Shown piece after piece: positions 1 through 64,000 of a stretch of DNA of 64,000 bases. The stretch lies in NCBI GenBank assembly GCA_951406725.2, contig OX597817.1, positions 131,192,001 to 131,256,000 of the forward strand, given 5' to 3'. A program made the translations under genes and the position numbers. The notes below the pieces were generated by a model. It was not told the DNA's origin and made no database searches. It was given only the letters and a program-made list of their open reading frames with translations. This DNA is from Octopus vulgaris. Lineage: Eukaryota. Numbering within the stretch: position 1 is the stretch's first letter; every line of letters begins with the position of its first letter.

Positions 1-419
1 TTGAAATCCCCTACCAAGACTACCGTTTTGGACGTCACTAGAAAGTGCTCCAGTTCCCGATAAAAACCGGTCTGCCCACGTCCATTAGGAGCGTAGACAG
101 CCACCAACCTGAAGGACTGCTTACTCACGTGAGTCACATCTAAGACAACCAGCCTATCTTCTGGGTCCAGAAAGACAGTACTTACCTGTAAGTCCAAGTT
201 CTTCCTGAAAAGAACTGCCACGCCTGCACATCCCTCCCGGCTAGGAGAAATAAATTTCGCATAACCATTGAGAAGTGGTGAGAACTCTTGGGGTCCTTTC
301 ATCTTGGACTCGGTAACAATAGCTACATCGATTCTATGTGAAATGAGGTCGTCCAGAAAACAAGCCTGTTTCCATTTCGACCCCATTCCACGCACATTTA
401 TACAACCTAACTTAATCAT
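1..419 (-). CDS. Tx1/L1-clade LINE ORF2 N-terminus (AP-like endonuclease), open past the window edge
   Basis: Manual translation from ATG at 419: MIKLGCINVRGMGSKWKQACFLDDLISHRIDVAIVTESK...GVAVLF...RLVAVYAPN...VVLVGDF. It has the NVRG, TE, YAPN and GDF(N) motifs of L1/Tx1 endonucleases and no stop before the edge. Confidence 0.9.
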   Translation of the reverse strand, partial: MIKLGCINVRGMGSKWKQACFLDDLISHRIDVAIVTESKMKGPQEFSPLLNGYAKFISPSREGCAGVAVLFRKNLDLQVSTVFLDPEDRLVVLDVTHVSKQSFRLVAVYAPNGRGQTGFYRELEHFLVTSKTVVLVGDF

Positions 420-433
420 CGAAAAAAAGAAAA

Positions 434-1957
434 TTATTTACTCACGGTTGCGAGAGATTCCTTCTGCCTGTCTCCCTCCCACCCACTCGCCGTTGCTGCT
501 GGGCGTTTCACCGGCGTTGCCACCGGGCTCTGGGTTGGTGTGGATTCCGGGCTGACGTGTAATTTACCAGCCATCATCTCCTGGGTGACATCCTTAATGA
601 AGCCGGCTTTTACGTGTTCTTGGACGACGTTTCTTTTCCATTCTTCTTCGCTGACACTTGCATATCGCCACTCCGCATCCCTCTCGGTCGCTTTGTAGCA
701 CTTGATCTGCGTATTTGCTTTCACATATGTTACTACTCTCTCGTTCCTTGTGGTGTATGCTATACATTTTTCATTGGGTTTAAGCCCTTTTACAGTTGTG
801 GGGTGGGGTTTGTTAAAGTGCTGGCCTATAAATGTAGTACCGCCGGGGTGGGATTGGAGAATATTTTTAATTTGTTCGTCTGCGTTGTTTTTTTTTGTTA
901 TGGGTGGGGAGTCAGGGGTGATGGATTTTTTTCTTTTGTTCGACACGTTCGTGAATTCCATCTCTTCTTGTATATTTGTTTTTGTTGCATTAATTTCCTC
1001 CTCCTTTCCTTTCTTATTTTGCATTCCGTTCTATTCTTCCTCCTTTTTGGAGTTCGACTGTTTTTTTTCCTTCCTTGCTTTCTCCAGTCGTTACTTTGTT
1101 CTCCACTTTGCTGCTCTCTGCGTTCTTCACAGCGTTTTGTGTGTGTGTGGGGGGGTGTTGCCCGTATTATTTTCTTTGTGCAAACGGAGCGAACGTAGCC
1201 CTTTTTCCCGCACTTAAAACATCTGGGCCTGCGTCCTTCCACCGAAACTCGTATGGAGTGCCCCTCCCCCACGAAGACTCAGTCTGGTAGGCTTTCCAGC
1301 GTCGCATATTCCGCCTGGATAATCATCTCCAGCTGCTGGCCTCTCCAGTGTTTTGCTATTTTCCTCTTCATACTCAAAATTGTCAATTTTGATTCAACAT
1401 CAAAAATGACCGCTGTTGCCGCCCACATCACGTCGTAGCCCCTTGGTATATCTTCCAGTGTCACTTTTGCTGTTCTACACCCCAATATGCTCATTTTTCA
1501 ACGTTTGCGTCGAAATTTGCCTTGCTTCTTCCGCCGTCTCAAAATGCGCTTCAATAGTAGCGCTTCTTGCACCTCGGTTGACATGACGAACTTTGCTCCA
1601 TATTGGTGCTATACATTTTTCGACCACTTCGTTTTTCATGTCGGTCATTCGCTTCTCTTTTATGTTGTACACCTTATAGGTGACCATTTTTTCCCGTATT
1701 GCCTGTATAGTCTCAGGAGGCGGTACCAATCGTGTTTCTTCACCACTTTTTTGCACAAGCGGTCTGAACTTAAATAGTCTTTCCATTGACACCTCCATTT
1801 CTTCCACTTCGCCACCTACGGCGTCTGAAAAACTGGGTTTTGCCTGTGTTTCCTTTTGTTTAACAGTTGTTATACCTTCTCCCATCTCGGGAAAGTCTTT
1901 TTTTGAACTTAAGTCTAATTCCATATTAGACAACACAAAACTTGTCACAAATGACAA
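434..1957 (-). pseudogene. Frameshifted ORF1 (gag-like, zinc knuckle) of Tx1/L1-like element A
   Basis: ORF pieces 1475-1957, 1279-1494, 898-1272 and 434-1024 line up. Knuckle-like motif VEGRRPRCFKCGKKGYVRSVC. Directly followed by the endonuclease ORF2. Confidence 0.8.
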
Positions 1958-2194
1958 GGGAATTTTTTCAAAAATAACCTATACAGGTTAAGAGTTCACA
2001 CACAAAAAAACACACATAAATTTTCTACCCCGAAGGGCGAAAGTTACTGGGTCAAAAACAGGTCAACAATTATTATACGGGTAACACAACAAAGTAGACA
2101 AACAGAAACGAACTCACACAACGATTTGCAGCAACAGAAAAATATTTGGTATACTCCGAGGAAAAATAAAAAAAAAAACCGGTTTTCGATTGGA

Positions 2195-3799
2195 TTTATC
2201 TTTATTATAGGCACTAAGGCCCGAATTAAGAGGGGACATTACAATCAGGACACGGGGTACGTATAATAAAAAAATTGAAAAATATGAAGTGAAATGAATA
2301 TTTATAATGGATTAGATGGAACGGATTACGAGCCCCCCAAAACTCGCAGCTTCATTTAAAACACAGTTCTGCTATACTGGTCGTTCTATCAACCTCTCCT
2401 GATCCACAATAGCTGGCAAAGTGTCATAACGTACATATAACCATTCACATACACTATTATCATATCTCATTTTCTCCAATGTCTCTCTCCACAATTACCG
2501 CCTTCCACTGGTCATCATATGTTTCTGGGTTCAACTTTACTCTAATTAAACCTTTCCTACCTGCCAACATCTTTTCCGTATTTTTGTCCTTGAAATATAA
2601 CATTACCACTCTGTGTTTCTTTCCTTTGGGTCTTCCTCCTCTCTTACAAACTTTCAACTGCTCTTCCATTTTTCTGTCCCATTCTTCCTCTGCTGTTAAT
2701 TTTGCTGGTTCACTTGCTTTTGCTTCTGCATCACTCCCTTCGCACGTTCGGTCTTTCCTCTCGTCAGTAATATTGTTTTTCGCTTTTTTCTTCTTTTTTT
2801 TTGTTCTTTGGGTGGTGATTCCACCCGCGTTCTTTTTCTATTTTCTTTCTCCAACTCTTCACCACTTTCCACATTATCTGTAGTGATGATTTACTCCTCC
2901 ACACACGTATCTTTCCACTCCTTCGTTAAAGCCTCCAGTGCTATCGTTTTCTCCTGCACTTCTCCCAGCGGACACATCCTTCATGTGGCCTCTTATTTTG
3001 CATTTGTAACACACTGGGGTCTCCCCTCCACCACGACTCTAAGACGTGACTCATCAGGGAACACCAACTCCTCCGGGATGTTGTACAGGTCTGGCACGGT
3101 TATATGTACTAGAACCTGCACCGCATATCCCCACCACTTTACTTCTGTTGACCTTTCCACCTTCAACACCTCAACGCTTTCCTTGCAGTTGAAAACCACT
3201 GCCGCTAGAATCCTTTCCATATTAAGTTCCGGTGAAATCCTACCGATTCTTATTCTTACTGCCCTCTTTCCGCAGTAACTTGGTAATAATGTCCATCTTT
3301 CAGATTTCAAAATTTTCGTAGCATTCCTTCTCGCTTCATTTTCGTTTTTTAAAATGGACAACCATTGTAGCGTATTTTCTTCCTCTGTTGTAAAAGGTAG
3401 GTTCTCCCTCAATTCCCTGCAGACATTTCTCTATTTCCTCCGTCTCTGCCACTTCTATTTTCTTTGAAGCCACGCTCCACGTTCTGTATGTTATCATACG
3501 TTTCTCCGCTTCTTTTGCTTCTTCTTCAGACGGTGTGACTCTCACACAATCACCTTCCTTCTTCAAGCTGTCGAAATATTTTTCCAAAGTCTCTTTCTCG
3601 ACTACCACTTCTTCCAGCTCTAGTTCACTCGCAGTCAGGCTTCTGCCTGCCGCTCCCGCATACGCCTGGGCTTGCATTTTCGAAAAATCTCAAAAAAAAA
3701 AAAAATTCACCACGTCTCAACGGCCTTCACCAACGAACTCGAACTCACAACCTCGACACACCAATAACGCAATCAAAAATTCTGACACAAAAAAAAAAG
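2195..3799 (-). mobile_element. ORF1-only (HAL1-like) Tx1-related non-autonomous retroelement (element B)
   Basis: ORF pieces 3336-3677, 2993-3412 and 2460-2669. The first two are homologous to element A ORF1 (NRGRKYAT vs NRGARSAT; LRVVVEGRPQC vs IRVSVEGRRPRC; knuckle CYKCKIRGH in a shifted frame). No ORF2. AATAAA lies just before the 3' boundary. Flanked by the direct repeat CGGTTTTCGATTGGA at 2180-2194 and 3800-3814. Confidence 0.7.
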
Positions 3800-3879
3800 C
3801 GGTTTTCGATTGGAGAGACCTATTTGCGAATATTTATTTAATGTTTTTCCCAGCAACCACTGTCGCTGATTTCGAAAAA

Positions 3880-4100
3880 CTGTCTGAAAGCAATAATAAA
3901 ACTGTTATTCCATTGTTAAAGCCCAATAATTTCCCTCGCTCTAATATTAATATTTCCAAGTACTTTTCTAGCCCGGTTTAACACTCTATCTGTAGAATTA
4001 TCAAGAAAATGGGATTTATGGTATTTTAAAGTAATAAACGCCTCTCCCTTAGCTAAGAATTCTAATCTGTCATCGATATAACTACGTTTAGCATATATTA
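3880..4100 (-). mobile_element. Degenerate Penelope-like element RT N-terminal fragment (Hydra-clade-like)
   Basis: Translation IDDRLEFLAKGEAFITLKYHKSHFLDNSTDRVLN...IIGL*QWNN resembles the PLE motif AFITLKDHKxNF...RLINP...LNQW. Confidence 0.6.
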
Positions 4101-4430
4101 AAAAAAGGGGTCTGTCAGAATTTTGGATAATTCTTCATTAGCGCTTTCATTTGATAAACCAATCACTTCGGTTAAACGAACGATATCACTAATAAAGAAT
4201 TATCCGAAATTCTGTCTACCTCCTTTTTCTGAATATACAATATCTGCACACACTTCAAACACAGTTTGCATACATGCATACATACATACATACACACATA
4301 CATACATACATACATACATACATACATACATACATACACACACAAACACACATACAAACACATATATTCACACATATAATATTTGTATTGCGGTAACATT
4401 TTAAATAATAGTGAATATAGCCGTATGTTT

Positions 4431-4539
4431 GGCTGTGTGGTAGGAAGACTGCTTTCTAACTACACGGTCGAGAGTTTAGTCCTACTGCATGGCTACTTGG
4501 GCAAGTGAATTAGGTAGGCGGAAACCGAAAGAAGCCCGT

Positions 4540-4541
<2 letters not shown>
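4431..4541 (+). mobile_element. Octopus-type tRNA-derived SINE, degenerate 5' part
   Basis: GGCTGTGTGGTAGGAAG...CTTGGGCAAGTG...CGGAAACCGAAAGAAGCCCG is homologous to the intact copy at 7680-8097. Confidence 0.75.
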
Positions 4542-4579
<38 letters not shown>

Positions 4580-4583
<4 letters not shown>

Positions 4584-4946
4584 GATACCTCGCAGTACGA
4601 GTTTAATTCGTTCCATGACCGATTTTGTCGCTTTACAAAGCAATTACCCCGTTAAAATTAGCCAAAATATAATTAATCCGTTCCAGTTCACAAAAACCAC
4701 TTTAAAATACTTTATGTTATGATTTTTAAAACAGAAAAGTTGAGGTTACAATTAAAATGACTATTGGGAAAAGAAGAGACTAAAAACGAAATATGAAAAC
4801 TGGTTTTATTACCTGAATTACTTTAAAATGGGACGATTTGTGTCCTCTGCGGATTCGCGCTCGTACTTCAAGACAAAAATTCGCACGCGGCTCGGCTCGT
4901 ACAGCAAATTCCTCGTCCAATGGGGCATTCGTACAACGGGGTTCTG

Positions 4947-4949
<3 letters not shown>
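4580..4949. mobile_element. Tigger/pogo-like non-autonomous DNA transposon (MITE) inserted in (TA)n
   Basis: Imperfect TIRs CAGAGATACCTCGCAGTACGAG and CAGCAGAACCCCGTTGTACGAA (reverse complement); TA on both flanks. Confidence 0.65.
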
Positions 4950-4979
<30 letters not shown>

Positions 4980-4981
<2 letters not shown>

Positions 4982-5232
4982 TCGGACACAAGGCTAGCAG
5001 CACTTCTTTATCTAGCAAAATTTGGGAACTTAAAGACAACAACATAGATTTTAGCCTTAGGTGGTCCATTATCGGATCAGCTGCACCTTATAGAAATAAT
5101 AGATCAGGGTGCCAGCTATGTAATGTAGAACTCCTGAATATCATTAAATTCAAGGAGAAAAACAAATTAATTAATAAAAGATACGAATTTAAACCTTCTT
5201 GTATACATAAACTGACTAAAACCTTCAAATAA
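4980..5232 (+). mobile_element. Penelope-like element GIY-YIG C-terminal fragment (Hydra-clade-like)
   Basis: STSLSSKIWELKDNNIDFSLRWSII...APY...CQLCNVE...LINKRYEFKPSCIHK matches the (K/R)W, CxLC and LNKRxE...CxH tail of these endonucleases. Confidence 0.75.
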
Positions 5233-5849
5233 TACAAGGCTTAGGCTCATATACATAACTCTCCCATGTAACATCCTCATATCTACTTACAGCACTGTTA
5301 ACCCCAGCACATCTCGTTCATTTTTTCCCATCATTTTTCCCATCACTTCTAATTTTGATATCGAGGCTATTCCCCTAAGTTGTTTTTCATCCCCCTCAAC
5401 TCCCCCTTTTTTCACCTTTGATTGTTCCCTAATTTCCCCTTTTCCTACCTATGTTTTCCTACCTTTCTGGGTTTTTACGTTTACATTCACCTTTATTTTT
5501 ATCTTCATTTTATTTTTATTCTTATTTTTATTTTTATTCTTATTTTTATTTTCATTTTTACTTTCATGTTTATCCTTTCATCTTCGCCTTTACTTTCCCA
5601 TCTATTTGAACTTCTTAATCTCTAACCCTCTAAACGCTTGTTTAATTTATTGATCCACATTTTTATTTCTGTTTTTATTTTCCTCTAAGTTTGCCGTATC
5701 TCTTAACTTTTTTCTTTTTTTCTTCCTTTTCTGATTTACCCTTACGCATCATAATTTGCTAATTATTTATTTATAATTTTTTTATAATTGTTTTATAATT
5801 GTTTATAATCGCTACATCACCGTATTCGAGACAGACATTTAGTCTATGT

Positions 5850-6116
5850 GGGTTCTTTTTGCGTGTGTGCGGGAATGAATCTTCGAACGCATAGGTGTGG
5901 AGATCTGTATATTTCGAGAGTTACACGTACCCTTGCGTGGAAGTATGTATCTGCGCAGGCGTACACACATTCGTGCACACGTGTGTATATGAGTATATGG
6001 GCATAGATGTGCATGTGAGTATATCTATGTGGGCACCTGTAGTTTTGTGTGTATATATATGCCTGTATGGAGTGTATATATGTATATGTATATATATATA
6101 TGTGTGTGTGTATGTG

Positions 6117-6153
<37 letters not shown>

Positions 6154-6208
6154 GTATGTTTATGTATGTATGTGTGTATATATTTATATATATATATGTA
6201 TATATATG

Positions 6209-6239
<31 letters not shown>

Positions 6240-6781
6240 ATATATGTTAGTACTTCTTTGCTCGAGTGCATAAGAATACATGTGCACGTGTGTGCATACA
6301 TGTGAACGGGTGCACTAGTTTCTGTGCATGTATAGATGCATATGTGTAGGTTTATGAATCTGGGTGTGTTTGTATGTATGATGTTATGTGCACTCGTGCA
6401 CGTGGGTGGACGTATGTGTGTATGCACATGTAAACAGGTATGTGCACGCATGAACTTGGGTGAACCTGTAGGGACGCATACATGTTGGCGTATGCATGTG
6501 TTTGTTTTATGTTTAGGTATCTTTGTATACGCGTACATGTGTACATGTGCATGTATATATATGGGTATACACACACATATATATACATATGCGTGTGTGT
6601 ATGTGCATGTGTGAGTGTGCATGTATATATGTGTATGTATACATATGTGTGTATATACACAGCGATATGATTACTTAAGTATGGGTGTATATACGTGTTT
6701 GTGCCCATGTGCGTATGTACGTAGGTTCTTTTATGTAGGTGCATGCACGGTTTTCCATGTGTGTATGTGTGTACATATATG

Positions 6782-6813
<32 letters not shown>

Positions 6814-7118
6814 TGTGTATGTATGTGTGTACGTGTGTGTATATGTATGTGGGTGTATTTGTATGCATGTATATAGGTGTATATATACATGTGTAGATAT
6901 GGATGTGTATATATATATATGTGTGTGTATGTATATATATATATATGTGCGGGTTTATGTATGCGTGTGTAGCGGCATCTATGTATTTGTGTATCCGGGT
7001 GTGTACTTTACTTTTATATGGGTGTATATATATATATATATATATAGTTATATGTGTGTGTATATGTGTATACATACATATGTGTATGCGTATGTGTGCG
7101 TGTACGTGTCTGTACATG

Positions 7119-7156
<38 letters not shown>
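5850..7156. repeat. Compound (TA)n/(TG)n/(TATG)n low-complexity tract
   Basis: Purine-pyrimidine alternating sequence for about 1.3 kb; the overlapping ORFs are Y/I/C/V/H/T repeats. Confidence 0.95.
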
Positions 7157-7158
<2 letters not shown>

Positions 7159-7324
7159 AAGTATAGAAGCCATCTTATCATGGCTAACCACATTGGGGAG
7201 GGGGTGTTACTGTAGCTTTATAGCCCCAAGAGATATTCGTCTCTAGCTGGCTTTAGACACAATATCTGTGTCCTTGGAGTATTTGCAAAGCGAGGCCATC
7301 CCTTCCTCGCAAGCCTGAGTGATA

Positions 7325-7369
7325 CGCTCGAACTAGTTTCGGGATTTTTGTCCCTCGTCAACGGGCGGT
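7325..7369 (-). ncRNA. Degenerate minimal type I hammerhead ribozyme
   Basis: Minus strand: CGCCCG-UUGACGA-GGGA(caaaaa)UCCC-GAAA-CUAG-UU-CGAGCG. C3U core change and one stem I mismatch. Confidence 0.5.
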
Positions 7370-7679
7370 AACCACCAGGTAGCGATGAAAGAGAAGGCTC
7401 CTTTGCAAATAGATATAAGTAAGCATAATTAAATCTCAGAATGAGATTGAAACAGTATATATATATGTTGATTGATTATAATACAGTTCCAGACTATAGA
7501 CACACCAGAGCACACAACTTAAATTAACCATTCACCCACTACCATTCCACTCCCCAGATAATTAAGTTTTAATTTATGACACTCACTAAACATCAGCCCT
7601 AACCCATAATATCTAACCACCACGTATTTTTCTGTATCTCTTTATTCTTATCTTACTTTATCTTTATGTCCACTTCTTA

Positions 7680-7895
7680 TACTCTTACTCTTTACTCTTT
7701 TACTTGTTTCAGTCATTTGACTGCGGCCATGCTGGAGCACCGCCTTTAGTCGAGCAAATCGACCCCGGGACTTATTCTTTGTAAGCCCAGTACTTATTCT
7801 ATCGTTCTCTTTTGCCGAACCGCTAAGTAACGGGGACGTAAACACACCAGCATCGGTTGTCAAGCAATGCTAGGGGGACAAACACAGACACACAA

Positions 7896-7926
<31 letters not shown>

Positions 7927-8097
7927 CATATATACGACAGGCTTCTTTCAGTTTCCGTCTACCAAATCCACTCACAAGGCATTGGTCGGCCCGGGGCTAT
8001 AGCAGAAGACACTTGCCCAAGATGCCACGCAGTGGGACTGAACCCGGGACCATGTGGTTGGTAAGCAAGCTACTTACCACACAGCCACTTCTGCGCC
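7680..8097 (-). mobile_element. Full-length Octopus-type tRNA-derived SINE
   Basis: tRNA-like head (TGGCTGTGTGG A-box-like, GGTTCAGTCCC B-box-like), internal (TA)/(TG) tract, 3' tail GGTGCTCCAGCATGGCCGCAGTCAAATGACTGAAAC followed by AAGAGT repeats. Confidence 0.9.
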
Positions 8098-8571
8098 TAT
8101 ATTTCTTTTTTTATTTTTTTATCCCTGTATTTCCTGGTTATTTTTTACTTAAACTTACTCTTTACCCTTTAGGTCTGTTACCTTCTACACTGTCACAATA
8201 CATCCCTTGAATTTATGACCTACACACGATATACTTTGTATCTGCATATACTTATTTTTTTACATCTTTACTCATTTTATTACCATTATTCCTGTATAAT
8301 CACGTTTAAACTTATACATATACCTTTTCCTCTTTGTGATCCCAACTTCGTTAAAGAGTCTCCCCCCCCCCACCTCCTCCCCCTTTCTCTCAACATTCAA
8401 CCCATCTCATTCCTTATCGACTGAAAAAACGGTATGGACGTTTTGTTTTGGTGTCTCGCTATGCTATATACGACTATGAGGATTTGCCTTCCCAATGTAA
8501 CTCGTTTTTTTCCCAAACTTCCTCTCAAACCTGCTATAATGTAATACATGTCTTTGGTGTGGTAATTGTAC

Positions 8572-8658
8572 GCGGCTGAAGAAGGCTGTTGACCTACATG
8601 CTATATCAATTATGCATTGATATAAATTGCTCAATAAAGCCAGAAACATATGTACCGC
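8572..8658 (+). ncRNA. Type I hammerhead ribozyme with long stem II
   Basis: GCGG-CUGAAGA-aGGCU...AGCCa-GAAA-CAUAUG-UA-CCGC. Intact core, palindromic stem III, predicted cut after A8654. The closing pair of stem II is A.A. Confidence 0.75.
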
Positions 8659-8692
8659 AAAATCCTTTGCATCCTGTTTTTTCTTTTGATAA

Positions 8693-8770
<78 letters not shown>

Positions 8771-8789
8771 TTTGTGTCCTTTGTGTGTG

Positions 8790-9000
8790 TGTGTGTCCTT
8801 TGTACCCCGCCATTGCTTGACAACCGATGTCGGTGTGTTTACGTACCGCAACTTTGCGATTTGGCAAAAGGGGTGGATAGAATTAGTACTAGGCTTCAAA
8901 AGAGTAAGTCCTGGGAGTCGATTCCTCGACTAAAGCTCTTTAAGGCGGCGCTCCAGCATGGTAGCAGTCAATTGGTAGAGAAAAACAAGAGTAAAAGAAA
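8790..9000 (+). mobile_element. Octopus-type SINE 3' half
   Basis: Homologous to the 3' half of 7680-8097 (GCTTGACAACCGATG...GGCGCTCCAGCATGG...AAGAGTAAAAG). Confidence 0.85.
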
Positions 9001-9679
9001 AGAATATAAATGTTTTTATTTAAAAATTGACAGTTTCATTTTCGTAGCTGAGTCGTTCGTAATGTGGGTAGTTTTACGTAACGAAAGTGTTACGTCTTTT
9101 GTTTGTCTTTATTAGGCATAATAAAAAGAAGAACAAAATGCTTCAATCAATGATGAAGCGAATCAAAGAATAATATTGATTGATATTTTTTCAGGAACTC
9201 TTTGGTTGGCTGAAAATTCGGTTAGAGATCCCGAATATAAAAAAGGGCCATAGTTTGCCGACATTGCTGAACATAAAGTCACGAAAGAAAGAGATCCACG
9301 CTCTGGATACGAAATGCGTTAGGGGAGATTTCAACCAGAATAATTCAAGACAATTGGCGAATGGCAAAAACAGTTTTCAATATAAACGCTAACGAGTTTC
9401 TTTTTCCCTCCCCATCCGCCTTCTCCCCATCCGCCTTCTCCCCATCCGCCTTCTCCTCCTCCTCCTTCTCCCCTCCTCCTTCTTCATCCTCCCCTTCTCC
9501 CTCCCCCTCTCCCTCATCCACCTATCTTCTTTTTCGTTCATGGATACGGCCGCTACCATTCCGTGTGTTTACCCTTTGTATATGAATTATAGCTCTGAGG
9601 ACTGCACCTCTTCAAGGCATTCATTCAGTTTCTGCCAGAATCAACGTCGTCATCCTGCTCATCATCAATGATTAAAGTC

Positions 9680-9850
9680 CATCCTCCTTGCTGGCATGGG
9701 TTCGACATTTTGACACCGAAAATCTACTCCAGGCCCCGATCATTTGTTTTGTCGTGATTTCTAAGGCTGGATGCCATTCCTAACTGCAACCACCCCACGG
9801 AGTGTTCTAGGTGCTTGTTAATTGATACAATTACCAGTATTTTTACGAAG
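9680..9850 (-). mobile_element. SINE fragment (core GGCTGGATGCC..CCTAAC..CAACC)
   Basis: Recognisable molluscan SINE core-like segment; boundaries approximate. Confidence 0.45.
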
Positions 9851-9869
9851 CACCAGTTCCCACAGCAAT

Positions 9870-10901
9870 GAAGAAAAGGAACTGATAAGTGTGGAAGACG
9901 GTGTGCGTATTGAACTCGAGGGCTTAATGAGATACCTAGCCCAAAGTAAGGAAACATTGCTGGAGGCAGAAAGGAAAGAGAGAGCACTCAGAGCAGAGAA
10001 GATAAGGGAAAACAATGGAAGAAGTCCAAAAAGAATATGAAGAATAATTACACAAGAAGGGACAACACCATCAATCCCATATAGCTACAACAGAAGTTGC
10101 AGTGAAAAATAGATGGGATGGGCTGATGTAAGGAACCCTAAAAAGAAAGAGACAGAGAGCACTATACTGGCAGCGCAAGACCAAACTTTGTCCACGAACT
10201 GGAGGGTCAACCTTAGGAATGAGTAAATGTCTCCGTTGTGCAGCATCTGCAATAGAGTGAATGAAACCATTGTCTATATCACAAATGAATGCCCTAAGAT
10301 GGCATAAAACGACTAAAAGTTGTAGCGACATGACCAGGTAGTGAAAGTGCTACATTGAAATGTGTGCGATAAGAGGTGGGCTACAGAAAAGCAAATCGTG
10401 ATATGAGCACAAACCGCAGAGAGTGACGGTGTCAGAGACTAGCAAAATCCTCTGGAATTTCTCAATTCAAAAAGATCAGGTGCTAGAGCACAACGGACCG
10501 GACCTAGTGGTGTTGGACAGGGTGCACCACGTATGCTTTATAGTAGATGTTGCATGCCCATTTGACCCACGATTAGTCAAGAAAGAAGGCGAAAATATAG
10601 ACACAACACACTTAAGTACGGATTATCCCGGCTGTGGAAAATGAACAAGGTGAAGATATTGCTAATTATTGTTGGGTCCTTGGGAACAGTATCAGAAGGC
10701 ATCAAGAAGAAAAAAAAGGAAATTGGAATAGAGTAACGAACACAACTGTTACAAAAGATTTGCATCCTTGGCACAACCATAACAATCAGGTAAGTATTAG
10801 ATAGTTGAAAAAACTGATGGCATGGTAACGCAGGCTGCATGTAGTAAACCCAATACACATGCAAGACTCCAGAAACAACAACAAAACCTGCGATGCAGAG
10901 A

Positions 10902-10905
<4 letters not shown>
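9870..10905 (+). mobile_element. R4/Dong-type RLE non-LTR retrotransposon, degenerate 3' fragment
   Basis: LISVEDGVRIE..., ETESTILAAQDQ, RHDQV, KILWNFSIQKDQVLEHNGPDLVVLD...IVDVACPFD (restriction-like endonuclease). Ends in (TAA)n. Confidence 0.85.
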
Positions 10906-10996
<91 letters not shown>

Positions 10997-11004
10997 TAAT
11001 AATA

Positions 11005-11660
11005 CCCCAAAGCAAACGTCAACAGAATCTGTATGAAAAGAAAGAATGGTGGCAGAGGACTAATTAGTATAGACCATTGTATAAGGAGTGAAAAGAGAAC
11101 ACTTGCCCAGTTTTTGATAAATAGTGATGAAGACCTGCTGCAATATTCTGCGAAAGATATGGGTGTAAATGCAGAAGAAATGATGGGCAATGAAGAGTTT
11201 AATCAAGGAGCTGCGGAGAAAGAAATGAAGACCTTCTTGAAATGAAAATGCATGGAGTGTTTGAAAGGTATACACAAGGGGTTAAGGATAATTCAGCATC
11301 GGGGGCATGGCTTGAGCAAGGTGAACTGAAGCGTACCACCGAAAGCCTGACCATTGCTGCACAAGTCCAGGCTCTCGCTACCAATTCAGTGAAGTATAAC
11401 ATCTATAAAACTTTTGACACCCAGAAATGCAGACTCTGTGGAAAGAGTGTGGAAAATGTGACCCACTCGGTAAGTGGATGTGAGAGCCTTGCAGAAAAAG
11501 AATACAAGCGCCGCCACGATAAAGTGTGTGTGTCTCTTCAATGGCTCTTTTGCCGCATATACCAATATGAAGTAACAGAGAACTGATGTGAGCATGTACC
11601 AAGTAAAGTTATGCAGGAGGATGGAAAAGAAAAGATACACTGAGACTAAAATTTTCAGTA
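11005..11660 (+). mobile_element. R4/Dong-type RLE retrotransposon fragment
   Basis: RKNGGRGLISI...MHG...LKRTTESLTIAAQVQALATN...CRLCGKSVENVTHSVSGC...YKRRHDKV (CCHC finger and RHD motif). Starts right after (TAA)n. Confidence 0.85.
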
Positions 11661-11662
11661 CG

Positions 11663-12185
11663 CAACTGGTACTTAATTTATCGACACTGAAAGGCTGAAA
11701 GACAAAGTCGACCTCGGCTGAATTCGAACTCGAAACGTAACAGCAGACGAAATACAGCTAAGCATTTCGCCCGGCATGCTAACGTTCATTATTTCTTATT
11801 TCTTTATTGCCCACAAGGAGATAAACATAGAGGGGACAAACAAGGACAGACAAAGAGATGAAGTCGATTACATTGACCCCAGTGCGTGACTGGTACTTAA
11901 TTTATCGACCACGAAAAGATGAAAGGCAAAGTCGACCTCGGCAGAATTTCAACTCAGAACTCAATGACAGACGAAATACCTATTTCTTTACTACCCACAA
12001 GGGGCTAAACACAGAGAGGACAAACAAGGACAGAGAAATGGATTATGTCGATTATATCGACGCCAGTGCGTAACTGGTACTTATTTAATCGACCCCGAAA
12101 GGATGAAAGGCAAAGTCGACCTCGGCGGAATTTGAACTCAGACCGTAGCGGCAGACGAAATACCGATTTCTTTATTACCCACCAG
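11663..12185 (-). repeat. Three tandem copies (about 185-225 bp) of a SINE-derived unit
   Basis: ACTGGTACTTAATTTATCGAC...AAAGTCGACCTCGGC..AATTTGAACTC...CAGACGAAATAC recurs at about 11665, 11889 and 12073. Confidence 0.85.
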
Positions 12186-12969
12186 GGGCCAACATAGAAG
12201 GTACGTGCACAATTTCGTGGAACTAAAATTAAATAAATGAGGCATAAAGAAAGAAGCAAAATTGAAATTCCTTTTCCGTGAGCCCTTGACCGTGTTGGAG
12301 TATGAGGGTGGTGAGGTTTTTGAGTGTTTTTTTGTTGTTTATAGTTGGTGATTACCTCATAGAAAGTGTTGTTGTTTAGCAAGGAAAACACTAGTTTTTG
12401 AAGTCTTGGGTCGGCCTGACGCTGTTGCAAATGACAGTCACTCATAATGCCACGCAGTGGGATTGAACCCACAGCAATGTGGTTTGAACCCAGTCTTCTA
12501 AGTCTATGCAGACTAATTTTTAATAAGAAATATGACTCAATACTCGCAATTTAATGCTGTGTAAGAGGAATGGAGAAAATCAGGATCATTTAACTCGGTT
12601 TCAATATTACCCTTCCTATACAAATGCGGCCATTGTGTGTGGCTTACAAGTTTGACAACTCAAGAAGTTTACCTGACACACAATAAAATGGATCGCGATT
12701 TTATATGAGTCATACTCGGAGAAAAGAAAGCTACAAGAAAAATGGGAGTGGTAATGAATTTCGGGTGTAAATACTATTTGCAGGCAAGCTTAAATGTAAG
12801 CTTTGCAGCAACTGCTGTTCTGAACCTAATAAAACTGTAAAATTTCATCTTGAGTTAAATTAAGTTTAGTAACTTAATTGACACACACATACTAACAAAC
12901 ACAGACATAGACATAGATACAAACATACATACATATATGTATGTATGTGTGTGTGTGTGTGTGTGTGTG

Positions 12970-14850
12970 TATAATATAAATCTCGTTCAGTCTGTGTGTG
13001 TGTAAAAGATTATAACGATCGTATTTTTCAAATGATTCTCTCCAAACTGCGAACATATGTTACTTTATGATCCAGAGATGGTTTTAGGCTCTTAAAATGA
13101 TTCATTTCTTGGGGCTGAAAATACTCTTTCCTTGGATTACGTGGTGAAGGGAGATGACTCTTTCCAAAGTACATTACAGAAATTGATTGTCTCCCTTACA
13201 TCAATAGGTCAAGAATTATCACAATCTCCTCTAATATATAAAGTAAAGATGTGTGTGTATTCGCTTTTCACGCGTATTTCTATCCCTATATCTCTCCATC
13301 CATCTCTATCTCTATATCTGTCTATCTATCTCTTTCTCTCTATGTTTTATATATCAATGTATATCTATCTTATTTGTCTAACTAGCTTTCTCTCTCTTTC
13401 TCTCTCTCTCCCGTTCTCTATATCTCACTCACTCTTTATTGTTTTCATTTTCATTTTTCAGACGCTCTTGTTTTTACTTTAAGTTCAATCTCTATTTTTT
13501 TTAATGTAAGTTTTCAATCACTCTTTACAAACAACAACGACACATTACTGACAGAAAGATGTTCATAATTACTGATGGAAGTAATTTCATACATAATTTA
13601 CTGACAAAAGTAACTTCATAAATTTCACTTCAATCCGTAAATTTCGTTAAATTTGCCTACAAATTCCTTATTTATTTTTGCAACATTTTGTGCTTTTTTC
13701 TTGTTGACGGAATTACCGATAAAAGTAAATTCATAATTTATTAACAGAAGTAACTAAGATTTCACTAAAATCTGTGTTTTCAGTTGTTAACGGCTTTTTT
13801 TCTGATTCCTTCGTTACTGGCTCTTTGGTTCACTAAGTGACAAATTTTGCTTCAACCCGTACAATTCTTTATTTCCGAAACAAATTCTTATTTACTTTCT
13901 GCCTGTCGTATTAAGAAATATAATTTCCGTTACCCAGTTATTTTCATTGTTTACTATCTTCTGCACACGTGTATCTCTGTATACATATATAACCATGCCT
14001 AGAAGGAAAGAGTCAAATTTGTCTACAATGTCAAAGACTGCCAAAATGTGTTGACAGCTGCAGAAAAGGAAGCATACCAATAAACGAACAGACTGTGCAC
14101 TACAAAAGCTCAGAGCATCTCAAATTGATGAACAGAGGTTTGCACGGCTGACAAGGAATACGACCTTCACTGCAGATCGAAGAGCAGTTGCAACAACTCA
14201 GAGAATCAACTTCTATGAAGCAGCTTTGAATTATGATCCGGAAGTTTATTATGCAGAGGACACAATAGTTTCCATTGGTGCACCGACAACTGAGTGCATA
14301 CATTATAAAGCAAGGAAGTGGCCTGGAGAGACACCTGTACTGTGCTGCAATGGTGGAAAGGGTAAACACCCTGCAATGCCCGAAACTCCAGAACCAGCTA
14401 ACCAAGATTCCAAAACTAAATTAGACAATACAACGATGCACTACAGAGGACATCATTTGGAGCCACAAGAAATCTAACTGAGCCAGGATTCATGCAAAAT
14501 TTCAAGATCCAAGGTCAGATTTATAATCCGATTGGCTCTCTGTTACCTCTGTCAAATGAATCACTAAAATCGGTCTTTCATTTTTTGTAATCTGTACCTG
14601 TTTTTTGTTTGCGAAATACGCTAGATGAAACGTGTTTTTGAATTACGTGTATTTACTTTAAATACATATATGAGTTGAATTTTTTTTAACATTCACTTAA
14701 CGTCTATGTTCTATGCGGGTATGGTTCAAGGAGTTATAAATGTCGGGAGTTGGTATCTCAGCTACTATCAATTGAGACGTGCGTAACCTAGACGGCGTTT
14801 TAAATTTCCTTATTCTCTTTAACCCAGGCAACGCCGGGTACTTCTGCTAG
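12970..14850 (+). mobile_element. Non-autonomous Helitron with Rep fragments
   Basis: 3' hairpin CCCAGGCAACGCCGGG followed by CTAG (14847-14850) then T. Rep motifs ECIHYKARKWPGETPVLCCNGGK and NFKIQGQIYNPIGSLLP at 14226-14550. 5' boundary approximate. Confidence 0.8.
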
Positions 14851-16309
14851 TATTTTTACAAACACACACACGCACTATTCTATTACATGATATGTAATGT
14901 TAAATCTCTGGAATATTCTCTAAAGCTAAATTGAAATCCTTTTACTTAACACATCTTTGTTTCGATCATAATTCAAAACTCAGCAGACAAGATGGATGTG
15001 AATCTCAAGTTCCACGTTCACAGTCTCTGAAGTGACCTCCTGAACCATAATGGCATATCTACACAATTGTGTGCCACGGATTCTCTTTCTGCACAATTGC
15101 AATCCGAATGAAATTTTCTAGAAATATGCTTCTGGTGGTCTCTGCTGTAATAATCACCCAATTGTCTCCCACCGAATTCTTTCCTCATACGTGCCAATAT
15201 CATGACAGGAAAGGTGAGAGACTTTCAGTGAGATTAGATACAATACAGAGACACGGGACGGGTATACGAGGTTACAGCAACATAAAATCTATGTGGGTAG
15301 ATTAAAAACAAATAAAACTAAGGGTGGAATATGATTATAAGTTGAATTGAATTAGAAGAATTTTTTATAAAATTTATTCATTAAATAAATTAAGCAATAA
15401 AAATTATAAAATTAAATTTAAGCAAATTAAATTTTAATAGAATTAAAGATATTTTAAAAATTACAAAACATAGGTTTGTAAATATATAAAAATATATAAA
15501 CAATACACAAATTTCACCTGAAATTGCAATAAAACAATAATAATAAAAATAAAATAAATGGGTTTTAGTCTCAAAAAAACTGAAATTCCTTGTTTGGCAA
15601 TGTCCATTTCAAATTTATATTGTTTAATTTGTTATTCTTTGCGACTGAATACTGATAAACGCAGTCACACACACATGCAAACACACCCACACACCCTCAA
15701 TCAGTCACTCATAAACACACCTTCATAATTTTTCGTTCGCAAGATCGACTTCAACAGTGACACACTCATGCACAAACACATATATAGATACATATGCGGT
15801 AGTAGAGTCCGTCCACTGACTGACTAAGATCTAGTTGTTCTGAGTGCTGTAAGGTTAGAAGCATTAAAGATTTTTTAATTGTAGAAATGGGGTAAAGGGG
15901 GTTTCAGAACTCCATAAAAGGAATTCATGTTGAAGACAGCAATTGCCACTAACAAATGCCAATTACTGCTATTTGATGAGAGAACTAGGTCAATGTCAAA
16001 TGGCCCCAATCCCATTCACAGAGAGTGTAATTTAGAGAAAATGTTTTTCCCTTTTTTTCCCTCTAAATCACACTCTCTGTGAATGGGATTGGGATCATTG
16101 CTGTATTCATAATCAAATATGTGCGTTGGGTACCATTGGACTTCAAAAATCCGTCCATACTCTATCATTAGTCAACATGTTGAAGATTTACAAACATACT
16201 TTCTCAGTGAAACTCAATATACCCACCATTATAAATAATACCAAATGTACATTTTCGGATTTTTCATAATTTCATAATGTGATGTAATTCTTTGGTATAG
16301 CAATTGCAT

Positions 16310-16400
16310 GCGGCTGAAGGGAGCTTTGGACCATCTGTTATGTCGATTACACATTGACGTGAGAATAGGTTGTTTATAAAGCTTGAAACACGCGTACCAC
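16310..16400 (+). ncRNA. Degenerate long-stem-II hammerhead ribozyme (relative of 8572-8658)
   Basis: GCGG-CUGAAGG-GAGCUUU...AAAGCUU-GAAA-CACGCG-UA-CCAC, with an A9G change. Upstream CTTTGGT..AATTG..GCGG and downstream ATCCTTTG are shared with the 8572 copy. Confidence 0.6.
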
Positions 16401-16437
16401 GACATCCTTTGTGTTTTGTTGCTATTTCATTTGATGC

Positions 16438-16499
<62 letters not shown>

Positions 16500-16530
16500 T
16501 TGAAGGTTTGGAGATGATGTACAGGTATTT

Positions 16531-21847
<5,317 letters not shown>

Positions 21848-21903
21848 ATATATACATATATACATATATATATATACACATACATACATATAAATATATG
21901 TAT

Positions 21904-21960
<57 letters not shown>

Positions 21961-21971
21961 TATATATTTAC

Positions 21972-22002
<31 letters not shown>

Positions 22003-22034
22003 TATATATATATATATATACACACACATATATA

Positions 22035-22065
<31 letters not shown>

Positions 22066-22144
22066 GATAGATAGATAGATAAACAAACTAACATTTGTTC
22101 ATTTATAAGTACCAAATGTGTAAATTGTTACTAAAATGATGATA

Positions 22145-23398
22145 TCAGATCATTAAGAATGAAACGTCCGATTTTCATATGTACCAAGTTTGACAGTCCA
22201 TAAACCTAATGTTTTATACTGACACTCCCTTTTCTTTACAACTCTGAAGAGTTACATCATCGAATTCCGAAATGCAATTCCTAGTGTCTGATATATTCTG
22301 AGTTTTCTCTTGTAAATCAATTATTGTGAACCCATAGATAAATCAAAAATTCGTGTTGTTTATTAATATGAGTCCCGTCGTGAAACCAATGCATCCCAAA
22401 CAGCTCGAAACATCAATGAGGTGTTTGGTAAAGATGTGGCGAATGAGCGTACTGCATATCGATTTTTTCAGAAGTTCGGGTCTGGTGACTTTACTCTTGA
22501 AATTCAGCCCCGTGGTAGAGCTGAGAGCAAGATGGACAAGGATGAGCTGGAAACTGTAGTGGAAACAGATAAATCTCGAACTACGCTTGAATTAACTGTA
22601 AGATTTGATGTTTTGATTCCAACTGTATTGGACTAACTGAAATAAATCGGCAAAGTAAAGAAGCTGGCCAAATGGATACCGCACGAACGGAACGAGCATC
22701 AACTGACATGCTGTATTGAAACTTGCTGTTTGTTGCTGTCATGGCATAAAAGCGAATCATTTATGCATCGTATTGCTAAGTTTGATGAGAAATGGATTAT
22801 TTTCAACAATAGCAAGCTTTCTGGATGGGGGTTGGATAGAGACCTAGAGCCGAAACAAAATGCTAATCTGTCTGTTTGGTGGCGCAACGTAGGTATCATC
22901 CACCTCAGCTTCATGAGACCTGGTAAGTCAACGACAGCAGTTGTCTACATCAACCAAGTGGATGATGTGATGAGTGAACTTGCAAATAAACAACCAAGAT
23001 TGGTCAACAGAGACACGCCGATTGTCTTGCAAGACAATGCTCGACCATATGTTGGACAAAGAACGCAACTCAAGTTAGAGGAAGTGAAATTGAAAGAACT
23101 CTATCATCCACCATATTCACCACACCTTGCACCAACTGATTATCACGTTTTCGAAACATTAAACAACATTTTGCAACGAAACCCTTCAAATCAGAAAATA
23201 CAAAAACATCCTATCGTGATTTCTTCACATCTTGCTTTCCAGAGTTTTTCGCTACCGTCATATTAAGGATGGCGGTAACATGGCAAAATAGTGTTGATAA
23301 TTTATGTGCATAATTTGATTAACTGCATTGCATTTTGTTGCGATAAATTAAAATAAACCTTTAGTTCGAAACTGGACATTTCATTCTTAATGACGCGA
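22145..23398 (+). mobile_element. Mariner DNA transposon (1254 bp), decayed transposase
   Basis: TIR core TCATTAAGAATGAAA(C/T)GTCC at both ends with TA flanks; motifs WIPHE, FDEKW, LQDNARP and HPPYSPHLAPTDYHVF. Confidence 0.92.
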
Positions 23399-23573
23399 TA
23401 ATTCAGTTTAGAATGCATAAACGCCATAAAATCATGGTTGTTTATTGACAATTTTTTCCAATTTTAAGAGTAATTTACCCTATGATTCTGCTGTTCTAAC
23501 AGTGTCTCAACGTTCAGAATTAAGTTATTTGTACCTTCCTCCTCCTCTCTCTCCCTCTCTTTAAATATGTGTG

Positions 23574-23629
<56 letters not shown>

Positions 23630-24019
23630 TATATATGTATATATATATAGTATAGATTAGTAAGAGTAAATATTTAGATTAAACTTAATGTTTACCTCTA
23701 TTTTTGTATAGAAGTATGAATATAGACATTTATATACGTATTTATTTATATGATATATGTGTTTGTGTGTATATGTATATATGTGTATAGGTTTATGTGC
23801 GTGTATATATATGTATATGTATATACATTTATTTAAGTGTGTGTGTGTGGGTGTGTGTATATATGTTTATGTGAATATATTGAGTATTGTATGTATGTAC
23901 ATGTATGTATGTGTGTGCATATGTGTATATGTGTATATGTGTGTATATATATGTATATATGTATATATATATATATATATGTGTGTGTATATTTATATAT
24001 ATTTGTATATGTATGTATA

Positions 24020-25600
24020 GTTATACCGCAAATTTTGATAAGTACTTTAGAGATTTCGGTTATGATCACTAATTTTAGCTTATAATTTAAGAGCATTGGG
24101 AAAGACTATATAGTACGTTGAGGGGTTACTATAAAAATTTTTTAAATATATTTATTAATCATATAAGATTTTTAGAGTATATTTAATAATTAGTGGTTTT
24201 TAATCATTTAAATTATTTAATTTATTCTGTATTAAGTATTATTTATCATAGTTATTTTATTAATAAATCTTATAGTATATAGTGATTTTATTCTTTATTT
24301 GTGACTTCATTCTATTTACACTTATTGATAAACGATAAATGTTCTCATTCACAATCTTCATTGATAAAGCGTATTTGTTCTTCACGCTTAATGAATTCTT
24401 CAACAATTTATTCTTTTTTTGCTAGTAACGTAATTCCACGAGTATTCTTATAAACGCTGTAAAGACGTTTTCCGATTCAAAATTTTAGTTCATTACAAAA
24501 CCTCGCTAAGATTATTTATTTATATTTAAGATCTTTAATTTGTAAATTTTAATATTTTATAGGTCTTTGGTGTAATAATATTTTTCTTATGTAAATATCG
24601 TTGTTTATGTAATGATCTAATTATCGTAATTTTCTATATAATTATTAGATATTAAATTTAAGTTTATTCGTAAGATATTACTTAGCGATAGATATGTTGT
24701 TTGATAGCAAGTATACGAGTTGTCTAAAGTTAGGTTTATGTGTAAACAATTTATTAATAGCATTAATTGTAGTTTTAAATTTCTTATAATTAAAATTAGA
24801 TAAACTTAAATAAACTTAGATTTGTTTCGACCAAAGATTGGTCCAGGCCATGTTTAACTTAATAGCATAACTTAGTTATTGTCTTTTTAAATTGATATTT
24901 GCTAGTTTTATTCCCATTGATAAATATATTTATAGTATTTATAGTATTTATTCGATACTATATAACTACGAATTGATTATTTCTAGAAGTATTTCAAATA
25001 TAAGATTTCCGAAAGTTCGTTTAAGTTTGTTTGTTTGTATTTTTGAAATTAGCTATTTCATCTTTAAATATGAAAAATTAATTTATTAGGTCTTTATTAT
25101 ATGTGCATATATATTTATTTATAGAGATTATTTTAGATCTTAATTATAATATTTATATACATTTATATATTTTCCTTGATAATTTTTATATATAATAGTC
25201 ATTTAAAAAAAATATTTATGTAATTAGATATAGACTATTACCGATATTAGATTATAGGTGGGTTTCTTACCTTAAAATTATAATTAATATTTAACATTAT
25301 AATCGATTTTGATATAATCATAATCGTTAAGTTTTAAGTTTCTAGTTTGATAATAGAGTTTATTATAAGTAAAATTATTATATTATTTATATCTTAAAAA
25401 TATTGTTTAAATATTTCTGATTATTTTTAAAATATTTCAATTAACCTGAAGATTGACTGTAACCATAATTAGAATTATTAATTGAATTTAAATTAATGAA
25501 ACGATCGTAGTGTTTTACTTTTTATCTTTTATTAAACTTTTAATACTTTTGATATTTATATAATAAATTTTTAAAAAAAATTAATAAATAAAATAATATA
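24020..25600. mobile_element. Extremely AT-rich, highly decayed repeat, possibly PLE-derived
   Basis: Weak remnants on the minus strand (KNFYSNPST, EISKVLIKI) and an HHR-like motif at 25443-25514. Confidence 0.3.
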
Positions 25601-25938
25601 TGATTTTGATTTTTGATTTTTTTTTTCCAGTTTCAGCTAATGAGCTGTGGCCATGCTGGGGCAAAACTATACATACATACACACATATATATATATTTGT
25701 ATATATATATTTAAAATTTATAAGTTTAAATTATTTAAATAATTTTAAAAATCTTAACTTTTATATTTTAAAATTGATTTTATGTATTGGCTTATGTTTT
25801 TCACTGTTTGATTTGCCTAATAGTGGTTTTATCTCTAATTTAATATAATATAATATAATATATTTATACTATAAAATTGGAATATAATCCGAAATCTAAT
25901 CCCTGTAAGTTTGGAGTTATTCCCTAATATTATTATTA

Positions 25939-25969
<31 letters not shown>

Positions 25970-26029
25970 CATACATATATATACATATATATAAAGAGAG
26001 GGAGAGAGAGAGAGAGAGAGTAAAATATA

Positions 26030-26460
26030 TTTCCCAACATAAATTGGTAATCCTGGTTAAGACAATGATACTACCTTTTTTTAGCCCCGGCAACAGCAAC
26101 AACAAAACCGACAGTAAAATAATGTGGAAGTCCTAATTGTGGTATATGTGTCAACCTAATTGAGGGATCGGAATTCTCCTTCAAAGTGTCAACGTTTTGC
26201 AGTATATGTATTAACTTGCTCAGTGTGTCAAACTGAAAACAGTCTACATCAGAGGATAACGGTACATAGATCCCAGAATAAAATACGGAAATACACAAAA
26301 ATAGGATTAAGCGAGTACGTCGATATTTGCACCACAATCGAACAACCCAACTTTAGAACTTTTCCCCTCATTTCAGGGACAATGCAATCTATAATCAGCG
26401 CATTAGCGAAGAAGCATATTTTATCTTTTGAATGCTTCCACCACAGATGAAACTACTACA
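26030..26460 (+). mobile_element. Penelope-like GIY-YIG fragment
   Basis: CGSPNCGICVNLIEGSEFSFK, VYVLTCSVCQTENSLHQRITVHRSQ, FRTFPL; homologous to 36089-36487. Confidence 0.75.
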
Positions 26461-27068
26461 AGAATATAAAACAATTCCAACCACTAATGCTACGACCAAA
26501 ACAGGTCACTTTTAGGTCATTTGACCATTAAAAAAGATTCCACGAACAGTCTAGTATGTCACACCAATCTTGTATTTTACTTTTCTTTTCTCTCTCCTTC
26601 TTCCTCGTCTTTCTCTTCTTTCTCTACTCTTACTTCTCTTCATATTTTCATCATCTTCTCCTACTCCACCTCCTCCTTCTTTTTCTTCTTCTCTACCACC
26701 ATCTCTTCCTCCTCCTCCTTCATCTTCTTCTTCTTCTCCTCACCACCTCCTCCTCATTGTACTTCTTCATTTATTTCTTATTCTCCACCTACTTCTCCTC
26801 CTCTCTCGGCTGTTCCTTCTCAAGCCATCAATTCTCTTTACTCATAAAACTAATCCTTCAAATTTACTCCTACCTACCTCCCAAGCATTCACAATGGAAG
26901 GGAAAGTGAGAAAGAGAGAGAGAAACTATAGTAATATTTTTAAAACATCTCATTTCATTCCCTTTTTTTCTCCAATTTAATGGTTTTTCTCATTTCACTC
27001 TTAGTAGAAAAGTCTAAAATACGATAACCGGTACTAAAATGTACTGCTTGACAAAATTATTTTAGCTT

Positions 27069-27110
<42 letters not shown>

Positions 27111-27434
27111 CATATATATGTATGTATGTATATATATATGTATATATGTATATATATATATATATATACAATTAAGGACAACTACTTAATAAGGAAAACT
27201 TAACAAGAAATTGTCAGGTAGATAGCGTGAAAACCTCATAAGAGAAAAAATTTCGAAAATAATTATTTCTTATTGAACATATTAATTTATATATAGAGGG
27301 CATTATACATACATGTCAGAGGGCATTATACATACATGCCACACGCTAAGAGGGACAATTAGTCATTTCTACCAAAAATATTACTAATCCCACCGAATGC
27401 AATTCTTCAAAGTAAGACATTTAAAAAATATAGA

Positions 27435-27476
27435 CCTGTATCACAGTGATTTCATACTTACGTATTCATCAGCAGG
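27435..27476 (-). ncRNA. Type I hammerhead ribozyme (copy 1)
   Basis: CCUG-CUGAUGA-AUAC(GUAA)GUAU-GAAA-UCAC(U)GUGA-UA-CAGG on the minus strand. Confidence 0.9.
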
Positions 27477-27621
27477 CCTGGATGTATCATACATAAACGA
27501 CCCTGCCTCGCTTAAGCCGATCAGCTAACTGATCAACATCAACCAAGCACATGGGTGAGTTTACATCAGTTAGCTGATCGGCTTAAGCGAGGCAGGGTCG
27601 TTTATGTATGATACATCCAGG

Positions 27622-27663
27622 CCTGCTGATGAATACGTAAGTATGAAATCACTGTGATACAGG
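27622..27663 (+). ncRNA. Type I hammerhead ribozyme (copy 2)
   Basis: CUGAUGA at 27626-27632, GAAA at 27645-27648, predicted cleavage after A27659; stems I-III are all complementary. Confidence 0.92.
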
Positions 27664-28096
27664 TCTATATTTTTTAAATGTCTTACTTTGAAGAATTGCA
27701 TTCGGTGGGATTAGTAATATTTTTGGTAGAAATGACTAATTGTCCCTCTTAGCGTGTGGCATGTATGTATAATGCCCTCTGACATGTATGTATAATGCCC
27801 TCTATATATAAATTAATATGTTCAATAAGAAATAATTATTTTCGAAATTTTTCTCTTATGAGGTTTTCACGCTATCTACCTGACAATTTCTTGTTAAGTT
27901 TTCCTTATTAAGTAGTTGTCCTTAATTGCTAAATTTTTATTCCGAAGAAACTTTTCCTTTCCCGAAATGCAATTCGTAAAAGTCTGCCATTTACCGGATG
28001 TAATATATGTAAACTCACCCATGTGCTTCGTTGATGTTGATCAGTTAGCTGATCGGCTTAAGCGAGGCAGGGTCGTTTATGTATGATACATCCAGG

Positions 28097-28138
28097 CCTG
28101 CTGATGAATACGTAAGTATGAAATCACTGTGATACAGG
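28097..28138 (+). ncRNA. Type I hammerhead ribozyme (copy 3)
   Basis: Identical to copy 2; predicted cleavage after A28134, 475 nt downstream of the copy 2 site. Confidence 0.92.
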
Positions 28139-28265
28139 TCTATATTTTTTAAATGTCTTACTTTGAAGAATTGCATTCGGTGGGATTAGTAATATTTTTG
28201 GTAGAAATGACTAATTGTCCCTCTTAGCGTGTGGCATGTATGTATAATGCCCTCTGACATGTATG

Positions 28266-28317
<52 letters not shown>

Positions 28318-28329
28318 TATATCTATATA

Positions 28330-28374
<45 letters not shown>

Positions 28375-28377
<3 letters not shown>

Positions 28378-28470
28378 GCTAAAAAGCATTCGTGAAGTAA
28401 AATCATGTAGTAACACCAAATGGCGGTGCCCCAGCATGGCCACAGCTCGTGAGCTGAAACTAGATAAAAT
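28375..28470 (+). mobile_element. CR1-like LINE 3' terminal fragment
   Basis: Near-identical to the 3'UTR at 60435-60530 on the minus strand: GGTGCCCCAGCATGGCCACAGCTCGTGAGCTGAAACTAGAT. Confidence 0.8.
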
Positions 28471-28508
28471 AAAAAAAATATAAAATAAAAAAATGTATAT
28501 ATAAAGAT

Positions 28509-28555
<47 letters not shown>

Positions 28556-28556
28556 G

Positions 28557-28619
<63 letters not shown>

Positions 28620-28636
28620 ATATGTATGTATATATG

Positions 28637-28670
<34 letters not shown>

Positions 28671-28790
28671 TATATATATTATATATGTATATATGTATGT
28701 ATGATAAAAAATAAAAAATATAAAATATATATATGTATGTATATATGTATATATATGTATATATGTATATATGTATATATGTATATATGT

Positions 28791-28840
<50 letters not shown>

Positions 28841-30053
28841 ATATGTATGTATATGGACGTTTTTTTAGAAAACAGATTTACATTTTATTTGATACTTTTT
28901 AAATTGTGCCTCTTGCAATGTTTTACGAATGTCGCAATGATTAATATATATATATTATTCTTTCAGTTTCTGATTGCATGGACCATTATCCTCTGCTATA
29001 TTCGCCCCCAAGTGCCTCCTATTTAAAGATCACATTAGACATATCTTACTCTTTGAGTTTCATAAGAGTCTTAATACAAGCACAACCTCAAACTCTTCTT
29101 AGAGAGTTTACGAGGATGAGGTAGTGAGTGAATGGAGTTACAGGAGACGCTTTTCTCATTTTAGAAGTGTGGATTTTTGCCAAAAGAATATCGTTCAAAA
29201 TAACTTTCCGAAGAAAGCTTATTATACAACTTTTCTGCGCCAACTGAAAAGGATTGACAGGTTTCAGTGGTTGGAAAACAGGTCCGACACAAACTGTCTT
29301 CAGAGAATCTGCAACAGTGTGTTGTTTGTTGCCATTAATGCTTTCACGAGACCTTAAGAAAGGCTTGTTACAGGTGATGAGAGGTGGATCCTTTGCCATA
29401 AAGTAAAACGCTACAGATCATGGATCAGTCGAGGAAGAAGACCTATTCGACAGCCAAGTGGAGGACATCATCCAAGGAAGATCATGTTGAGTGTATGGTC
29501 GTATATTGAAGCAACTCTGCATTACGAACAGTTAGACAACAACCAAACAATTACTGCTAATCTCTACTGTGATCGACTTCATCGTTTGAAAGTTGGTTTG
29601 AGCAGAGAGCGACACAGCTTAGTCAACAGATAGGATGTCCTCTTCCACCATCTTAATGCTCGTCCGCACACAGCTCCATTGACCAAAGATCTATGGGAAG
29701 AGCTTGGTTGAAAAATATTGCTCCATCCTCAATATTCTCCAAGACATTGCCCTTTCTGACTATCATTTTTTTCAGGGAGTACAGAACCAATTTGATGGTC
29801 TTAGATTGACACGAATAGAAGTGGTTGAAAATTAGTTGGATTACTACTTCGCATCATGAGACCAACTCCTCTCTCTGGGATGAACTTAAAATAATAGACA
29901 GAGAAGACCACTGGAAAATACGAAAACTAAAAGAAGCAGCACAGATGCTAGGACACAACAACCTCCTAAGCGGACCGAGTGCAGATATGAGCAGCATATA
30001 GGAACCGGAATTAAGGAAGGATAGGATAATATTTGATTTATAAGCCCTAAAAT

Positions 30054-30126
30054 ACACTCCATATGGTGAAGTGGTTAAGAGAGCGAGCTACTAACTACAA
30101 GATTCCGAGTTCGATTCCAGGCAGTG
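30054..30126 (+). promoter_or_regulatory. tRNA-derived segment with Pol III A/B boxes (not a functional tRNA)
   Basis: TGGTGAAGTGG (A-box-like) and GAGTTCGATTCC (B-box); imperfect stems. Confidence 0.7.
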
Positions 30127-30131
30127 ACCTG

Positions 30132-30213
<82 letters not shown>

Positions 30214-30219
30214 GTAATG

Positions 30220-30261
<42 letters not shown>

Positions 30262-30310
30262 TCGAAAAATACCTATGGAATGAGAACCTAGGTTTTTTAA
30301 TTTCTCGAAG

Positions 30311-30354
30311 ACACCTGATGAAGGCTGGAGGGTATATCAGCCGAAACGTTGTGT
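30311..30354 (+). ncRNA. Minimal type I hammerhead ribozyme
   Basis: ACAC-CUGAUGA-a-GGCUG(gagggtatat)CAGCC-GAAA-CG-UU-GUGU; stem III reduced to CG as in PLE minimal HHRs. Confidence 0.8.
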
Positions 30355-30435
30355 TAACAACAATCATGATGAGGACAAATATCCGTCAAATATAAATAAT
30401 GTAAATAATGTAGATGGAATGAAGTCCTAGAGAGC

Positions 30436-33400
30436 TGTAGTGACGTCATATTCCAGTGTGCGCACACGCAACGTCATTCTTCAGTGTGCGTGTGCGGTAC
30501 GTCACCTTTGTAGTGACGTCATGTTCCAGTGTGCGCACACGCAACGTCATTCTTCAGTGTGCGTGTGCGGGGTTGGAACCTTCTGGAACCTTCTGGAAAG
30601 GCATAAGGAAGATCCCTCATGCACATGCGCTAGAGACTGAAGAAAAAATTCCATAGCGTTCCTTAATAGCATCGGGGACTTGTGACACGGCGATAGAAGA
30701 GAAAGGACGTATATTTTGAAACCTGTGATCAGCCTATTCTCCTGTCTCAGACGCTTAGGATTTAACCTGTTCTACTGCTGCTGAATTGTTGTAAAGCTTA
30801 CAAACGTTTGAATTCAGCCTTGCTGTGTTGAACTAGGTGGATATCAGCATACCATCGTGTTTCATTGTTGAACCAAGAAAATAAAGAATTATATATATTT
30901 TTAAACTTGCTTTTCGTTCCTGACTGGTAGTTTCTAGAAACAAAAAGAAAGGAAATTGTGTTGCACCCAAGTTGCACCCCAAAAGTGTAAAGAAGCAACC
31001 AGTTCCCTTTACAGTAGTGACCCCGAGTTCTGGTCATAGACCATAGAACACTTAACAGAAATCTAGTTTCTACCAACAGTTATAAAAGGAGCCTCTCTTA
31101 TCTTCCGCAATAATGACGACGCTAACATACACCAGCAACACAGGACGTTTACACCACGGACGCCTTCATCTCAACGATGACTTTCTCTGCCGTCGCAATC
31201 ACCATCGTCGTCCTTCAATTTCACGTCGTCTCCATCTTCGTCGCCAGCAACACTAATATGTATTTTACTACGAACTAAGCAACCATGTGTCTCAAGTCCA
31301 CCACTGTCGCCTTCACCACCGTCGACCTCAACGATATGTACACAGCAACTCGCTGAAGTTTAGCTTACACGCTGTTCGTGTATACACACCAAGATTAACA
31401 GCACAGCACTACCTGCGAGATCTTCTGTACCAATGTAACCTGGCACAGCATTGAAGCCACAACCGCTACACGACATGTGTTCAACCGGCATCTGCACTTG
31501 TGATCCCAACATCCTGTTACAGAACGAACTGCTATTTTGTACTTAACTACTAACTGGTAAATTAACTCCATCTTGTCTGAAATACCCTGAGAGACTTTTG
31601 CTATGCGCTGTATTTTGATTTGCCCGCATACACTTTGTACTTCTGTCGCACACACGAACACACATAGTTAATACACACACAAATGCTATCTCTGTCACAT
31701 TCATACGTCACACATGCCTTACTTGCTTGTTTTTCCATGCTCAATGTGCCCTTGTAGACACAACTCATCTCTGTAAGACCCTAGGTCGGTCACGTATACA
31801 TAGAGAAAGTTGTTTGTCCCTTACAACGCACCAGCATGCCACACTTTTGTTCCTGCACGATCGAGGCATATAATAGCTCAAGCACTGGCTGGCAGCCTCA
31901 GCCTTACTGCATTAATCACTGGCATATTCAATACTGTACACTGTATTTCAGCCTAGTAAGCCCTATTGCACTCATGCACCTCTGTTCTGCACGTGTACTC
32001 CCTTGTTTCGCAACACGTCTGCGTCAGCTCAATTCTTCTCCCGACTCAAAGAACGTCGGATGTCCACATGCGCTGCGCTCATGTTTAGGCATAATTTCCC
32101 CCTGTTAGACCCCTGTTGGTCACGTAATTAACAGAGAAAATTATCTGTCTCGCGCATCACTCCAGCATGCTTACACTGTTGCCCTTGCTAACCTTACTCA
32201 TTCAGCTGAAGCACTGTCTGCCTTTGAGTTACTAGCGATCTATCTGTCAATTCCATTTCCTCTCCTGCAGCAATTGAGTTAACTGCTATTTCGCAGGATC
32301 AACCATCTTTAGCGGAGTTGGATTTAACTTCGCCTAAGTTTATCAATTGTAAGTTTGCCTACCGACCGCTCCCTTCAGCAGAAGGCTCTATTCTTTGTGA
32401 CGTATCCACCGGTTCTCCTAGACCGTTAGTACCTGAGAAACATCAACGTTCTGTTTTTGATGCTCTTCATTCATTGTCGCATCCGGGTATCTCTGCCACA
32501 GTACTTTTGGCCCAATATGCGACGATCGATTACCTCTTGGGCACGCTTTTGTTTGAAGTGCCAGAGTGCTAAAGTCCATAGACACGTTCGTGCTCCACTT
32601 GGACAGTTTTCTTCTCCTGAGGCCCGTTTTCGCCATGTCCACCTTGATTTGGTTGGACCATGGCCTGTGAGTAACGGGTTCTCATATATTTTAACTTTTA
32701 TCGATCGTTTCTCACGTTTTGCCGGAAGCTATTCCCATTCACACATGCACCTTTGACAACACCACCATTTACACATGCACCTTTATCAACACTAACATCG
32801 GCAACACCACCTTCGTCGTCGCAGCCTGCCTCGAACAAACCTTATGTTACGAGGTCAGGCAGAACTGTTCACTGGCCGAAGAAACTTTAAAAGACGATTT
32901 ATATTTAACATTCTCAATTGACTTCCCAGTGACAGTTACGATACTAATTGAACTTTGTTCATTTGAGTATTATTTTTTCTTTTCCTTTGCTGCATGCTTG
33001 TTTATATTATGGATTTTTTTGTTTTAATTTGTCATAGTGTGTGCCATTTTGGTGATTTGGTATCCACCTTATATTCTGAAGCCACTACAAGGAATTTTGT
33101 TTCGTGCTTCCGCACTCGAGGGGGGGGGGGGGCTTTGTGGTGACGTCATATTCCAGTGTGCGCACACGCAACGTCATTCTTCAGTGTGCGTGTGCGGTAC
33201 GTCACCTTTGTAGTGACGTCATGTTCCAGTGTGCGCACACGCAACGTCATTCTTCAGTGTGCGTGTGCGGAACGTCTTTCTTCAGTGTGCGTGTGCGGGG
33301 TTGGAACCTTCTGGAACCTTCTGGAAAGGCATAAGGAAGTTCCCTCATGCACATGCGCTAGAGACTGAAGAATAAATTCCATAGCGTTCCTTAATAGCAT

Positions 33401-33741
33401 CGGGGACTTGTGACACGGCGATAGAAGAGAAAGGACGTATATTTTGAAACCTGTGATCAGCCTATTCTCCTGTCCCAGACGCTTAGGATTTAACCTGTTC
33501 TACTGCTGCTGAATTGTTGTAAAGCTTACAAACGTTTGAATTCAGCCTTGCTGCGTTGAACTAGGTGGATATCAGCATACCATCGTGTTTCATTGTTGAA
33601 CCAAGAAAATAAAGAATTATATATATTTTTAAACTTGCTTTTCGTTCCTGACTGGTAGTTTCTAGAAACAAAAAGAAAGGAAATTGTGTTGCACCCAAGT
33701 TGCACCCCAAAAGCGTAAAGAAGCAACCAGTTCCCTTTACA
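30436..33741 (+). mobile_element. Internally deleted Gypsy LTR retrotransposon (CsRn1-like)
   Basis: LTRs 30436-31013 and 33136-33741 (TGT...ACA, nearly identical). PBS TAGTGACCCCGA resembles the tRNA-Trp 3' complement. G-rich PPT just before 33136. 4-bp TSD GAGC/AAGC. Confidence 0.92.
32300..32740 (+). pseudogene. Gypsy integrase fragment (HHCC zinc domain and start of core)
   Basis: LCDVSTGSPRPLVP...LHSLSHPGI...FWPNMRRSITSWARFCLKCQSAKVHRH...FRHVHLDLVGPWP...IDRFSRF. Confidence 0.9.
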
Positions 33742-33819
33742 AAGCAATGGAAATTACGCTAACGAATATTGTCTTAATCATGGGCGTTTTCATTTTTAAT
33801 AGAGACGTTAAAATCGGCC

Positions 33820-33870
<51 letters not shown>

Positions 33871-34293
33871 ATACATATAATTAGCGGTCAGCTGATTGCC
33901 TCACCACATATTGAATTTAGAAATAGGAGTTAAAAATTCCTTTTCATGAAATGTCAAATTTACTCCATGATATAATACTACAGTTTTCTGTGCTATTGTC
34001 GTAACGCACATGGGGGTACAAGGGATGAATAGTGTATTCACATTTGGCTGTGTAAATATTGGAAGTGTTGGTTGGATATCTGTTACGCGATGACGCTCGA
34101 TTGTGTGCATTTTTAACCCTAGCACTTTAAATTTTATAATTGGAAATGCTACACTGAAGTGAGAAGTAACTAATTTAAATACTCTAATCTCGAAACGCGC
34201 ATGTGACTAATCGGGGTCGCGTTCATTCATTGCTTTTCTCTTTGCCTACGTAAAAAATGTGTTACTGTCGTGGAGATTCTTATGGTATATATT

Positions 34294-34339
<46 letters not shown>

Positions 34340-34345
<6 letters not shown>

Positions 34346-35343
34346 AAACTGAGAATGTGTGTCTGTCTGTCTGTGTGTTTCCCTAAAACATGAGAACTAT
34401 ACCACCAATTTCATTCAAATTTTACCCATGCCTTACTTAGGGTCCATGTAGGTTCATGGGAAAAAAAAGTTCAACTTCTTGCCTAGAGCGAGCGCATAGC
34501 AATATCATATCTTCTCCACTATTTCAGTATTACTTGTTAAAAGTGAAACAAAACCATTTCTCTATTTTATGTCAGATACTTTTACTTTAACAATAAAAAT
34601 AATAACAACCATTGAATTATATGTAGTAAGTAATAATTAAAATCAAACTAAATTATAATATAATCGTAACATAACAAAAGTAAAAATAGCAATTGGTATA
34701 AAATTGCATCAATGACTTGAACTTGAATAAGTGGTTTCACATGAATGGGAATAAATTAAAAATAAAATTTAAGTGCAGAAATGGAATAGTCCAGATGGAT
34801 AATAAAAAATTAAATTAAAGAAGAGACTATTGTCTATAAACTATACAATGTAGAGAAAAATAAGATTTGAACACATGGAGGAAAGCACCTTCAAAAAGTG
34901 TCTTGGTGCGACTATGAAAGATATCTAACTAGAGGCGGTATATTCGCCACAATAGAAGCAAGGTTCGAGTCAACGGCGCGTGCAAGGGAGTACTCGACTT
35001 GAACTTGCAAAGTGGAAATATTTTAGTTTTACCTTTATATCTGGGACGTAGGATGTGCCGGAAAAAATTTAAAATGCCGCCTCCCAGAAGTACAGGTAGG
35101 CTGGATTGTAGCCACACTTCTATACAAGAGGGAGGACAAGATACAATTGATCGAAATTACAAGAGACAGGCTAACAATTCCAGTCTGTTATATATTTTGA
35201 GTATTGTTATCACTAGCGATATCAAGATATAACTTTGTATTTTGTATTTTATGTGTAGATGTATATATATATGTACACATATATATACACATATATACAT
35301 GCACTAGCACTATCACCCGGCAACGACGGGCCTTTAATGCTAG
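34340..35343 (+). mobile_element. Non-autonomous Helitron
   Basis: 5' TATATAAAA...(GTCT)n; 3' hairpin CCCGGCAACGACGGG followed by CTAG (35340-35343) then T. Confidence 0.75.
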
Positions 35344-35390
35344 TATATATATATATATTATGTATGTATGTATATTTATATGTATATATG

Positions 35391-35454
<64 letters not shown>

Positions 35455-36088
35455 GGAATATTATTCCAAACTTACAGGGAAAATTCAATTTAGAAATACT
35501 AAATCAAATTTCACAAAATAAAATACATATATATAAATTAGAAAAAAAACGCCTTTTATTAATTCAATAATGAAAAAGTGAAATTATACCATTTAGAAAA
35601 ATTAATTTTTTTAAATCGTATAATTTAATTTCTTCATTATTGTATTGATAAAAGGTGTTTTTTTTTTCTAATTTATATGTATATATAGTAGAAATATGTT
35701 GCTAAAAGAAAATATATACACGTGGAAATGTAAGGGGAAAATAAGAAAAATCAATGAAAATGCACATTGTAAATAAAAAAAAGAAAAGGCTTTTTATGAA
35801 AGGTAACACAGATATATACATTTAGATGGACTGACGTAGTAACATAAGTCATAACAGTCATTATTATGAGATGATTAAAAAGTCAGAAAAGCAAAGCATA
35901 CCATGGTTTCGTCATTGCTTTGAATAAACACTGGCTAATGAACGGTGTCAGGTCTAATAGTTCCTGAGTAAAAAGATTATTTGTAAGGGAGGTAAGTAGT
36001 TCTGGGTTTAATGCAGTTGTGTTAGATATAGAATTGTAATGTGAATGGCGTAGGGAGTGTATAGGGGTTAGTGGTGTTAATTGAAGGG

Positions 36089-38360
36089 CTAGTGGTGTTC
36101 TGTATTAAGTTGTGTGTTCATATTTAGTTGGGGAAGATTTTTATTGATGAAAATTGCCTCTTTATTCAACCTTTGTTGCATTCTGGTGTTCTGTGAACAT
36201 TGATAGAAGGGGAAGATTTGGAAATTAAGATTAAGATTCCTGGCACACCTTTCTATGTGTTCACTAGCCTGTAACTGTCTGTATTGTGGGTGGAGGATTT
36301 GCTCTTTGTGGATGGTGGTTCTTCGACAGTGTGATATTCCTGTTTGTCCAATATAGTGGTTACCACATCCTAAGCATGTCATGACATAGATTAGATTTTC
36401 CGAGGCGCAGGTAAAATTTGATTTGGTCTTAAATATTTCTTCTTGTTTGAAGTGAAATTCTGAACCTTCCACAGATAGGACGACCACATTTTTTCTCTTT
36501 TGGCTCTGTTGTTAGTGGATATAGTCTTGCACTAGTTAATATGTTTTTCAGTGACTTCGGTTGCTTTTTGCTTTTTATAATTTTGTATGAGCTTAACATT
36601 TCGTTCATTGTTTTGTCTGCTGTGACGATGGGAAGATTTTGGGTGATAATGTTGAAGGCTTCGTTGTTTCTAGGGTTATGTGTGGAAATGTACGGGAGTA
36701 TTTTTAAGTCTGGTGTAGTATTTCGGCTGGTTTGCCTTAACATTTGTATATCTACTTCCTTAGCTCTTTTAATGCCTTCATTTATTAATGAGATTGGGTA
36801 ATGTCTTTTAGTTAGTGTTGATCTAAGTTCCAGGAGTGATTGTTCACGAGTGTATGTATCCGTAACTATGGTACAAATTCTTTTCGCTAGATTAAAAGGT
36901 ATATCAATATTATGTGTTTGGGGTGGCAAGAGTTAAATAATAGGTATTGTTTAGAATCTGTGGGTTAATAAAAGATGTCTGTTTCTATGTGGTTGTTAAC
37001 TATTTTAATTAAGATGTCTAGAAAAGGGAGTTGTTTACTGTTGTGTTCCATAGTGAATTGTATATTGCTATGTATTTTGTTAAGCATTATTTTGAAATCA
37101 AGGAGTTTATCCATGCTGTCTTTCCAAAGTATGAAGCAATCATCAAAATATCTCTTCCAGTTCTCCTTTAAATAGAAATTAAAAGAGGCGCCATATTTTT
37201 CTAGTGATGATTGGTATAACTTAAGTTCTAGGTAACCCATTACAAGGTTTGCAATCACTGGAGCAGCTCTAGTTCCCATTGCAATTGCACAATTTTGTCG
37301 ATAGTAAGTTGTATCGATCATGAAATAATTGTTCAGCAAGATGAATTTGAGTGCTTCAATTATAAAACTGTGGTTAATGCGTCCTGGGATCTCTTCTGGG
37401 TATTTTTCTAGCCAGAATGTGATTGCTTCTATACCATAGTCGTGTGGGATATTGGTGTATAGATTCACCACATCGAAAGATACCAGCAGGGTTCCGTCCT
37501 TTACTGTCTTCGGGAGGTGGTTCAGCATGTCTAGGTCATCCCTGATAAAGCTTTTCACATATTTTAAAAAAGGTTTGAGTAATATGTCGAGGAAGTTGCT
37601 CAAACGGTGGGTTTCACAAGAAGGGCCAGCTATGATGGGTCTCAGTTTGAGGTCAGTAGGGGGAGGGACATTAATGCATAGGCTTGTAGAGACTTTGCAG
37701 GCTTCACAAATGTGTGGATTTTTATGTATTTTGGGTAATCCGTAGAATAGACTAGGACTGTATTTAAAATTGGATAAATAGTCTATTTCATGTTTAGTGA
37801 GACCCTTTCCTTGAATTTGGAGTAAGGAGGATAAGTTTTTCAGTGTTTTCTGTGGGTTGTAATGTATTAATTTCTCATAGTAAGTATTAATTTTCAACAT
37901 GGAAAGTATTAGATTTTTGTAGTACTCTTATCCATCACTACTACCGCACTTCCTTTGTCGGCTTCTTTAATGGTGAGGTTTATGTCATTTTTTAGCTCGA
38001 CAAGGTCTTTCCATTCATTTAAATTAAGGTTGGATTTCATTTGTTGTTTTGGTAGGGTATTGTAAGGAAAACAGTTTATGTGTTCACAAAAAACATCAAG
38101 TGCTTTATTTCTGCCTTTTGTAGGCCGGTATTCACTTTTGTTTTTCAATATTGAGTCATCTTCGCTGGTGTAGTTGTGAAGTGCTTCTGTGAGGCGTAAT
38201 TTTCGGCAGAAATCCATAGTATTGTCCTTAATTTCATTTGGGTTCGATCTGCGGGGGGTAGGGGTAAATTTTAAACCTCTTGCTAGGATATTGGTTTGTG
38301 TAAAACTCAAGATTTTCTTTGACAGGTTGATTATTTTCGGTTGGTTTTGTTTATTTTGTT
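36089..38360 (-). pseudogene. Penelope-like RT plus GIY-YIG ORF (Neptune/Nematis type), near full length, frameshifted
   Basis: IINLS...GLKFTPTP, KEADKGSAVVVMD, YGLPKIHK, LRPIIAGP, SFDVVNLYTNIP, AMGT, RYFDD, LPFLDI, NLIYVMTCLGCGNHYIGQTG. Confidence 0.93.
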
Positions 38361-38363
38361 CCA

Positions 38364-38430
<67 letters not shown>

Positions 38431-38454
38431 TGTATGTATGTATGTATGTGTGTG

Positions 38455-38665
38455 TATGTTTCTGTCGGTATGTTTGTCCCCCACCACCGCTTGAGCACTG
38501 TTGTTGATATCTTCCCGCCGCTGTTACCTTCGTGGTTCGGCCTAAGAAACCGATAAAATAGGTACTAGCCTTAAAAGGTACACAAGGAGTGGCTTCAATT
38601 AGTCGGATTAAAAGTGCTCTAGGTAGTGTCGCAGTACGGCCGCAATCTAGTGACTGAAAAGAAAC
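38455..38665 (+). mobile_element. Octopus-type SINE 3' half, decayed
   Basis: TGTTTGTCCCCCACCACCGCTTGA...GGTTCGGC...TGACTGAAA is homologous to the 7680-8097 SINE. Confidence 0.7.
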
Positions 38666-39385
38666 GAAAGGAAATTAGATATAACGCATAAAGGGAATTA
38701 ACTCTTTCCATATTTAATGAATGTGTTTGTAACATCTTTTACAGTGAAACCGAAAATTGAAATCAAAAGCACAAACACCGAATACATTGTAATGGCCAAG
38801 TGTCCATTACCATTTACTACAATAAAATGTTACCAAGGAAATGTAAGGCAATGAAACATTGTTTTCTTTCTCTCTATCTGTCGAATGACAGATGTTTGTC
38901 TCAAATCTCTTCTAAATGTGAAATTTTGAAATTTCGTGTAAATATTTCTCATTTAGGAAAAATATTAGAAGGGTTTCAAGTGATTATTTTTAACCAATCA
39001 GAAAACAGATTTTAGGAGTTGGGAGTTTTCTGTGGGATGGCTGCATGCGATTCCATTATACATACATAAATACTTATATACATACATACATGTGTGTGCG
39101 TGTGTGTGTGTTGGCTTTTACACGATGTGCTTCTTTCAGTTTCCATATAACAAATCTACTCGCAAAGCTTTGCTTGTCTTGTAGCATAAGACACTTGCTC
39201 AAGATGGTAAGCAGATGGACTGATCGCGGAGCTATACATACAGACAGACAGACCCCCACCCGCACACACACACCAACACACATATCTATATATTGATAAA
39301 CTACTAAAATAAATAAACACGTCGTATCAAGCTGTTTTCTTGGTATGTTGTTTTTGTTTATTCATTATATATCTTGAATTATGCA

Positions 39386-39447
39386 CACACTGAAGAGTAA
39401 AGAGTGCATATTATTGCACTGATTACGAAATCAAAGTATGATATGTG
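39386..39447 (+). ncRNA. Type I hammerhead ribozyme
   Basis: CACA-CUGAAGA-GUAA..AGUGCA..UGCACU..UUAC-GAAA-UCA(aagua)UGA-UA-UGUG; intact core, predicted cut after A39443. Confidence 0.88.
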
Positions 39448-39691
39448 GCTAAATTCTGTTTTTAAATGGCCTGCTTCGAGAATTGTTTCGGTACGATGTG
39501 TTTATTTATTTTAGTAGTTTTGACTTTAAGAGTCCCTACTAGCGTGAGGCATCTATGTGTAATAGTGCCCTCTATATAATATAGATAAATAAATTTAAAA
39601 GAAAAAATTGATGGTTTTTTTTCTCTTATGAGGTTTTTCACGCTAACTACTTGATAAATTCTTATGAAGATTTTATCCTATTTTTAAATTG

Positions 39692-39728
<37 letters not shown>

Positions 39729-39751
39729 TTTATTTAAAAAAGTTAACAAAA

Positions 39752-39789
39752 CTGTCCGACGAACGGGAACGTGAAACTCCGAGTAACAG
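39752..39789 (+). ncRNA. Hammerhead ribozyme with U4C core variant
   Basis: CUGU-CCGACGA-ACG(GGAA)CGU-GAAA-CUC(C)GAG-UA-ACAG; stem I extends through AACAAAA/UUUUGUU. Confidence 0.7.
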
Positions 39790-40839
39790 GTTTTGTTGAA
39801 TTTCTGCTGCTTTTAAATAAAGCATATTACTCTACCCCTAGTATTTGAGTAATCTTTTTCCACCTTGTTTCACATTTATGTGTTTACTCCGGTATATATA
39901 TATATATCAGGAGGCACAGGTGTCAGTCCATTACGGCCGTTTCCAACAACTGTAATTCATTAATGAAAACATTACATCATTGCAAAAAGCAGTTTTCATC
40001 CCATGAATCCATGAGCTTAAAGCATAAAGGAGAATTCGACTGCTTTGCCACAGTTATAAATATTTACATTGATTCTGCTACTATTCAGTTGGCAGAATGT
40101 ATTTACCAGAGTAGTGTAGATCTGGTCAGAAATAAAACAAGCCTAGTGACCAATAGATTGTTTAGTAGGGATAGGAATAATTTGCCATAAGTGACCCAGT
40201 TACCATACTTCTAACAATAGAAGGAGCTGCACCAATCGTCTAGGTTTGTGTTCTTAGGAAGTTGCTTCTGTTAATTGGTCCGTGGGGAGTTAATTAACGC
40301 TAAGTCAACTTACTTAAATATTATATATGGCAATAGAAAGTCTTTATCTTCGCAAATGGATAAATCATTAAGTAGTACCTTATTTATATTAAAGGCTAAA
40401 TGTAGTAATTTATTTATATCAAATGTCTTATGTTTATTTAATATCTTTTATTTTTATTTTTTATGAATGATAATAATCATGTTATATTTTTATATTTTAT
40501 ATCTCTATACCGTTATAAATTTCGATATATTAGTTACCTTTATAAATTATTCTCGTATATTAGTATTTTTTTGCAGTTTTATATTATTTACACTTTTTAA
40601 TTTTTATATATCTCGTGGTATACTTTACACTTATATTTTTTATATTTTTATACAAATTATATTCATTTATTAGCTTAAAGATGAAAATATTCAATTTTTG
40701 TATCTGAATAGAACTCTATATCATTTTAAAAATCTTACCTTATGACTAGTATCTAATTTTATTATGTCCTAGTATTATACTCCCGTAATAGTGATCAAAG
40801 TTCTAATGACTTTTGTACTGTTATATTATGTGTATCAAT

Positions 40840-41374
40840 ATTTATAATTCTGAAATGAGAAAGTTTGTTTGTTTGTCTGGTTTTTGGCATTGGAACGGGT
40901 TAAAAGGCACTAGATCCCGTCGGATTGACTCCAACATTTACAGAGATATGTACAATGAGGTGAGGATGTGAGTGGGTTAAGTTAGAAATCCCTATCTTAA
41001 AAGGTGTCGTTACTAGGGCCAAAAACCCACACTTTGACAAATCTTCTCTCATTCTCTTATCTGCCTGTTTTCCTCCGACTCTCTCTCTCTCTTTCCTCCC
41101 TTCCTTTCACGTTCTCTCTATAACGTCGTTTGACAACATCTACGATCTTTCCCCCGCCGCTTTCGCCAGCGCTGTCACTCTTTCTGCCACATCCTCTCTC
41201 TCTCTACGTCTGTCTGCATTCATAGAGAGAATTGTTATCGCCACATCCACCACACAACCATGCGAACAAATATTATAAGTCAGATATTTATTGGGTTAAT
41301 TTATATATGTGTGTGTGTTCTCTCTATAAATATGTATATATAATGTATATATACAAAGTGTATATATCTGTATT

Positions 41375-41426
<52 letters not shown>

Positions 41427-41512
41427 GTATACATCTGTATTTATAATGCGTACACATACACACACATATATATATAATGCGTATATATGTACATATATAT
41501 ATTTAATGCGTA

Positions 41513-41553
<41 letters not shown>

Positions 41554-42939
41554 TTATAAATAATGATAATATCGATATTTAAATAGCAATATTATCAAGT
41601 GGCCAGCATGGGAAAAATACTATACAAAGGTAATAATTTTTTTACAACTAAGAATAAGGGTGTCTGAGAGACACCACCATGCTGAAATAGCAGTCAAAAC
41701 CCTGACTCTAAAAACCACGTTAAATGTTCATATCGTACCGTGAGATAAAATAGAGGGACAAAATAGACTAGCAAAAAATATTACTGAATAATTCAAGATC
41801 CTGGATTTCTAGCTTTGCTTTAAATAAGCTTTGCCTCGTCAGTTGAATATATCAGATAGGGACATAAATACAAATATATATATGCAGAACAAACGTTATA
41901 CTTACATATACGAACGTCCATACATACATATATATGCACGTATGTACAAGGCCAGTTAAATTGCCCGTCAAACACCTCATAAGCATGATATAGTCAAAAT
42001 AAACACCGCAGTGAATATAGTGACGAATTATATAAATTTATAAATGAGGATAATATCGATATTTAAATTTAGAGTCAGAGTTTTGACTGTTATTTCTCAA
42101 AATATGCACACCTATGTTAAAAGTGCTGGCGAGTTTGCATGGCAACTATTTATTTCCTCAAATGAAAGGCGTGACCTCTAGGACAAAATTTCTCATCTTA
42201 TAAAATGTGGCCCGAGTAGACCCGAATGAAATCGGGTTATATTAACCAAAATGTGAAAAGGGAACTAAATGGGGCTGGAAGGGGATTAAAATTTACACGA
42301 GCGGGTGTTTAGGAATTCTCTGTTACATCAAGCTAAAAAATTTGCGCCAGCCTTTAAATCTTCTTCAATGTGTTACCGTCCATGATGAAAAAGTTTTGAA
42401 TGCTTGCCATGGTGAGTCTACTGTCGTGAGAAAGAATCACTTCAAAACTTGGTGTTTAGGAATTTTCTTTAACATCAAGTTCAAAATTTTACGCCAGCCG
42501 TTAAGCTGCCACTATGTTGCTGTCCGTCGTTAAGAAATGCCAGCCATGGTGAGTCTACAATCCTCAGCTTGTATCTCTTCAAACTTTGGTTTCCAATATT
42601 TTAAAATCTTTTATTCAGCTCGTAAGTTCGTCTGTCCCTTTTAAATGTTAGTGTTTTGTTGTCTGCCTGATATTTATGATTGATCTTTCAAAATATTTTT
42701 CTCAACTTACTCAAGATCTTTTGTTGTTTATTAATGAGAGAGAGATAGATAGAGAAAGATAGAGAGTAAGAGAAAGCGAGGGAGAGTCCGAGAGAAAGGA
42801 AGAGTAAGAGAGTGGGAAAGTGAGAGAGAAAGGAGAGAGAAACAAAGAGGGAGAATGTTGTGATAAAAAACAGAAAAGAAGCAACAGAAAGTAACAACCA
42901 CACTCTTACCCGCTCTACGCGCGGGTCACCTTAAGCTAG
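40840..42939 (+). mobile_element. Non-autonomous Helitron with nested inserts
   Basis: 5' (GTTT)n region; 3' hairpin CCCGCTCTACGCGCGGG followed by CTAG (42936-42939); internal about 147-bp duplication at 42304-42560. 5' boundary approximate. Confidence 0.6.
41792..41847 (-). ncRNA. Type I hammerhead ribozyme
   Basis: UUCAA-CUGACGA-GGC...GCUa-GAAA-UCC(A)GGA-UC-UUGAA on the minus strand. Confidence 0.75.
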
Positions 42940-43322
42940 TATATATATAAAGCTGAAGTTGTCTGTGTATGGCAGGTTTGGTAGCCTTCAACTAACACTA
43001 TCTCCTCCGAGACCTTGCGGCGCAAACTGACCAAAATTGAGAGTATGATAGAAGGCTTGCTCCTCCTTCCATAGAAGATAAAATTAAAATCGGACAATGT
43101 TAACACCAAAAATTATTTACATCAAAACGTGCTTTTTTCTATGAAAATCCCTACTTTTTTACGATTTTTTGACTGCTGTGTCGTCATTTTTCGGTGTATT
43201 TCAATCAGAAAATATTCACTTAAAGAGAATATCAAGCTACATAATGCAAAATTTTTACTTTTCCAAAATTCCAATTCTAAAGGTTCGAAACAAACCCGAG
43301 AAACACTGGACGATACTGCTAG
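42940..43322 (+). mobile_element. Short non-autonomous Helitron directly downstream of the previous one
   Basis: Starts TATATATATAAAGCTGAAGTTGTCTGTG; ends with a degenerate hairpin CCCGAGAAACACTGG followed by CTAG (43319-43322). Confidence 0.65.
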
Positions 43323-43384
43323 TCTATTTTATAAATCTAATATATCCTTTTCACGTAATAATTTATAATCTACATTTCTGGAAA

Positions 43385-46300
43385 TTTGTTGTTTTCACAG
43401 CGATAATGCTCTTCTCAGTACATGAGTCGTTCCAGTTAAAACGATTTTTTGCACATCCTGTAGGGATGGTAAGCCTGGTATCATTTTCAGTACCTTTTTT
43501 TTATCATTCCTATAGATCCTACAATCACTGGTACCTTGAGATGGCACATTTCTTTCAATTTCTATTAGCAAGTCTTTATATTTACTGATCTTGTCAAATT
43601 CTTTCGCCGCTATATTTTGATCGCAAGGAATACGCATGTCAATTAATAAACACACCTTTTTGTCTGATATTTTATAATAATATCCAGTTTATTAGCTTTT
43701 ATAATGTTGTCGGTATGTACGGGGAAGTCCCATAGAATCGACACATTTTCTCCCACAGTCACAGATTTAGGATGGGGTTTTTACCATTTGTCAGCGGTTT
43801 TGATTTTATAAATCCGACATATTGTCCAGTGTAAATAGTGGCCGACTCTGTCATATCTTGCTTTATATTCTACAGATGCTAAGACTCTACACCCTGAGAT
43901 TAGGTGGTCTATAGTTTCAATCTCATCGTTACAGAATCGGCATTTTGGGTCAGATCCATTTTTATCACATTGGCTAGGTAGTTCCGGGTTAATAAGCTTT
44001 GGTCTTGAGCAGCTATTATGAAACCTTCACTCTATTTTTAACCCTGAGCTTCGTAACCATTGGTGCGTGTGTTTCTGGTCGACATCAGCTTGTTTGCTAC
44101 GGGCCACATATTTGCCATGCAGAAGTTTCTGTTCCCATCTGCTAGCTAATTTTTCATGTGCTTATGTCTTTGCAATTAATTTTATTTTCTTTGCAGCAGC
44201 ACAGATCCGAGCTTCCGTTTCCGGTTTTAAATCACTTGTAGTCATATATAGCTATCGTTTTTCTCTGTCTATCTTATCTTCAACATCCCTGTGAAATTGT
44301 CCTCGCATTCTTTTCTTCATCCACCTCTTTTCAGTTTCATTCATTCTCAAGTGCTTGTACAGTGCTTGATCTTTGCAATCTTTCATCCTACACACGCTGG
44401 ACGGTCTTATTTCAAATAATGGCGGTTCTGTGGCATTTTGTTTTACATACCATGCTATGTTGTTTTCTCTGCTCTAATGCGGTGTTCGCATCCAACCAGT
44501 CCTCTTCCCCCTCTTTTTCCTTGGTACATACAGTGTGTCTGTGTCACTTCTTAGGTGGATTATCTAGTCAGCAACTTCCTTGTCTTTCTGTATAAGCTAT
44601 TTAGTTCATCTACTCTCCATGCGATTACCTCTGCTCCATATCTAAAGAATGACATCACCCAGGTTTGGATAGCTTCAATCTTATTCCGTCCGTTTAATTT
44701 CGACTTAAGGATCAGTCTCAGTCTGCACAAGTACTCCCCCTTAATTTTTCTATAATTTCTTCATTCATCAATTTATCCATTTCTAATATCCCCAAGTACT
44801 TATAGCCTGTTTCTTCTAACTACTTTACAACCTGCTCTGGCGGTATCGCTAGCCCATCCATACATTTTGCCTCTCCTCAAGACTAGCACATCACACTTTC
44901 TCAATTCGAACTCCTTTATGATATCAACACTGAAGGTATACACCGCAACAAAGAGGGAACTGACTTGGAATTCATCTTTACCATAAGGTTTGAGGTCATC
45001 CATGAATAACAAGTGGTGCACTTTTTGTTGGTGACTTGAATACATGCCCAGCATTTGCTTTCCTCAGAATCGGGGTTAGTGGTATCATGCTCTGTGCAAA
45101 GGGCAGTGAGGATAGGCAGTCCCCGTGGAAGATGCCTCTCCGGATTTCTAGTGTTGCTAGACTTCTTCCATATGTTGTCAGTTCCGTCCTCCACTTCGCC
45201 ATACTTTTTCCAAGCGATCGCTCAACATTCGATGCAATACCAAATAGGTTCAAGCATTCCATTATACAAGAATGTGGGATCGGGATCACATCGTACGCCT
45301 TACGATAATCGATCCATGACATGGCGAAGTTAGTTTTCCTCCTCTTGCATCCTCTAAGAATAGCTTTATCTAACAGGTGTTGATCCTTGGTACCTCTGCA
45401 CTTACGCTTGCAACCCTTCTGCTCATGTGGCAGGACTCCATTTTATCCAAATGTCCCTACATTGACTCTGCTACTATTCCAGTCATTAAGTTCCACATAA
45501 GTGGCAGGATATCGGCCTGTAATTGTCGATCGAATTGCCTTTTTCGCTGTTTTTCAAGCACAGCACTGTCCTATGCACTGTCAATCAATCTGGTGTTACG
45601 TGGTTGGCATTTAACAAGGCGTTGAGTTGCGCAGCTATTCGTGCATGACATTCACCAAATCTTTTGATCCAGTAGCCTTGAACTCCATCTGGTCCCGGGG
45701 CTTTCCAGTTGCTCATTTTTTTTTTGCTGATTTCCTTCACTTCCCTAATTGAAATGGCTAGTCCTGCCTGTTTTGGACCGACTACTTTTTGTATCGGTTC
45801 TTGCAACCATTCAGCATACTTCTTGTGGTTCATGTCTTTGTCCCAGACGTCACTCCAAAACCTTTGACTTTCAATGTTATCTGGTATCAACTTTTCATCC
45901 ATTTACACCCTCCATTTATTTCTTTATAGAATCCCTTCTGATCTACTCAGAATAACCTGCTGGTATTCATTTTCTGGTCGTATCTTACTATCTTTGCTTT
46001 CTTTGCAATGAGGCGCTGTTTAAGTTCATCCATTACCTCTTTTGAGACCCTTTCTTTCAATATCATACTTCCTGTTCAGTGTACAGTATTTGTGTTAGCT
46101 TTTAAGCTCCCCCTTCTCTTTTCGACCTAATACAGAAACCTCTTTCGAGAGCATATCTAACCATGCCTGGATTCTTCTTTTCCCCAATGGATCTTTTCTT
46201 TTCTCATTCCCACTATATTTCTTTTCCTTGTCATCAATATACACATTTTCTGCAACAACAATACTTGCTGCCTTGATCAAATTATTTGTTTCTATGATGT

Positions 46301-47060
46301 TTTTTGCATTGATGTATTTCAGAATTTCATTGACATTTTTCGGTTTTAAGTTCAATTTCCATCGATCAACCTTTTAATGTCGCTATCGTTCTCCTGTAGA
46401 CTTTTCTTTATTCTGTCGTAGATTGCCTTTTGCTCATCTGTCATGTTACCATTAGGTTTATTGTTTTCTTCCAGATCATCTATATGTCTCTCATCGAGAA
46501 ATCTATCACTGTCTCCTTTTCTGTGGTTTATTCGAGATCTCACCTCTGTTTTCTACTATGAGAATACTTTTATCAGTAAGAACTGTATTTTCATCGTTTC
46601 CTCTGTCGCTGTTTTCCAATACCAGTCTTTTGCTAGCTTCGAGTTTTACTTCCGTGAATCAACGATTATTTATTTTTGCTCTAGCTTCATCATACAATCT
46701 CTGTTCTTTGAGTTGAAACAATCCTCTTTCTCTCCATTGATCATACATACGATGTCGGTATCCCCTGTTACGTACACCATTTTCGTCTACAGGCTTTCTC
46801 AGGTAGTAACACTTCATGACCACCGCATTGATTCTTTTGTCCCGTGTACACCGTGTACACCTTGCTGGATAACGACAGGCTGGAGTCGGACAGGTATCTC
46901 TGAGCCTGCAGAGCGCAAGATTGTCACCATCAAGAGCTTCAGTTTCATAACCACCGTGTTCCACAATATTTTGTTTTTCATTATCAGGTTGCGCAATTAC
47001 CACTGTTTTTATTGTCACACCATCACAAGAAGTATCTTCAATCAGAGCATAGAGAGATTC
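43385..47060 (-). mobile_element. R4/Dong RLE retrotransposon, long decayed copy (chimera of two families)
   Basis: [64 protein letters not shown]. Confidence 0.9.
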
Positions 47061-47162
47061 CCACAGGTTTTTTTCATTATTATTATTATCATCACTGATA
47101 TTATTATTTCCATTCTTCTTTCTATTTATTATTAATATTTCCTCTGATCCGATATGGCTAAA

Positions 47163-47479
<317 letters not shown>

Positions 47480-48535
47480 CAGTAGTTTTATTTTTATAGC
47501 GTGCTTTCACTTCACTACCGAGCGCAGCTCTGTGTGCCTTAGGTATGTGCTGTGATTTGTTGTGATGCTCTGATGGTTATTGTATGGAAAGTGTTCTGCG
47601 TAGGATGTGTGCAGTGCCTTATAGTGTAATTTTCTGTATGCTATATGTGTTTGTAAGTCCTGGTGTTTTTGTTATGTATTTGTCTGAATATTTTTTTATC
47701 ATGCCTAATGCACCTACTATGATAGGAATTGTTTCTGTTTTTAGATTCCACATTCTGGTTACCTCTATTTCCAGGTCTTTGTATTTTGAAAGTTTCTCCA
47801 TTTCTTTTAGAGACACGTTGTCATCTGCCGGTATTGATACATCAATTAGAAAGCATTTTTTTCTTCATGGTCTCTGACAACTATATCTGGTCTGTTGGCC
47901 TTAATTTCTCTATCTGTGTGTATCGGCATATCCCAGAGTATGGTTGCTTTCTCGTTTTCGGTGACCTTTTCTGGTGTGTGCCTATACCATCTTTTTTCTG
48001 TTGTTATTCCATAATGTTGGCATAGCTTCCAATGTATGTAGGTTCCAACTCTGTCATGTCTGTGAAGATATTCCTTCTTAGCCAGGACTGGGCAGCTAGA
48101 GATAATATGATTTATTGTTTCTTGTCCATCTCCACATATTCTGCAGTTACTTGTTATATTTTTTTCATACATGTTTTTGGTAATTTCTGGTGGGGAGGCT
48201 TTGGTCTTGTGTTGCAATTAAAAATCCCTCTGTCTCTGTTTTGAGTCCTGAGCTTCTCAAACATTGCTGGGATTTTTCTTTGTCTATTTCTTTTGCATTT
48301 AGTTTAGTCCAGTATTTACCATGAAGGAGCTTTTCTTGCCAGCGTTTTATCATGGTTCGTTGCTGTTCTATTTTTAGTTTGGATTTCATTTGTTTTATAG
48401 CTTTTGTTGTCTTTTCTTCTTCTTCTTCTTCTTCTTCTTCTTCTTCTTCTTCTTCTTCTTCTTCTTCTTCTTCTTCTTCTTCTTCTTCTTCTTCTTCTTC
48501 TTCTTCTTCTTCTTCTTCTTCTTCTTCTTCTTCTT

Positions 48536-48566
<31 letters not shown>

Positions 48567-50260
48567 ATGTTTATTAGGTGGTATGATTTCTTGTTTGTAT
48601 TTGTCAGCTTCCCTAAATACTGAGAACAGTTTTTTGTTTTGCTCGTGTTTTGCCGCTATTCGTATCAGTTTTGCTTGCTTCTGACGTAGATATTTTTGCA
48701 GTCCTATGGTGGTTATTTTAAAGTAGTTTTCCAGCTGTATAAGGCCTCTACTACGTTGTATATATAGTCTTTCTATGTCAGATTTTGGGTGATGCATCCT
48801 AGATCCTGTCATTATTTTTCTTGTTTTCCTATCTATTTTGGTCAGTTCATTTAGTGTCTAGTTAAGGATATTGTAGCTGTAACTTATAACTGGAACAGCT
48901 AAAGTGTTAATACCTATTATCTTGTTTTTAGCATTGAGCTCTGTGTTTAGTATTGATCTAACTCGTCTATAATATACTTTTTTATTTTCTCTTTCATTTG
49001 TGTGTGTTGTGTTTTATCTAGTTCATGGATTCCTAAGTATTTGTAAGTTTGGCTTTGGTCTAATTCTTTTATTTCATTGGTTTTATCTAGTGTGATGTTG
49101 CTACTCTTAACTAGTTTTCCTCTTTTCAGGGTTACTTTGGCGCATTTTTCTAATCCAAATTTCATATCTATTTCTTTGGTAAATCCATGAACTGTCTTTA
49201 ATAGTATTTCCATCTGTTTGTCATTTGCAGCGTATAGTTTTAGGTCATCCATATATAAAAGGTGGCTGATCGTTTTGCCGTAACATTTATATCCGCATCC
49301 AGTTCTATTTAGCATATCAGATAGAGGTGACAGTGCCAAGCAGAAAAGGAGTGGAAAGAGCGTGTCTCCCTGGAATATTCCTCTTCTAATGGGGATGTCT
49401 TTGGTTTTCATGAGTCCCTCTTTTGTTTGGAGCTGTAGCACTGTTTGCCATTTATTCATAGAGTGCTCTATGAATTTTATAATTGTTGGTGCTACTTTGT
49501 TAATGGCTAGTGTTTCGAGGATCCATGTGTGGGGGATGCTATCAAACGCCTTTTTGTAGTCAATCCAGGCCATACTGAGGCCTTTCTTCTTTCTGTGGCT
49601 GTCTTCTTTATTGATCATTAGTTGATCTTTACAGCCATATGAGCTTTTGCGGCATCCTTTCTGGTCTTCTGGAAACAGGTTGTTTTCGTCCAGGTGCTTG
49701 TTCAACATTTGCGATATCACTGCAGTAAATGCCTTGTGCATCGTAGGGAGACACGTTATTGGTCTGTAGTTTTCTGCTTTTGATGTCTCATTTGATTTGG
49801 AAATTAAGATGGTTTTCCCCTTCGTGAGCCATTCAGGCATTGTCTCTGGCTCTGCTAGTATGTTGTTAAAGTTTTCAGCCAGCTTTTTGTGCATTCCTGT
49901 TAGATATTTCAACCAGAAGTTGGGGATCTTGTCATGCCCAGGTGCCTTCCAGTTGCTTAGTCTTTGCAGTGCCTGGGTGACCTCTTCAGTTGTTATGGGG
50001 TCCAAAGTTGCTCAGATGCTGAGTTTGTTGTTTTCATGCTCCTTGTTTTTGGTTGTTCGTTCGCCGACCATATTTCTGTCCAGAATTCTTCCACTTCTTC
50101 TGCCGTTGGTGCTGCAGTGATTTCTATTTTATTTTTGCCAAGTTCTTGGTAGAACTTTTTGGGGTTGGAGTTGAACTGTTTGTTTTGTTCAAAGAAGCGC
50201 TGGCGTTTCTCGTACCGGCGGATCCTTTGTGCTTTGGCAAGGATATCTTGCTTTAGCTTT
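47480..50260 (-). mobile_element. R4/Dong RLE retrotransposon, 5'-truncated, flanked by (TAA)n
   Basis: RT ORF 48947-50005 (NYRPITCLP, AWIDYKKAFDS, RGIFQGD, HLLYMDDLKL), CRIC...HIISSC, RHDRV, NRPDIVV, KYKDLEIE. Confidence 0.93.
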
Positions 50261-50262
50261 TC

Positions 50263-50341
<79 letters not shown>

Positions 50342-50750
50342 TACATTTATTATTGAAAGGTATTATTAAGTGTGGTTTGGTTCCAACTTTTGTCTTGTAC
50401 TTGAGATAAATATAAATATGTAAGGGTTGAAGGGAATAGTAGGAGGAAGAGAAGCAGGTTCATGAATAGACTAAATTCTATAGGTCTGTAAATAGATTCG
50501 GCAGATGGTGAGGAGGTCAGCAATGGACATTCCTGTGTGATAAGGAACAAAATAGAGGCTGTACACCCTTGGGGCCAGCAAAGGTCAAATGCGTTTACTA
50601 CTACTAGCGATCAATGAGGGCGTTGACTCTGACCTTGCAAAGAACCAATCCACCTTGTTCTATTTTTAATAACTGATAGAAATAATAATCATCATCATCA
50701 TCGTCATCGTCATTATCATAATAATAATAATAATAATAATGATAATAATA

Positions 50751-50860
<110 letters not shown>

Positions 50861-51282
50861 CGATATAAACGTATCTGTCAAGACCTACCAAAAACTGAGC
50901 AAATATAAAGATCTTGAAATAGAAATCAGCAAAATGTGGAACCTGAAGACTAAAACAATACCTGTTGTCATAGGTGCCCTGGGAATGATAGCAAAAGGGG
51001 CTGATCGCTACCTAACTCAGATATCAGGAAACCCCAAAATGGCAGAAATTCAGAAGATAGTGCTCATGGGAACTGCTCATATCCTATGCAAAATATTTTC
51101 TATGTAATCTCAAGTTTTAAAACAAACATAACTTTCGTTTGTTTTTTTTAGGCATTCACTAGTACAACACTAAATACAAAACCAAATATATGGCACACTA
51201 GGCATAACAACAATACGAACTTCCAACCTGTTGCCTCTTGAGGTCTCTGGGTGAGACTTGGAGCCAACTTGTACAAATATAA

Positions 51283-51290
<8 letters not shown>
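50861..51290 (+). mobile_element. R4/Dong 3' fragment between (TAA)n tracts
   Basis: KLSKYKDLEIEISKMWNLKTKTIPVVIGALG...LMGTAHIL plus 3'UTR. Confidence 0.88.
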
Positions 51291-51315
<25 letters not shown>

Positions 51316-51355
51316 GGTATCTCTCTATCTGTCTATTTATCTATCTGTCTGTCCG

Positions 51356-51447
<92 letters not shown>

Positions 51448-51957
51448 ATGATCTAATTTATCTATCTATTTATCTATTTTTCTATCCAAAGATGTCCACA
51501 TGCTCGCATCGAGTAATTTTTGAATTTCTAAATTTTTTCTCTTTTTTCCCCTTTTTAATAAGTTTCTTGTGGTTTTGTAATTGTGCAACTTGTATATTTT
51601 GGCAGGTGCTTAACTCCATAATTAAAAAAAAAATTATCGTGTATTTAATTGTGTTGTTGGAAATAAAAGGTGTTTTTATATATTCAGGTAGTCGGGGAGA
51701 AAAGAAAGATTAAATTTTAACACAAAATTGTGGATATTGAAGTTTTAAAATTTTCTAGAGATGTTTGTTTGTGTTCGATGAGAGAAGACTGTAGAGTTTT
51801 TGCAATGAAAAGGATGTTTACATTTTCGAATACTCAGAGAGAAAGGGAAGGATAGGTATTCACAGAAGTTGTAGATATTAAAGTTTTTAAAGCTGATCGT
51901 CCAGCGGCTCTAAAGGCTGGCGCTATTATCATCATTATTATTATTATTATTATTATT

Positions 51958-52049
<92 letters not shown>

Positions 52050-52053
<4 letters not shown>

Positions 52054-52490
52054 TAGTTTTATTTTTATAGCGTGCTTTCATTTCACTACCGAGCGCAGCT
52101 CTGTGTGTCTTGGGTATGTGCTGTGATTTGTTGTGATGCTCTGATGGTTATTGTATGGAAAGTGTTCTGCGTAGGATGTGTGCAGTGCCTAGTAGTGCAA
52201 TTTTCTGTATGTTATATGTGTTTGTAAGTCCTGGTGTTTTTGTTATGTATTTGTCTGAATATTTTTTTATCATGCCTAATGCACCTACTATGATAGGAAT
52301 TGTTTCTGTTTTCAGATTCCACATTCTAGTTACCTCTATTTCCAGGTCTTTGTATTTTGAGAGTTTCTCCATTTCTTTTAGAGACACGTTATCATCTGCC
52401 GGTATTGATACATCAATTAGAAAGCATTTTTTTTCTTCATGATCTCTGACAACTATATCTGGTCTGTTTCGCCTTAATTTCTCTATCTGT
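52050..52490 (-). mobile_element. R4/Dong 3' fragment, near-identical to 47480-47920
   Basis: NRPDIVVRDHEEKKCFLIDVSIPAD...GTAHILRRTLSIQ and the same 3'UTR. Confidence 0.9.
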
Positions 52491-52501
52491 GTGTGTGTGT
52501 G

Positions 52502-52589
<88 letters not shown>

Positions 52590-53065
52590 TTTCCTTCTTT
52601 CTTCAAATTTTCTTCCATTTCTCGCCGAGTGTTTTCCGTAAACCTAAGGCAGAGAAGCTCATTGTATGCATTCCCAGATTACACACGCAAATTCACAGGT
52701 AAAATATGTTTTAAAAAAATTAATTAATAAATAAATTCATGAATGGATGTTGTTTTCACAGCGATAATGCTATTCTCAGTACATCAGTCGTTCCAGTTAA
52801 AACGATTTTATGCACTTCCTGTAGGGATGGTAAGCCCGGTATCATTTTTAATTAGGTTTCAGTACCGTTTTTTTTATCACTCCTGGAGATCCTACAATCA
52901 CCGGTACAGTAGGCACATTTTTTCAATTTCTGTTAGCAAGTCTTTACTTTTACTGATCTTGTCAAATTCTTTCGTTGCTATATTTATGCAAGGAATACTC
53001 ATGTCATTTAACAAACACACCTTTTTGTCTGATCTTTTATAATAATATTCGGTTTATTAGCTTTT
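52590..53065 (-). mobile_element. R4/Dong 3' fragment of the family seen at 43385-43700
   Basis: Near-identical to 43388-43700 (GTTTTCACAGCGATAATGCT...CAGTTAAAACGATTTT...). Confidence 0.8.
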
Positions 53066-53111
53066 ATAATTTTGTATTCTTCTTCTTCTTCTTCTTCTTC
53101 TTCTTCTTCTT

Positions 53112-53218
<107 letters not shown>

Positions 53219-53220
53219 GT

Positions 53221-53252
<32 letters not shown>

Positions 53253-53682
53253 TATCATCATCATCACTTGGCACTATGGCATGGAGACTCATACAGTTAT
53301 GCACCTAGCTCTTGCTGAACGTTCTGTAGGTGAAACTTAGATTTTTGAGTGTCGTGCACCATTACATGCACGGAAACAGCCCCAGGAACAAAAGAGACAA
53401 AACAACCGGAAAACGAAAATATATACTTTATTGAATTAGCTTCACGCAAAGAATAAGAGGAAATAAGAAGACGGAAAAAATGTTATTCGATTTGGAAAGA
53501 AGCCTTTACTCAAGGAAATTCAGGAAACTAAAGAATAAAAAACAGAAAAGAAGGATAAAGAATTGTGTTGTGTCGTTAGAGTTTCGGGTTAATGCAACAT
53601 GATGGGAAATACTTGGTTTAAACTTTTTGATTTCACTATGTTTTCACACACACATTCATTTATATATATATATATATATTTA

Positions 53683-53741
<59 letters not shown>

Positions 53742-53744
<3 letters not shown>

Positions 53745-53995
53745 GAGGCGCAATGGCCCAGTGGTTAGGGCAGCGGACTCGCGGTTTCGATTCCAAGAGC
53801 GAGGCTCCAGCAGGGTGTGGGTGGCGATCCTTGCTGTACTCTTTCGCCACAACTTTTTTTCAATCTTTCTTCTATTGGCCTGCTCGCTTAGCCAGCGAGG
53901 TGGCGTCATTTGAAGGTTAAAACAATGCGAAGTGCATTGTGACCAGCGATGTCTAGCAACATCTGATAGTCTGGTCGGTCACGTGATCACGTGAT
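53742..53995 (+). mobile_element. tRNA-derived SINE (second family), internally deleted
   Basis: TGGAGGCGCAATGGCCCAGTGGTTAGGGCAGCGGACTCG head, GGTTTCGATTCC B-box-like motif, tail GGTCGGTCACGTGATCACGTGA. Confidence 0.75.
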
Positions 53996-54698
53996 ATATA
54001 TATATATATGTGTGTTTGTTTGCATGTGTATGCGTGTGTGTGTGAGTATGTGTGTGTGTGTGTGTGTGTATATACATACATAAATATACATATACATATA
54101 TATGTGTATATTGTGATGGTATATTCTGTGAAGAACGTAGTAGAGTACTGTATAAAGCTCGTCCAATATTTTCTCAATATTTTCTCCGTAAGTTCACATT
54201 CTCAGCTTCAAGAGCATCCCGCCTCTCTCTGTCGTGGAAACAATTGTAATGATTAAAAAATAAATGTCCAACCGTACTCCATCTTGTTGACTCTAAACTT
54301 TGTCGATTATATATTGAATATATAGATATTATAGGGAGAATTCACAAAAAAAAACAAAAGACGAAGACAGTTGCTGTAGAGAACAAACAGATGTATTAGT
54401 ATAATGCTCGCGAAGTGGAAAACTCTTTAACGTTTCGAACCTACGCTCTTCCACAGAAAGGAACACATAGATAAATAAGGAGAGAAAATAAAGAATATAT
54501 ATAAAATCATAGCGATAGAGACTTGCTCATACTCATACTTTTATTTTATAATTTAAAAAAGCCTATTTTTAGGCCTGTTTTGACCTACATATGTTAGCAC
54601 TGCACAAAGAACGGGCAGTTGCACATGCAACCGGGCATGATTTTCTGTGCAACTTCTTCAAGGTCTGTCCATTTCGTTAGATTTGACGCCAACTAAAT

Positions 54699-54735
<37 letters not shown>

Positions 54736-55169
54736 CTGTTGGTTAGTTAGGATTCTGATCTGTTTGTAAGCTTGTGTAGCTGACACTTGTTTCACATCCA
54801 TTGTTATCGAAGTCTCGGTTCTGTTTAACTAGGTCAAGATTGATATTATTATTTTGGCATTCCTGTTTATGTATTGTAGTAGTTGGCCACTTGACAATCT
54901 TATACTCAAGTGTAGTATTTGTCATGTAATGTTTTTAGGTATTCATATATCTATTGACTGTCTACTTTATGTTTGGTGGTATAAGATGGATAGTATATAT
55001 GTTAGGTAGGCTATGAAGGGCCATGGACTGCCACGGACATTTTGAATTTAGAATATGTTATTCTATCCTTCCTTTCACACACAACTATGGGTGAATCATT
55101 GAGTTACCTCGAACTTTTCTTAAATTTCTTAAATGTTTTGGTATGTTCATGCAAGCATCTTAAAAGCCT

Positions 55170-55350
55170 GTTCAAATCTGGTGTTAAGCAATGTGTGTCT
55201 CGATATGAATATTTGGTAGATTTCCTTTATACACAACTCGCATCTACCGCCTCATGCACGGTAAGGTGTAGCTGTGCAGATTATTACCACCTTCGTGGTA
55301 TAGTTATGGTTTTTCTGTTTAATGGACGAGATTAGTTTGCTTACGCTCGT
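55170..55350 (-). mobile_element. Penelope-like GIY-YIG C-terminal fragment (Hydra-clade-like)
   Basis: TSVSKLISSIKQKNHNYTTKVVIICTATPYRA*GGRCELCIKEIY; homologous to 4980-5232. Confidence 0.6.
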
Positions 55351-55404
55351 GCTGTTCATCATTCTTTTATACCTATACATATTTGTGTACACACACTCAC
55401 ATAA

Positions 55405-55495
<91 letters not shown>

Positions 55496-55749
55496 TAAGG
55501 TAAAAGTTTTTATTTTCCAATCACTTTCGGAATTACAACAATTGGTGGCTTGGAATTTTAACTGCTCTTTCTAGCGAGTCAGATTTCCTATTCTTCTGGT
55601 ATCTCTTTTGTGTTTGAACGTACACTGTATTCTTTGAATAATATACTTTTATATATATATATTTGTGTATGCATATATATATGTGTATACATATGTAAAT
55701 GTAATATACACAGCTATATGTATATATAAGCATATATATGTAATATATA

Positions 55750-55844
<95 letters not shown>

Positions 55845-56522
55845 AAAAAATAGTGAAGGTAGAAAATGCTAAAATGTTTTTATAGAAAGCATTTCAGTAC
55901 CAGTTTCGGTCATTGAGACTTTTTCAACTGTAAGTGTGGAAAACAATTAAATTTTGCAAAAATTAAAAGATAAGTTTTTTTAAAGAATATTTGCATAGTA
56001 TTCATATACAGGGGGCATTTTCCTTGTTTTTGCCTGTCTCTCTCTAGTTTACTCTTGTGAGTTCGAGGTCGTTGTGAATTATTGGCAGAAAAGAAGAAGA
56101 AGAAGAAGAAGAAGAAGAAGAAGAAGAAGAAGAAGAAGAAGAAGAAGAAGAAGAAGAAGAATATATATATGTATATATATATATATATATATAATTATAA
56201 TAATAAGGGTTTTTGCAACAAGTTGCTTAACCACATACCGAAAATTTTAGAAATAGCAGCCAAAAGACTACTATTTCCATTTACTACAAAAATAAGTTTC
56301 CACAGGCAACAATATTTGTAACTCACATATGGCAAAAAAAGAAGAAAAATAATGAAATCACACTGTCTTCGGTTAATTATGGACGGTATATATATATATA
56401 TATACTCCAGAATCCGCATATTAAATTGTTATCGATGCATTAATATCAATGTTTAATAAAAATTATTCATTTCAGTATGTAAGTCAATATTTAGTATAAA
56501 TTTCAGGAAGAAATAAACCTGA

Positions 56523-57028
56523 CTATTTACTACACACAACACATGTTAACTCTCTATAGTTCTCGTATGGAGGACTTGGCAATGAACCAACCACAGCTTG
56601 TACGTGGTATAAGAGAGCACCATTCTTGTTTTCGTATCCTTTGGTATCAGCTTCAGCTTCTTTGTCGACACATATATATTCAGTTCTACCTGCATGCTTA
56701 TAATATTCTGACATCAAATAACCTGAATACTCCATTTTCCATTTACCCACACACTCTTTTCGACCTGGAATCATCAATACTGAAGCAGGTTTGTTAGTTT
56801 CACAGACTGCACAAGGGACATCTTGATCCTGCAAAGCGTATGGTTTAGGTGCAAACATTCCAAATGTCTTACTTTTCGCATAGGTTGCTACTTCATATTC
56901 GACACCGTATATATAGCCGGTGTATGCCTCATTAATGTTTGTGTAATTGCCCCATTGAGGGTTCATTGTTAAGCACAAATAGTTGCTTCCGCCTCCAGAG
57001 TGTGAGTAATGTGTTCCGGCAGCTACAC
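56523..57028 (-). CDS. Last coding exon of a short-chain-collagen-C4-like domain protein (probably secreted)
   Basis: GVAAGTHYSHSGGGSNYLCL...YGVEYE...QDVPCAVC...LMIPGRKEC..WKMEYSGYLMS...TEYICVD...NGALLYHVQ...LPSPPY...ELTCVVCSK*. CAG acceptor at 57031-57029, phase 1. Confidence 0.9.
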
Positions 57029-57439
57029 CTGTCAACAAATATGCGATTTCAGTGTTAATTTTTGAATTATCTAATGAATGAAATAACATCTATAAATCTA
57101 ATTGAAATATCTAATGAATCAAATAAATGAGTGAAATGGAGAACAATTGTTCCACTGTAGCGATCAAATCTAATTAACATTCATCAATTATCGTCAACAA
57201 ACAAAGGTTCTAGTGAATTAAATAAGAATTGATTAATTATAGTTTTCACTTATTTCTTCTCAGAAGACGAATCAAAAGTTGTTTAAAAAAATAGTATTTT
57301 GAGTAAAATCCATGTCTCGAGTTTTATTCCTGGTAAACTATTTGTAACGTTTAGTAATCTAGAAGTGTGTTGTGTTGTAGTGTGAAAATTCTCGAGACAT
57401 AAATAACCAATGTTGAGGTGAAGCATTATATATGCTTAC

Positions 57440-57517
57440 CTGAATAGACTTGGGTAGATCTTCTAGAAGTGCAATTTCGTTTTCCCCACTGTGTGTATAT
57501 GGCACCAGACCGAACAG
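57440..57517 (-). CDS. Internal 78-nt exon of the same gene
   Basis: TTTCTCTTACAG acceptor and GTAAGC donor, phase 1/1. Encodes VRSGAIYTQWGKRNCTSRRSTQVYSG (YxxWG..C...YSG motif) in frame with the last exon. Confidence 0.9.
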
Positions 57518-57548
57518 CTGTAAGAGAAATGTGTGATTTATCTATAGA

Positions 57549-59900
57549 TTAGCAGAGATATCCGGCATTGATCGGGATTAAACTAGCATAGTTAGTAAAT
57601 ATATTGCAGTTATGTTCAACCATTTGATGCGGTGAAGTATAGCATTGATGACAAAACATTTGTGAAGTAAATGATGGGCTAATTCAACTAAGCGACATGT
57701 CATGAGTCCGTATGGAGGACTTCAGGCCCTAACCTCTCATGGAAAATGGGTGGTGAGTGGGTATGCCAGGGGATATACTCTCCTTTGCGGCTGCCGGTGT
57801 TGCGGCTCCCACGACCCATAGTATGGTTGACAGTTGGATGAATGTAAGTGTAATGTAGACATCGTATGTCAATGGTTGCATTTCGGAAAGGAGCTGCAAT
57901 AGGAGACGGCAACGGTGAAACGAACTGTTGAAGTGTTGAAGAAGACAAAGGGTTGACATTGGCTTGTTTGGGTGGATGTAGAATAAGAAACATAAGCCGA
58001 GACTATGCAATCACATGAGAATATGTAGTAATGAATTACATGAGAAAATAAGGCAAAATGGCTTTCCACGTGGTTGGTGGGAGTTATTGGAGAATATAAT
58101 TTGATACGGAGGTCCATACAGGAAACTGCTTTGTTGGTCAGGTCTTCGGGACTGTTGGTATTAACCTGTTGAATTCCGAAGTAGTATCCCTCTTCCTCAT
58201 TCGCTAAGAACAGTGGATACTGGAGCGCATCGTAGGAAGGTAGTAATTCCTACAAATCCTCTTGGTAATCAATATTTTCCTTTGGGAAAGTATGCAAACA
58301 GATTTTTGCTTTGCTTTCCACTGTAGAGAAGCCAACATATAACTGCCTGTGAGAAGCACGAGTCTTCCCAATTAAGTCCTGCCACAGATAGTGTCTGACT
58401 CTGGGGTTTATTTATAGACATTGCGAAGCGGGCCCGAATGAGAAATTGCATCCTTCTGAATGGAAATTGAATTTCTGCTCCCGATAAAATAGGAAGAGTC
58501 CTGGGTACGAAAACATCCTTTCCATTTCCACATTCAGACAGAATGGTGGCCTCAATAACATGTGGCATCATATTCTTTACCACAAGGCGTATCCCATTGC
58601 AGACTGTTGATGGATCGAAATTCCTCAATAGCATTACTGGAGTTCCCACTATAACTTCCAATCTAAGAGGAGATAGTTCTAGAGGCTCCAGTATACTGGA
58701 GGCTCCAATGGTGTTGGAAGCGCATTGCTGGTCCGAAAGTAGTTTTGGCTCAGTTTCATTGATATATCTGGCGGCGAGTACATCAATGCCATAGGATGTT
58801 TCTTGTAGGATCTGTGGGAAGAGTGCTTGACCCTGTGCGGTAGGTTTGGGGCAGGCCATGTGTTGGCAAAACATTTCCACCCATTAAAACAATCTTCTCT
58901 TCTAGGTCAATTATTGCTCTATTTTAGACTTCGTGACTGGAACCTACTTCCATGACAGGAAACTGTAATTGTACTTGATGCTTCAGAACTTCAGACAGGT
59001 CATCTCTGCACTTGATCCACAAAGAGGCAGAATCACACAGATCCCATGTTTGCAATAATACTGTAGATATTGCCCTGAGACTTCTAGGTGACTGTGGTAC
59101 CAGCTTCTGCCAGAGTTGTATCCCACTGTGTTTCATTTTCTAGCAGTCCGTGTTTAATGCAGACTTCCCTATATGTAGCACAAAGTTGTCCATCAACAAT
59201 TTTTAGGTCTTGGAAACACGTTGGTCATCTAGCCCCATGCAGTTTCAGAGGGAGATAGAAACACTCATGCTCGCTGAGATGTACTGTGAAAACACTCCCC
59301 AGGCAATTGTCAAAGTTTATGCATCCATGTCTTCTTGTTCCAGGTGAGGTAGGAATGTACCTGAGGATACAACAAGGTTTGAGCAAATGGATATACTGGA
59401 GGCTCCAATGGTGTCGGAAGCGCATTGCTGGTCCGAAAGTAGTTTTGGCTCAGTTTCATTGATATATCTGGCAAGTACATCAATGCCATAGGATGATTTT
59501 TGTAGGATCTGTGGGAAGAGTGCTTGACCCTGTGCGGTAGGTTTGGGGCAGGCCATGTGTTGGCAAGTACATCAATACCATAGGATGTTTCTTGTAGGAT
59601 CTGTGGGAAAGTTTGAAAAACGCAGTGTGGATGATGTCCTCTGGTTCCTCTGCCAATTCAGCAGCATTAGCATCGGTGGCATAAACTCTTTGACCGTTTT
59701 CTGGCTTGCTACTTGGGTGGAGGTTCAGATCTGCCCTGCTCGAAAATATAAGGACACAGAATATTTGTCTCGTATAGCGAGATAGAATCGATGTTTCATG
59801 GGGATAAGTAACAGGAGCTTTCCTCCCATCCTGGGAAAGCCACATTATGTTGGCAGTCAGCATTCTATTGTGTCGTTACTGTATGTCTCTTTTGGAGAGA
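57549..59900 (-). mobile_element. Rearranged Helitron (Rep and PIF1-helicase fragments) inside the host-gene intron
   Basis: PVMLLRNFDPSTVCNGIRL...RRMQFLIRARFAMSINKPQSQTL (58269-58880), YDALQYPL, TAFFKL, IVDGQLCATYREVC. 3' hairpin CCCGATCAATGCCGG followed by CTAA at 57549-57552. Confidence 0.85.
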
Positions 59901-59978
59901 TTTAGAAATATAATATTTCTATGTTTGTCACTTTGAGTTGTATATATTTTCGATAATAGATCGGTAGCGACAACTAAC

Positions 59979-60068
59979 CAACCAAGCTACTCCACGCTGA
60001 TAAAGAGCAATAATACAGAAACCAGTTCGTCGATGTCAAGTCTTGGTGCGTGGAGCTGCTGATCTCCC
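59979..60068 (-). CDS. Candidate upstream exon of the same gene (signal-peptide-like)
   Basis: TTTTATATTTTCAAACAG acceptor and GTTAGT donor; 90 nt, open in phase 1/1; ...TNWFLYYCSLSAWSSLV joins in frame to AVRSG. Confidence 0.55.
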
Positions 60069-60358
60069 CTGTTTGAAAATATAAAAACAGAACTTTTGTG
60101 TCATATAGCCAGCTAGAAACATTGTTTCTTGAGGCAAAATAATAATAGCATTCGCCACATCCTAGAATTGACGCATTATGTTAGCAAAATATTATCATTT
60201 TATTGTGCTGTCGCTGTATGTCTCTCTTTGAGATGCTTAGGAATATATTATCTCTCTCTCGTTCTCCCCCTCTCTCTATCTATATATATATATAAACATA
60301 TTTGTGTGTATATATATATATAAATATATACATATATACATATATACATATCTATCTT

Positions 60359-60424
<66 letters not shown>

Positions 60425-60965
60425 TTTCATTTCATCTCATCTAGTTTCAGCTCACGAGCTGTGGCCATGCTGGGGCACCCCCATTCGGTGTTGCTACATG
60501 ATTTTACTTCACGAATGCTTTTTAACAATTGACATTTGTTGCATGAGAGAGTTTGATGCTACTGCCATCATCTGCACCTCCTGCCGTGAAGTTGGTTCAT
60601 CTGGGACACCTGACAAGAAGAGGTCCAGCTTTATTTTGAAGACATCTTCATCCACCCCATGCATGTCTCTGAGGTCCTTCGGGAAGATATTGAAGAGCTG
60701 TCGACCTCTGAAGCCCAGGCTTTGGCAGTATCTTGTCCTACATCTTGATGGCAAATTTGGAGTCCTTGGCACTATGTACTTGCGCCCAGTTCTAGTATTT
60801 GTGTAACTCTCGATGCCAAAGTTTGGGACAAGTCCTTCCAGGATCTCCCAGATGTATATTACGGCATATCTTTCTCACCTACGCTCTAAGGAATAGAGTC
60901 TTAATCTCTTGAGTCTTTCCCAATAGCTTATATGCTGCATAGAGGCTATCTTCTTCGTGTAGCTT
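60425..60965 (-). mobile_element. CR1-like LINE 3' end
   Basis: SYWERLKRLRLYSLERR...IYIWEILEGLVPN...FKIKLDLFLSGVPDEP, then 3'UTR and a GAAAT-repeat tail. Confidence 0.88.
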
Positions 60966-61014
<49 letters not shown>

Positions 61015-61374
61015 CTTCACGGTTATTTCTTCCTAACAACTTTTTGAACAGTTTCCTCCATGTTTTACGAGACGTTAGTTCATTCTTACACGTCGTATGG
61101 GTATTCGTCGTGATAAGACGTACTTTCCATAGCTCCGGCCGGTCAATAACCAAAGAAGTATATTTCAACTCAAGTCAGCAGTAACATTCCTTGTTTTTAG
61201 TCCCAGAACTTTTGAATTCTACTATTCTACTATTTCACTACCATCTCCCACACACACACAGATATAACCACGCATTTCCGAATATATCGACACAAACCTT
61301 TCAACGGTGCATTCACTATTATACATCAAGTCATCAATAACTGACGTACAGTGTATAATACTGACCCACTGAAT

Positions 61375-62300
61375 ATGGCCAATGATATTCCAAAACGCCA
61401 CTGGGTAGAAAATGAAATCAGTGCACTGATAAACGCTTGGTACACTCACCATAACGATTGTGTAAAAGCTAACGTTTACAGTAAAAGCGCTGAAAATTTA
61501 GCAAAACTATCCTTTTACAGATCTGCAAAACAGATCGAAAATAAAATAAAAGAGATCACAAGATTATTTCCTATTTTCCACACGCACATGGCAACACTAA
61601 AAGCCATACTTGTCAATGGATGTAGTGCACCAAATGACCCAACTCCAATAGGTCAGGGGTCACTTCAACGACCCGATAGCCAGCAACAAACAACATCCTC
61701 ATTGATATCACTATCTGACCGAATTCCACCCAACACTACCTTGGCAAGCCAGAACTCACTATCACAACAACAACAGCCTGCTACTGCTACAACATTAGAA
61801 GCACCTTGTTTGGCACCAGTATCTGACCCGATTCCACCAAGACCTACTGTTGCAAGTCAAGTTTCACTGCTGCTACAGCAACAACAACAACAGTCTGCTA
61901 CTGCTACTACAATAGGACCACTGACCAACGAGCCTGCCAGAATAGAAAACCTCTACTACACCCACGTTAAAAACCCTGTCGTTACCATTCTCAAGGCAAC
62001 TGTAGAATTGGCCCCAGCGGCACCAACAAGGGACGCTGTGCTTTTTTCCATCCTACCTTATGTCGTAGACTTGTTAAGGGCACCTGCCCCTATGGTATAA
62101 CGGGAAAAAACTGCCCTCACCTCCACCCTAAATGCTGTCCTAAATACAGAGCCAATGGTCCTGATCCCAAATATGGATGCACAAAAGGCAATGGATGCAC
62201 CTTCTTCCATCCTAAACTGTGCCAAACTTCTGTATCAGTAAGGATGTGCTTGAACACAGAATGCAATCACCACCATCTGAAGGGCACAAAACGATCGCAA
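61375..62300 (+). pseudogene. LINE ORF1: Myb/SANT-like N-terminus, Q/P/T-rich linker and four CCCH zinc fingers (frameshift before about 61975)
   Basis: KRHWVENEISALINAW...RSAKQIENKIKEI. The shifted frame reads CRYHSQGNCRIG...CAFFHPTLCRRLVKGTCPYG...CPHLHPKCCPKY...GCTKGNGCTFFHPKLCQTS...MCLNTECNHHH. Confidence 0.75.
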
Positions 62301-63113
62301 AGTTAAATATAAACAGCAACAGAGAAGACCTACGACAACAACAAAAACAAAATACAACCACATTTCACCTCCTACAATCAATTAACGAAGACAGACCCAA
62401 GAAAAAAACATAAGACCAAATAACATAAACATGAACTATGTATCCTCTGACCAAGTAGCAAACCAAAGAGGCAATTCTTTTTTAGTGACTTACCTAGAAA
62501 ATATGAAGGCTGATCTAAGCCAGGAGATCCAACGAGCTATCAGCAACCATTTATGCAAATCACAAGGACCACACACCCACTACCAACTAGAAAATCATAC
62601 ACACACAGCTCCATACAAAAACTACCCACATTGTTACCTCTGAACACCATAAAACATAACTTAGAACAATGCAAACATCAAACTATCCTTGACATTCCTG
62701 TTAAATATACGTGGCATCAACCCATCAAACATTGCCCAAAAATGGAAGGTCTCATATATAGAGAGTTGGCTTGCTGAAACGACACATTGCTTCCCTTTCT
62801 TTATCCTTACTGAAACTCACCTAAACAACACAAATATGGATGCCGAGGAGAAAATAAAAGATTTCACCATCGTTCGTGCAGATGGCACAGACCGAAATAA
62901 AGGAGGGACAGCCATCTTTATCTATGACTCCTTTTCAGTTGATGCCAAGGACATATTTTCCAATGGCTATTGTGAATCTATATCACTGTTCACCAAAGCC
63001 AAAGACATAATTATTGTTTGTCTTTACAGACCTCCCTAAGCACCTCTAAAGTACTTTGAAGAGTGCCTTAACAAAATCAAGTCCTTCCTTCAAAAATACA
63101 ACTCCGGGAACAT

Positions 63114-63210
63114 GTAATGGGTGATTTAACCTCCCTCATATAACTAGTAATGGGTGATTTAACCTCCCTCATATAACTAGTAATGGATGATTTAACCTCC
63201 CTCATATAAA
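63114..63210 (+). repeat. Three tandem 33-bp repeats disrupting the LINE endonuclease GDFN region
   Basis: GTAATGG(G/A)TGATTTAACCTCCCTCATATAACTA x3. Confidence 0.9.
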
Positions 63211-64000
63211 CTGGCCCACAAATACTCTGAAGTTAGGCAAATGCTCTACATCAGAGAAAGCAGCAGCAGAATTACTCTTTAATCTAATGGATAAATTCTT
63301 CCTGACTCAGCTAGTGCTCGAACCAACAAGACAGAATAAAACGATCTTGGATTTAATATTAACCAACCACTCTAGCTCCGTTCACAGTATTTCAGTTGAA
63401 AAAACTCTCCTCTCAGACCACGACATGGTTCTCTGCAATCTTAATTCCCGATATATCAAAACCAAACCAGCCAATCCCACTCATTTGACAACATAAACTT
63501 CCACAAAGCGGACTGGGGAGCAATCAGGAAGGATCTGTCTTTCATCGACTGGTCTTTTACTCTCAATTCCACCCAAATTGAGACCGCATAACAGCACTTT
63601 GAGAACATTGTCACCTATACATGCTCAAAACATGCTCCTACGAAATCCACTAACACAAACAGAAACCGGCTTCCTAAAAAGAAAAAAAAACAATCATGAG
63701 GCGCATCAAAAGACTCAATAAAAAAAATCAACCAATTAAAATATTCCCGCATACAACATCCACATTCAACAACAATGAAAAGGCTGGAGTAGGAAAAACT
63801 TCATCTGCAGACCCACATGAAAACCTCCATTGAAAATCAGAGCTGTGGAGGAACAGTGTGTAATCAAAAACATCAAACAGAACCCAAAAGTGTTCTATTC
63901 TTATGCAAATAAGCATAGAACCACTATGTCATCCATTGGGCCATTGATTGATGATAACGGCATTCCCCAACACGATGCTAAAGAAATGGCAGAAATACTG

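Follow-up and report, generated by a model that had tools for sequence, protein, structure and literature searches.

A dispersed 475-nt hammerhead repeat of Octopus vulgaris with two fixed 3' ends and a probable link to Penelope-like elements

The closest described systems to the element examined here are the animal retrozymes and the Penelope-like elements (PLEs). Metazoan non-LTR retrozymes, known from mussel, coral and axolotl, were defined by Cervera and de la Pena (2020; PMC7229834), who showed RNA circles and proposed PLEs as helpers. More recently, vertebrate retrozymes were tied to the pLTRs of PLEs in a 2026 preprint (bioRxiv 10.64898/2026.07.22.740005), which reported cleavage in one of nine predicted retrozyme dimers. 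As for the PLEs themselves, inverted arms, a 30–40-bp tail that is often present at one end only and a preference for (TA)n have been described (PMC8557442), and the PLE reverse transcriptase (RT), a predicted dimer, was shown to initiate at two internal positions, which set the limits of the tail, and to elongate both strands of the target (PMC11167929). In that work, which describes the single in vitro PLE system published, reverse transcription mainly used uncleaved RNA and did not depend on hammerhead cleavage (PMC11167929). Dimeric hammerheads were treated in PMC4209133. With regard to cephalopods, 235 hammerheads were counted in a squid genome without analysis (PMC6962438), and the consulted sections of an octopus repeat annotation (PMC13282606) do not mention ribozymes.

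Here, we analyzed a window of 64,000 nucleotides of the Octopus vulgaris genome (assembly GCA_951406725.2, contig OX597817.1, positions 131,192,001 to 131,256,000, forward strand); all coordinates below refer to this window. The element at 27169–28270 consists of a left, inverted arm on the minus strand (27169–27564; 396 nt or 0.83 unit) and a right arm on the plus strand (27565–28270; 706 nt or 1.49 tandem units of 475 nt), which are joined 5' to 5' at a central junction with a 2-nt microhomology (27565–27566). The 3' ends of both arms point outward, each into a (TA)n target flank (27073–27168 on the left and 28271–28374 on the right). The direct repeat is exact with a period of 475 nt (27565–27795 equals 28040–28270), the inverted arm at 27169–27533 matches 27565–27928 except for one 1-nt indel, and the spacer at 27534–27566 differs from its reversed counterpart at 28007–28039 by one mismatch. 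Three identical 42-nt hammerheads are present at 27435–27476 (minus strand) and at 27622–27663 and 28097–28138 (plus strand). With stem I extended, they occupy 27432–27479 (predicted cleavage after 27439, from the consensus), 27619–27666 (after 27659) and 28094–28141 (after 28134). The monomer between the two plus-strand cleavage sites (27660–28134) is 475 nt long with 34% GC, and is predicted to fold into a branched rod closed at hammerhead stem I. The longest ATG-initiated reading frame within the element has 43 amino acids, and the longest stop-free run around the circle 56 codons. A preliminary description of this DNA had named the three hammerheads, a near-perfect 365-bp inverted copy, the spacer of that copy reappearing reversed, the (TA)n flanks and a monomer with no meaningful reading frame; all of these, and every coordinate given for them, were borne out. 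It had also quoted a small GATCAG-CTAA-CTGATC hairpin; this is the antisense form of a 9-bp hairpin (28036–28057, plus strand) at the tip of the predicted rod's second arm.

The repeat has much in common with the metazoan retrozymes (PMC7229834): it is tandem, low in GC and non-coding with one type I hammerhead per unit, occurs as dimers to large multimers, has a highly paired predicted circle and shares its genome with PLEs. A type I hammerhead was found in every unit of a short repeat that lacks coding capacity and LTR organization, with the units head to tail (longest frame, 43 amino acids; 34% GC). The plant-type arrangement, in which type III hammerheads lie in two LTRs, was not found at this locus. 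On the other hand, the units, with their predicted RNA, are 470–500 nt long here, whereas the expressed retrozymes of PMC7229834 have 170–400 nt, and (TA)n targeting, an inverted second arm and two fixed ends are not mentioned in the sections of that paper that were consulted.

The hammerhead has a stem I of 7 bp (27619–27625 with 27660–27666), a stem II of 4 bp with a GUAA loop and a palindromic stem III that could be drawn either as 4 bp with a 3-nt loop or as 5 bp with a 1-nt loop. Its core had been called perfect, and the copies are indeed identical, but the cleavage triplet is AUA and the first stem II pair is A-U in the window copy (G-U in the commoner subfamily). In the hammerhead consensus this pair is usually G-C. 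The Rfam hammerhead models, a search that the preliminary description had proposed, matched the motif neither at the gathering score nor at E values up to 10. We therefore rely on covariation across a clan of related families (units of ∼470–500 nt, 65–80% alike). Among 16 aligned clan hammerheads (15 distinct), 92.9% of cells were paired and both sides had changed in 11 of 20 pairs; none of 500 shuffles reached this score, and slid controls paired 23–43%. This is strong support for the hammerhead, although not a formal probability, given the related sequences and the structure drawn by hand. Stem III was invariant across the clan, so covariation could not separate a monomer from a dimer. In the folding calculations, two hammerheads co-folded as a double hammerhead (−31.1 vs 2 × −9.7 kcal/mol) and a lone one favored an inactive fold (−12.1 vs −9.7), which agrees with an earlier guess that the ribozyme may work as a dimer. 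The window monomer is predicted to be highly self-paired (z of −8.4 linear and −6.1 circular), and its reverse strand folds well too (z of −4.7 vs −6.1 circular), as expected of a rod. Self-cleavage of the RNA to a 475-nt unit is predicted from the motif and these models. Elsewhere in the window, another motif resembling a hammerhead, whose stem III is short and palindromic (30312–30353, plus strand), adjoins a (TAA)n tract; it was unmatched by the clan model and probably comes from a different PLE-type repeat.

To place the locus in its genome (2.8 Gb in 227 contigs, TA-rich), we searched for further copies. The DNA search gave 1431 candidate places, 40 of which were scored, and these contained full units 91–100% identical. 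The exact 42-mer occurred 103 times and its reversed control never, showing that the motif is not due to chance; the core with any 12-nt stem II occurred 460 times (reversed control, 0). Altogether 97 insertions were compared: the 40 scored from the DNA search, 39 from the first 100 exact 42-mer matches and 18 from the first 100 core matches. They lie on many contigs; the smallest comprises part of a unit, and the largest spans 15.6 kb with ∼32 units. Such dispersal, with copies ranging from monomers to multimers, is typical of retrozymes. Thus, the locus represents one of hundreds of copies of a young hammerhead repeat of 475 nt that is dispersed and non-coding. Its dispersal, as well as the young, non-coding, tandem and hammerhead-bearing character given in the preliminary description, was shown by the copy searches, the reading-frame scan, the arrays and the covariation. 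Variants of the unit recur within long arrays, including the 32-unit array, which suggests that arrays were duplicated at a later stage or copied from multimers. In one seven-unit array (L049), the variants follow a period-3 pattern, as would result if the template was a trimer or if units were triplicated afterwards.

The main feature of the family, which had been missed together with the clan, is a pair of fixed 3' ends. Almost all 3' ends fell either at site A (27803–27815, TA-rich, unpaired in the clan consensus fold and ∼145–155 nt past the cleavage site) or at site B (27928–27934, ∼270 nt past the cleavage site), each overlapping the target by a short TA-type sequence; the stretch of ∼120 nt between them is referred to as the tail. 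One-armed insertions made up 23 of the 97 loci (13 ending at A and 10 at B), and the remaining 74 were two-armed. By position-based scoring, 59 of these 74 had one A end and one B end, one had two B ends, none had two A ends and 14 had an unscored end; 59 out of 60 fully scored loci is far from an even expectation (p=5e-17). Inspection of the 14 by eye gave five further A+B loci with an impure flank and nine with one end elsewhere. The arms ending at A and at B were about equal in length, and even the 15.6-kb insertion of ∼32 units had one end of each kind. Among 70 loci of clan relatives, both ends could be scored in 11, and all 11 were A+B. The window copy has its B end on the left and a slightly shortened A end on the right, where the right arm stops a few nucleotides short of the usual site A junction; loss of 16 nt between short direct repeats would account for the difference.

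Partial tandems with an inverted arm, as seen at the 74 two-armed loci, and two internal 3' ends downstream of a hammerhead are also features of PLEs, although the distance of ∼120 nt goes beyond the published 30–40 nt. Compared with EN+ PLEs that have a tail (Poseidon of Anolis, PMC11167929; Neptune and Naiad, PMC8557442), the repeat shares partial tandems, an inverted 5'-truncated arm, an AT-rich or (TA)n target, two internal RT starts past the hammerhead and a tail at one end. It differs from them in having no reading frame, a tail of ∼120 nt instead of 30–40 nt, arrays of up to 32 units and a full hammerhead with long stems where those elements have a minimal one (PMC11167929, PMC8557442).

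We also compared the two arms of each insertion. In the 52 of 74 loci with comparable arms (overlaps of at least 120 nt), the arms of one locus differed by 0.66% on average vs a median of 2.7% between loci, and two loci had arms less alike than average; the low divergence could also stem from gene conversion. The inner junction was a direct join in 50 of the 74 loci and contained extra bases in 24. Microhomology of at least 2 nt was present at 34 of the 50 direct junctions, vs 27% in 400 simulated joins (p=2e-9). Arm length varied from 0.1 to 32 units, with 5' ends scattered round the unit and only one of 148 within 3 nt of the cleavage site, while 116 of the 148 arms spanned that site. The template was therefore a circle or an uncleaved multimer and not a cleaved linear monomer. 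Inverted duplication of the target flanks was not above control in the set as a whole (3 of 74 vs 1.8%). Separately, 20–60 nt of target flank were duplicated in inverted form across the insertion at L082, L015, L068 and L282/L283, and clear single cases occurred in both the repeat and an autonomous PLE. Direct target duplications are unreadable within (TA)n.

In the clan, a domain enclosing site A (27727–27880, plus strand), with a stem (27750–27756 with 27868–27874) and a hairpin (27758–27799), was conserved in fold with double changes in 5 of 28 pairs, and may be regarded as a candidate protein-binding element. The consensus circle from 15 full clan units (65–99% alike) formed one rod with double changes in 16 of 76 pairs. 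The window holds a second clan member as well: a 69% match at 39459–39673 leads to an older family with a ∼500-nt unit (66% alike), represented by a separate insertion (39330–39700, plus strand) with a hammerhead at 39374–39459 and a B-type end in (TA)n. A pattern with a longer stem II revealed 1491 further hammerheads in the genome (control, 0); sequence similarity to the two families was seen in 34 of 40 that were sampled on contig 1. Another family of hammerhead repeats, more distant (L195, L200 and L201; tandem period of 419 in L195), also ends in (TA)n; it scores with the clan model and has no BLAST similarity to the clan.

Candidate helpers were sought in the same genome by using a GIY-YIG family and a PLE protein from a flank as queries. 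Two young PLE families have intact frames, with at least 28 of 784 amino acids among 150 matches listed and at least 16 of 781 amino acids among 148 (both counted by hand). Each encodes an RT followed by a GIY-YIG domain and a CxxC-type linker like that described for Neptune and Nematis (PMC8557442). Their reading frames are 99.5–99.8% (784 amino acids) and 96.7–99.4% (781 amino acids) alike, and both families insert in (TA)n with two ends ∼40 nt apart, compared with ∼120 nt in the repeat. Recently active EN+ PLEs with the same target are thus present. Two-armed copies of these PLEs also carry one end of each kind (11 of 11 and 1 of 1, respectively; three more candidate pairs were unscorable). 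On this shared insertion anatomy, mobilization of the repeat by the RT and endonuclease of a PLE is likely; the preliminary description had proposed a PLE RT.

The genome holds many PLE families. No homology was found between the repeat and the three that were compared (an older PLE of the window and the 784- and 781-aa families); the best matches of the latter two with the clan were AT-rich stretches of 19–38 nt. In addition, three clan motifs were absent from the published Naiad sequences in a motif search, and the clan model did not match the hammerheads of the 784- and 781-aa families. By eye, the 3' UTRs of these families (L269, L270 and L272) contain hammerhead-like folds 55–70 nt before the first end, with U for C at position 3 and A for G at position 8 of the core, and the second site lies in the loop of a stem that begins just past the first. 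As for the window, a decayed RT–GIY-YIG copy at 35671–38523 (minus strand) belongs to a (TA)n-targeting family (4126 candidates, 83–90% alike); besides the main 3' end of this family, a few copies show another one ∼41 nt earlier. A second broken PLE copy with a C-terminal GIY-YIG lies at 17736–19761 (plus strand). Similar GC-rich subrepeats of 28/73 nt with a 10-nt repeat at 30430–30600 and at 33133–33326 suggest the terminal repeats of one ∼2.9-kb element, and a 188-codon frame at 56523–57089 (minus strand) resembles a putative secreted domain of the short-chain collagen C4 type, which is common in molluscs.

On the basis of these results, two-site priming driven by a Penelope-like enzyme is very probable. 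For the complete reading, in which a non-LTR retrozyme provides a circular template to a Penelope-like enzyme that primes from both target strands, we estimate a probability of roughly 0.6. Arrays would be transcribed, for which there is one weak hint (see below), and the hammerheads, whose motif and covariation were observed, would cleave, probably as dimers according to the folding model. The monomer would then be ligated into a rod-like circle, its fold being predicted and conserved and the circle assumed from published retrozymes. A helper, presumably a PLE enzyme, would nick both strands of (TA)n, and cDNA would start from site A on one strand and from site B on the other, using the same RNA variant. 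Each cDNA would run for a variable distance, through the cleavage site and round more than one unit, as the observed arms of 0.1 to 32 units show. Presumably as the last step, the microhomology seen at the junctions would let the two cDNAs pair at their ends before fill-in, giving an inverted insertion with its tails outward.

The same priming could also act on an uncleaved linear read-through of a tandem array, with arrays growing by unequal crossing over and the hammerhead acting elsewhere in the cycle. Cleavage was dispensable in vitro for the anole PLE (PMC11167929), most arms are shorter than two units, and the recurrent variants of the 32-unit array and the period-3 pattern of L049 would fit such a template. 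Against this, the unit length, the closure of the rod at stem I and the hammerhead pairing are kept across families that are only 65–80% alike, the two arms of a locus were copied from identical stretches of one variant, and published animal retrozymes exist mainly as RNA circles (PMC7229834); we consider a linear template rather unlikely. It is much harder to see the unit as the pLTR of a coding PLE yet to be found, with all copies truncated. Such pLTRs do carry type I hammerheads and show the same tandem and inverted forms (PMC4209133, PMC8557442), and the loci examined are a sample, yet past site B the sequence returns directly to the hammerhead, in arrays of up to ∼32 units. None of the 97 family loci was the end of a coding PLE; the opposite outcome, with all homologues being the pLTR of a coding PLE, was what the preliminary description had said would overturn its view. 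Across 178 locus records (some of them duplicates of one insertion), PLE protein hits were present in the flanks of 17, and no RT–GIY-YIG frame was repeatedly co-linear with the repeat within flanks of 1.5–5 kb. A same-strand upstream PLE hit without intervening (TA)n was seen in just two records, L072, where an inverted arm lies between, and L186, a clan copy directly next to the decayed 3' UTR of a PLE with matching orientation, the junction being unique among 40 scored places. Taken together, the pLTR explanation is improbable. At L186 (2916–5190), a single case, a clan repeat stands in place of the 3' end of a PLE related to the 784-aa family, both having the same orientation. As the PLE portion has decayed, the repeat portion is 94–99% like other copies and the junction is unique, a later insertion is as likely as a template switch, and we rejected this locus as a template-switch chimera. 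Another locus, L068, resembled a PLE chimera at first and was rejected as an inverted copy of its own flank.

Another microsatellite-targeting machine, such as a LINE or a rolling-circle DNA element, might have produced a convergent likeness to PLEs. Other RT classes occur in the window and at the loci, homology to a helper was lacking in the three PLE families compared, and in L1 elements 5' inversions arise by twin priming, a process that Ostertag and Kazazian reportedly described in 2001. In twin priming, two target ends prime one RNA, giving an inverted arm and microhomology at the inner junction, as in the repeat; unlike L1, the repeat has a fixed second priming site, sequence overlap between its arms and no poly(A). 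Moreover, a fixed single 3' end is lacking and the 5' ends are scattered, whereas the two fixed internal ends, the one-of-each rule, the target and the tail-out form all match the PLEs of this genome, which makes a different machine highly improbable. Finally, a passive satellite or an assembly artefact with an incidental hammerhead is largely refuted. Palindromes and (TA)n are hard to assemble and Rfam gave no hammerhead match, but the insertions, at 97 loci scattered over many contigs, differ in their flanks and obey a strict end rule, the hammerhead shows compensatory changes, and contigs from independent runs contain the head-to-tail joint. The preliminary description had itself named an assembly artefact as a danger; the palindrome recurs at 74 of the 97 separate loci and is therefore not such an artefact.

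With regard to RNA, no RNA record was listed among those that contain the repeat sequence. Among contigs of several runs and species labels that cover the unit, two include the head-to-tail joint, which would look the same for a circle and for a genomic tandem. In one run guessed to be RNA, under another species label, 36 of 63 changed places were A>G on the hammerhead strand, compared with 4 of 26 in a large DNA-looking run. This excess, which comes from a run without matched DNA and was absent from three other guessed-RNA runs, hints at edited sense-strand RNA. No fossil A-to-I editing was detected in the genomic copies, where single-locus changes were 13 A>G and 20 T>C, and variants common to all units of a locus 11 and 7, respectively. 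It should be noted that a loose contig end resembling a PLE tail was rejected, as it had no genome match at up to one mismatch.

The retrozyme class, its proposed Penelope link and the Penelope tail have already been published. What is added here is the long tail, a clan-wide RNA structure without homology to a helper and a strict one-of-each rule; no description of the clan or of the counted pairing rule was found in the literature that could be searched. The conclusion that retrozymes use PLE machinery is the same as that of the 2026 preprint (bioRxiv 10.64898/2026.07.22.740005), where the evidence is co-occurrence and pLTR homology in Xenopus, whereas here it is insertion anatomy without pLTR homology. 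A further reading, which we offer tentatively, is that a lineage of viroid-like RNA circles may have evolved in this genome over a long period while owing no sequence to its helper. Its conserved structure would be recognized by a Penelope-like enzyme acting as a dimer, with each active site engaging a different one of the two fixed starts on a single circle, and both target nicks would be extended simultaneously by rolling-circle reverse transcription. If true, the one-A-one-B rule, which autonomous PLEs share, would be the general mechanism behind the inverted repeats and tails of Penelope elements, and the retrotransposition of retrozyme circles would be on record for the first time at the level of insertions.

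So far, the entry of retrozymes into genomes has been a proposal from co-occurrence and, lately, pLTR homology, and the origin of the inverted arms and one-sided tail of PLEs has been named as an open question in published work. The repeat family bears on both with a counted genomic rule of one arm per start site, and the 120-nt spacing makes the two starts easy to distinguish. In addition, the two-armed copies, if transcribed, would give long RNA hairpins, a point of possible relevance to animals that edit their RNA extensively. The family also offers a small structured template with natural variants, together with two intact young candidate enzymes, fit for the existing in vitro assay. Thus, the one-of-each rule, the long tail and the clan structure provide direct, testable evidence on the integration of retrozymes and Penelope elements.
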